From the NCBI GenBank assembly GCA_051362555.1, contig CM120642.1:34038001-34102000 (forward strand): DNA of 64,000 nt. The letters are read 5' to 3'. The DNA comes from Lingula anatina. Lineage: Eukaryota; Animalia; Brachiopoda. Both the position numbers and the translations under genes were made by a program. This document shows, one piece after another, positions 1-64,000 of the stretch. Numbering within the stretch: position 1 is the stretch's first letter; each line of letters begins with the position of its first letter. Under the pieces are notes generated by a model, which saw only the letters and a program-made list of their open reading frames with translations, was not told the origin of the DNA and searched no databases.

Positions 1-31
1 GAAACTTCTTGACGGAAAATTTACTTAAAAA

Positions 32-34
<3 letters not shown>

Positions 35-100
<66 letters not shown>
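35..100. repeat. (TA)n microsatellite; other simple repeats at 581-630 (GT), 14053-14201 (poly-T then TC), 50436-50493 (TA), 54285-54340 (GA) and 58202-58254 (poly-T)
   Basis: Directly visible. Confidence 0.95.
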
Positions 101-104
<4 letters not shown>

Positions 105-578
105 GTTTATTCCCAATTTTCAATACCTTTTATCAATACCATTCAATTGTTGATGCAAAAAATCTGATAAAATCCTTTAATACTCAATATCATAACTAAA
201 TTTAATTTTCCAATTTCCCATAGGCCACAACAAATAAATCAGATACTTACCAGATAGATATCTGATTTTATTTTAACAAGTAACAATCATAATCCAATAA
301 TACCAAAAGACAATTTACATTCCACAGAGGTTATTAAAAGAAATTGATGGACGCGGTCTTTGTGGTCACTTACACCATGCTGTGGTCAGGCAGGTTAGTA
401 TGGACAACCACAAATATGACCAGATTAGATCAAGGACATTTATATCTTAACCACAACATAACTGGTGCCCTGCTGTCTTCACATCCAGTCATGAAAAGAG
501 GAAGAGGTGACTTCAGGAATATATTTCTCTCTGAATATTTCAGTTTATAAAAGAAAACTAAGTATGGAAATATCAAAG

Positions 579-627
<49 letters not shown>

Positions 628-2297
628 TGTGGAGGGGGGACCCCTACATGCTGAAACACATGAAACAAAATTCTTTATTACAATGTATCTACAAATTAAA
701 GTTACCAAATGACCAACAATGTAGCACCAATGACAAAATCTGTAAACTACCTGTGAATAAGATTAGAAAAATATCACTTTCTACCAGCAAAAGTCTTTCC
801 TCTTTCTAACAGGTTCAAACTTCAAAACTTTTTTCTAAAATTGCAGTCACTTTAAACAGGCAACCTATTGACTCACAGATACACAATTAATAACCTTTGT
901 ATATCTTTTCATTTTTTAAACTGACATGCTAAATAAGGTGTAGAGGAATGGTTGAAATAAGCAAAGAAATCACTTAGACCAGGTAATTGAGGTCAAGGTT
1001 ACTGCACTCTTAGAAATATTACCAGAGAGAAAGATATGAATTCAGGTTTGTCAACTTTTAGTAATAAGCATATTATCCCCATCACCAGACTCCCTCACAC
1101 ACAAGATAAAATCAACAGGAGACCCACCACAGCAGGATCTGGTTACTATCACTGAGCTGTTCAGATACAGTTCCCTGACCACAAACTTAGTTTTGTTTCC
1201 AGACAGTAAATACTGAGACAAAACAATCAGTGTACTGAAAGTCAGCATCAACCATGAACTGTGGCTTTCATGTGAGGAAGTAATCTGCTCTTATAGGACA
1301 TGACAGAATTGTGGTGACACATATGAGGCTCATTAATTATTCTCTAATTGAGAAATGATAAAAGCATGGTACTCAGTGATTCTATTTCAACGTATGTAAA
1401 TATTTTAATCACATTTAATACCACACCATGTTGTTGATTGCTAGTGGTTGTGGGATGACATGACTTACACCGTGACATGGCAATTTTTATTTCATCTTTT
1501 TTCTCAGTTCAAATTCTGATGCAATTATATACTGCTTACCTGTTTAAATGCAAAAAGAATATGACAGTAGTGATTATATTCCCGGTAAATATATTATTCA
1601 TAATTTTTAGCGTATATTCTTTTTTGCATCACAACCCCTTAGATCACATCTTATTCATGTTGAACACATTCAGTCTCACCCAGCACAACTTCAGCAAACA
1701 CAATCAGTATCTCACCTAACACAATCAATTTTAGCAAACTCAATCAGTGTCTTACCTAACAGTTTCCACAGTGACCCCACAGTTCACCACCGTTTGATGT
1801 CATACAAAGTTTGAATTTCAAGTTGAATCCAGATGAACATCATGGTTAGGATGGAGCCTATTGATTTTCATAAGGCTCATGTTAATTGGCAATTAAAAAA
1901 TCTGCATTTTTTTTATGTAATCTCATCAAAGTCTTGTTTCCAAAAGATTGGTTCCCAGATTATCTGATAGAAATAACACAAAAAGGGTAACATAATTACC
2001 TTTTATGAAATCAAGTGCTCTGAGGATTCTTGCACTTTTGTCAAAAAAGAATATTCACTGCATTTTTATTAAAAATAGTCAAAATAGGATGTTTTTCCAC
2101 ATTTAATTTCAATATATTTTTTTCTACGTATAATAATAATTATAACAATAACATTCTTTCAGCTTCAATCAGACTGATGTTAGCTGTTGTTATTGAGAAC
2201 AACATCACCAGAGTTACAGTCTGCCGAAAAAGAAAAATACACTAAGGATGAGACTGTGAAAACTGTTTATTCAGCAGTTAGTCACATCACTGACTTA

Positions 2298-2520
2298 GAT
2301 CCCATCCCCATACCTATATCGATCTAGCAGGATTAACCCAACTCTGAGGGGATTCTCTCTTAATTGCATTCAAACAGAGCTGCTTAACGATAGTTAATTA
2401 CCCCCTAACAGCTTCAGTAGGCATGCCAGACACAAGAGCAAAAGCTGAATGTAATTTAGCAAAAAAAACCTTGGGGATGGGTCAAGTCTGCTATATCGAT
2501 CTAGGTACAGGACTGGGGTC
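2298..2520. mobile_element. Harbinger/Tourist-like MITE
   Basis: Imperfect TIRs of about 35 bp and a 3-bp TSD TTA. Related to copies at 40430, 60777 and about 60995. Confidence 0.7.
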
Positions 2521-3099
2521 TTAGTCTATCCACAAAAAAAAAATCCACTTTCACATCAAAACAGACTGTAGTTATGCTCCTGTTACCATCACACAGTGAT
2601 AGTCTATTTTATTGTTTGGGACACTGCTAAGATTTGGTGGAAGATCATAATTTTAAATAAATAATAAAATGGAAAATAAACCCCAGTGCCAGTACCTCAG
2701 AACAAACTGGAGCAGAAGGTGCTCTGTATTTCTTCCTGCAATATGATACACAATCATGTGATTAGTGCCATTAACATAGAAATATATGTAATTGTACTTA
2801 TATGTCATATACAGGAAATTCAGGAGCCACAGTGCTATTGTAAAGTGGATCTGTAAAGTAATATATAAATAAATAATGAATTATAATAACATAATGAATA
2901 TGCTAAATGCTGATGGCAACTTTCATATTATAGCCAGACTTCTGGATCAGCAAGAGGGAAATTTTAACATTTAAAATAAGAGCACCAAAAAGTTTTAATT
3001 TTGGCGCAATTGCATCATCATAACCAAAACTAGAAAAGTCTCCATCCAATGACGTTTTACCCCTAAATTTTCATTCTACAATGATTTAGCTTTTTTATT

Positions 3100-3428
3100 T
3101 TTGATTACTGATTATTGATTTTTTAAAAAACTTTTTGATTGATTATTGATTGATTATTGATCCAGATCACCACCAAAAACTAATCATCTGTTCCTTGGCC
3201 CACTTCTGACAGTTCCTGAAAATTTCATCAAAATCGGTCCATAACTTAGTTTTTTGATTATTGATTATTGATTGATTATTGATCTGGATCACCACCAAAA
3301 ACTAATCACTTCTAAGTTAAGCCATTTCTGACCTACCCTGAAAATTTCTGAGTTATGTTGATGACAAACAGACAGACAGAAAGACAGACAAACAGGGGTG
3401 AAAACATAACCTCCTTGGCTGAGGTAAT
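3100..3428 (-). mobile_element. HINE/Helentron-like non-autonomous element
   Basis: Terminal hairpin acctc-cttggct-gaggt (3409-3425), an adjacent GACA microsatellite, and two internal repeat units starting gatcaccaccaaaaactaatca. Confidence 0.6.
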
Positions 3429-5039
3429 TAAAGCAATTCCATCATAAAAATAACAATCAAGGTGACAGCCAACTAATTAGGTCCAATCACTGGTGGACAA
3501 CCCGACAATTCATTAACAAATAGTAAAGATTAGTAAAGTTTGGTCGACAGTATCATTAACCAAGCTGCTTTTAGCTAGCATTATATACTGTTTTTATATC
3601 AATGTATTTCTTTTGAATGACTATTTCCTGTGTTAACTTGCATCCAGAGTTGTTTTCTAGAGTGTACTGCTATGAGTTGAGCATTTTAGTATGACCCTTA
3701 ATGCACCATTCCTGTAGGACTTCATTCCACTACATCATGCGTGAGAGAAGTTGACATATTGGCTGGGGATCATGGCCTGTATCTTTTCCATAGTTGACCT
3801 TTCCAAAGAAGATAAAAACCTTTCCAAAGAAAATAAAGTGATCCAACCCCTGCATCTAGTTTATTGTCAACCTCTGTAATGGCGGGTTCCATGAGAGCAA
3901 TAACAAAGTAGTTGACATTGGATATAGTTCCTCATTGTAACACACTGTTTTACTGAATATCTCATGTGATTACACCTTCTATAGGACACTACTGGACACA
4001 ATACTCCAAACACCAGGGGTTGTTAAACAAAGGTCTCGCAAACCCAAATTCCCACTCTCATCCAATCTTTGATTTTCTTAAACTCATTCACACTAAGTGA
4101 GATAACAAAACAAAGTTGATTTGTAGAACATATTTCATTGCACATAACACATAGTTGACTGCGTGACCAGGTCACAGCATTTGGCAATATCAATGAATAG
4201 ATTCATTTGTTTCATGAAAATACTGTTCAACATTCAAACAATGAGTAAGATGCAGTCACATTTTATGTATTCTTTTTCTTTAGTACACAAGCAACATATT
4301 TACACTCAAAGAGATCTCACTCTACAACATGAATCTCCAATGGTACCCCATGGTACCTTCCCATGGTACCTTCCCAAGGTACCATACCTCATGGTACCTT
4401 CCAATGGACCTCTATGTTTCAAGTGTGTACAGTAAAGTGGTCATAAGCTGTTGTTGAAATTAATACACAGCTTTGCTACAGTGCATGTTCATTTTAATGA
4501 AAAGTAGCTCATATAAATAGCACAATCAGATACTAGACTTTTTTAATTGTTTGATTGTCTCAACCATATGAAACCAATTTCTGAGTACACATGTATGCAA
4601 GTAAACTGATTAAAAGAATTCAACAGTTTTCATCTCCTGTGCATTTACAAAATTCAGATCTTCAATATTGGTCCTACTGAAATGTTCGTAAAGATGTAGA
4701 TGTTTGATTTGCCCCACATAACTACAATCATTACAATACAGAATGGCAGAATGGAATGGTTTGGACTGCTTTGCTTACAAAGACATTTGTCTCAACTGCT
4801 AGTATTGAATTTTCAATAATGAGTCATAGCTTTATCCAATATTCAAAATTTATCCATTATGCACAGTATTAAAATTATCACATTCTCACGGAGCTGATAT
4901 TGTTTAAGAAGGACAGTAAACATGAGCAGCACACTGATCAGAACCATTTCCATGGATCTTAGTCTTGGACACAATCTCACCAGGTTCCTGGCACAGCAAG
5001 CACAATCACTGGTACAGCAGATGTCACAACTAACACAAT

Positions 5040-8000
5040 CTAATCTGTCTTAGCCAAGGCAACCACAGTGAAGTGGATATTATCTGGATCCCTTGCCATG
5101 AACTTCTTCACCACTGCCGCAGCATCCTGAGCAGATAAAAAATAAAGCAGCTTTTTATCAATGAACTAGAGAAAATTTCCTCAACTGCAGTTTAGACTGA
5201 ATTAATGACTCACTTCAATATCATGCCACAATCCCTCTTCTATAACAAAAGCGGGTATGAAAATCCATGCTTTCAGACCTACCAATATCTCAAGTGTCTA
5301 ATTAAGAATTCTCTTACCATACATTAAAACAAACCAAGTTGAAAATAATAAAGGTGCCCTTATCATAATTTTTTTTTCACATGCAAATTCCAAGTAAATA
5401 TCAATAAAATCATGTCTTAATTCATAACTTATAGCAAACCAGTTATGGTAGAATGCTTTACCTCGAGTAGAGTATCTGCAGTAGTGTTGCCATGACGCTT
5501 TGGAGCATTTTTACGTCCATCTGCATAAGAAACAAAGAATCCAATGAAATCAACAAAGGAAACAAATCTCAATGGAAAATTTACAATAATGAACTCAAAT
5601 CATCAACTTTTTGTATTCCTGTTATCAATACCTTGCAAATTTTGCTACAAAGGATCTGACTGAAGTTTGTCAACATTTAGCAATCAGGAGATTATCGGTA
5701 TCACCATGCTGAACACAATGTGGGTCTCACCTAACGCAATCACAGGCTCAGTTATCACACTCAGTCTCAACTGTCACAATCAGGGTCTCACCTATCACAA
5801 TCAGCCTCAGCTTACACAATAAGGCACAACAAACACAATTAGGGTCTCAGATACCACACTGAAGACAGTGGACCATGTAAAATCATACTACGGTCAGAAT
5901 TCATGGTGAACACAGATTTTTCATCCATAATATTTCCTTTACTGATGAGTTATATCGCCATGTTTTAGAACTTACCCAATTCATAGAGACCACCATTATT
6001 ATGAACAAAGGTCACGAAATGGAGGTCGACTTTTTCATCTATTGGTGGTGGCTAGAATTTTACATGAAGCATATTAATATTAACAGGACTGTTCTTTTTC
6101 AAGTAAAAAATACAGGTAGTTAAATCATTCACCAAGCACGTCTATCTTGCGAACTGGTGTTACAAATTAAAGTATGCTGAACAAAAAATCAGATTTCTGT
6201 TATCCCATGGCAAATATTTTCATATACAATACAGTAAACTGCAGCATTTCAAATCATTCTAGGTTCTGTTGTGCAGTGTATATATATTTTAAAAAAAACA
6301 ACAAAACACAGACAGATGTATTCGCTCTTTCTATGATGTCAAATATAGTACCTGTGTCTGGCCCTCTTGTGCACTCGCTTCATGGGCTGCTCCTATGTCC
6401 TGAGTAACAAATAATAAATTATAGAGATCAATTTGACTGGAAACTTTAATCTTAAAATAACATTATAAATAAAAGCATTATCTCAACTTGGTAAAAGAAA
6501 AGAAATCCTACATTCTCAATACATTACCAAATACAGTAAGGCTGCATTTGAGGAGATCCAGTTTGTTGAGGTTTACTGATGAAAATTTCTAGTTAATTCT
6601 AGTTAATATGGAGTATTTCTATAAAGACACAAAGAGGTGGTTAAACATGGGGCTTTCAAAACATTGGAAATGAGGCCCTTTTTTTATAAAAACTGTAGAC
6701 ATTTTGATGAGAACATAATACAATTCTACATCATGATAGTACTAGTACATTTAAATACTCCACTTTGGCAGTGACAATCTTCAATTAAAAAAAAAACGCT
6801 TGATTTTAATTTTTATATAACTCTCAGGTAATCATTTCTGTTCTGCAAACATTGTTGGCAACAACAGCCCAGTTAACATAAGACTACTGACTCTCATACT
6901 ACAAATATTGTCATAACCAAAGTCTCTGAAAACTGAGTTCATCCATGCTAGGAAAGTTGTTATCTATCGTATTCATGTACTTAACTCTTCATTCATATGT
7001 TTTCCTCAGTCACATCTTAAAAGGGACAGAGACATATCATGAAGTATTCAAAAATATGTTGACCGAAAAAATGCAACCATCACACCCACATCAGTACTTA
7101 CTGGGTCTATTTCCAACTTCTTTGCTCTCTCATCAGGACTGATATCTTTGGTTTTGGCTAGGAAGTTAGCTAGAAAGTTATTACCTCCTACAAAAATATG
7201 GAAATTAAAATGTATGCAAGAACAGGAATACAACACAGCCATTATTTTTGCTTGCCAAATAACATGTCAAAACTTCCAGACTGAATGCTTGTTCCAAATT
7301 AAAATTTGGCAAAATTTAAAAGGATAACAACTGTTCATTTTGGCCAAAAAATGAATTTTTCTGGGGTAAACAACAATTTTCCCATAGTTAACAATGCTTA
7401 ATGAATCCATTTCTACATTCTGTGTTAGTCCCCTTTTTTTCGTAAAAAGTTTGTTTTTTTGTAATAATCTCTTAAGAGGTTATTACAGAGCATAGCCATC
7501 TATGGAGGTCATGTGGTCCAATGACAAGCACAGATTTCAGAATAATTGTCATAAATGCCATTTTTGTGGTAAAATAGAATATATCATATTTTGTCTCCTC
7601 ATCAACACAAGCGAAAGGATAAGTAAAGGACAAACACAAATGTAGTGTTCGAAATTTGGCCGGTAGCGTCCGCTTTTATTGAAAGGTCCCTCTAGTAAAG
7701 AATGGAGTTAGATATTATATAGCATTAGATAATGTTAATTAGTTAAAATTACTTAATGTTATATCATAAAAATAAATATCAAAACCAATAGTGCAAATAT
7801 TTTCATTTGTGGGGTTGCAAAGACCAGCACAGATTTCAGAATAATTGTCATAAATGCCATTTTTGTGGTAAAATGGAATATATTATATTTTTATGAGTTG
7901 CTTCCAATATATTTATTATGAAATATAGATCTCATACAAAGAGCTGTTCCCCCTTTAAATATTTTCCTTTTTAAAGCCAAACTAAATTTCATTCTACCAT

Positions 8001-11000
8001 CAACCTAGCAAGGACCTAAATTGTCCTATTCCATATGACAACTTACCAGCCAAAGTGATTTTGTCAGTGTTATTTGCCAGGGCATGGATCACGCCAATGG
8101 TTCCACAGGCATTTCCAATGGTCTGCTTGATAAAGTAGACTTCTTTGTTCTCCTCTTCCACACCCAGTGCTGTAGCCTCAGACTGTGAAGACACAGAAAT
8201 ATAAACCATCTTGAAACTTTTGTTACACATGCAAAGTGATTGTGGTACGTGACTGGAATTTAGATCTTTAAAATATTTAGTTACAGGGCAAAATGGTTAA
8301 CAAAGCTATGATAAAAATTGCAAAACAATTCTTTATTCTTTCAGATGAACACACCAAACAGCTTTGTAACAGACCTTCTCAGAAATGGGGTACAATAGTA
8401 GAACCGCGGCTACAGGACGGGGCACCATAGTTAACAGATCTGCATCCAATCCAAAGACATCCACAAATCCATAGGGCCCCTGCAGACCCAGCTGCTTAAC
8501 AAACTGAAGAACAAAAAGTTGACATATATTAATAGACAGTAAGATTGTTATACTGGATCATTTACAAGTGACTAACAGCTTTCTAAAGACAGTAAGTTTA
8601 GGTCCTTTCTTATGGCTCGAAACGAACATTTTTTCACAGCGTTTGCAGTGCCATTCTGTAGATCAAAATGACCATGACGGGAACATACTGCGATGCACCA
8701 TCTGATAGAATATGAACAAAAAACACCATCTGATAGAATATGAACAAAAAACAGCTTCTTTAAATGTCTTAACAAATAACAGATATAGTAGTAGCTTCTT
8801 GCCTACAGATAACATTACTCCAAAAGGCACTAAATAAAATTCTAAATGAAATATTCAATTCAATTTCCCAAATTTTCATGGACTTCATGCAGCTGTATTA
8901 TCTACTCAGCATTTGGCTAAGACACATATATGTCATGTTAGTTTTGACTGAAAAATCAATTATTTTTGTTATGAGCTTTTGTTACTAAATGACTACATAT
9001 ATAAAAAAAAACACTTAAGACATGTATTGCACAAATGCATTTTTCATGCCATTTAGTTGTATAATCAGAAAGTATCCCAAGACCAGGTTTGTATTGAAGA
9101 AAGAGTGTAAGTTTGTAAAGACATATGAAGTACATAAATCACTTCTTGTTGAACTTATCTGAGAATAAGTAAGTTTTTAAACAGATTAATGCCATGAATT
9201 AATGATGCCGTAAGTGATCAAATTTATCACCCTGTGCAGAGCTTGCAACCTTGACAGATTTGAATGGCATGCAACCCAGACATTGCACCTCGATGGTATT
9301 GCAGAATTTGAAAAGCTTACACTAAAATGTGAGTCAAGGAGATTTTTCATTTTCCCAGAAAGTTACAAAGTTTTGGCAAGTGTTAGCAAAGGAGAATCAA
9401 AGATTGATAAGTCAGATAAGTCATGGAAAATGTTTTACCGAAGAAAATTTGTTAACATTCGCTTATTCGTGGGAAATCTTACTCTGTTCAACATTAAGTA
9501 GCATCAGAAGGCTTACATATAAACCATTCAATATCAGAATTATAATAAAACTATTCAAAGTAATAAAAAATCAGCAGAGGCCAAGCGGCTAAACTTGAAA
9601 GTCAGTCTTCATCTAATATGCAAGTGCAATTCAGAAATAATCAATAAGCTATATAATGTCAGCCATGAGCCATACCCAGTTAACGATGATTTATTATTCA
9701 GACATTATTCTCCTTTTTTTCTCAATCCAATACATGCAGCACAAGATCAATACAACAGCACTGTTTACAGCAGGGAATGCTCAGCCAGACTGTACTTGAA
9801 AGTGCTATTACTTGCTTCAATAATTTTTAACAACTTTCCTAGATATTGCTTTGTTAAGCTTCAAAAGAATGACAACAATGGGCAATGAAATAATAATAAT
9901 GATAATAATAAACTGACAGTTTAGTTTTGGTGGCATGGTTGAGGGTGGGAGTGGAAGTGGGAGGGGTGAGGATATAAAAAAGAAGGGGGGGGAGAATCAA
10001 AAAAATTGGGTCAGCTAAGATATGGATAACTATATACCTGTACAAAACAATTACGGTTCTGATAATAAGTTTCCATAACTTCACAGTGAATTTGCTGGTA
10101 TTATCTAGCAAAATTGTAAATACTGCACAAAATATTATTCAAAGTGCATAAATAAGGACTTCTAATTCTCATCTTCAGGAATTACAGTCATGCATATATA
10201 CCATAGCTCATCCACAGCTGTATTCCAAAAAACCTGTCATCTACCCTTAATCATTTCTACAAAGTATTCATGTCTTGTTTAGTTCAGAATAAGTCTAGAC
10301 CATTGCATCATCTGTTCTCCACGTAGCATACATATCCTCAGACATTATTGATTTTTTTTCTGAACTAAAGCATTGCTAGACACTTCTGATTCATCACAAT
10401 GACGCATTGCTGCATTTGCAGAATTCATGAGAATATCTTTCCACTCATGTTAAAACTGCAGGATTCAAGATAGCAGGGGATCGTCTTACTGCCAAAACAC
10501 AAACATTATAATGAACATTGTTTCTATTGCAACAAATACCAAATAGCTGGACATATTATATTTGTTTCATGTATCCAGACCTCAGGGCCACACATTAGTT
10601 ATAGGGCACAACATGGATAACCCACAAGTCTTCCATATAAGCTAGTTCTTATGTTCACAAGCATTTCACATGATATGTTTGGCTGTATGTTATAATGAAA
10701 ATCTGATATAAGTTCATCGCCATAATGTGCTATCTAGTACACTTCTAGTCATCAATGTTACTTGTAAAAATACAACTATCTGAACAATTTAAGCAAAGTT
10801 GTCTCTTCTGCTTCTTTGAACATATAAGAAATCCTGTTATATCAGCCCTGCTGATGTAACCCACACATTCTACTGACATGTTATGTGACATCAACAAGCA
10901 GGTATTTGGAAATAACAAGTCAAACATCTATGACAAGATCAGTAAGGTGAGTCCCTCAACCCTTTAGCACTTCAATCCTTTCAAAAAGAAAATGTGAACC

Positions 11001-11470
11001 TTCTGTAGGGCGTCAGGAGTGTTGAACCTGTCACATGGGTAATATTGAGGTTCAGTGCTACATGTGCCGCCTTGCGCCATGTTGGGCTAAAACATGGACT
11101 GATTTTAACACTCGGGGTGGCTCACCTTGTTCATCACCTGAAAGCATATCAAAATAAATGGTTTAAAGAGAAAACAAAAAGTAGTCTTAACGTTTAGTTG
11201 CATGGTATGCTTTATGGTGTATTGGCTTTTTAATTAAACGTCTCGACATTTTCATTTTCCCTATCGACCTCAACATTGCGGGTGATACTGATTCAGCGCT
11301 TTCTTCCAAAGCACTTGCACGTTTTAAAAAGACCAAATGTCCCCACTCCCAGATATTCATACAAGTGTGCATCATATGTTTCTTTACATAGAAACACCCA
11401 TTTAAGTCTATTTACTCTTAAATTGACTTACGTCTGGGTTGGACTCCAGAGGTAACCATCTTGGTGCCAT
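5040..11470 (-). CDS. UCHL3: Ubiquitin C-terminal hydrolase, UCH-L1/L3 family, 9 exons, about 223 aa
   Basis: Exons (minus): 11470-11432, 11137-11126, 8503-8375, 8182-8047, 7187-7102, 6399-6352, 6051-5976, 5520-5462, 5126-5040. All introns are GT-AG with consistent phases. Starts [13 protein letters not shown]. Catalytic motifs [10 protein letters not shown] (Cys), HFVTFV (His) and YELDGR (Asp). Confidence 0.95.
7320..7954. mobile_element. Second, more degenerate copy of the same TTAA MITE, with an internal insertion/duplication
   Basis: TTAA at 7316-7319 and 7955-7958. Shares ttttggccaaaaaatgaatttt and gaaatatagatctcatac with the 25158-30395 copy. Confidence 0.8.
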
Positions 11471-11691
11471 GGTTGTGAGTGAAGTATTCCCCGGCTTGAT
11501 GACCTCTGACCTCTGAATGTGACTTCCGTATCGCAACTAACGCAATGAAGAACATTTACCTGTAACAACAGTGAGTTTTCGTTGCCTGTTGATGACTAGC
11601 ATTGCCAAGTAAAATGTACTTGTAACTGTAGAGAGTTATGATACATATTGGCACTCTACCAACAGGTGAGTATAGATTGTAGTAGAAAAGA

Positions 11692-11853
11692 CAGACCCGT
11701 ATCCAGGGGGGGGGGGGTCCAAAAGAACCGCCCCTTTTGCTGGGAAAAGGTCCACTCTGGGTAAAATTTGATCTAGGTACATGAAGTTTTTATGGAAAAG
11801 GTCCACTATTTCAGAAAAAGAACCCCCCTTTTAAATTGCTGGCTACGGGCCTG
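11692..11853. mobile_element. Small MITE with 5-bp TSD (possibly hAT5-like)
   Basis: TIR CAGACCCGTATCCAG / CTGGCTACGGGCCTG, with AAAGA duplicated on both sides. Confidence 0.7.
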
Positions 11854-12782
11854 AAAGATCTACTCAACCGCTCCATCCTTAGACATTCACTTGCCAGACT
11901 TTAGGGCTACAGCTTTTATTACTCGGTAGATCATTTCCCACACAGTTTCAGTGACAATTCTCCACCGCGCAGATTTAGTTTGTGCTAAACATGATCTTCA
12001 GTTACAAATTGGAAAGAGAGTATGCACTAATTACAGACCTACATTTGGTGCATAACTTCCAAGCTATTTAACCTGACGTGTTATAGCCTATAATTATAAA
12101 ATGAGGTGTTTGCCACAAACCCGTATCTTGGAAAACAATTAAGACAACGCTTCTGATAACGTATTTCCATACAATAACAATCAACGCTACAATATACGTA
12201 TAAATATAGACCATGTAGGGGGACTCAAGTGCATCCGAAAGAAAACGTGAGTTAGTTAAATGTATGGTACCCACCGGTAATTAAAAAATCCGTCCTTGAA
12301 AAAAGTTTCCCAGTGAATACAGGACCTGCATCAGGTTAAATTTTAGTAGATGACGACTGCAATGGGCTAAGATTGGATAAAGAAGGCCAAGACACAAGGA
12401 GAGATCTTTTATATTTCACACGGTGACGTTTGTTAGCCTAATTAGTATTCAAGTTAGTTTGATGTGATCACGCCTTCGAGTTTCTGAGCGGCATCCATGG
12501 CATCGGCAACATTTTATTTTTATCATGAGTAGGCGGTCGGGTGTATAATGTTTCACAAGCATTTTGGTTTATATCTGTGCATACATTGCAGTGTGGGAGG
12601 TGACGACGGGATGTGAATTTTGTCCCTTAACCTGTCATTTAGCTATTACTGTCCCCACGCACAGTTAAACCAGTCTGAACTAACTGTCCTTCCATCCTTG
12701 ACAACTGTCATTAAGGAACGTCACGTGCCGACAGTTTGACTTCCTATTGGTTACGATTGGTAATCACAGTCAGTGGCGTGGC

Positions 12783-12818
<36 letters not shown>

Positions 12819-13307
12819 GGAAGTTTACGTTTCCGATGTCGTTTTTAGGGAGCAAAATCACACTGTACTGCATGCCCAGGCGGTTCATATCTACTTAAAT
12901 ATTATAAACATATCATTCTTTTCCCTTGAAGTTTGCTTTACAGAAAATCCTTTAAACGAGCTCCAAGTTAAGAAAAACTATAGAAAATGTGTTTTAACAC
13001 TTTCACTTTAATCGACTTGGTTGTGTTATACAAAAATGTATATCGTAAAATCACCGTTTTCACCCAAAAGTAATTTCTTACCTGAAGAATTTTCGATGCA
13101 CGATGTTTGTAAAGTTACACTAATCGGGTGCCTCCTCACCTCGTGACATCTGGTCGTCCATTCACGAAATCGAACAGGAAATATTGATCCGTCATTAAGG
13201 TGCAGTCGTATTAATACAATGCCATTGATTCTGTTCACCATTCAAACACACAAGAAGACTCACACTTACATTCCAAGCCATTTCGGGAAGTTTTCAACAC
13301 CGCAATC

Positions 13308-14050
13308 ATGTCTTCCTTACTGATAAGGCGGTTAAATCTCCGCGCTGCATTTACAAGTAGTAGCAGGGGTCAGAGGGCATGTGTTGGGGAGTTATTTAAA
13401 GGAGGCACACGACCGCGTTCTATTAGCAAAGGAATGGGGAATCACCACAGTGCTACGCTAACTACACACGTCTTACAGGTGAAGACGGGAGATCGCAAAG
13501 GCGCTGGCACCGACGCTAACGTCACGGTTATACTACACGATGATCATGGCAAGAAATCATCCCCCTTGAAGCTAGATCACCCTTTGAGGGACGACCTCGA
13601 GAGAGGCTCTTTGGATGTGTTCCCCGTGGCGGAACCATTAAAGGAATTCGGGAAAATTCAGAAAATCGAATTTACAATGGAGAAGTTTGGATTGGCGTCC
13701 GACTGGTATGTAGAGTCAGTATGTATTGAGGACAAACGACAAGAATCGATCATTCCGTACATGTTTCCGATTCATCGCTGGATCAGACCCAGTCGCCGCT
13801 ACGTGTTTGATCACCTGGACTGCAAGCTGCCTCAGGATGACCAGGAAATAGACCAGAGGAAGGAGGAGCTAACGGAAAAAAGAAAAATCTATGAATTAGA
13901 GCAAAAAGCGCCCGGTCTTCCTGCACAGGTAACTTTTGTATCCTTAATCACTATCATTACGATATTCTTATTGAACCGAAGTGTTGCCTAAATGGGAACA
14001 TGGAATTGAAAACCTTTTTCGCGAATCGCTGTCATAGAAGAGACTGACAT

Positions 14051-14104
<54 letters not shown>

Positions 14105-14151
14105 TGATAAAATCGATGAACATTGGAAAGGCGGGTCCTGAGTGAAAGAAG

Positions 14152-14204
<53 letters not shown>

Positions 14205-17200
14205 ATAATTTAAATGTTTAATATCTCTGCCAATACCTAAGTATTTACACCCTTTTAACATCATTGTCTCGTGGCGGAGACGTAAATGGCTGTGCGCGCT
14301 AAAACTCCCCCAAACAGGCCAACATTTCAGAAAAATTACTTTTTTATGATATGCACATCTCAGGACTAAGCGGGTAGGATTTTTTCTACTGCTAGAAAGA
14401 CAAACACAATCGTTATTGTTACAAACAAATGTTGAATAAGATATAATTAAACAAAACATACAGTTTTGATTTTGATCTTGACGTTAACGTTATTTACAGT
14501 TAGAAACTCTTATCTCTTTGGTTAAAACGTTTTTTGATTTCGGGTTTATTTCAGGCTTTATTGTAGCTACTGGCACATGTTTCTTTTTTTTTTGTAAGTT
14601 TTGTGTGCTTACGAAAAAGAACTAAAATGATTCTTAAAATATTTGCTGCAGATTTTTTTCAGCAAAAACCCACTGTTGCGTTTTCATTGATTACGTATAG
14701 CCTAGTAGGGGTCTAAACTTGGAAACACAATGTTTTAAATACCGTTTTCTTTTTACATATTCGACAGCAATTAATGGATATTTCATCATATTGTCTCCGA
14801 CAACAACCAAGTTTTGCTATCGTGACTGATCATCAAGTAAGAGACTTTAATGGTTCAAAAAACCAGTTTAGGTGCAGCATCCCGGTGAGACTGGTAACTC
14901 AGCTTGTGAATAGCGCACGCAAAGCAAAGAGCAAATAGTTTTCTACTGATGATTTACAGGTGTGAACTAGTTACTTTGATGCCATTCATATCGCAAAGAT
15001 ACACTTCCTCGTACCAGTACGTGTTTTAAAAATAATCTGTACTCTAACGCGAATCTTAAATTGACTCATAAGTTCAATGGGAAGCATAATTTTCGACCTG
15101 ACAAGGTGCATTTCCTTATTTTTGATATTAATAAATGTTCACAAATGGCGTTTAGTAAAACAGGATATATGTAAGATGAAGGTATATCTCCTCAAAGTAA
15201 GCCCCCTGCTGTTCTCTATGGGTGCATTCCCAGAGATTAAGATCGATCAAGAGATTTAGATTTAGATCGACCTAACTCCCTGGGAGTTCACGCTAAATTG
15301 CAGTCAGCCGAGCGGGCACCATAGTTAATTAACAACTCGTGGAAGGCTACTCCTTGATCAGTGAACGCCTGCCATTACCCTGATATATAATATATAATGT
15401 ACTGCCATATATGATACAATATATCAATATATCGTCTGACAGAGAATAAATTTGATGGACGAAAATCTTACTGAAACAGTTCAACGCGTTAAAGCAAGGT
15501 GGAAAAAATTCCGAAAAAGACCTCATTTTTGTAGAGAAAATTTGAAAAGGACAACATGACAATCAATTTTAAACTAAATTTTCATTAGATACATTAAATT
15601 TTTTTCCTAGAGAAGATTTCACTTTCATTTCAAAGACAGCGTACTTTATTGGCATGATTTATTCTGTCAGTTGTTAAAAGGCTTGAATACGACATATAAG
15701 ATAATAAGATACATGTGAGTGACCAAGGGGTCCGCATTTAGATTGAGGTTATGCATACATGTATATTTACATCGACCCTGTTTGAAAAATTCTCCTTTTG
15801 CAGCGCATACCTTAAATTCTTGTGGTTTGGAATATTCATGGTCAATTAAAGACTGTATCGGTCACAGAACGCTAACATCCAAACCTCAACCTATAAACAG
15901 TCATTTATTAACACCAGTATATAACATTTCCACAAACGGGACCCCGTTACCATCTTTTTTTCTGATCAATTCCATAAAAACATCCATACCCCCGCCATAC
16001 TTTAAAGGCTACATATGTTGTGGGTAATTTCGACGAAAAACATCAAAACAAAATCTATACCAAGTGTAGGGAACTTACAACTACAGCAAATCGTCCGTAT
16101 TAACTGTCAATTTTTAATTTATGTAAGTTAAGTTCAAACGTCAGAGTTCACAGTCATATTAGCTGTCATAATAAATTTTTACCAAATACAAATATTGTTG
16201 TTCTTGCTGAACGAATGTCAGCTTGTACGATGTACAATGGGGGGATTCTCTCTGTTAACATAGACAGACAGACAAACAGACAATGGGGAGCCAAAAAGAG
16301 AAGCGTTGATTATCCAATTAGAAGTCAAAGCTTAATTCTCTTTTTTATTACAGGTCAAGCAGATCCCCGACGATGAAATGTTCTCTGACGATTACAAGGT
16401 AAGTTCCATTAGAAATTTAAAAAATGCAGAAAGTTACTTAGATGCCATAATAAAGAAAACAGTAAAAGGTTTTATTAACTAACAAACTTCTTGTTTCACT
16501 TGTTCTTTTCTCTAATATATTTGATTATTTTAGTGGGATATCGTCAAAAGAAAGATGGCATTGATAGCCCAAACCAAGCTGACACACCTCGCCACGTTGT
16601 TTGAACACTGGGACAGTTACGACGACCTGATAGCAGTGTATGGCGGAGACTTGGAGGCCCCTGAGGTACGGGAATTAACGAAGTTGTTTTAATGTTAATA
16701 CCTCCAGACTTCGTCAAAGCTCCAGACGCTTATTTTTGCCTTTGTATAAAAGTATTAATGTAGCCGGTGCACATCATTTTGGTGTAATTTCTGTATTTAC
16801 ATGGGAAAAGAGACAAATTCTAAGACTCACTCAATTGCAACTTACGTCTGGTTTGGGAGTCCATCCCTGGCCATTGATATGGTAGTCAGAGGATAATGAT
16901 GATGTGTCTTTACGATATAAATTAGTCAAAAGTCTGATCACAGCTCATGGGGCTTTTTATTTTCAGGAGCAGTTAAAATATTGGCGAGATGATGAGTGGT
17001 TTGGTGCCCAGAGATTGGCCAGCTGTAACCCTACCCTTATATCCCTGTGTACCGCTATCCCGCAGAAGTAAGGAGAGGGGAAGGGCGGCTGGGGGAGGGG
17101 GGTCAGATTTAGTTTAGATTACAAGTAAACGAAAGGGGAAAAGAGAAGAGCGTACGTTTATGTAAAGCTATTTAGATACCACAAAACTTATTCTTCAACA

Positions 17201-18789
17201 ATATACTATATTAACTACACTTTGCAGGCTCAATTTAATAATACACTAATTTTTTCTACTCTTCAAAAAGTTTCGGGGTAACCGCGGCAATAGTCGAGCC
17301 ATTCCTAGAGGGACTGTCATTACAGAAAGCCATCGATTCTAAGCGTCTGTTTCTAGTCGATCTCAAAATTCTGGATGGATTACAGCACAGAGCAGAAACC
17401 GAGGTAACCCGTTCCTCGATGTTAACTTCCAGAATTCCTCTTGTCTTTTATCCTGCTTAAAGTAAAGGATATATAACATGCTGAAAGCTAAGCCTGCCAC
17501 GCCAGTCTACCGGTCCCACAGTCAACTAATTGTTAAATGTTAAACCAGTTTACCTCCTGATGTATGCCTTGAATATAAATACTAATTAATAGAATTTAAC
17601 CGAACTTTCACCTGACGTTAAGTAGAAACAAACGACGTCTACGACATACTTTATTCAAGTTGTGATGCCGCTGATATTTAATGTGCATCATTTTATTTGA
17701 ATTGCTACAGGTATGCGCGCCTTTGGCGTTATTCTTTCAAAAAGAAAACCAACGCTTGGTGCCTGTTGCAATTCAGCTACGACAAGAGGTCAGACATAAT
17801 AACCCTGTAAGTACGCCTCAGTCCCCCTTCAACCCACGTGTAGCTCATTTACAAGCATAAATCATTACTCTTCTTTGCATGAAGTAACAAACACATTTTC
17901 CATTCATCTTTACAGTTTGTCATGGTTGTATCGTTACGCTTTCACAGTTGTGGTTTGCAAGTGCTTTGAGAAAAAGTCGATGTCTATATAATGACAGACA
18001 AGTATATCAGATGAAAGCGTTATTCTTACTCTTCTCGGTCATGACCTCATGAGTGTTTTTATTTCTTTTCGTCCCCCAGGTTTTCTTGCCCAGTGATCCC
18101 CCCGGGACATGGCTGTATGCAAAAATGTGGTATAACAATGCGGACGCTTCTTACCACCAGTCCCTCACTCACCTGGGTAAGTTTATCAATGTCCCTAACA
18201 TCTTAGCAAAATTCCACCTCTGAAATTGCATTATACACAGATTTTAGAATAGTTTAATATCTATTCATTTTCTAAGGTATGACATAGTATCCGCGTAAAC
18301 ATATTTCAAAGGGAACTTATTTAAATTTCAATGAATGGAATGATAGGTGCAATAAAATGAAAGTACGACATACACACATAGTCCATCAGTTTTCTTTAAT
18401 AAAGGGCGTTAAGAGATATCGTTAAACAAAATAAGTTTGACAGTCAAACCATTATTTATTTATTCTTTTATTTTTATTTATCTATTTTTTAGCGAAAAAT
18501 ATCATTCCTGTGTTCTTTTCTTTTCATTTTAGGTTTTACCCATCTTTTAATCGAAGGCATATCGGTGGCCACAAACAGGCAACTTTCGCCCTCTCACCCC
18601 ATCTTCAAACTCCTGGCGCCGCACTTCCTGTATCTTATTGCTATAGATTGGTGTGTACCGCACAGAATGGACTTTTTGATATCACACGTTTGAAGTGGAC
18701 CAAATTAAATAGCGAATAACCTTTATTAAGGAATATTTTTGAGAAGATCAGTGATATTCGTTAGATTTTAGTCGGCGAAGATCTCTCTC

Positions 18790-18832
<43 letters not shown>

Positions 18833-21692
18833 GATCCAGACCATAAAACATTTTAACAGAAGCTATTATGTTATATTTATATGTTGACGTTTCCTATTTA
18901 AGGCGCGGTTTGAACATGTTAATCAGTGAGAATGGCTGGGTAGAGAAGACTATGTCAGTGGGCCGGGCAGGAATGTTTGAGCTCATCGCAAGAGGGTACG
19001 TGTTGGGGTGTGCGGGGGGGGGGGGGGGGGGGAGGGGGGGGCAGGTATAAAGTGAAGACTAGAGGGTTTTTTAAGGTGTATAAATGAGAGAGAGTGGGTT
19101 AAGATTGAATCCTTGTGTGGAGTCTACAAAAATGTGTTCGTAGTTAAAAGTAATCCAGTCATTAATAGAGGAAAAACGGGACTTAATTGCATACAAATCA
19201 TGTACATGAGGAATGGTACATCAAGGGGGCTGTAACAGTTATGTTTTCATGTCTAATACTCTTCATGTCTTTTTAATAGATAACATTCGTGTCTCACATA
19301 CATGATAAAGTTACGAAAAGAGAAATGGTAATTCCTCAAAAAGGTGTAAAAAGTCCCTTACCTTTTGCATTAGCATTATTTCGTTGCGAATATGACCACA
19401 ACCTTAAGATTATTTTCGATCAACAGTGTTAAAAGAGACGCTTTAATTAATTATTCATTTATGGTTCACATATGTAATTATTAAATTGATATTTCACAGG
19501 ATACAAGAATGGCGATTGGACGTCCACGGAACCTTGCCGAAATATTTGGAGTCTCGCGGTGTAAGTGAAGTAATCAGAATGTAGACATTGGTAAAGGAAA
19601 AGCCTAGTTGATAAATGATATTATAAAAATATGTCAAAATGAACAATTTTTTACAATTATATGTGTTTACTTTGCAGTTATTGGATACAACCGTTCTACC
19701 TAACTACCACTACCGTGAGGACGCCTTGCCGCTGTACTATAGCATTAAGAAATATGTCAGCCAAATTATCAACCATTTTTATGGTAGGTAAAACGTTCTC
19801 ACTCTCCTATTTCTCCTTTTTGAGTGTTTCTATGGTCAAATTTGACCTTCTAAAATTCTTATATGCAACATTGATGAAAAGGAATACTATTAAGTTTAAC
19901 ATAACAATATAACGTGCATTATACTTACATAATTTTGAATCACAACCATTTTTGGTAAGATTTTTCCCGCATAAAAAATTTTTAGAATTTGTGGTAAAAA
20001 CATTTTCAAAATCCTCTTTCTTTCTAAATTAAGATAACCGCAAGAAACTCACAGAAGACTACGAATTGCAAAATTGGAGACACGAATTGGAAACGGAGCG
20101 AGAGAAAGGAGGCGTGGGGATACAGGTGAGAAATCTGTGCTGACGTCATCTTGGCCAGGTTTGATGACGTCACATATGCATTTGAATTCTAAACTTCAGA
20201 CGCTAGGCTTTGAGATTTATAATCGTGTATCGGAAAATGGTCATTTTTATCTCTTGTTATCTTATTCCTGTCGAATACCATTACAAATAAAAATGCCCAG
20301 ACCTTTCACTTGCTAAAATGGATAATCTAATTTTTCTTTCTTCAAATTTCTTTGCTGTTAAGTTTTAAAGTGAGTCGATAAAGATTTTAATTGGACGTGT
20401 TCGTTTCAGGGGATACCAGGGGGCGTGACATTTGAAAATAATGACGAACTAATCCTGACATGTACGTCAATTATCTTCACGTGCAGCGTATCTCACGCGG
20501 CGTCCAACTTCCCCCAGTACACTGACTACGCCTTTCCTCCGAACTACCCAGCTTATATTAAAGGACAGCCGCCCACGGATAAGGTAATGTTAGACGTCCA
20601 AAAATATTAGATGGCATCTTTAGATGATGGTTCTTAACTGGATATTGGCTCTTTTTGACTACTAATAATTAATATGTTACTTGACAAAACACTTGATTTT
20701 CGATATTTCATACGTGATACTCAAACTCGAGTGGTCACTTTTAGCAATATCTTTAATTCCATAGACGAAAACTTTTCATCGTCACTAAATCAACTTGTCA
20801 TGGCGGTTTATCTTAGTATTGGTGTCTTCTCTGAAGGTTCCTATGTCGGAGGAGGACATCGTGAATACGCTGCCTACCAAGTCTCATACCCTGGACATCA
20901 TGGTGGTCACCAAACTTCTTAGTGACAAGGGAACTAACAGTCTGGGGGATTTTGACATTCAGTACCTGCACGACCCTGTCTCTGTCAAGGCTGCACAGAC
21001 GTAAGACTCAGGACGTGTTTACATCAGGACTAAATTATACTAGAAATAGACTAATTGACGCCACCAGACATCAGAAACACGGGCTTCCCATTGTGATGAG
21101 ACTTTTCAATTCTGTGGAGCAGTTTCATCGTCTGTGACGTCATTTAGTCTTTTTTCTTAGTCATGGTGTAAACGCAGACTTAGAGATGGGAAGCAGACTT
21201 ATTGACATGTAGGGTTTTATAACCCTCACTATCGCTTCAAACAAGTTCGATCTGATTTAATCTTTTCACAATGACTGTGAAAAACCCATGGTCTACGGTG
21301 TATGTTTAATTGTAGTTTTAGGGTAACATTCTGATTCTCGAGGGAGGGGTTATTTATTGGTAAAAAGTGATGTTTTTCTGTCTGGGAGCAAAATTTACAC
21401 AGGAGAAGGTTTGCGTTGAAACGATACGTCTCGGATCAGAGTTCATTATACTGATGGTAGCTAACTGGTGCATACCTGTGCGTTTTTCACGCACACTTCT
21501 GCCCTGCCAATAGATGTTGCTTGTTCTATTTCCTAATTTGTTATCCGGTAACTAAACCGCACTTTTTTCCTTTTCAGATTACGACAAGAGCTGGCTGAAT
21601 TGAGTGAAAAGATCAAGGAGAGGAACAAGAGTCGTTTTCCATCTTACCTTTATCTGCAGCCGGATCACGTACCAAACTCTATCAGCATATGA
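13308..21692 (+). CDS. Lipoxygenase (PLAT/LH2 plus non-heme iron LOX domain), 15 exons; 673 aa from ATG 13434 or 715 aa from ATG 13308
   Basis: Exons: 13308/13434-13928, 16354-16398, 16534-16665, 16967-17067, 17271-17403, 17711-17806, 18080-18176, 18533-18650, 18903-18995, 19500-19560, 19678-19783, 20034-20125, 20410-20583, 20837-21000, 21578-21692. PLAT motif [15 protein letters not shown]. Iron-ligand motifs [12 protein letters not shown] and HAASNFPQY, and C-terminal PNSISI. Confidence 0.93.
15221..15335 (-). mobile_element. Truncated copy of the 40430-type MITE
   Basis: cctaactccctgggagttcacgctaaattgc is the reverse complement of the right half of 40430-40644. Confidence 0.7.
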
Positions 21693-22882
21693 ATCGCCAG
21701 GAGGAAAAAAACGCCATTAAAAAAAGCGTAGACTACGTCATATCGGCGATCAGATCGGTTACTTATGTTGGCACCAATGTTGCGGCAGAGGGTAGCGCTC
21801 ATGGCGTGACGTCACCGGTACGTTTAACATCAAATACATAGCCCATGCTGCCGATCACAAGACTGACCACCTATTGCGGAAGATCTGCAGCACTGCCGGT
21901 AACAGCATGCAATACTACTAGTAGTAAGACCGGAGCGAGATTTACAAGAACAGATGTTTTTAATCACGGCAAAGTTGCGAAGGCAGCAGCGCCACAGGAG
22001 TCAGCGCATCTCCATTACACTCTGAAACTAGATTGCGGCAAACCTTCCTAATTTTAGAGGAACAAGAAGTAGCAGTTTGTGGAACAAAACGTAGCAGTAT
22101 ATGTGTGTTTTGATCGTTTTAGTATTCTAATGAATGTTTTAGTGTTTTGAAAAGATTTCAATGCTACATTGAAAATTTCTTGCTGTTTTTATGATACAAA
22201 TATGTTCTACTGGTTGTATAAAAATGTCTTCATATTTAAACAGAGGTCTATCTATTGTGTTATATAATTTTAGGTCACAGAGTTTATAAAAATGCTAGAA
22301 ACTGTTACGATTGACTGGTGTACTCCCCGGTAAAGTTTCGTTGGTAAGGTTCCCAAAGGCCTTTTTCACTACGAGCGGTACATAAATCCTATTTTCCAGT
22401 TAAACCCAGAGAAATCCATTTTCCGCTCTTGACGTTTATCAAGCCTAATGCACATTGACAAGCAGCATGCAACATTATCTTTCACTACATTTTTATTTTT
22501 ACGTTTTGCAAAAACAGAGTGATATCATTTCAGGAGTATTCACCCAAGATGTTTAGTAAAACTATATTTGCCCACTGCTTACTGCAGCACTGCTTTATCA
22601 TCCAGTACTTGCTGCTTGCTGTTCAAATGATGTATGTTTTATTTATAAAATATGTTCTATGGCAGAAGACAGATGGTCAGGAATACCAGCATGGTACATG
22701 ACGTACCTCACGATGCATAATGACTTTGTTTACAGAATTACTGAACAACTCTTGAACAGCACCTGGAGAAGAAGGGAATTAATCATCAAGACTGCAGGGA
22801 ATCTGCATTAACTGGAATTCCTGGATTTATGAAAATGCAAAAATGAAACTATTTGTGCAGATCTGTAGTTGTTGGATAAGTT

Positions 22883-24748
22883 CTACTGCATCTGACTGAG
22901 TTTTGCAGAGTATTTTCTGTCCTCTAAGTGAGCCTGTATTATCTGTGCAAACTCTGGTCTTTGTAGAAACTGGTACGCCATGGGTAGTAGGGCCAATATG
23001 AAGCCTTTAAATGTGTCTCCCCCCCCATAGGTGAACAGATCTAGTCCCAGTTCTAAGCCCTCCCCATAGTCACACTCATCATTGGCAAACTGCACTAGTG
23101 TTATCAACTCCTGCAGAGGGTCTATGTTCACATTTCTTTCTTCTTCTGTTTTACTGTTTTCAATTTTCTTGAACATCTTCTTTAAGTCAGCTAAAATTAG
23201 AAAATGAAAAGGAGTTAATGTCTGGTACTGCATTTTATTTTTGCTTAACTGCCTTTTTTTAATTGTGATGTTTTGTAATTATCAACAAAATTTATTAGTA
23301 ATAAAGTTATTACAGTATGGAATTGTTTTCATGAAAACCCACTTTGATGTCATGGTCAATTTTGCTAACATCATGAAAAAACCTCTGCTGTCATGAACAA
23401 CACTGTGACACCAGATATTCACCTAGTTCTAAACAATGGAATTAAATCTAATAATTATTTTGACAACCCAGGATATTCTGTACCCTACCTGGGCTCTCTA
23501 CCCCCCCCCTCCCCCCATCACCATATCCCCTACCTGGACTCTCTGGCACCTCCCTGTAGCCGACTTCATTGGCATCCACAGGGACCACAATTCCAGCCCC
23601 ATGAAATGTCTTACAGACCACCTTCTTAGCCCGGGCCTTCATCGCTTTGGTCTGTGCTTCTAGAGAATAACTCTTCTTCTCTGACCACGAAATTAGCTTG
23701 GACTGCAGATCTGTCAACTTGGCCTTGGAAGATTTGTCCTTCTTGATTTTTTCATCAATGAGCAATCTGCAAGGCAATGAACCAAATCATGAAATGTAGT
23801 TTTTTGACGCTTCTCTCTTTTATGGTGTGAATGTAACATGCATTTCGGGTTTACACAAGTTCACTTTGACTTCCAGCCAACATTTCCACAAAAGAGTATT
23901 GGTACATAAGTGATGAATAAGAAATCAATTTTTTTTAATTTCATAGAGTTATGCAAATGAAAGGATAGGTATTTTTATAATTCTTCCATACAAAACTAAC
24001 AAAAACAATGATGTCCACGAAAAATTCAATTTTGGAGGTAAATATCAGATAGGATATTTTTTTATAATTACAAAAAAAACTTAATACTCACTTCACACAG
24101 GCAAACACATTCTCTCCCATGGGTTTAATAATGCCATTCTCTGCTGCTGCATTGGTAGCCACAAAACATGGAAGCTCCTTTGGGTCATCTCTAAGAAATA
24201 AAAATTTATACATGAAAAATATAAAAAAAAATCTTGAAAGTTTTTTGTGCCCGTTTCTTTCCACTCCCTTAAAACTACATTTTAATAGCTTTCAATTTCA
24301 TTATTATTATTATTCTTACTTTAGGACAGCTGTCATCACAAAAATTAAAATAAAGACATTATTTCATTTAAAAAGGAGGTCGAATGTCACATTATAATAT
24401 CTTTTACTCATTTTAAGTTTCCTTAAGCCTTCGCATTATGTATCTATATGTTAAGTGTAACTCAGAAACACTCCTACCTATAATATCCCATATGAAACCT
24501 GACCTACATGTACCTGTATGCAACATAAAGTGTAACTCAGAAAGGCTCTTACCTATAATATCCTATGTGAAACTGTAGAGTATCATCTCCTTTGATAACT
24601 GTGAGGAACTCTGGAGGATCATAGAAGTATCTCCAGTGTCTGAGATAACATGGAGGAGCACCTGAGCTGTTCACCTTGACACATTGACCGGCTAGCACAT
24701 CATATGGTCCTACCAGCTGCAAACCCAGACACTCCACCAATGCATCTG

Positions 24749-24780
<32 letters not shown>

Positions 24781-27700
24781 CAGTACTAATAATAATAACA
24801 ATAATAACATTATCGGTATAAATATATTCTATAGCTATTTGTGTCATTTTAAGTTGATAAACTAATAACTTCTTTTGACAAGTTCAGATGTTTGACAGCT
24901 GAAAGTTGGTCAATTTCTGTGAAATACAAAATTTGACCATAGATTTTTATTGTTTGAGTAAAGTGACCAAAGAGCTTCCATGGTATAAAGTTTATCTATA
25001 ATACTACAGAAGAGACAGTCTTCTGTGCTTTTTTCACAGAATGTTACATCTCTTTGAAGTAATGAAATAATCACACCTCCTCAAAAACTGGATTTTTTAT
25101 ACTGAAGAAGGCAATAAATGGTTTAATTTAACAGTAAAACTGAAAAGTTTAATTTAAAGGGATAATAACTCTTCGTTTTGGCCAAAAAATGAATTTTCCT
25201 GGAGTAAACAACAATTTTCCCTTACTTTCCAATGGTTAATGAATCCATTTTTACGTTCAAAGTTAGCCCCTGGTTTTTTTCTAAAAAGTTTGTTTCTTAA
25301 GAGATTATAACAGAGTATAGCCATCAATGGAGATCACGTGATCTGAAGACAAGCTCAGATATCAGAATAATAGCCATAATTCAAAAATTAAATGAGATTT
25401 ATTGAAATTTAATTGAAATTCTATGAAGTTTCTAATACAAATGAGAGGTCATACGAGATTTCCGTTTTTGCGAGAGCACTTGCGCACGATAGTCACTATC
25501 TCGAGTGACCAGCACTGCATACCAGAAAATTGATGCAATTGTAATACCACTATACAAAAAAGGAATATGAAATCCTTCTCAGACAAAGTATATCCTTCTC
25601 ATCCCGTTAACTAAATGAAGATAATATAAATAATTATCTTAGGTGCATTATAAATACCAACCCAAAATATGGTAATGAATTGATATGATAACTTAAGTTA
25701 TCTTAGGTGCATTACAAAATATCAACCCATAAATATGGTTTTACATGTTACTATGTAAACCAGGCACTGCCCCCCCCCCCCTTTTGCTGTGGAATAGGGG
25801 AGGTGGGTGGGCGTATGACCTCTCATTTGTATTAGAAACTTCATAGAATTTCAATTAAATTTCAATAAATCTCATTTAATTTTTGAATTCTATTTCGTTT
25901 CTATACAAATGAGGTCATACGAGATTCCCGTTTTATGCGAGAGCATATGCGCACTTGCGCACATCTCCACAGTTCGAAGCTTGCTGGTCACGAGAGCAAC
26001 TTGGCTCTGAACATAGTACTACATACCTTTTCTAATTATTTAAAACTGCGTCAGCAAACTCTTTCCCTTTAATGGGTTTATTATAGTACTTTGCAAAAGT
26101 CTTGCTTGAAGACCATCCAGCTGCTTTCAAAATATCATCTACGGGAACTTTTGCTCTTTCTGCTGCCGACACTGCTGCAGCTCGGGTTGAATGAGCCTTA
26201 AATGATTCCTCTACACCTGCTTGGTGCATCAATATCCGAATCCATCTGGATATTGTATCTTTTGAAACGGATGAGAAAGGTTTTCTAAAACTAATAAAAA
26301 ATTTTTCTTGTCCATTTCTCAATGGCTTTGTCCTTTTTAAATATTCCTTAACATATGTCAATGTACACAATCTCCTATCTGGAGGGTACGATTTAAATTG
26401 TATAGATATTGTACCAATTCCTGGTCTTGTTTGTTTCAAAGTTTCTTTTATTTTAAATAAAACATAGTTTTTGTGAAGTTCTAACTCTTGGAACTTCAGT
26501 AAATGCAACGTTTGTGCTCTCTGTGCAGATGTAAGAGACATAAGCATGATCAACTTCATTGTTAGATCTTTCAGTGATAACTGCCTTGCTGGTGACAGTT
26601 TTCTCATGTAATTTAAAACAATTGATACATCCCACACTTGTTGATATCTGGATGCAGTAGGTCGAGTGTTAAACACTCCTTTCAAAAACCTTACAATCAA
26701 AGGATGACTCCCCACTGTTGAAGCACCAATGGTAATAAATGTTGATAATGCACATCTTGCAGTGTTTATAGCACTGTAACTTGAGCCATCTTCATAGAGA
26801 TGTACTAAAAAATCTAGCACATTCGCTACAGTTGGTCTATAAAAATTGACCTTCCTTTGATTTGAAAACATTCTCCACTTTTTAATATAGACTGAATATT
26901 GGTTCTGAGTGGATTTTCTCCATGATTGAAATATGATTCCGATAGCTCTCTCTGAAATTCTATCTGATTTGAGAGTTTTCCGGATACTTTGCATGCCAAC
27001 AGTTTCAAATGATTTCCCATTGGGTGTGTCACCCCTTTCTGGTGTGGAAGTGATAATACTGTTGTTGTTGGCGGTAACAGAATAGGGATGTCTACTAACA
27101 TTTCCATTAATGGAGTGAACCATGCTTGTGTCAACCAAAAAGGTATCACAACTAAAGCATCTGCCTGATCTTCCCGAATCTTCTTGATTATCCTGGGAAT
27201 CAGGCTGAAAGGAGGAAAAATGTATGAATACATATTCTCCCAAGATATTGAAAAAGCATTAATGTATTTAGCACCAGGTTCTGGTTTCCAAGAAGCAAAT
27301 ACTTCTAATTTGCTATTCAATCTTGATGCAAATAGATCTATACATGGCATACCAAATATATCTGTCACTTTTTTAAATATATCAATATTTAGTGACCATT
27401 CAGTTCTAATATTCACATTTCTTGATTCCCAATCTGCCTCTACATTTAATATTCCAGGCAAATATTCAGCAGTAAGCCATATGTCATTTTCAATGCATTT
27501 ATTCCATATGTCTGATACTATTTCATCACAAACTGGGGATTTCAAACCTCCCATATGTGTAATGTATGCAACTGCTGTAGTATTATCAGATCTCAATAAA
27601 ACTACCTTTCCTTTGATTTCTTGAATAAAGGCATGTAAAGCCATTTTTATAGCAAGCAATTCAAATGCATTGATATTATCATGACAGAATAAAATTTCTT

Positions 27701-30700
27701 CTTCAGTAAAGAATCCACCAATTCTTGTATCTCTACATTTAGCTCCCCATGCTAAAGGAGTAGCATCTGATTGAATTTCAATCTGTGCATTGCCATGATA
27801 AATTTTATTTGTTGCAAACAATATATTTCTAGACCACCAGTCTAGATCTACTTTCATGTCATCTGTAATATCCATTACAGCTTCATAATCATCTTTATTT
27901 TGTTTCAATGCATTAATTTTTGCTCTCTCTAGTTTCCTATAATGCAATGGCCCATATTGGACTCCAGGCAAACATGATATTAATATTCCTAATATTTTTG
28001 CAATTTCTCTAATAGATGCATCATCTCTTCTGATTGAATCATCAATCATTTCTTTATAAACTTGTTTCTTTTCATTGGTCAGTTGCACAGTCATATTTTT
28101 AGAGTTTATTTTAAATCCCAAAAATACAATTTCTTGAGTTGGGATTAATGCTGACTTTTCGTCATGGATCAAAAATCCACAAGTTTTGAATAACTTAACA
28201 GTTTCTTGTACTGCCCATAGACATTCATTTTCTGAACTAGCTTGTATATAAATGTCATCTATATAAGATATCATAATAATCCCTTTCCTTCTTAAGGATG
28301 CACATAATGGCTTTAATAATTTTGTGAATGCTCTCGGAGCATCTGAATAGCCATTTGGAAGGGCAGTATACATATATAATTTATTTCTCCATTGAAATTT
28401 GAGAAACTTCTGATGCTCTTTGTAAATTCTAACCATATAATATGCATCTCGTAAATCTATGCGTGCCATGTATGCTTTATGACACAATAAATTCAAGACT
28501 GTCTTTAAAGTATCCATTTTAAACTTATGGTACTTCATAAATTTGTTGAAAGGTTTAAGATTTAATATCATTCTTCTTGTGCCATCTTTTTTAGGCCTAG
28601 TAAATATTGTATTGACAAATTGTCCTTCTTCATTTTGTGTTTCAACAATGACACCTTTACATAATAATCTTGAAACTTCAATATCAATCAATTTTTCTTC
28701 AGATTCTGTGAATCTTATTTCTCTTAATGGTGTCGTCTGTTTAGGATAATTATTATCCACAAATTCCAATCTTAAACCTCTAACAGTCTGTAACACCCAA
28801 GCATCAGATGTCAGCAATTCCCATTGGGAAATAAACTTTGATATTCTACCAGCAATGTTATGTTGAGGACTTACCTCAAAAATTTTCTTCAACTTTTCCA
28901 CATCTAATGATGCAGAGTTGCAGGGCAGTTTTTTAAATCCTGCTGCCTGTGATAGGTCCTAATATGACCTCTACTGGTGCCACTTCTTGCACCTCTTATG
29001 CTCTTAGGAGGAAAACTTCTTCCCCTAGCTCGCATGCTGGTTCTGCTTCCTCTTTCTCTGGGAGTCCCAGAATATGATGAACCAGTGTTTTTAAACACTT
29101 GGTGATTCATTTTGTTGACATCAGACATGTCACGGATTCTTTTTACTATTTCATCCCCAAAAAGCCTATTTGTATATGGGATGGAACTTGCACACAAATG
29201 TGAATATTGCTTATCAATGTGAGGTCTTAAAACCTCTTTCCTTCTAGTGCAAAGTTCAAAGTTTGTGCAACCAAATGCTCGAAGTGCATTCGTAGCATCA
29301 TTGATTATTTCTTCAAAATCTTCTTCTTCCAAATTTTTAGTATCTGAATCCCATTTACTAATGAGTTTGTTCATTGCAACTGCCATTGAGGAAACGCCCT
29401 TTATCAAATAATTTTGCACTCTCTGAAGCTTTAAATCTTGTGTTTTAGCATCATGACTAATGCTAGGCCATATTTCTTCGTTAATAATAATTGGCTGCAA
29501 ACCTTCACAGTTGGAAGGAGCTAAAATTTTCTCAAAAAGAGCTTTGGTCTCCTCTTCCATTGGTTTAGACCTCATGAAAGCTGTAATGTTGTCAGCTAAG
29601 GTTGTGTTAATTTCAGGCCCTTTGGGCTCAGATTTTTTAGCTGTTTCAGTCATTTTCTTCAAGACTTTCATTTTCTTTTCTGGAAGAAGTTCTTCCTCTA
29701 TGTGTCTTTTACTGGTACTGGGATTTTCATTATGGGCAGTGTCTGCCATCTCGACTACTTGGTCTGAATCCCGAGCGTCACTAAGAACTGACGTGTCGTC
29801 ATAAATTGGCTCTTCATAATACTCATGAGGATATTCATACCTTATTTCGTTTTTAAAATCCTCCATTTGCTTTTGAAGACTATCTTGCATATTCTTCATT
29901 GTGCCAGCTATGAAGTCAAGTGCTGCACTAATTTTATGATCCACAGTCGTGGCATTATCGGCACTAGTGGACGCGCCATTTTCATTTTCCACATGAACGC
30001 TACTCTGCGTCAGAGTTTGAATTTCTGTTAGAAATTGTGGTGAGTCACCACTTTCTTTCGACTTCCCGTCGGAAGATTTCTTGTGGCCATGCGTATTTTT
30101 CTTAACTTTTGGTCTACTTTCGACCTTTTCAGCCATAATATTAGAATATTCTTGAAAATTTTTGTGCCACAATTTTTCCACGTGCCGTGCTCGCTCGACA
30201 AAAAAACCGGAAGTGGAGATGTGCGCAAGTGCGCATATGCTCTCGCATAAAACGGGAATCTCGTATGACCTCATTTGTATAGAAACGAAATAGAACTGCT
30301 GCTTTGTCTTAAAACAGAATATATTATATTTCTATGAGTTTTTCACAATGTTTTTATTGTGAAATATAGATCTCATACGAAGAGTTATTATCCCTTTAAC
30401 TAAGCACAGTGAAGACCCAGATGGTTTGAGATACATAAATATACGTGAAATCACAAGTTTATAATTATTTTAATATAGTGTCACTAGTGTACAGAATGGT
30501 AAGTCAATGTGTAAATGCACAAGAAAGGGGCCTGTGTGTGGCACTTGGTCGTTTATAATAAGTACATGATAACATACCAGATGGACACTCAGGGTTGAGT
30601 GTTTTACAAAATTCCCAAAATTCATAAAAGTCATCTGGCATTTCCATCAGGAATTTTTCCTTTATAAACTCCTTCACATCACCAGGACATTCAAACTCCA

Positions 30701-32193
30701 GCTGGACTTGGCTTTCTGGGGGAAATAAAACTTTCAAATCACACAAATGTGTTCCAAAAGAAAAAAAACTACATACAAACAAGAAAATAACTACAAGTAG
30801 CTTTTAAAAGAGATGTTATTACTGAGCAACATAGGACAGGCAATTATATGTTTTCAATATTTTCATTTCTTTTCATCTGATCTTTGTATGTGAATGTCCC
30901 AGAACTTCTATCATAGCTGGACATATTAAAAGTGGCAAGTATAGCAATCTTAGTTAATGGAGGTGATGGAAGCATACATGTAGTTTTTGCATCTTCAGTG
31001 ATCAGAGTTACTAAACAACTTGAAAATATCAGCCATGGTCCTGCAGCATACACACCTTTTTCACTGTCATCTGGGGAACCAGCTGCTGTAGTGTTCTGGT
31101 CTGTTTTCTCTGGTGATACACTTTCTTTCCTCCTTCTTTTGGCAGGAGATTCTACACCCTACAATGTAAGACATTGCACTGTGACAAAGTGCAAGATTTA
31201 AACCTATGTTAAGGACAAATAACATTCTGTTGAACCTTTCTGAGGACAAATAATACTTTTTGGTCATTTAAAACATAAAAGCCATGAAACACCTGACAAT
31301 TAAATCTTACCACATGTCCACCATCTGGACTGTTTTGTATTGACCACAACTCAGAAGTCAATGTTCAGAATGAAGGCAGAATTTGAAAAGCATACACTTA
31401 GGCTGTTGGGGTTTTATTTAAGGACTTCTTACTTTTCTCTGACTGTTAAAGAGTTATGACAAGTGTCAGGAAATGAAGGTTGTTTAGTTGGAGAAAAAAC
31501 AATGTTTACATCAGAAACATCCTTTAGATACAAATTTTCATTGCAAGAATTTGAAGAAAAACTTACATGGTGCACCTTAAAATTAGACACTATTTGCACA
31601 CACATCATCAGAGTACTGTGCACATGTTACAACTACTGGTAATTATGAGAACTTTACAATTTGAGACACACTTGGAAATATGCAGCCACACTGGTAAACA
31701 TGTCCTGGAAGACTAATGCTAGTACTACATGTATACTGCACACGATGTGATGTTGATATTTACGTACGGTTCTTAGTAAGACTGCATTGCACGTTAGTTT
31801 GCAAATGACAGAGCATCCACTTTGTTTTTGCTTTGCACATTACGATAGCGTAGCTTGATACTTAACAGGTCGTTTTGTGTTTTCTGCACCCCCCCCCCCC
31901 CGGGTCCCCCAGAGCTTCATCAACCGACAAACGTGGAAGCAAAGCAGCTGTTACTACATATATTAAGCGCTTAACGTCAGATTGAAATTGTAATTTTCAG
32001 ATGGCGGGAAATTGCATGCAAGAGCACCCGTTACTTATCGCGAGACACAAACCTCTGATGCATCATTCCACGGATGACTGAACTCTTTAAGATGTCTGGG
32101 GTTTTTCCTGTAGCACTTTTTACCATACGTGCACAGTGGTTTTCTGTCTCTTTTCTCGGCTTGCTCACTACTTCGCTTACCCTTGTCAGCCAT
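22883..32193 (-). CDS. HPF1: Histone PARylation factor 1 with N-terminal PBZ zinc finger, 7 exons, about 404 aa
   Basis: Exons (minus): 32193-32053, 31158-31056, 30715-30578, 24745-24553, 24190-24092, 23766-23534, 23190-22883. Motifs [34 protein letters not shown] and [15 protein letters not shown]. Exon 1 has [20 protein letters not shown] (PBZ). Confidence 0.95.
25812..25970. repeat. DIRS internal complementary region (ICR)
   Basis: 25812-25889 is the reverse complement of 25378-25455, and 25888-25970 is the reverse complement of 30213-30295. The two halves join at TT (25888-25889), the predicted circle junction. Confidence 0.93.
26032..27243 (-). CDS. DIRS tyrosine recombinase (YR), overlapping the MT domain of pol
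   Basis: Catalytic set R (SAQRAQTL), K (LKQTR), HSTR, W (AAGWSS) and Y (FAKYY). Confidence 0.93.
   Translation of the reverse strand: MGEYVFIHFSSFQPDSQDNQEDSGRSGRCFSCDTFLVDTSMVHSINGNVSRHPYSVTANNNSIITSTPERGDTPNGKSFETVGMQSIRKTLKSDRISERAIGIIFQSWRKSTQNQYSVYIKKWRMFSNQRKVNFYRPTVANVLDFLVHLYEDGSSYSAINTARCALSTFITIGASTVGSHPLIVRFLKGVFNTRPTASRYQQVWDVSIVLNYMRKLSPARQLSLKDLTMKLIMLMSLTSAQRAQTLHLLKFQELELHKNYVLFKIKETLKQTRPGIGTISIQFKSYPPDRRLCTLTYVKEYLKRTKPLRNGQEKFFISFRKPFSSVSKDTISRWIRILMHQAGVEESFKAHSTRAAAVSAAERAKVPVDDILKAAGWSSSKTFAKYYNKPIKGKEFADAVLNN
26826..28901 (-). CDS. DIRS pol: reverse transcriptase, RNase H and adenine-methyltransferase-like domain
   Basis: RT motifs [23 protein letters not shown] and YIDD. 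RNase H motifs [25 protein letters not shown] and [11 protein letters not shown] motifs IDLFASRLN and YIFPPF. The ORF-track start is GTG; the first ATG is codon 111. Confidence 0.93.
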   Translation of the reverse strand: MEKLKKIFEVSPQHNIAGRISKFISQWELLTSDAWVLQTVRGLRLEFVDNNYPKQTTPLREIRFTESEEKLIDIEVSRLLCKGVIVETQNEEGQFVNTIFTRPKKDGTRRMILNLKPFNKFMKYHKFKMDTLKTVLNLLCHKAYMARIDLRDAYYMVRIYKEHQKFLKFQWRNKLYMYTALPNGYSDAPRAFTKLLKPLCASLRRKGIIMISYIDDIYIQASSENECLWAVQETVKLFKTCGFLIHDEKSALIPTQEIVFLGFKINSKNMTVQLTNEKKQVYKEMIDDSIRRDDASIREIAKILGILISCLPGVQYGPLHYRKLERAKINALKQNKDDYEAVMDITDDMKVDLDWWSRNILFATNKIYHGNAQIEIQSDATPLAWGAKCRDTRIGGFFTEEEILFCHDNINAFELLAIKMALHAFIQEIKGKVVLLRSDNTTAVAYITHMGGLKSPVCDEIVSDIWNKCIENDIWLTAEYLPGILNVEADWESRNVNIRTEWSLNIDIFKKVTDIFGMPCIDLFASRLNSKLEVFASWKPEPGAKYINAFSISWENMYSYIFPPFSLIPRIIKKIREDQADALVVIPFWLTQAWFTPLMEMLVDIPILLPPTTTVLSLPHQKGVTHPMGNHLKLLACKVSGKLSNQIEFQRELSESYFNHGENPLRTNIQSILKSGECFQIKGRSIFIDQL
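28904..30136 (-). CDS. DIRS gag-like ORF1 (about 410 aa from ATG 30136)
   Basis: First long ORF after the left ITR. Contains [17 protein letters not shown] and LFGDE segments of the kind seen in DIRS ORF1, and an Arg/Gly-rich C-terminus. Confidence 0.85.
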   Translation of the reverse strand: MAEKVESRPKVKKNTHGHKKSSDGKSKESGDSPQFLTEIQTLTQSSVHVENENGASTSADNATTVDHKISAALDFIAGTMKNMQDSLQKQMEDFKNEIRYEYPHEYYEEPIYDDTSVLSDARDSDQVVEMADTAHNENPSTSKRHIEEELLPEKKMKVLKKMTETAKKSEPKGPEINTTLADNITAFMRSKPMEEETKALFEKILAPSNCEGLQPIIINEEIWPSISHDAKTQDLKLQRVQNYLIKGVSSMAVAMNKLISKWDSDTKNLEEEDFEEIINDATNALRAFGCTNFELCTRRKEVLRPHIDKQYSHLCASSIPYTNRLFGDEIVKRIRDMSDVNKMNHQVFKNTGSSYSGTPRERGSRTSMRARGRSFPPKSIRGARSGTSRGHIRTYHRQQDLKNCPATLHH

Positions 32194-32427
32194 GCTTCAA
32201 TACTTCAATACAGCCCTTTGTGCAGTTTTGTTGTGAATATTATTTCTAACATGAAAGTCCGTAACAGCCAACAAAATAATTTAAAAGGGTCATAATTATA
32301 TAATCTTTACATACCGTAAAGCGAGTTTTTGATACATTTGCTCAAAGTTTTAAACAATAGTACTACTCTTGATTCGTCTTGGACCTGGAGCTCTCTACTG
32401 ACGGAGTTCGGAATCATCAGCCCGATA
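32194..32427. promoter_or_regulatory. Putative bidirectional promoter, HPF1/MFSD8
   Basis: Divergent ATGs are only 234 bp apart, and the region is locally CpG-rich relative to both gene bodies. Confidence 0.7.
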
Positions 32428-34332
32428 ATGCCAGAAGCAGAGGATGCATTTCCGAGCGAAGGAGCGGACACTTCGCACATCTACCCGGATTTGGACGTGA
32501 ATCAGGAGTCAGGTTTGGAACGGTGCGTTTACTAGTACTGAAGCAGTATTCAAGGAAGTTAGCACTGTTACGTAGTGTTATGAATTGTCGATATATGACC
32601 ATTGAGTCTGACATCCCATGACTAGACGGACTTTGGCCTTATAGTTCCATGGTAGGTAGATCACAATCCGCTAGGGGCGCTACAGTCGTAACTGTCCACG
32701 GGCAGTGAAGTGTTAAACTGAAGTCGGCCTGCTGACAGTTCGCCTATGGAACCCCTTTTTTAAATCTCTCTTTTAGCGCTGCGTAAAAAAACTAATACAA
32801 GCCATTAACTAAATAAGTTGTAAATCAAAGAGTAAAATCCGGTCACATGATTTTCCCATGTTGCAGTCTTTGACAAGTTTCGGTTCTGCTTGTTTTAAGT
32901 TTTGCCTCTACAAAATGCTAAAAAATTTCAGGTAAGTGCTGGTATCATCTTTTTGAAATTTATATCCAGCAAAGTTTATGAAATTTGCTATATTATGTAG
33001 AAAAATCATGAAATTTGAAGGTTGCGAAGTATAGTTAATTTAATCCGCAATATTACATGATGTGAAAATTACCACAGGGAAATAGCTCTGCCCTGATTAG
33101 TCACAGGCTATGTGAGCCAGACAATAGGCTGAGCACACAAAGACACACAGGGTGCTCTGCTGCGCCTGAGTGATCACTGCTGGTCAGTGGGCACAGGTTT
33201 TGAGCTGAGAAGTGTGGACACTTTTGGTGGATTTTTGCAGTTAAAAAACTTCAATATCTTTGTTGCTTGTAGGAATATTTAAAAAATTCCAAATGATTTC
33301 ATCCGGTTTTTGCATTACCTTTCAGATGATATAAGTATTTTAATTTTCTGATCAGTTTGAAAATTTTTCTGATATACCTATCCATGGCCGTCTTATCAGT
33401 CACTGATAGTGAGTGTTATTGTGCTGGGGCCAATCAATGAAGCTTGAAGAATAATAGTAACAACCCTTTATTCATACGTAAAGTTATCAGGTGATCATTG
33501 TCTGTACTTACGGGACTTTGATATAGAATGTGATGTTATGTGTTTCTTGGTCCGAAGTGAACTGTTATAAAAGTAGACACCATCTAATTGTCATTGGTAA
33601 CATGGTGTAGGGATGTGGTCTCTGTTAGGATGTATGATTTAGTTATCAGATCTTTCAGAAACCATGTATTATGGAACAGATGTCCAAAAGTAAGTGCACA
33701 ATTGTTCAAAAATGTATTGAAACGTATAAAAAATAACATGGGCTGTTTTTACATAGCTAGATCTTCCCTTTGGTAGACACTAGGATTTTTCACTTCGTAA
33801 AACTGGCTTATGGATCGTTTTGTCCTATTGAAAGTAAAACCTAAAGTATGTGCAACTTATGTGAAATCTTATTTCTTAAGCTTGGAAGAAATGAAAACAG
33901 AAAAAAGATATTTCACTGAGGGAGATTTGTTGGGATGACTCATTTAAAATGTTTAATTGTTTGAAAATATGAGAGGGAATCTACAATATGAGTAGATGGA
34001 AAGTTATACAGTGTATCAGTCATGTTCCTGATAGCATTTCAGCATTTCTTAAAACATTTAGATATACTAAGACAGGAATGTCCACATTTAAAAAAAAATA
34101 AGAAATAGGTTGTTATTACAGCATTAGTTGACTGCTCTACTGGTAAAATAATTGGGAAACATTTTTTAGAATGTAAATTTGAACAATGAAGTTTTACAGT
34201 AAGTATTTTCAGTATTGCATATCTCAGATATTCCATGTATCAACTCTGGTCATTTATAGATTAGTATATACATTTTTATTTTTCTTATAATTTATTATTT
34301 TTGATAAGTATTTTGAATCTTTTATTCCCCTT

Positions 34333-34364
<32 letters not shown>

Positions 34365-37300
34365 TTAAACTTTTGTTTACTACATTTAAATCAATATAGC
34401 ACCTGCTGTTAGAATTATAAAAGTTGCACGCAGTCGTAATGATGTTTGTTTGTTTGTTTCACACTGTGCTATAGGCAATGAATGATGTAAATGTTTTACT
34501 GAGGACTGAGGATATTTAGCCTGAGGTGGTGCAGTGTTTGCTGGTCAGATGACCAGAACATTACACAGAGGCACGAGATTTTGACAGATTTATTTTCTTT
34601 TTTGACTGCTTATATCGGGGTATGGCTTTGCTTATATCCTGTACATAAGTTTGATAAGGGTTAGAGTAATGTGTGGCAGGTAGAGTAAACCCACCCTGTG
34701 TGCGCTGCAGACATTAGAGGACGCTAACCATGAAGTATAAGTAAGTTGTCTTTGATCATATATGTATATGCACACTTGTAATAAAAAATAATTTTGATAA
34801 GTGGGAACAGTTTCTAATATATTTTATTAAGACGTGTCCTTCCACAACAAGAGTTACTGTACTGGATAGAAGGTTGTGTGCACTTTAAGCCGTGTTGAGA
34901 AGTAACAGGTGAAGTTTTACTACTGGTAGTAACTTCCATCATGGAGGTGATGTTTTGTCTGTTTGTTGGCCTTCTGTTTGCAACTCCATGCAAAAAAGTT
35001 GTAAATAAAATCTGGCAAAACTTCTGGCAACAGTGGGTGTTTTCAGCTCAGGTGTTAATATATATATATCTAATATATATTTTGTTAAGACATGTCCTTG
35101 CACAACAACAGGCAACAGTGGGTGTTTTCAGTCTAGGTGTTAACTTGTACCAGGATATTTCTTGGTTTTAAATTGTAAAATTTAGCTTCCTTAATTGTTG
35201 TAATGATAGTTTAATTTTATATAACTCCTTTACTAAATATGAAATGTTTGTTTAAATTCATCATTTTCAATTAATTTTAATGTAGAAGCCCATATGTTCT
35301 TGAGTTTCTTGGTACAAAAAAGATTGTTGTATTGATCTTTTTCATTCAGATTTTTTTATGTTTATCGTCATTTATAATACAGTTTTTGTCTGCATATAAT
35401 CACTGTTTTGTTTTGGTTTTTAAAGAAGCAAAAATTCTGTGTTAAGATTTTGTTCTAGGTTTTTGAAATATTATCTGGTCATATGTTAATGCAGAATGAT
35501 GAGTTGCTTACATGAACTCATTCATTCACTCATTCACTCACTCACTCACTCATTCATTCATTCATTCATTCATTCATTCATTCTCCAGGTCTGGTACTCC
35601 AGTAGGTGTCTCCAGTACTGTGATAGAGCCACCGAAAATGTACAAGATGAGTTGTTTACATGAACTCATTCATTCATTCATTCACTCACTCATTCATTCA
35701 TTCACTCTCCAGGTCTGGTACTCCAGTAGGTGTCTCCAGTACTGTGATAGAGCCACCGAATATGTACAAGATGAGTTTTTTACACGAAGTCATTCATTCA
35801 TTCTCTCTCCAGGTCTGGTACTCCAGTAGGTGTCCCCAGTACAGTGATAGAGCCACCCAATGTGTACAAGAGCAGATGGAGGTCTATAAGAGTGATGTAC
35901 CTGACCATGTTCCTGAGCAGTGTCAGTTTTTCCATATGTATGTCTTCAATATGGCCATATCTGCGCATGGTAAGTAGACCTGTATACATGTAATAATATT
36001 GTATACCTGGGTGCCTCTAAGGCTTTTACTGGGGTAGGTGACAGTCTTCACCAGTGTATAGAGGTAGGAGTGCTGTTTTCTACAACTGCTTTTATAGCTA
36101 ACCCTGTCGATGTTTGACCAACAGAGATGTCTGTGGTGGCAGGGAATGGTGATATCATTCAGTGGTCTTAAGAGTGTGTGCAAGCTGCTCCCGATTCAGG
36201 GATTAATACTGAACTTCTGCAGTCTCTTTCTGGATGTCCTAAAAACTTTTCTGTTGCCTGGAGTGAGGGTAGGGGGCAAGGGGCCTATTTCAGCATACCA
36301 CAGAAAGGTTGATTTGAAATTGTGGTGTGAAGCTTTGATGAGATTACAGTCTTATCTTACCTAGGTAAACATTGACTGATATTATCTAAGATAATGATTT
36401 TTGAATTGCAGTCCTTGAAGATATCAGACAATGTGCACATAAAAACAGTTATTTACAATGTGTGCAGTCTGTGAATTTGTGGTACTTTGTTTTGACTGTA
36501 AAGTTTTCAGAAGAGACATATGGATTTGCTGTCTAATTTTTATTTTTATTCAATTGGTGAAGTTTTACTACCAGTAGTAACTTCCACCATGGAGGTGATG
36601 TTTTGTCTGTTTGTTGGTCTTCTATTAGCAACTCCATGCAAAAAGTAGTAGACAAAATCTGAAGAAATTTTCAGATTCTGTTTGAAAGAGAACAAGTAAC
36701 AAGCAGTTAGATTTTGGTGACAATTAATTAATTAGTGGTCCATTATTTAATTGTTTGTCTCTCTGCTTGGAACATTATGCAGAAACTGTTTGGAGGGGAC
36801 CCATGAAAATTGAGAAGATTTTGGATGTGATCCATTAATTAATAAATTAATTAATTCCAGGAGGCGTCAGTGTTTGGCAAACAACATGTTATGATTTGAC
36901 ATCCACATGGTTTGGTCTTATATCTATTCAAAATTCACTGTGTGAAATGTCAGAGTAACCAATGCACCTTATTTCACCTCTATGAGTGGTGCAGTTTGTT
37001 ATGAACTTATCTTATGATGTCCTTTGCCTCTGGATGATTGCACTGTCTTGTGATTAATGTTCTTATGTTTCCTGACACATTATTTATTACATTTACATTT
37101 GTGAAGAGAGATTTGTACTTTGAGATGTATGCATTTCAGTTTTTACATTATGGTTTGGGACAAAGAAGTTTTCTTAAATCAGGTGTGATGACTTAAATAT
37201 GATTCAATACAATATATCATATTTTACACATCTGCTTGTCATCTCTTTACTAGTTTGAGCATAAACATAAATGTCACATTGCGTAGACAAGAGGTTATTT

Positions 37301-40300
37301 CAGACAGCAGAGACATTCAACTCTCCATTACTAATTTATCAGATTGGATTACAAATATAATATTGAATTCTGTTGTTGTTTTGTTATTGTACATTATTTC
37401 CAACATACAGGCACTGTACAGTACAGTAGAAGTAGTAGGAGTATTGGTGTCTGTTTACCTTCACTTGTTTGAACTATTTTATCACAGACATCTCATATGC
37501 ACTATTAGTATAAAGGAAACTGTTATTATTGTTATTGTTATTATTTTCATCATTATTACTAGTAGTAGTAGAAGTAGTAGTAATATTATTAAAACGATAT
37601 TTCAGCTGGATCGCGGTGCCACCACAGCATTCCTGGGCTGGGTAGTGGCTGCTTATAGTCTGGGTCAGCTGGCAGCGTCACCAGTCTTTGGGGCTTGGGC
37701 CACATGTAGACGTAGAAGTCGCGAACCTCTGGTGGTCTCCATTGTCATTAATATCCTGGCCAATCTGATGTATGCTTACATAGTGGACATCCCTGGAGCA
37801 GCCTATAGAAAATACTATCTCATTGTGGCTAGGGCATTGATTGGCTTTGGGGCAGGTAACCATTTTTTAATATGATTATGCGTCTTAACTTGTTCCTCCC
37901 TTCCTGTGTCCTCTGCCCATAGTATGATCTTACAGTTTCCTTTCTTGCTTCCTTTCTTCTCCTCCTTCCTTCCTTCAGTTTTACCTTCCTTCTTTTATTC
38001 TCCAGTGATATGGATTTGCAGTTGATTTTGATAAAGTAAAAGACTACAATTTCTATCAGTATGAAAACTGACTTCTCACATCGTAGCTATGTGTTCCTTT
38101 CTTTTCCATGTATAAGGTAATGTTGCCGTGGTGAGATCCTATACCTCTGGTGCTACCACCATCAAAGAGAGAACAGGTGCTATGGCCAGTATGAGTGCCT
38201 GCCAGGCCACAGGATTCATTCTAGGACCAGGTAGGTTAACAGGTGCTATGACCAGTATGAGTGCCTGCCAGGCCACAGGATTCATTCTAGGACCAGGTAG
38301 GTTAACAGGTGCTATGACCAGTATGAGTGCCTGCCAGGCCACAGGATTCATTCTAGGACCAGGTAAGTTAACAGGTGCTATGACCAGTATGAGTGCCTGC
38401 CAGGCCACAGGATTCATTCTAGGACCAGGTAGGTTAACAGGTGCTATGACCAGTATGAGTGCCTGCCAGGCCACAGGATTCATTCTAGGACCAGGTAAGT
38501 TAACAGGTGCTATGACCAGTATGAGTGCCTGCCAGGCCACAGGATTCATTCTAGGACCAGGTAGGTTAACAGGTGCTATTACCAGCATGAGTACCTGCCA
38601 GGTCACAAGATTTATTCTAGGACCAGGTAGGTTATTACTTCACCCAGTGACATAATTAATACACAAATTGCCTATTTAAGGGAGTCAATAACTGAAAAAT
38701 ATTAATAACATTTCAGGTATACAGGCTATGTTGGTACCTTTGGGTTACCCCATAGACACTAGCAGTGATCTGTACAATGATTTACCCCTGAACCTGTATA
38801 TCATAAAACTTTATATAACATGTGTAATATTTCAGGTATACAGGCTATGTTGGTACCTTTGGGTTACCCCATAAACACTAGCAGTGATCTGTACAAGTAT
38901 TTACCTCTGAACCTATATACGGCGCCAGTGTTTCTCAGTGCGGTGCTAGGCCTGGTCAATGTGGTGTTACTGGTGGTGGTGTTTAGAGAACACACCGTAG
39001 TGGACGATAGTGACCTGGACTTCTCCAGGGGAGGCTCTGTTAACGCTGACCTTAATGAGTATGATGCACATCTTCAGGATAGTAAGTCACATATATGGTG
39101 TATTTGATGAATTGCTACTCTTGTGGAAATATTTGAAGTATAGTTTGCATGGTTAAAGAATATATCCCGTCGATCCTTTTAATGCTGGGGAGTAGATGGT
39201 ATAAAAATCAGTTAAAGTGGCGCTAATCAAAGCATTACATTAATTAATCCCTAGAATTTTAGAAGTTTTAATGTTGGTCCTCTTTGTAGTCTGGTCAGAT
39301 CCTGATGTTGATATGTCCTCATTTATTCTCTGTTCTAGCGACACCACTGGGCATTGAAGTGAAGCCTGACAGAATTGCTGTTCTTGTTCTTTTATTCATC
39401 TTCTTCATTGTGCTATTTGTCTTTTCCATATTTGAAACGTAAGTATCTGCACACAGCCTAAAGGAGTTTAAAACTTGGTATATCTTGTGGTTTTTAGTAA
39501 CACACCAGTAAAGTGTAACATATATTTATTTTTGTTTATATGTTATTCTTTGTATAGAAACTTGTAAATAATTTTATTAATAATTGTGTCCATTTTCCCA
39601 TGGATTTTGTTTTGTTATTAAAATATTTTGCAATTTTTAGAACTGTTTGATTTGATGCTAAAGTGTTGTATTCTACAGTATAGCTACCCCGCTGACTATG
39701 GATGAGTATGCCTGGACTGAGGAGCAGGCCTCGCTGTATGTGGGTATTACACTGGCTGTGGCAGGCATTATAGCTATTGTGGTCTTTATTCTCATCAAGA
39801 TTTTATCAAGGAAGTAAGTGATAGTGAAGACTGTTAATAAACACTATATGGTGGTATTGTACAAGTAAAATACAAGTAAACCGCCAAGGAATAAATATAT
39901 GCTTGCACTTGTAAAGATTCTAATCTTATATATGTTAATGTAAAACCATGCTGTATTCAACATATATCAAAATTTATAGTCAGTTATTTGCGCTGCCATA
40001 TTTTTTTATGTTGTTATTTTATATTACCTTTTTTATTATATTATAAACAATATTTATACCTTAACTTTGTCACCAGATGCGTCAGGGTCCAGTTGCATAT
40101 TACAAGTTAATATTTAACTATTTTATATTACTTTATTATTGTATAATAAACAGTATTTATACCTTGACTTTGTCACCAGATGTCACCACTGTTGCCAGAT
40201 GCCTGAGGTGTGTACTAGTAGGCTGCAGTAATGTTCTCTTCAAGACCTTTTTTTCAATTATTTGTGATTTAAAATAAACTTCATTTTCATTTTAAAATTC

Positions 40301-43300
40301 TTTCCAGACTGAATGAGAGGTTCATTTTGATTGGAGGATTCATATTTGTGCTGGCTGGTTTTATTGTCTACCTGCCGTGGGGTCCCGCCAGACCAGATGT
40401 GGAGATTGCCAGTAAGTGGAGATTTCTAAGACTGCATTCCCACAGATTTTAGATCGATCTATTCCCCTGGGGAGTATCACTAGATTACTGTCAGCATAGC
40501 CGGCTTAAATGTCTGTCCCACCTACTAAAAGCTGTAAGGGGGTAATTAACTTCCGTGCGCTATCGGCTGACAGCAATTTAGCGTGAACCCCCAGGGAGTT
40601 AGGTCTATCCAGATGGATTGATCTAAATCTGTGGGAATGCAGTCTAAGATTCCCAGCTGGCACTGGTCAAACAAGCTGGGTCAGCTTTGAACTTCTCATC
40701 AGTAAATCAAGTATGGTGAAGAACTGGGTATTGATTGTGGACACTCAGTTAAAATATGTGTGCCAACTTCTTAAATCTTGTTCTCATCTGGTTTAACTTA
40801 AAACAAAGACGTGTCTATCTCCTTCAAGCAGTTGCATGGCCAGGAATTTTGGATTCTGAAGTGCAGGAGGCTTAATTCATTGGGAATTTCTATCGGCCAT
40901 ATGATCCTAATCATTACTTACATTTGATGTCAACAGGAATTTTGTTTATAAATTTAACATGCTGTTGCCATCTGTTATTACAGAACTAACCAACAGTTCA
41001 TCAGCATCAGTCACTGATATGTCAGGTATGATAATGGAGGCAGTAGAGGTCCTGGGCAGGAACGTTACTGCAGCAGTCACCACCATCAAGACAACAGTCA
41101 CAGCTCACACTACAGATCTAAAGCCAGCAGGATGTCCCTACTACTTCTCATGGTGTCTGACAACACCCAAAATATTCATAGAACAGTATTTCTCAGGCAC
41201 TTTCCTCATTGCTGTGGGATATCCCACCACCAATGTGATGACTTATACACTGTTTTCAAAAATACTGGGCCCAAAACCACAGGTAAAAATGAAAACTTTC
41301 ATTGTGTGGATTGTTAAGTTCATACATAAAACTTGCAAAAATGCTTAGATGTAAAGTTTTGAAAATGTATAAAGTTCATCTTGAAATAATAATATTTTAT
41401 TCTGGAAACCATATCTACATATATGTACTAGTACTAGTAGTTTTATGATGTTTGAAAGATTTTTAATAACTTGGAGACCTGTTGAACCCAGCATAGAACT
41501 TGCTTAAAATTTTTTAAGTAATTGTCTTCGGTTTCAGACATCCACCCTTCCTTTTTTGTTGACCTTGCTCTTGCTTCAGCATTATAATAACACATCTGTT
41601 TAACTTTTGCTGTTGTGATGAAAATAAGACTTTTTGAGGATTAAAAATTCTGCTCAAACCAAGACCTGTTCAGCAGTGCCTGGTTAATACCTGTTGACTC
41701 CCACGCCGTAGCTTGAACAGACTAATATGTCACTTGAAATATATGAGGACCCTGTTTTCACTTCTTTACATGAGATTTCATCATATGTGTGCTTTACCCA
41801 AAAGTTGTCACCTAGTGTATTGCTTGTAAGTTACAGCAAAATCATGGACAGTGATAATAATAATGACATTGACTGAGATGTGGGAAATGATTGACACCCT
41901 TCACCCTGCAAGTTTTGGGGACAGACTGTTCCCCTTCCTCAGCAGGGCATTACTGTGAGCTGCAGGTGCTGTCATGTGACTAGATATTGTTACCATGTGC
42001 CCCCCCCTCCCTTACTCCCTCCCTCTCAGCCACCCCTCTTAAATAGATATAAAGAAGACTGATACATCTGTTTCTGCTTGCAGGGTCTTATGATGTCACC
42101 CCCCCCTTACCCCTCTCCCTCTCAGCCACCCCTCTTATATAGATACAAAGACACTCCTCTTGTCTAAATAAAAAGAAGACTTACACATCTGTTCCTGGTT
42201 GCAGGGTCTTATGATGTCACCCCCCCCCCCCCTTACCCCTCTCCCTCTCAGCCACCCCTCTTATATAGATACAAAGACACCCCTCTTGTCTAAATAAAAA
42301 GAAGACTTACACATCTGTTCCTGCTTGCAGGGTCTTATGATGTCACCCCCCCCTTACCCCTCTCCCTCTCAGCCACCCCTCTTATATAGATACAAAGACA
42401 CCCCTCTTGTCTAAATAAAAAGAAGACTTACACATCTGTTCCTGCTTGCAGGGTCTTATGATGTCACCCCCCCTTACCCCCTTCCCTCTCAGTCATCTCT
42501 ATTATATAGATACATAGAAGACTGACATATCTGTTCCTGCTTGCAGGGTCTTATGATGTCACCCCCCCCCCTTACCCCCCTTCCCTCTCAGTCATCTCTA
42601 TTATATAGATACATAGAAGACTGACATATCTGTTCCTGCTTGCAGGGTCTTATGATGGGATGTTTGACAGGATCAGGCAGTTTGGGGCGTGTTCTTGGTC
42701 CTCTCTTTGTCAGTAATTTATACTTTCTCCTGGGACCACGCTACTCATTTGTAGGTGTCTGTGGCATTGTTTTCGTAGCTGTGGTTACGACTTGCGCATG
42801 CTTCCACAGACTGGTCCCTTTTGGGGAATCGAAAAAGAAAGAGAAGAAACTGAAAGTAGATTCTGATGGTTTTGTGGGAAACTATACCTCAGTTTCCTCT
42901 GTGATGTTTCAAGATTTGACAGTTTCTAATGAATTAGAAAGTGAAGATTCTGAGTCTGTCATGAACTCTTTAATGAATAGTTTACGCACTGCTTTTGAAA
43001 ACTCAGAGGGATATGTTCAGTAAGACTGAAAAAAGTGAATTTTATTTAAAACAAGGAGTGAGTAAAAGACATTTCACAATGCATATGGCAATATTGGAAT
43101 ATGTTTTCATTCCTTTAAATGTGAATTTGTTTGCCATTGAGTCTGTTAAACCCTAACTTAATCTGTTGTTTCAAATTGTTGTATGTTATGATGTGTGGTG
43201 ATTTGTCATGATTTGAATCTAGTCATTATCCTAACATAAATGTATGAATCGGGGATAGTTGTGATTTTTTTTTTTTTTTAATATTATTATTTGCCTTTAT

Positions 43301-44162
43301 ACAAATTAATGAATCATGTATGTTTTGTTTGTAAAGTTTTATTATGTGTCAGCTAGGGATCTGATAATTTAAATCACTTGTAAGAACTTTCTGTGTTGTT
43401 GCTTAATAAATCTACATGTACTACATACAGTAGCAGTAGGTTAACTACATATATTGTAAGAACTTTCTGTGTTGTTGCTTAATAAATCTACATGTACTAC
43501 ATACAGTAGCAGTAGGTTAACTATATGACTCTATCATTTTTCAGCTTATCAACATTGGGATGCATGGCCTTTACAAAAAGGAAAATAATAAAAATAATAA
43601 TAATAATGGTTGCAGTAAACCATGCATGTACATAACTTGTATAATGTAAAGGAGAGGATATAAAATCAGTAATAATATTGTAGGATAAACATGCCATGGC
43701 CAGCATGCCATTTAATATGATTTGGTTAACTTTGGTTTTGGTGAACTAAACTCTTTCTGGAACTTGGTGTCTTATGAATACCTGGTACTAAAGGTAAGTC
43801 TGTCCTCTCATCAGAAGGCAGACTTTGAGTAATCAGTTAAGGAAATGTCATACATGTTCTGGTTTAAGAGACCATGTCCTAATACTCTGTGTGGTGATAC
43901 ACATCAGCTGCTTTAAACTTCTGGAATTTAAAATCTTTGTTTCTCATTTCAGGGTATAATGATGGGCTGGCTGACAGCATCAGGAAGTCTGGCCAGAACT
44001 TTGGGACCTATCTTTGTCAGCCAGTTTTACCAGAACTTAGGGCCACGGTGGACATTCTCTATAATTGCTGGGGTTGTAGTCATAACCATTGGCATCATTA
44101 TTGGCATGTTTAAAAAGTTGGTACCATATCAAGTGAGATGGAAAAGGTTGTCACCAAGGTGA
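32428..44162 (+). CDS. MFSD8: Major facilitator superfamily domain-containing protein 8 (CLN7), about 569 aa with terminal exon 10b
   Basis: Exons: 32428-32522, 35813-35969, 37606-37855, 38117-38230, 38836-39081, 39339-39438, 39679-39813, 40308-40411, 40984-41282, 43953-44162. Motifs [45 protein letters not shown] and [10 protein letters not shown]. Confidence 0.92.
35497..35870 (+). repeat. Tandem repeat (100-124 bp, 3 copies) spanning the MFSD8 exon 2 acceptor, with a CATT/CACT microsatellite
   Basis: ctccag|GTCTGGTACTCCAGTAGG at 35589, 35713 and 35813. Confidence 0.9.
36578..36880 (+). mobile_element. HINE/Helentron-like element (partial duplicate at about 34908-35020)
   Basis: Starts acttccaccatggaggtgatgttttgtctgtttg (hairpin plus microsatellite), the same architecture as 3100-3428. 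Confidence 0.5.
38172..38633 (+). repeat. 66-bp tandem repeat, 7 copies, spanning the MFSD8 exon 4 donor
   Basis: GGACCAG|gta(g/a)gt after 38230, 38296, 38362, 38428, 38494, 38560 and 38626. Confidence 0.95.
40430..40644. mobile_element. Harbinger/Tourist-like MITE
   Basis: TIR GACTGCATTCCCACAGATTT and TSD TAA. Near-identical to 60777-60991. Confidence 0.85.
41995..42657 (+). repeat. 95-126 bp tandem repeat, 6 copies, spanning the MFSD8 exon 10a acceptor
   Basis: ttgcag|GGTCTTATGATG at 42084, 42205, 42331, 42452, 42547 and 42646. Confidence 0.93.
42646..43023 (+). CDS. MFSD8: Alternative duplicated terminal exon 10a of MFSD8 (isoform about 625 aa)
   Basis: Phase-0 acceptor ttgcag|GGT. Open frame [23 protein letters not shown] is paralogous to exon 10b [23 protein letters not shown]. 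It has its own downstream AATAAA signals at 43405 and 43481. Confidence 0.75.
   Translation, partial: GLMMGCLTGSGSLGRVLGPLFVSNLYFLLGPRYSFVGVCGIVFVAVVTTCACFHRLVPFGESKKKEKKLKVDSDGFVGNYTSVSSVMFQDLTVSNELESEDSESVMNSLMNSLRTAFENSEGYVQ
43379..43523 (+). repeat. 76-bp tandem duplication containing an AATAAA polyadenylation signal
   Basis: tgtaagaactttctgtgttgttgcttAATAAAtctacatg occurs twice. Confidence 0.85.
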
Positions 44163-45179
44163 TAAGTAACCAAGATCAGTAACCAAGGTGATAAGTAACC
44201 AAGGGGATGAGTCATATTTATATATATTTTTGCGCTCTTCATTTCATAACTGCATTCTAGTATATTTGATATCATTTTTTATATTTAGAAGATTGTAATT
44301 ACCTTCTAATTTCATATATTATTGAATCAAGCAGTTTGTACATAGATACTTTGTAAATGAGACAAATTGTGACTGTCAAGACAGAAGTGTTCAATGCATT
44401 GTACAAAAACTCCATCATGGATCTGTTGTGGTATTACTGTGATAATTTTTATAGCAAATCCTAAATATATATTATTAAATATTAAGTTATAGGGCATTTT
44501 ATTTGTAACCAGTGGCTGCCTTTTGTCTGTAACAGCACAGATATTTAACAATATAACTAATGAAAATGTTCCAATGCACAACTGAGCCAAGAACAGACTG
44601 CTGTTATGGTGCTAGAAATATTTTAATGTAGAATTTGTAGAATTTATTTGTATATATACATATCTGTTCTAGTATTTGGTAAGTATCTACAAGGTGTAAA
44701 TAATAAATTGATGATGCTGTAAGTCTTTAATCTTTTAATTAAGGAGAGGTAGGGTACAGATGGTTCTACCTAAAATTTGCTTTAATTTGATGAATCACTT
44801 ACCCGTTTCAGAATGGTCAAATTGAATTTGGATTGAAGCATTAATTTTATGGTGATGGTTAAAATGTACTTACACTGTTAATATATGATATAAATGAATG
44901 GTGTACATATAATACTCAGTTTTTAAATTAACTGCTGAGCAGATATGTTATGTTGAACTGCCAGTTGATTTGGTGGACACATTGAATGTTATTAATAATA
45001 ACGCATGAAATTTTGGTTTTGTTTTCAATTCCTTGTCTATGTGGTTCATTACGGAATGTTTATTTTCAAACCATTAGATACAAATATTAATTATGGCAAA
45101 ACTTGCACTCCCATATGCCTCCATCATTGGAGGTCATTTTTTAAAATAGTTTTGTAGGTTTTTGAAATCATTTCCCTGT

Positions 45180-45410
45180 TGAGGTACTTCTGGTGTATAT
45201 ATATATTACTCTTCTTGATGTAACCAGAGTAAACCCCATTCCTTTATATTTTATAATTGAGGTACTTCTGGTGTATATATGTTACTCTTCTTGATGTAAC
45301 CAGAGTAAACCCCATTCCTTTATATTTTATAATTGAGGTACTTCTGGTGTATATATGTTACTCTTCTTGATGTAACCAGAGTAAACCCCATTCCTTTTTA
45401 TTTTATAATT
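45180..45410. repeat. 76-78 bp tandem repeat, 3 copies, between the converging 3' ends of MFSD8 and the DHHC gene
   Basis: tgaggtacttctggtgtatata starts at about 45180, 45258 and 45334. Confidence 0.9.
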
Positions 45411-46415
45411 TATAAAAAGGCCGCAGCAGATATCAGAGACAACAGCAACTTCTAAGGACATTAATTTATTAAAATTACACATTTCTAAATTACATGGCAT
45501 CTCATTTCTGCTGTATTTTCTTATAAGGCATATGTTCACAGAAGATCAATAATTCTTGGAAGAGGGACTAAATTAGTACAAAACTAAGATCACTTTCTCT
45601 CTCATTCTTAAAGGGCTTACACTCACCAATGTCTTTACTCTCTATGTTGGTCAGTGGTCTATCAAAACCTTCACTGGGTCAGTATACATGAAGAGATATA
45701 GGTTTACCTATACTATACTATAAACTTAATGAGATGTGCTTTTAATTTTTTATTGCACATTTTCCTCTACACAAAGGGGGGGGGGGTATTCTTACAAAAT
45801 TTGGTGGAAAAAATACTTTTAAATAGCTTAGTACAAAAATACATGATAACCCAAAGCAGCTCTAGGTCGGTTAATTTTCACAGAAAAAAGTAAAATTTTG
45901 CCAACAAACAAAAATCACTGCTCAATAATTCCATCATCTGCAGTTCAGACTGGAAAGGACAGCTACCTTAGTTTAACATGACTAGCAAAATATGCTTTAA
46001 ACCTTATTTAGCAGGCATATAATTATAACAATACTGAAATACAACTGGCCAGACAGTTTGCACAAAGAAAATGTTGATATCAAAATCAAAACATTATCAA
46101 TTTTCCAATAAAATCCATTCCATACACTTCTTCAACTCTGTATATGTTGAATATTTTTTTCCTTTCAACCTCCATACACAAAAGTTCAGTGTTATCATCC
46201 AAGATGTTACAAAGAGGTCAGGTAATTTGGCTTTCTTGCTTTGTTCACCTCCAGAATGCTCTGACAGATATGTCCTTACCACTATTGACAACTGTATATG
46301 ACTGGCATACTGTTTATCCTAAGTCCTCAACACACCTGGACAAAAGACTAAGTCATCTGTTTATGCTCTGCCTGGTACATCATAACTTCTCAACACCTGG
46401 ACAATGAATGGACAA

Positions 46416-49400
46416 TCATACCACATTAAGTAACTGGACTTCCTCCTCCCCCAGTGGTTTTCTCAGGTGTAAGAACTCCTTAATATTATGCCATACACCA
46501 CGATCAAAGGGGTTGTAGAAATTTCCCTTTCCATCCTTCATGTAGTCGTATCTCTTGTGATTGATTCGCTCATTTGTGGTAATGTTCTTTGTAGCATGGA
46601 AAAGCTGGAATGATGAAATATTTCCTAGCATTAAACATTTTTTTTTCTTTTTTTTCTTTTTTTAGAAAGTAAGTCAATTACATTAAATTCTTCGAAAACT
46701 ATCAAAAGAGAATAATTAACTTCTTTAAGGATACAGTAATTTACTTTATCAGTAAAGTTGTTAGTAATGGACAAATTTCAGAAAAGCATATTTTACTGGA
46801 ATATAATCATTGCTATCTTTAATATCCTACAAGAAAAGCCTACTTAACATAAACAGATAATTATTTCTAACGTCTGAAGTCTGCTTGACAAAGCTTCCAT
46901 TAAGGAATGACATCAAACTTCAGAGCCCCTTTACAATATATCCCTTTCAAATACACTTAATAAATGGCATACAGAGTAAGAATTAACTGTAGATGGTTTT
47001 GTGCAACCCACTCCCTAGAATAACTACTTAAGGCAGTGTTGACCAATAGAATCATTTGGAAACTTTACAATCAACCCCCTTACCGCTATCCCAGATACAG
47101 ATCCCGAAACAATTAGAAAGAACACTGCATAACATAAACAAATCAATTTCTCAAGGGTGGGTGACAGCAAGTCCCCTTCCTGTGTCCAAACTGTTGCTGA
47201 CATGACCATGGTTAGCAGGCCATTCATCCAGATGGTGGTGGCAAATATTACAAAAGAAATCCTGGAAATGTGAAGTATAAAATGTCTGCATGCAGTTGCC
47301 CTGCAACCAGCAAAGGATGATACAGAAGAGGAGGGAGACTTGAGTTTTGTGGCCCATTTCAAAGGTACAGTCTTGACATGCAGGAAAGAGCACCTGTCAA
47401 AGTATGTCTGCTCTCTCTGGTGAATGCCAAACCCTGTTAGCTAGATACTTTCCAACATGAATTCTGCACCCAAAGTCACAAGGCATGAACCAATCTTGGA
47501 CACTGATATGACACTTCTTTCATACCTAAATCACTTTCTGTATGTGTGGGCTCAACTGGACAACACTCATTTTTCCCCTCCAACTTCTGTATCATCCATA
47601 AAGCAATAAGAAAGGCAGTGCACCCTGAAAGTCTTATTACATTTGTAAAATGAAAGAATTTTAAAAATTCTAAATATTTGTCAGGGATAGGAATAAGTAA
47701 CAGGTGTTTCCTCTTTCGTGGGTCAAGCCACATTTGATCTGCAGACTAGCTAGTCTGAGGATCAACTGGTTGTGAATGTTCCCTAAATCCCCAATTTCAT
47801 ATTCTCTTTTTAAAGCTGAAGAGCAAGTCTAAGTTCAAATGTCTGAAGTTGTAAATATGACATCCTATGTATCCTGCCTCATCATAAACTAAATAAACCC
47901 CCAACCTTTCTAATCCAAATGTAAATGAGCAGACAGAGTGCACTGTGCCTTTCATGTGATCTCAAGGGTCGGTCAGCTTACCGAGACACTGCTGAGGACA
48001 GCTGCCAGAAAAGTGAACAGAGTGGCCTCCAGACCCCCAATTATGGTAATGTAATCATCCCACCCATTGGCTTCCAGTATCCAGTAACAGAAGTACAGGG
48101 TGATAACACAGTTCACAAACACCAGGCAGACAAACATGGTAAACCAAACCCTATAATCATAAGAAAAATAGAACATAATTCAGACACAAAATTTAACTAT
48201 GGGTTTGCACTCACTTCAGTTGTAATGATTATCAAATGAGTGTAGCAATTAAGGTGTGACTTTATATGGTTATGGCTGTGTTCACAAATGAACCAAACTT
48301 TAACCACAACGGTAATACCTTTGGTTTAGTTGTGACACAGCCCCTATAGCCTTCTACGATAGGAAATATACTCTAATACTAGAAAAAAAACCCAATAAAA
48401 TTGTTTTCTGATATGGAGCTATAGCAAAGATACAAAGCAAAAGGAAGAGTGATATATATGGTTCAGTGTTGGTATCTAAAACAAGAAAAGAAGAAAACAC
48501 CAATACAAGACAAGGGCACATTCTGATGGAGAGTTTTATGGAGACCCATAAGATCTGATATAATCCCTCAATTTTGATACAAAGTTCTGCTCCAGTTTCA
48601 CAAAAAAAAATAAATAAATAAAAAAAAAAAGTCATCCCTGGCTTAGTTGACTAGGATGTTCATGTTCCTGATAGGATAAGATGTGACCATGCTGTAACAC
48701 TGTTCCTGATAGGATAACATGTGACCATGCTGTAACACTGTTCCTGATAGGATAAGATGTGAAAATGCTGTAACACTGTTCCTGATAGGATAAGTTGTGA
48801 CCATGCTGAAACACTGTTCCTGATAGGATAAGTTGTGACCATGCTGTAACACTGTTCCTGATAGGATAAGTTGTGACCATGCTGTAACACTGTTCCTGAT
48901 AGGATAAGTTGTGACCATGTAACAAAGATGTTAGCTACTGGAATTGATTAAGTTTTTTTTTTTTTTTTTTTTTTTTGTGAAACCAAGGCCTGGGAATAGC
49001 TGAGTAGGCTTTAATGGCAGTGTTATTTTTAAAAGCTGATGTAAATATCACATGAAACATCATTAGAAAATCAAATTCTATCATTATCAAAATCACGTAA
49101 ATCTATTTTTCTCATTGGTATAAGAGATACAGGTGAACTGGGGAAACAGGTGCTTTAGAACTGAAAGACACACAGAAAGTTTCTATTCTAGACATCAGAA
49201 GTGTAAAATTAAAATAAATAACCCAATTTTAATAGGATTGTTTATTTTAAGCCCTGTGTTACCCCCTAATGTACCACCGTGCCACAGATATACATGATAT
49301 CAAATATTTTCTTTTCTTTACATTTGCATTCCCCCTTTTTTCTTCCTCTAGTTTTCATTTCCACCATTCATTTATTTCCAATGGATCATTTTTGGCAAAT

Positions 49401-50432
49401 TTTGTTCATCAGTCTACTGGCCACAGTACTCCGCAGATTTTACCAGTTAATACACCATTACATAGTTTACTCATTAACACTTAAATATGTGGACATAAGT
49501 AACAAATCTTCATTGTTATTAAAATAATATAGAGAAGCTCTTAAGCAGCAAATAATCAAAAGCATGATAAAATAAAATAAAGCAAGCTGTGTGTTATTGC
49601 CAGCTGAGAAGTCTGCTTCACTGTGCATCAGTTCTACCTATACACCCTCAGTGGAGATAAAGGGGGTGTAAGGTAAGCATACCTCTACCATCCACATGCA
49701 GCTAAAATGTTCACTGCAAGCACATGTATGGTGAAGGCAAGTCACTGTCAGTACTCTGAAGCCAGAGTGTTTTATGTGAACAAGATGCAACATTTTTCAG
49801 AAGTAGTGACTGTTGCAAGATTAAGAGTAATGACTCTTCCCAACTGCAAGCTTGAACGGAGACCTTAGTCCACATGAATGGAGAGAAAATACTGGCAATG
49901 GACAAGATTAATTTGGTATCTGAATTAATATATCATGGTCCATTCATACACTGAGAAGACCAAGACCCTAGATACCACTTCTTTCAACAGAGTTACCGTT
50001 ATCAAAACTCCTCCCTCTCTCTGCCGGCACCTACCTGTTATTATAGCCCACACAGTTGTAGATGTATGGGCAATGGTGGTCAAACTCACTCACACAGCGC
50101 TGACATATCCTACAGTGCTTGGAGCGAAGTGGTTTAACTGTACGACATGTGTGACATAGACGACTTAGAGGGTTCTTTCCATGCTTCCACTCAGCAAAGT
50201 GAGCCACCTATTACATATTTATAAAGATATATATATATAGAGAGAGTTATACATGGAGAAACAGATAAATGTATATAGTAATACATGCAGTCATTGTGAA
50301 TTGATTCACAGTCAATTTGAAGTTTCATGTAAAAATATAGTTGGATCAGAACTACTTCAAAGTTAAATTTGAAAGTGGATCAGTTAAAATAATTGACTTG
50401 CTCAATGGTATCACACTGCATTCTCTCTACAT

Positions 50433-50497
<65 letters not shown>

Positions 50498-53400
50498 CCA
50501 TAACAACCACTGTGTTAACTGAGGTACATTTAAAGTACTCTTCACCTGTTTAATGGCCATGTCATACTCTGGAATGTTCCTGGGTAAGAAGCCTGGGTCT
50601 ATAGAGTTAGCATGGTACAGGGAGATCCACATCACAATGTTCAGGAAGATAAAGATGATGTGTAATGGAAGGAGGTCATAACCTGTCAGTGGAATACCCT
50701 GAAATATAAGATAAAGATGATGTGTAATGGAAGGAGATCATAACCTGTCAGTGGAATACCCTGGAATATAAGATAAAGATGATGTGTAATGGAAGGAGAT
50801 CATAACCTGTCAGTGGAATACCCTGGAATATAAGATAAAGGTGATGTGTAATGGAAGGAGATCATAACCTGTCAGTGGAATACCCTGGAATATAAGATAA
50901 ATATGATATGTAATGGAAGGAGGTCATAACCTGTCAGTGGAATACCCTGCAATAAGTGAAAATATTTGTTTGTTTTTTTTTTCTTTAATATGGGAGCACT
51001 TTATTTTTCTTTGTTATTGTATTATAAATTCATCATTCAAGTTGTGTACAGACAACAAAAGAATGAATTTAAAAAAAGAAAAAAAAAACATGGCTCCAAT
51101 TACCATCCCGAAAGGAACCTCATTGTGGTACCCAACAGATGTGAATTATGTCACTGCCTCCGTGCCGAAACAAGACACCAGTATTACACCATTCCATATT
51201 TATTGACATTTAGCCAATCAAATAACAAGATTTTTGCTCCTTGAATGATAATACAGCAACGGATTTAATATCCCAGTTCAAATGTGTGTATTAACATCAC
51301 AGTTTAAACGGAATCACAGGTTACACCCTGTCAAATAATAACCTGGAAAAACATCCAGCTTACTAGTATAAAAATTTTCAATGGAAAACAAACTCATCAA
51401 TTTAGGTTGAAGACATTGTTAGAAGAATAACATTTGTCTTGACCCAAATATTATTCAAATTGACTAGAAGGATTTGACTTACATTATTTCCAAATAATTT
51501 AACAAGAGTTATTATATTATGTTAAAAAAGTCAATAATTACTTTTTGCATTGAATCTAAACATCAATTATCATAATATAAATATAATAAAATACAATTCA
51601 ACAAGAAATTTCTAACACAACAAAACTACCATCTTCCTTCTCCCTTACCTTATAAATGTACATTGGGTAACCCCAGAATATTGTGTTCACAATGAAAAAT
51701 AGTAAAGGCATTTTACTATTTCCAGGAGGACCAAAGATTATAGACCTAAAAAGAAAATGGGTATCATTAGATGAATCAAAAATAAATGATTCCAAACTAT
51801 TTCAATAAAAACATATAAATCAAGAAAAGGGGTAATTTTCATCTTGATGTCTGTGGTCCCTGCTGCAATATTTTCTGGGAGTTCATGTCCATTTAGTGAA
51901 TGCTTTAATTAAACCTGAAAGTCCTATGATATAAAACTGAATTAGTCACAGAGAGAAGTAATGTAACATCATCCATACATATAATCCTCCTCCTCTTGCT
52001 TCACAGGCTTGGTGAGAGCTTTCTCGTGGCTCTTAATGTTCTCAACAGGTTTAGAAGTCTCATTTTTTTCCCCCTGGTTTATCTCCAGTGTCACCTGACA
52101 TGTCTGTGACGTGTCACTCTCCTCAGCTCCCAGTGAGATATGACTGGCCAGTGACACTGTGGGGGACACTGTGACACTCAGCCCCATGTTGGTGATGTCA
52201 CGTTTGACGACTTCCATCCATCTGGACCGCGTGTGTCTCCTACCATAGGAACGTACCCAGCGGTGGATTTTATGTGGTAGATGGTCCTTGTCCATCACCT
52301 CTGTAGTTGACAAGTTTTCTTTACGGATGTTTACTATATTCTCTCACTCTTTTCCAGTTGATTTCAAGCTCTTTTCATTACTGTTCTCCCTCCAAAGTAC
52401 TTTCCGAGTGCTCTTCAACACAACTTCAAAGATGAGCTGATATTGATTTCAGATTGATTTTTAAGGCTCCTCAAAGTGGAGCATAATGTAATGCAGTTAC
52501 TTATAATAATATCATATTTAGGACTGGGGCACTTGCTGACCAATTAAACACCAGTGCTCAATATTTTGTCCAAAATCAATACTTCCCTTCCAGTCAAATA
52601 CTCTTTTTAATTATATAAGTAAATAAAATAAATTCAAACAACAAATATGCCATCAAAAATTATCATCATAAATATTATTAATATGATGCATCTGAGAAAG
52701 AAAGGGGCAAGGGGCTCCTGGGCAATTTCCTAACTACAAGGAAACTGTGCAGATCAATTGGAATTAGTGTGTCTTAGTTAAGTAGCAGCACTGTATTTAG
52801 TGAACAGATGGGCAACATTCCCATCACATTGGCAACACAGTCTCAGCATAATCATTTGGACATTGCAGTATTTCTTTCTCAATTCAAGCTTAATCAACTG
52901 ATTCCATTTCCAAAAGGTAAAATTATATTAAATTTTCTTAGTGAAAAAATGTGATTAAAAAATGCTACAAAAACGGTTGGGCTCAGAGAGGGCATTTTGT
53001 AAAACTACTAGTAGTCATTTTAAGGAGGTGTCTTTTGGCAGGGAATTCAACAGAGACATCATGTGCACTGCTGTGGAGTTAAACCACAGAAACAACCAGT
53101 GTGATAATGGTCCGATACATATGAGCAAAATCAATTTATTATATTTCTTCAAACAAAATGGTTTGAAAGCCCTGAGAGGCTGTTGAGATATCTGCTTGAC
53201 CGTGAAAAAGACTTATCATGAGGAACTATATTATAAGGTGAGTAGGGTGGCATTATGTACTATATCCCTAGTAAGCTACACTGATATAAGAAAATGCCTG
53301 CTTTGAAATATATATATAATATATATATATAATCATTCCTTGGCTCTTATAGAGGCATTGATATTCTTAGCTTATATTGTGCACCTAAAATGTAATCTCA

Positions 53401-54285
53401 AAGTAATCACAACTTTAGAATTAATCTAATTGTCAGAAAGCAGCAAAATAATTTAACTTATGAACAGTTATTTACTTGTACAGTATGAAAATACTTACCA
53501 AAAATCTATTCGTGGTAAAAAGCTACTTTTGTTTTTGATGAGGTTTGTTAGGTAGTAGACAATTTCTTCGTGCTTTCTGCCTCTTGCTAACATCAATGGC
53601 GTCTTGTTATTATTGTCTGCTATGTCTATTTCCACACCATCCTAAGGAGGGAACAACACAGATCATGTTTTAATTAGCTGTCATATATTATATAATGTCA
53701 TATATCATATGAAATAAATACCCTGTAAAAGCAATCTTGAATAAAAATGTCCAAAAGTCTCAAAAACACAAGTTGTCAACCAAAACAGCAAACAAGGAGG
53801 GAAAGCCTCTTCCACCCCTGAAATTCCATTTGAAAGTTGCTAAACTCTTTTTTCTCAGAAAGATAAATAAATCCTCATGGTAGAAAAGTCTGATCCCAGA
53901 AAAAAGAAATAAAAAATCCAACATGTGCAGGGGCGGATCCAGAGATATTTTCTGACAGTTTTCCAAATTATCTTTGTTGATCCATCCTCCAATTTTGACC
54001 GTCTTCCGAAAGAAAAAATTACATACCCATCAATGTAGACTGAAAAGTCTGACATTTTCTGGAAGACCCAGAAGACTGCCCCAATCCGCCCCTGATGTGC
54101 CAAAGTAAACCATGCCTTACCTGTTCACTGAGTTCTTTGACAGAGGTTAAGTCTCCACTGATACAGGCCAGGTGGAGGGGTGTCTGACCATAGTTGTCCT
54201 TCTGTTTTGGGTTGAAGCCAGAGTATATCAGGAGACGCATTAATTCTGAATGACCTAAATATGAAGAATATGATATATTGTATAT

Positions 54286-54321
<36 letters not shown>

Positions 54322-55806
54322 TGGAGAGAGAGAGAGAGAGATGCCATCTGGTTTTTGCACTGCTGTCATAACAACTATGACAAGTAGAGGGTCATGTTTA
54401 CAATATAAGACTGTCAGATGTCAGTGGAATTTAAGGTTAATAAAAAAGAAAGCAAACCAATATGTAGAAACCACCTGAACATGGCCTCAGTCAGTCCATG
54501 AAATACATACCTTTAAATGCTGCCCAGTGTAATGCATTATCTCCATCCTTATCACAGATTTGTAGTCTTGCACCTTTCCCCATAAGATAACCTGCTAACA
54601 TAGTTTTTCCATACTGTGCTGCTGCTATGAGGGGTGTCACCCCCTTATTATCAGTCACATCAATAGATACACCTGTCTGGACTAGAATATCCACAACTGC
54701 AATATGTCCATTAACACAGGCCCAGTGGATGGGGTGAGCACCTAATTCATTCTCACTAGGTTCATCGATTGGTCCCTTCATTTCTATAATGTAACGTAAG
54801 ATATTTGTGTGTCCTCCTAAGCAGGCCCAGTGGGCTGGGGTGTGACCTTTATCATCCCTTGTTTTTAACATCTCTGGCTGCATTTCCACCACATTCTGTA
54901 GAGGTATTAATAACCTGGAATAGGAGACAGATACATGGCTTATCATACACAGAAAAACATGTATGCTTTTTCTTCAAGTATTAACTCAAAGACTTAAGTA
55001 TCCACTCGGAAAATTAAAATATGTAATTTGTAAAGTGTAATAGCATCATTTTAAACTTCATTCGTAGATAATATATATTCATCAATTCAGTGTAAGATAG
55101 CTTTCAATATGTTCATTTACACTACATATGTTTCCATCAGCTTTATTAAGATCATTCCAATAGGTTGAGTGCATGGCAATATAAAGCCTTGAAAACGTCA
55201 TTTAACAAGGGTGAAGCGAACTGCACATTTTGATAGATAGATATATCAGTACTGTACATATACCTGTGAACATATACCAGTACACATACCATTCTATATT
55301 TCTATAACACTTTAATAACACAATGACAGAACATTCAAATCAAAGCATCTGGTTTATCCATTATTTAAACAAGCCTTCAGAACTGTGCAAACTTTTCGGT
55401 GTTTGCATAGCAGGTGCGACGCCGTTAGAACGAAAATTCTTACTTTTAATAAAACAGGGTACCAGAAAGTTTGACCCCAGATACAGAAGGTTTTGACATT
55501 TTGACCGAAACAAGATCAAGCTTGCTTTCGCGCGAAGTTCATCATCTGGCGCAATAATTAGCCCACGCCCCTCTCAGCGTCCTGTTACTATAATTTGGGA
55601 TGGTCTCCATGGACATCTACACTCCACACTTACCCTGCTTTTATTATTTCAAAGAGACTCGGTGGTTTGTGGCCATTAGGATTTGATTGTTGTGACGCCG
55701 GTTTTCCTGCTAAGAAGGGCAAATTTGGCATTTTGTCAAGGCCAAGCGGAACAATCAGGTCTGTTTTGGCCCGGTCAATCTCTTGATTCATTTTGTTGGT
55801 CGCCAT
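46416..55806 (-). CDS. Ankyrin-repeat DHHC palmitoyltransferase (HIP14/ZDHHC17/AKR1-like), 9 exons, about 544 aa
   Basis: Exons (minus): 55806-55634, 54914-54511, 54254-54121, 53641-53499, 51745-51649, 50698-50546, 50207-50035, 48150-47982, 46604-46416. Ankyrin repeats ([27 protein letters not shown]). Cys-rich domain [37 protein letters not shown]. TTxE (TTNE) and NPFDRG motifs. Confidence 0.9.
47150..47400 (-). mobile_element. Degenerate LINE reverse-transcriptase fragment
   Basis: IWMNGLLT...[11 protein letters not shown] resembles the RT QGDxLSPxL motif. Confidence 0.4.
48663..48922. repeat. 38-bp minisatellite, 7 copies, intronic
   Basis: Unit tgttcctgataggataagttgtgaccatgctgtaacac. 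Confidence 0.9.
50646..50949 (-). repeat. 62-bp tandem repeat, 5 copies, spanning the DHHC-gene exon 6 acceptor
   Basis: cag|GGTATTCCACTGACAGG starts at 50946, 50884, 50822, 50760 and 50698 on the minus strand. Confidence 0.93.
52180..52445 (-). mobile_element. Degenerate RTE-type LINE 3' fragment
   Basis: Minus-strand pieces IFE...[10 protein letters not shown] and HLPHKIHRW...[17 protein letters not shown] resemble the RTE ORF C-terminus. Confidence 0.5.
53928..54094. mobile_element. Small MITE with 5-bp TSD (possibly hAT5-like)
   Basis: TIR CAGGGGCGGAT / ATCCGCCCCTG, with ATGTG duplicated on both sides. Confidence 0.75.
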
Positions 55807-56040
55807 GATGCCTGGAAGTACCGAAATCTGAAACAAAATTTTTGCAAATTATTAAACTTTGCATTAAAAACTAAGAAAAACATTTGATCTGGAATTTCAT
55901 GAGTAAATGAACGAATAAATCAAATAATGTAGAAATCGTATTTTATAATTAGCAGGCATTATAAATAACCGCAGCATGAGTCTTTGTTTTTTTTTTCTTA
56001 TGACCAGTGGTGACATCTATCGAAAAGTCAGGACGGAAGA
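55807..56040. promoter_or_regulatory. Putative bidirectional promoter, DHHC gene/RBX1
   Basis: Divergent ATGs are 234 bp apart, and the region is locally CpG-rich. Confidence 0.7.
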
Positions 56041-58111
<2,071 letters not shown>

Positions 58112-58199
58112 TTCATCTCAACTTTACCCAAGATTAAACAAGCTCTTTTATATTTACCAGAATGCATCATTAAAGAAAGACAGTGTACAAATCTGGGGA

Positions 58200-58261
<62 letters not shown>

Positions 58262-59109
58262 TTACAGTATGAGGAAAGCACTAAGAGGTTGGTTGGGTCA
58301 ATATGTTCTCTGAAAAGTATCCAGAAGGAAATAAAAAAAAGGAGCTAATAATTATTTCAAATACTGAAATAATTATTTCAAATACTGAATTACTTTAAAA
58401 TATATAACATTATCAGCGTACTTGGTGATTGCTCTACAGTTATGATTAAAGCCATTTTTTTATTGTCTTTTAATCAACTTGATGGTAACAGCTTGATAGT
58501 TAATGCCATTAGGGAATTTCCATCAAAGTGATTTCCATGTTAGTCAAAATACCAAATGGCTCATGTGAACTTGTGTATATGTTTATTTTGTATCTGGTAT
58601 ATAAACCTATACGAGTTGAAATAAAATCATTAAAGAGGATGTACCTGTTTTCATATGTTAAAGGTTGTTACCAAGTCTGAAGTGGTTAATGGGTTTCGGC
58701 GTAGGCATCTCATGACATCTAGAATTCAAGGAAATTAAGTGTGCCCTAGGCTTTCAGTTCTGAGAACTCTTCCATGGCAGTTTGTTGCTTTGTTGTGTAC
58801 ATAATATTTAAAAAAAATGAAAATATAAGATTGGACTTCAAACTTCTTATTTTGGTGGTCAAGTACACAAAAAGACCAAAATGAAGTGTAATAAATGTCC
58901 TGTTAATAATTCCTATACTTGATCTTTAATCTGAGATGCTGTGATGTAACATCATACAACTAAATGGCACTTTGGCATTTTCTGAGGTTTTAATGTTGAT
59001 ATTACCAATCAGTTTATGCCCCAGTTTCTAGTCATTCCAGAGGCTGTCAATCGACAAAATACGTCCTTCTCGGATGAGTTCAAACAACCAACACAGAATG
59101 TTATGGATC

Positions 59110-59660
59110 CACCTTTTTTTATGTACAGACACAGACACATCTGCGTCTGTCGTTGCCGTCGCCGAGCACTCAGCGATAACACGATAAGTGGAATACCGTT
59201 TTACATTTTGTATTCAAATTTACAGAACTGATGAATATTCATAATACGCAGGTCAAGTTCGAAAATCAGCATGATCGGGCCATTTTTAGGGAAGTTATGC
59301 TGTTTTTTCACTTTTTTCAGCATATATGCAGCACCGATAACACAATAAGTGGAAAACCATTTTACTTTATGGCTTGAAACTTACAAAACTGATGAATATT
59401 TATAATCTGCAGGTCAAGTGACATACGCACGGCAAGTTCGAAAATCAGCATGATCAGGCCATTTTAAGGGAAGTTATGCTGTTTTTCGATTTTTTCAGCA
59501 TGTATGCAACCCTGATAACACAATATAAGAAAAACAGATAGGCCAATTGTCATTATTTTCACAAGACTGGTCAATCTTACTAAAACGCAGGTTGAGATAG
59601 AAAATCAGCATAATCGGGCCATTATTTTGAAGTTATGCAGTTTTTTCACATTTCCTCAGA
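59110..59660 (+). repeat. HINE-like element with about 3 satellite-type units of 160-180 bp
   Basis: Units repeat gataacac(g/a)ataag...gaaaatcagcat(g/a)atc(g/a)ggccatt...gaagttatgc at about 59176, 59336 and 59514. Confidence 0.6.
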
Positions 59661-60776
59661 TTCAATTCTTAGGCATGTTAACAGTCTCATTATTTAACTA
59701 ATAAGATACATAAAAGTGTTTGTTTGACATTTCCTGCATCTTTATAACATTGTTAGTTGATTATGTAAAAAAGTTGGTAAATTTGTTATCGTGTTTTGTG
59801 TAATAAAGTGTCAAAAATGGAAATAAACTCATATCATTCCAGATTGTCAGATTCAATCATCCACTATGTTCAGAATCTCAGAATGGAGGAAATTTGACAT
59901 TTAACACTGTTCTATTGATTTTTTTCCCATCTCATCAATTTTATCAGTTGATCTAATAAAAATGGCAGTAAAACGTTTATTTTGTTTTATGTTAAAAATG
60001 TGTTAAAAATGGAAATAAACCCATTGCAGAACAGTGCTGTCTTGTTTACATTTTGGCATTTTCAAGGTGACTTTGAAGTTCCATGTGCCTGAAGCCTTAT
60101 GCTTGTTACACATTTTGCTTACATTGGTATTACCTGTTGAGCATAATTAAAATTTGATGTTGAATTTGCAGTTAAGCATAATGTACTTTTGCACCAGATT
60201 TGACAGTAGCCTATTTTGTGCATTGTTATTTCCTGCTTTTTGTCTGTACATTTGACAGCTTTGCTGCCTTGTTTAACATTATCAGTCATGAGTTTAGTTT
60301 ATGGTGCCAAACTGCAGGACATTAAAACACTGTTACAGATGATAATTAGTGCTTATTTAGATCTAGGAAGTCTGTTTATGTAATGCTGCCCTGTCATTGG
60401 AATCTAGGAAAATGAATGACACCAACCGTCCGTTGATATCACTGTGATGTCTTGTTATGTGACGCCACAAGCATTTAGGATTCAATTAATTTTGACTTCC
60501 TTTGATAAGAAGAAGTGTTGTTGCTCGAGTCCATAGGTAACCTAAATTGATATTCCAAAGATGTTCATTCAAGTGTTTCCTTGTAAGAACAGAACAAAGA
60601 ACTTCAAATAATCCCTCTTACGATGGGATTCTTTGTGTGGTGCTGTGTTCTTTTCTCTTGATTATATTAAAGAAGTTTTGCTTTTCTTGAGAAAAAAAAC
60701 TTTCCTGAAAAATCATCTAGTAATCAGTGTCGATCATAGAGTAGTGCCTGTAAGTTCAGTTCTGATGTCAGTCCTA

Positions 60777-61250
60777 GACCCCATTCCCACAAATTTTAGA
60801 TCGATCTATCCCTGTGGGGAGTCTCACTAGATTACTGTCAGTTTAGCCGGCTTAAATGTCTCTCCCGCCTACTAAAAGCTGTAAGGGGGTAATTAACTAC
60901 CGTGCGCGCTCGGCTGACAGCAATTTAGCGTGAACCCCCAGGGAGTTAGGTCAATCTAGATGGATCGATCTAAACCTATGGGAATGCACTCCTAGAGACC
61001 ATTCCCAGGGACTATCGTACAAACTTTGGATCGAACTTCTCAGAGGGGATTCTCGCTTAATTGCAATTAACTTGGGCGGCTTAAATGTCTGTCACGTCTG
61101 CTGAGGCTGATAGGGGGTAATTAACTATTGTTTAGCAGCTTTAGTAGGCGTCTCAGACATCTTAGTCACTAAAGCTGAAAGCATTTAACGAAGGACCCCG
61201 TGGAGATGGACCGATCCTGTTAGATCGATCTAGGGATGGGAACCCAGTCC
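60777..61250. mobile_element. Two adjacent related Harbinger-like MITEs (60777-60991 and about 60995-61250)
   Basis: The first has a CTA TSD and matches 40430-40644. The second shares its arms with 2298-2520. Confidence 0.75.
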
Positions 61251-62398
61251 TGGAGGTAAGCCTTGCCCAGTAAGGCAAAACGTTCATAAATTATCTTTTA
61301 GATCTTATTTCTTAATGAAGTGATAAATTTATTACTAATCCTATAAATATAATATTATTTAAATAATTTGCGTTACTTTCATCAACCGATTGGCATATAT
61401 GCCTAAATGACGACAACACATAACGTCCTAACAACAGAATCACAGGAAAATACACCAATATAGAAATAGACAGATGATGTAGTTTGCATTTGTTTGGTTG
61501 TGAAAGTAATGCTGTAATGTCCCATGTAAACGTTTGTCATCCAGATCTAAGCGGAGCACCTATTAACCCTGCCTGTCAAGTAGGTTCTAATACAATACAA
61601 CCTAAAGATTTAGTTCTAAGATTATAACTGAGGACACGTTCTTGGATTCTGAGAATTACAGAAGAATAAACAGCAATTAGGGAAATTAGCTGTGGTCTGA
61701 AGTGTGCCTTTATTTAATCCCTAAAGAGTTCGCTTCCGTCAAAAATTGTTAACGCTACCGTCGCTACACATAATTCACGTCAGACATTTTCGTATATGCG
61801 ATGCACTACGCCTTACTCTCTTAGTTGCCATTATAAAGCAAGTCTTGTAAATATTTGATATAACATCAATCTAATGCAAAGTATTTATTTCACATCTTTC
61901 GATCCTAGATGGTGTCACATTTTTATCTAAATATATCGATTTTGTACACATAATGATGGCAACTAAAGTCTGCCATTTTTTACATCAAGTTACCAAAACC
62001 TCCAGGTAATTCGTTCTAGACGTTGTACCCCCTGCTGTTAATTCGTCCTTCAGAAAATTCATATCCGGACAGAAACGGCATACATTCGTACCTGTAAGTG
62101 TTTGGTATACCACGGCTTCCCGCCTAATATATACCACATCACGGCTATAACGAGGTATTCACGATATTAGATCAGAAGTGGCTTTGATTAAGTAAAGTGC
62201 ATGGAGCAGTGTTGTGCTGTCTAGTAATAGTTGTGCTATATGGCATGTTAACCTATCTGATATGAGTTAATCACTCTCCCATAGGAGTCAAGATTAAGCT
62301 AGGCTGCTGATTGTGGGATTGTGTGTGTGTGTGAGGGGGGGAGGGCAAACAACAATTTCCTGGCATCATCGTTGTACTGGGTATTCATAGACAAACTA

Positions 62399-63784
62399 CA
62401 CACACTGGACAAAAGAAGTGTCACCCCTACTGAGCCAATACTATGGGGGAGATAAATGACTGTGGAATGATATGCTCCTGGTATCATTTTATTAACATCA
62501 AATTTCACAAAAAATCACAAAATGAGAACAAAATATACATTCTACCAAAATATGCAGTTTCAAGTCCAAAATTAGTACTTAGTGGCATAGCCACTTGACC
62601 TAATAATAGGTGCCAGTCTACGAAGCAAGGATTCATATAATTGTCTGATGCGTTCAGGGCTTATGCTGGCCCAAGCATGAAACACTGAATATAACAGAGT
62701 TTCTCTGCTGGTTAGACGGACATTTGTAAAAAGTTTTGACATATCATTCCACACATTTTCTATTATGTTTGCATCCGGACTCTGGGCAGGCCACATCACC
62801 CTGCGAATGTCCTGTTGGTCAAACCAATCATCAACTGCTCTGGGCCTGTGACAAGGAGCATTGTCATCCTGGTGAACAAATGGATAATTCCTGTCACCAA
62901 ACATGTTAGTAATAGGTGGTAGCAAGCCTGACTCCAAAACATCGATATATTTCTAGTGATTCATGTTTCCATTAACCACTATCAATTCGCCCAAGCCATG
63001 GATGCTGATGCAGCCCCACACCATGATGAATATGCTGTTCCGGGTTCGAAAATTCAGTGCATGTGGTTCAAATGCTTTACCAGCAGTTTGCCAGCATCGT
63101 ACCCGTCTGTCATCAGAGGTCAGACCAAAGCGACACTCATCAGAAAAAATATATAGGACCAATTGTCATGAACTGTCTAGTTCCAGATCCTGTTGACCCT
63201 AGTTCACTCTAAGTTGCCTGTTTTGTAACGATATAAGAAGTTTCAGACTTGCTACCCTGCTGTACACTCTCTGAGCATGTAACCGACGCCTAGCAATTTT
63301 CACAGACACATTCTTATGTGTGAAATTGTTCCACTGTGTTGTCAACTGACAAGCAGTGTCGAACTTTGACAACCTGGACATCAAAATCAGTCGTCGGTCT
63401 TCACGGATAGTATTTTTTCTTGGACGACCCATCAGAGGCAATTTGTCTCTTGATCCAGTGTTTCTATACCAAGACCAGACCCTCTGCACGGTTCTGACTG
63501 AACAATTCAATTGTATCGATATTCTGACATTGCTTATATTCCGCCTCTTCAGGTTAATAACTTACACCTATAACTGTTAAATAATTGCTTGTATCTTACC
63601 ATATTGGAGGAAGACAGGAATAACATTTGCTGTACATGTACAAGACCAACAATACAATGCCATGGTATAGCGGTTTTATACTCATTAGTCAAATTATAAG
63701 TAGACCAGGCATTATAAGTACCCAAGATCTGCCTACTTTTATTACTCTGAGTTAGGGGGTGACACTTCTTTTGTCCAGTGTGTG
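62399..63784 (-). mobile_element. Tc1 (DD34E) DNA transposon, full length, transposase inactivated
   Basis: 29-bp TIR CACACACTGGACAAAAGAAGTGTCACCCC and TA TSD. Transposase pieces 63510-63199, 63162-62953 and 62937-62572 lie in one frame separated by premature stops. Motifs GRPRK, FSDE, MVWG, QDDNAPCH and WPAQSPDANIIENVW, with 34 residues between D and E. Confidence 0.95.
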
Positions 63785-63921
63785 TATGATCATGATCTGT
63801 ACATGTTCTACTACTCATAAACCATCACTGATTTAAGTCTCAAATTCAGACGTGCCCTCTGGATATAGCCTTCACCCCCCCCCCCAACCCCCACCCCCAT
63901 CTCCGACAGTAACATACTTAC

Positions 63922-64000
63922 CTTGCATCCTATTTCAACAAAATGTGCATTTTGAACACGGGTACCGGTAGCAAACCGGTCATTTGCAAAAGCGATAACA
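63922..64000 (-). other. Possible exon of a gene entering from beyond the right edge of the window
   Basis: Strong donor AAG|gtaagt at 63921 and one open frame (VIAFANDRFATGTRVQNAHFVEIGCK). No product recognised. Confidence 0.3.

Follow-up and report, generated by a model that had tools for sequence, protein, structure and literature searches.

LgDIRS, AcaDIRS, SkoDIRS and NveDIRS6b are DIRS1-like elements without a long ORF overlap (PMC3266345, Table 3). As far as the accessible part of that source goes, they resemble the element described here in carrying gag, RT/RH/MT and YR, in their size near 5 kb and their HSTR motif, and in having inverted termini, an internal complementary region (ICR), a right extension, NTT ends and an AAT junction. 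In that paper 'intron' and 'splic' have 0 occurrences, and its accessible text describes no route by which pol or YR would be expressed; compared with these elements, the arrangement of slip site, stop, donor and acceptor reported below is an addition. Dictyostelium DIRS-1 and other long-overlap DIRS1 elements share the domains and the ICR-dependent replication but, unlike in the present element, their YR ORF overlaps the whole of pol (excerpts of PMC7192593, PMC3950715 and PMC5633606).

More distant systems offer partial parallels. For Ngaro, Poulter and Butler (2015, cited via the available part of PMC13003380) are quoted as proposing that the YR is reached by a frameshift from RT/RH. Programmed frameshifting is thus suggested as a way to the YR, as here, but the Ngaro YR would be fused to pol, whereas in our element the slip is at gag/pol and the YR would be reached by splicing pol out. 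In plant Ty1/Copia elements, an optional intron likewise governs, through a spliced GAG RNA, how much structural product is made relative to catalytic product; there, splicing of one gag-pol ORF gives Gag only, whereas here one enzyme would be swapped for another behind a shared frameshift (PMC5580714, from the portion available).

A literature search, which left out Repbase and the main DIRS reviews, returned no description of the combined scheme proposed below, nor, in the parts of the sources that it reached, of how DIRS elements make reverse transcriptase and recombinase; the expression strategy is likely undescribed. Retroviruses and Ty3/Gypsy elements use a -1 gag-pol frameshift at an X XXY YYZ heptamer with 3' structure, and their env is expressed from a spliced RNA from which pol is removed. 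Their env donor lies upstream of gag or early in it, env has its own start, and a protease cuts the polyprotein. In contrast, the donor described here lies past the gag stop, and the search for a protease gave no match.

Structure of the element

The window analysed is a stretch of DNA of 64,000 nt. It contains an intact DIRS1-like retrotransposon, a member of a known family (Table 1), with the DIRS1-like trio of gag, RT/RNase H/methyltransferase (pol) and tyrosine recombinase (YR) genes. As in DIRS1-like elements, the termini are inverted and the ICR is complementary to both ends, the right terminus matching the right half of the ICR over 78 nt at 100%. The ends are of the NTT type (GTT left, ATT right), and the AAT in the ICR matches them as a 3-bp circular junction. 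The element is not accompanied by a target duplication, and its flanks carry on a split MITE as in a second copy of this MITE. Split direct repeats are absent and the long terminal repeats are inverted, and identity with PAT, Ngaro or VIPER was rejected.

Table 1. Coordinates of the element and its surroundings. Positions are those of the 64,000-nt window; all features of the element are on the minus strand.
Feature	Position	Strand	Remarks
DIRS1-like retrotransposon, whole	25378..30295	-	4918 bp; three ORFs without interruption
Left terminus	30213..30295	-	83 nt, 100% complementary to left half of ICR
gag ORF	28904..30136	-	410 aa, ATG 30136 to TAG; no Pfam match
pol ORF	26826..28958	-	710 codons stop to stop; RT (YIDD), RNase H motifs
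Tandem -1 slippery heptamers	28928..28937	-	T TTA AAA / A AAA AAC; gag-to-pol phase
Predicted hairpin 3' of slip site	28887..28923	-	retained in spliced RNA
Splice donor	28869..28877	-	GAG/GTAAGT; pol-frame phase 0; first intron base 28874
Predicted optional intron	27205..28874	-	1670 nt; RT, RNase H and most of methyltransferase coding region
Splice acceptor	27205..27220	-	within FPPF-S codons (Ser = AGC); YR-frame phase 0
Predicted YR exon	26032..27204	-	390 codons; Pfam Phage_integrase and SAM-like domain
ICR	25812..25970	-	halves overlap at AAT circular junction, 25890-25888
Right terminus	25378..25487	-	inverted terminal repeat and right extension; ends ATT
Target site	25154..30399	.	TTAA-bounded non-coding element, 23-nt inverted ends, split by DIRS insertion
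Host HPF1-like gene	22883..30715	-	DIRS element on sense strand inside one intron

The gag gene was assigned by homology to relatives. The pol product matches Pfam RVT_1 (E 2e-19) and, below the cut-off, Dam (E 0.01); its RNase H was identified from motifs alone, and its adenine methyltransferase-like part contains DLFAS and FPPF motifs. The YR matches Phage_integrase (E 5e-9) and has the motifs RAQT, HSTR and KYY. No Pfam match to an aspartic protease or a DDE integrase was obtained in the element at E<=0.1, and a D[ST]G protease motif is absent from gag and pol, in agreement with the preliminary description, which had noted no recognisable protease; a protease of an unrecognised kind may be present. 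That description had also considered a YR start at an ATG at 27243. The codon there is TTG; in the YR frame, ATG first occurs at 27123 and next at 26994.

Two ORFs downstream of the element match Pfam HPF1. An upstream exon (30579-30713), without a Pfam match, presumably belongs to the same gene, as its splice signals suggest.

A slip site, a donor and an acceptor in matching phase

The preliminary description had postulated an entry into the pol frame through a -1 slip signal just upstream of a splice donor at 28874, joined in phase 0 to an acceptor at 27205 by removal of a 1670-nt intron. The slip site, the donor, the acceptor, their spacing and their phase were all confirmed in the sequence. 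The overlapping heptamers T TTA AAA (28937) and A AAA AAC (28934) are both in a phase competent for a -1 slip from gag to pol. The predicted hairpin begins 4 nt past them and ends ahead of the donor (-12.1 kcal/mol, z -2.2), so that an in-phase X XXY YYZ heptamer is followed by a 3' RNA structure, as expected of a candidate programmed -1 signal. The gag stop (TAG, 28906-28904) lies 29 nt ahead of the donor, and the pol frame has no Met ahead of the donor. GTAAGT occurs once in the element and is its highest-scoring donor, on scores built on approximate site frequencies; an equally good donor arises with p=0.003 when codons are resampled with the amino acids fixed. The acceptor tract ends with CAG at 27205.

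The analysis establishes that the signals are present and in phase, that they follow one another as slip, gag stop, donor, and that they are conserved (see below). We infer from them a course of splicing, frameshifting, fusion and packaging, and consider it quite probable that frameshifting and optional splicing together yield Gag-Pol and Gag-YR from one slip site. The RNA of the element would exist unspliced, doubling as the template for reverse transcription, or spliced from 28874 to 27205. On both RNAs, ribosomes would slip by -1 at the heptamer just ahead of the gag stop. This would give Gag-RT/RNaseH/methyltransferase on the unspliced RNA and, with the reverse-transcriptase gene removed, Gag-tyrosine recombinase on the spliced RNA. 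Codon counts agree with the product sizes put forward earlier: 410 aa for Gag, ~1103 aa for Gag-Pol and ~811 aa for Gag-YR. Most ribosomes would terminate at the gag TAG on either RNA, and Gag would therefore remain in excess. Since no protease was found, both enzymes would remain attached to Gag and thus enter the particle.

Such a scheme would explain how the recombinase gets made and would account for the two ORF layouts of the DIRS family. It would make Gag-YR, and not the YR ORF as annotated, the probable functional integrase, which is relevant for reconstituting DIRS integration and for annotating these very common animal elements. The acceptor inside the FPPF codons of the methyltransferase, and one slip site serving two enzymes, would be unusual cases of compact coding.

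Conservation in relatives

The comparison covered relatives grouped into 91 clusters, with 30-46% identity in pol. At the acceptor, the Ser following FPPF is encoded by AGY in 62 elements and by TCN in 3 (n=65), as against 492/2085 (24%) AGY for Ser in pol at large; two other conserved Ser sites have AGY in 7/50 and 9/40. The Pro codons of FPPF end in a pyrimidine in 86/110 cases versus a background of 547/1094, and in 24/52 in elements without an acceptor there. The YR frame, whose stop density across pol is 9.2% per codon, is open from the FPPF AG in 37/38 intact elements, and in 1/11 of those without this AG. The latter have phase-0 acceptors at +23/26, +149/152, +179 or +224/227, mostly right after the last YR-frame stop and on several branches of the tree, which is a quick tree. 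The top acceptor is in phase 0 in 56/63 short-overlap elements with an intact YR versus 1/6 long-overlap elements.

Within 200 nt ahead of AGRL, the best donor is in phase 0 in 43/54 elements, in phase 1 in 11 and in phase 2 in none. In 47/54 the best phase-0 donor outscores almost every window taken from the interior of pol (p<=0.04), and in 36/50 synonymous recoding of the donor region gives p<=0.1, p-values that overstate independence because the clusters share descent. The donor ranks first among all GTs of gag and pol in 34/50, its codon is GTA or GTG in 43/50 (background 835/1649), and it lies 2-50 nt past the gag stop; relative to AGRL it floats from 9 to 354 nt upstream. An in-phase slip heptamer is present in 43/52 elements against 4.1 expected, the order slip, stop, donor holds in 43/43, and the RNA past the slip site has more structure than the controls have (mean z -1.47 against -0.34). 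In 38/50, the present element among them, the pol frame contains no Met from where it opens up to the donor. Thus the post-gag GT donor and the AG after FPPF, which the preliminary description had suggested looking for in related families, are phase-matched and conserved at the nucleotide level. Because the signals are kept in the same reading phase by distant relatives, the YR is likely made as a Gag fusion.

The pattern has exceptions. No outstanding phase-0 donor was found within 200 nt in 7/54 elements, including L072, one of the two nearest tree neighbours of the present element; L007 has a donor further upstream and L082 has none. Among long-overlap elements, 2/7 have an above-background phase-0 donor and 0/7 the FPPF acceptor. 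The DIRS1 elements of fish and frogs belong to this type according to Table 3 of PMC3266345, as available in part, and extending the comparison to fish and amphibians, as had been proposed, would therefore probably give a negative outcome, which would not refute the idea.

Phase-1 donors paired with phase-1 acceptors in FPPFC/A elements were rejected, since the acceptors are in phase 0 and the donors overlap a phase-0 donor 4 nt upstream. Also rejected was an in-gag donor that would make the frameshift unnecessary for Gag-YR, such donors being scattered in position and phase (10/11/6). A donor just past the YR stop (26026) is not conserved (6/60). Viral contigs, scanned twice, contained no relatives; no copy with gag beside YR and without pol was present in the 110 pol-selected loci, and no spliced DNA copy at 30 YR loci from five genome bins with ~1.5 kb upstream covered.

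Gag-YR joins in relatives

A gene model from NCBI for the brittle star Amphiura filiformis (P0133, 846 aa) consists of Gag and YR without pol, and its Gag-YR join falls exactly on the predicted junction. KGE closes both its Gag part and exon 1 of L021; the alignment of the model with the predicted YR exon starts at residue 1 of that exon and has no gaps. P0133 is of the type in which gag and pol are in frame, so that a frameshift is not required. It is one of 30 long YR proteins; other models listed with it fuse pol to YR at various points. Together with the nucleotide-level conservation of slip site, donor, FPPF acceptor and phase match, this model supports the combined frameshift and splice reading. 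In P0130 and P0132, a single ORF runs from Gag through YR without a stop.

Alternative explanations

We considered the possibility that the splice is real but that a free YR is made by ribosomes that re-initiate past the gag stop at AUG 27123 or AUG 26994, the frameshift serving Gag-Pol only. A Met precedes the YR core in 40/49 intact elements, in 14 of them 23 codons upstream of the SWR motif, where 26994 lies in the present element; a free YR is therefore possible in most of them, and splicing would move these AUGs near the gag stop. Yet re-initiation would require neither phase matching nor the ~90 open codons past the acceptor, both of which are kept. Furthermore, 9/49 have no Met ahead of the YR core, and P0133, P0130 and P0132 hold Gag and YR in a single chain. 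We regard re-initiation as unlikely. The spliced RNA might also be mainly regulatory, providing a Gag-only message or lowering the amount of full-length RNA, with the YR coming from a separate internal transcript. Plant Ty1/Copia elements do make Gag-only subgenomic spliced RNAs (PMC5580714, in the part available), and the spliced RNA would mostly be translated into Gag alone. This would leave unexplained why relocated acceptors keep phase 0 and are placed where the YR frame opens, and we consider it very unlikely.

It is highly improbable that no splicing takes place, the motifs being by-products of protein constraint and the YR being expressed from an internal promoter. FPPF is indeed pyrimidine-rich and also conserved in long-overlap elements, and Val-Ser can spell GTAAGT. 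However, the bias concerns synonymous positions (the AGY codons, the third bases of the Pro codons, the GTA/GTG choice and the recoding result given above), and the position of the donor relative to AGRL floats.

Proposed routes to a Gag-recombinase fusion

We lean slightly towards a broader reading, in which every DIRS1-like element supplies its recombinase fused to Gag and uncleaved, by interchangeable routes that have evolved to this end. The present element and most short-overlap relatives would combine a -1 frameshift with the splicing out of pol. A second route would rely on gag and pol sharing a frame and on tandem donors, of which the in-phase one would give Gag-YR and the out-of-phase one free Gag, with splicing taking the place of the frameshift. 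In a third, the long overlapping ORF would be joined to gag directly or via one readthrough stop. If this is true, the split between long- and short-overlap elements would amount to 'no intron' versus 'pol is an intron'. In the long-overlap elements L101, L102, L103 and L106, the YR is in the gag frame after one TAG, and in P0130 and P0132, also of this layout, the two are not separated by any stop. In L006, L013, L021 and L076, gag and pol share one frame and tandem donors are present; judging from the portion of the plant literature available, these four are the closer parallel to plant Ty1/Copia.

Structure and setting of the DIRS1-like element

The minus strand of the window carries three uninterrupted frames, corresponding to gag, pol and YR, and Pfam searches of the window ORFs returned reverse transcriptase (RT) and phage-integrase domains together with a weak match to Dam methyltransferase. 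The internal complementary region (ICR) pairs with both ends of the element; the match is perfect, at 83 and 78 nt, suggesting a recent insertion. The termini are GTT and ATT, and the circular junction is AAT. These features match the definition of DIRS1-like elements in the accessible part of PMC3266345; the window element is a member of this known family. The stretch from the ICR to the right terminus contains an imperfect tandem repeat of 64-66-nt units.

The element sits in the sense strand within an intron of an HPF1-like gene. Its insertion interrupts a non-coding, non-autonomous DNA element that is bounded by TTAA and whose inverted ends measure 23 nt; we take this element to be Kolobok-like, and its second copy contains an internal duplication.

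Features of the element and its surroundings (window positions)
Feature	Position	Strand	Remark
DIRS1-like element	30295 to 25378	-	full extent
gag	ATG 30136 to TAG 28906-28904	-	410 aa
Slip heptamers	28937 and 28934	-	overlapping
pol	28958-26826	-	710 codons
Donor GAG/GTAAGT	28874	-	phase 0
Predicted hairpin enclosing donor	28879-28863	-	6-bp stem, loop UAAGU
YR frame	27258-26032	-	open frame
Acceptor	27205	-	phase 0
Earliest YR-frame Mets	27123 and 26994	-
Donor past YR stop	26026	-	5 nt past the stop
ICR	25970-25812
Tandem repeat	25614-25739
TTAA-bounded element, interrupted	25154-25377 and 30296-30399
TTAA-bounded element, second copy	7313-7961

Slip and splice signals

The preliminary description had proposed a -1 slip from gag into pol, combined with removal of a 1670-nt intron that joins the pol and YR frames. 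Donor, acceptor, intron length and both phases were confirmed in the sequence, and the slip signal consists of two heptamers, both in the phase for shifting from gag to pol. The donor contains the sole GTAAGT of the element and is its top-scoring donor. A hairpin is predicted 3' of the heptamers, wholly upstream of the donor, and the pol frame has no Met ahead of the donor. The proposed ATG at 27243 was an error, the codon there being TTG.

The small hairpin predicted around the donor could limit splicing. The donor past the YR stop is strong but not conserved (6/60 elements); paired with the acceptor at 27205, it could give rise to a cryptic exon in transcripts of the host HPF1-like gene.

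Conservation in related elements

Relatives were gathered with a pol alignment, as 80 loci on metagenome contigs (the best 80 of at least 494 confirmed, with 22 of 64 parts covered) and 30 in genome bins, presumably eukaryotic DNA within these assemblies; pol of most is 30-46% identical to that of the window. Five loci without the FPPF anchor of pol were excluded, and the remaining 105 plus the window element formed 91 clusters at 75% nucleotide identity, from each of which one representative was analysed. Seven are long-overlap elements, with a YR frame covering the whole of pol, and lie on one side of a branch with a support of 99; the other 84 were taken as short-overlap, including 8 assigned by default for want of an in-frame YR anchor. 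The denominator of each test is the subset with the required region present, and splice-site scores were built on approximate frequencies. Many prokaryote genome bins (L081-L110) contain DIRS contigs, with 27 YR matches in the bin G001, likely through host-eukaryote contamination. Loci L017 and L018 are inverted copies of one element on a single contig, possibly an assembly artefact.

The signals, their phases and their order are conserved. Reading frames could be compared in 72 representatives whose upstream sequence was long enough: gag is offset from pol by one base in 52 short-overlap elements and shares the pol frame in 11; 2 are apparently broken and 7 are long-overlap. An in-phase heptamer was present within the gag/pol overlap in 43/52 frameshift-type elements, versus 4.1 expected from the gag rate, most commonly A AAA AAC (19) or T TTT TTA (15). 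Two of the nine others have no gag/pol overlap, and five carry a TTTTTTG run. The order slip, gag stop, donor was found in 43/43, and the 60 nt 3' of the slip were more structured than gag controls (mean z -1.47 versus -0.34). In 38/50 the pol frame contains no Met from where it opens up to the donor, so that frameshifting is the only evident entry to this frame.

The preliminary description had pointed to a phase-matched donor after gag and an AG after FPPF as features to check in related families, and both are common among the short-overlap elements. Within 200 nt upstream of the pol motif AGRL, the best donor was in phase 0 in 43/54 intact short-overlap elements, in phase 1 in 11/54 and in phase 2 in 0/54. 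The best phase-0 donor outscored nearly all pol-interior windows of the same length (p≤0.04) in 47/54, an excess also seen in 2/7 long-overlap elements. In 50 frameshift-type elements the best phase-0 donor past the gag stop lies 2-50 nt from that stop and is the top GT of the entire gag and pol in 34. When codons were resampled with amino acids fixed, p was ≤0.1 in 36/50 and 0.003 for the window element. L072, which is closely placed to the window element, and L082, in which no donor was found, are among the exceptions.

The residue after FPPF is Ser in 65/84 short-overlap elements, and its codon is AGY in 62/65, compared with 492/2085 serines in the rest of pol and 7/50 and 9/40 at two other conserved pol serines; 0/7 long-overlap elements have an AG there. 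The third base of the FPPF prolines is a pyrimidine in 86/110 codons where the FPPF acceptor is predicted, against 547/1094 across pol and 24/52 where it is not. Pol and YR are both intact in 49 elements. Of these, 38 carry the AG, and in 37/38 the YR frame runs open from there on, versus 1/11 of those without it; over the pol body this frame has one stop per 11 codons. Elements lacking the AG have a pyrimidine-rich phase-0 acceptor at +23/26, +149/152, +179 or +224/227, mostly at, or soon past, the final YR-frame stop. The +14 acceptor state changes 7 times on a quick tree, only 2 changes being forced by well-supported branches. The best acceptor was in phase 0 in 56/63 short-overlap elements with intact YR versus 1/6 long-overlap ones.

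Proposed expression scheme

Protein searches gave 30 distinct long YR proteins. One of them, P0133, an NCBI model of 846 aa from Amphiura filiformis, has a Gag and a YR domain without pol and belongs to the in-frame gag-pol type. Its Gag part ends in KGE, like exon 1 of the relative L021 (RGE in L013), and continues with PDW, in a gap-free alignment that begins at residue 1 of the YR exon predicted for L013, L021 and the window element; the predicted Gag-YR of L013 has ~844 aa. P0133 is an outside annotation of the same Gag-YR join, at the level of a gene model. In other models among the 30, YR is joined to pol, with the junction in differing places.

From these signals we infer partial splicing, slippage and tethered fusion proteins in the window element. 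Partial splicing would yield an unspliced and a spliced RNA. On either, most ribosomes would make Gag, and a minority slipping by -1 would produce Gag-Pol of ~1103 aa or Gag-YR of ~811 aa. No recognisable protease was found in the element, as had been claimed, and without one both enzymes would remain tethered to Gag.

The chief competing explanation is the production of free YR by re-initiation at an internal AUG of the spliced RNA. A Met does precede the YR core in 40/49 elements, but 9/49 have none, and re-initiation requires neither the phase match nor the 90 open codons. We prefer the Gag-YR fusion. For Ngaro elements, a probable frameshift into YR was put forward by Poulter and Butler, as quoted in the accessible part of PMC13003380. 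The strings 'intron' and 'splic' are absent from the accessible text of PMC3266345, PMC9210276 and PMC3783388. The combined frameshift and splice scheme is not described in the literature searched, partly available as excerpts (including PMC7192593, PMC9341512, PMC5633606, PMC6681497, PMC3950715 and PMC5580714). On sequence grounds, the scheme appears well supported for the window element and, as far as this literature reaches, unpublished.

Variant layouts in relatives

A second, out-of-phase donor lies ≤12 nt from the phase-0 donor in 8/11 in-frame gag-pol elements versus 3/52 frameshift-type ones; the tandem-donor elements belong to roughly two clades, which differ in geometry, so the 8/11 are not independent. 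Upstream of AGRL and near it, the paired donors are 5 nt apart in L006, L013, L021 and L076, 4 nt in L049, L053 and L055 and 7 nt in L064; L007 has a pair 8 nt apart further upstream. In the six of these eight for which an acceptor was mapped, use of the out-of-phase donor would lead to a stop within 0-12 codons, presumably giving free Gag. Splicing may substitute for frameshifting in the production of free Gag by in-frame elements. L049, L053 and L055 also contain T TTT TTA in the -1 phase of the fused frame, about 290-320 nt before AGRL, followed immediately in L049 and L055 by a strong phase-1 donor.

In the long-overlap elements L101, L102, L103 and L106, YR lies in the gag frame, separated from it by the single gag TAG, a candidate for readthrough. 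Also of the long-overlap kind, the database proteins P0130 and P0132 run from Gag to YR in one ORF with no stop.
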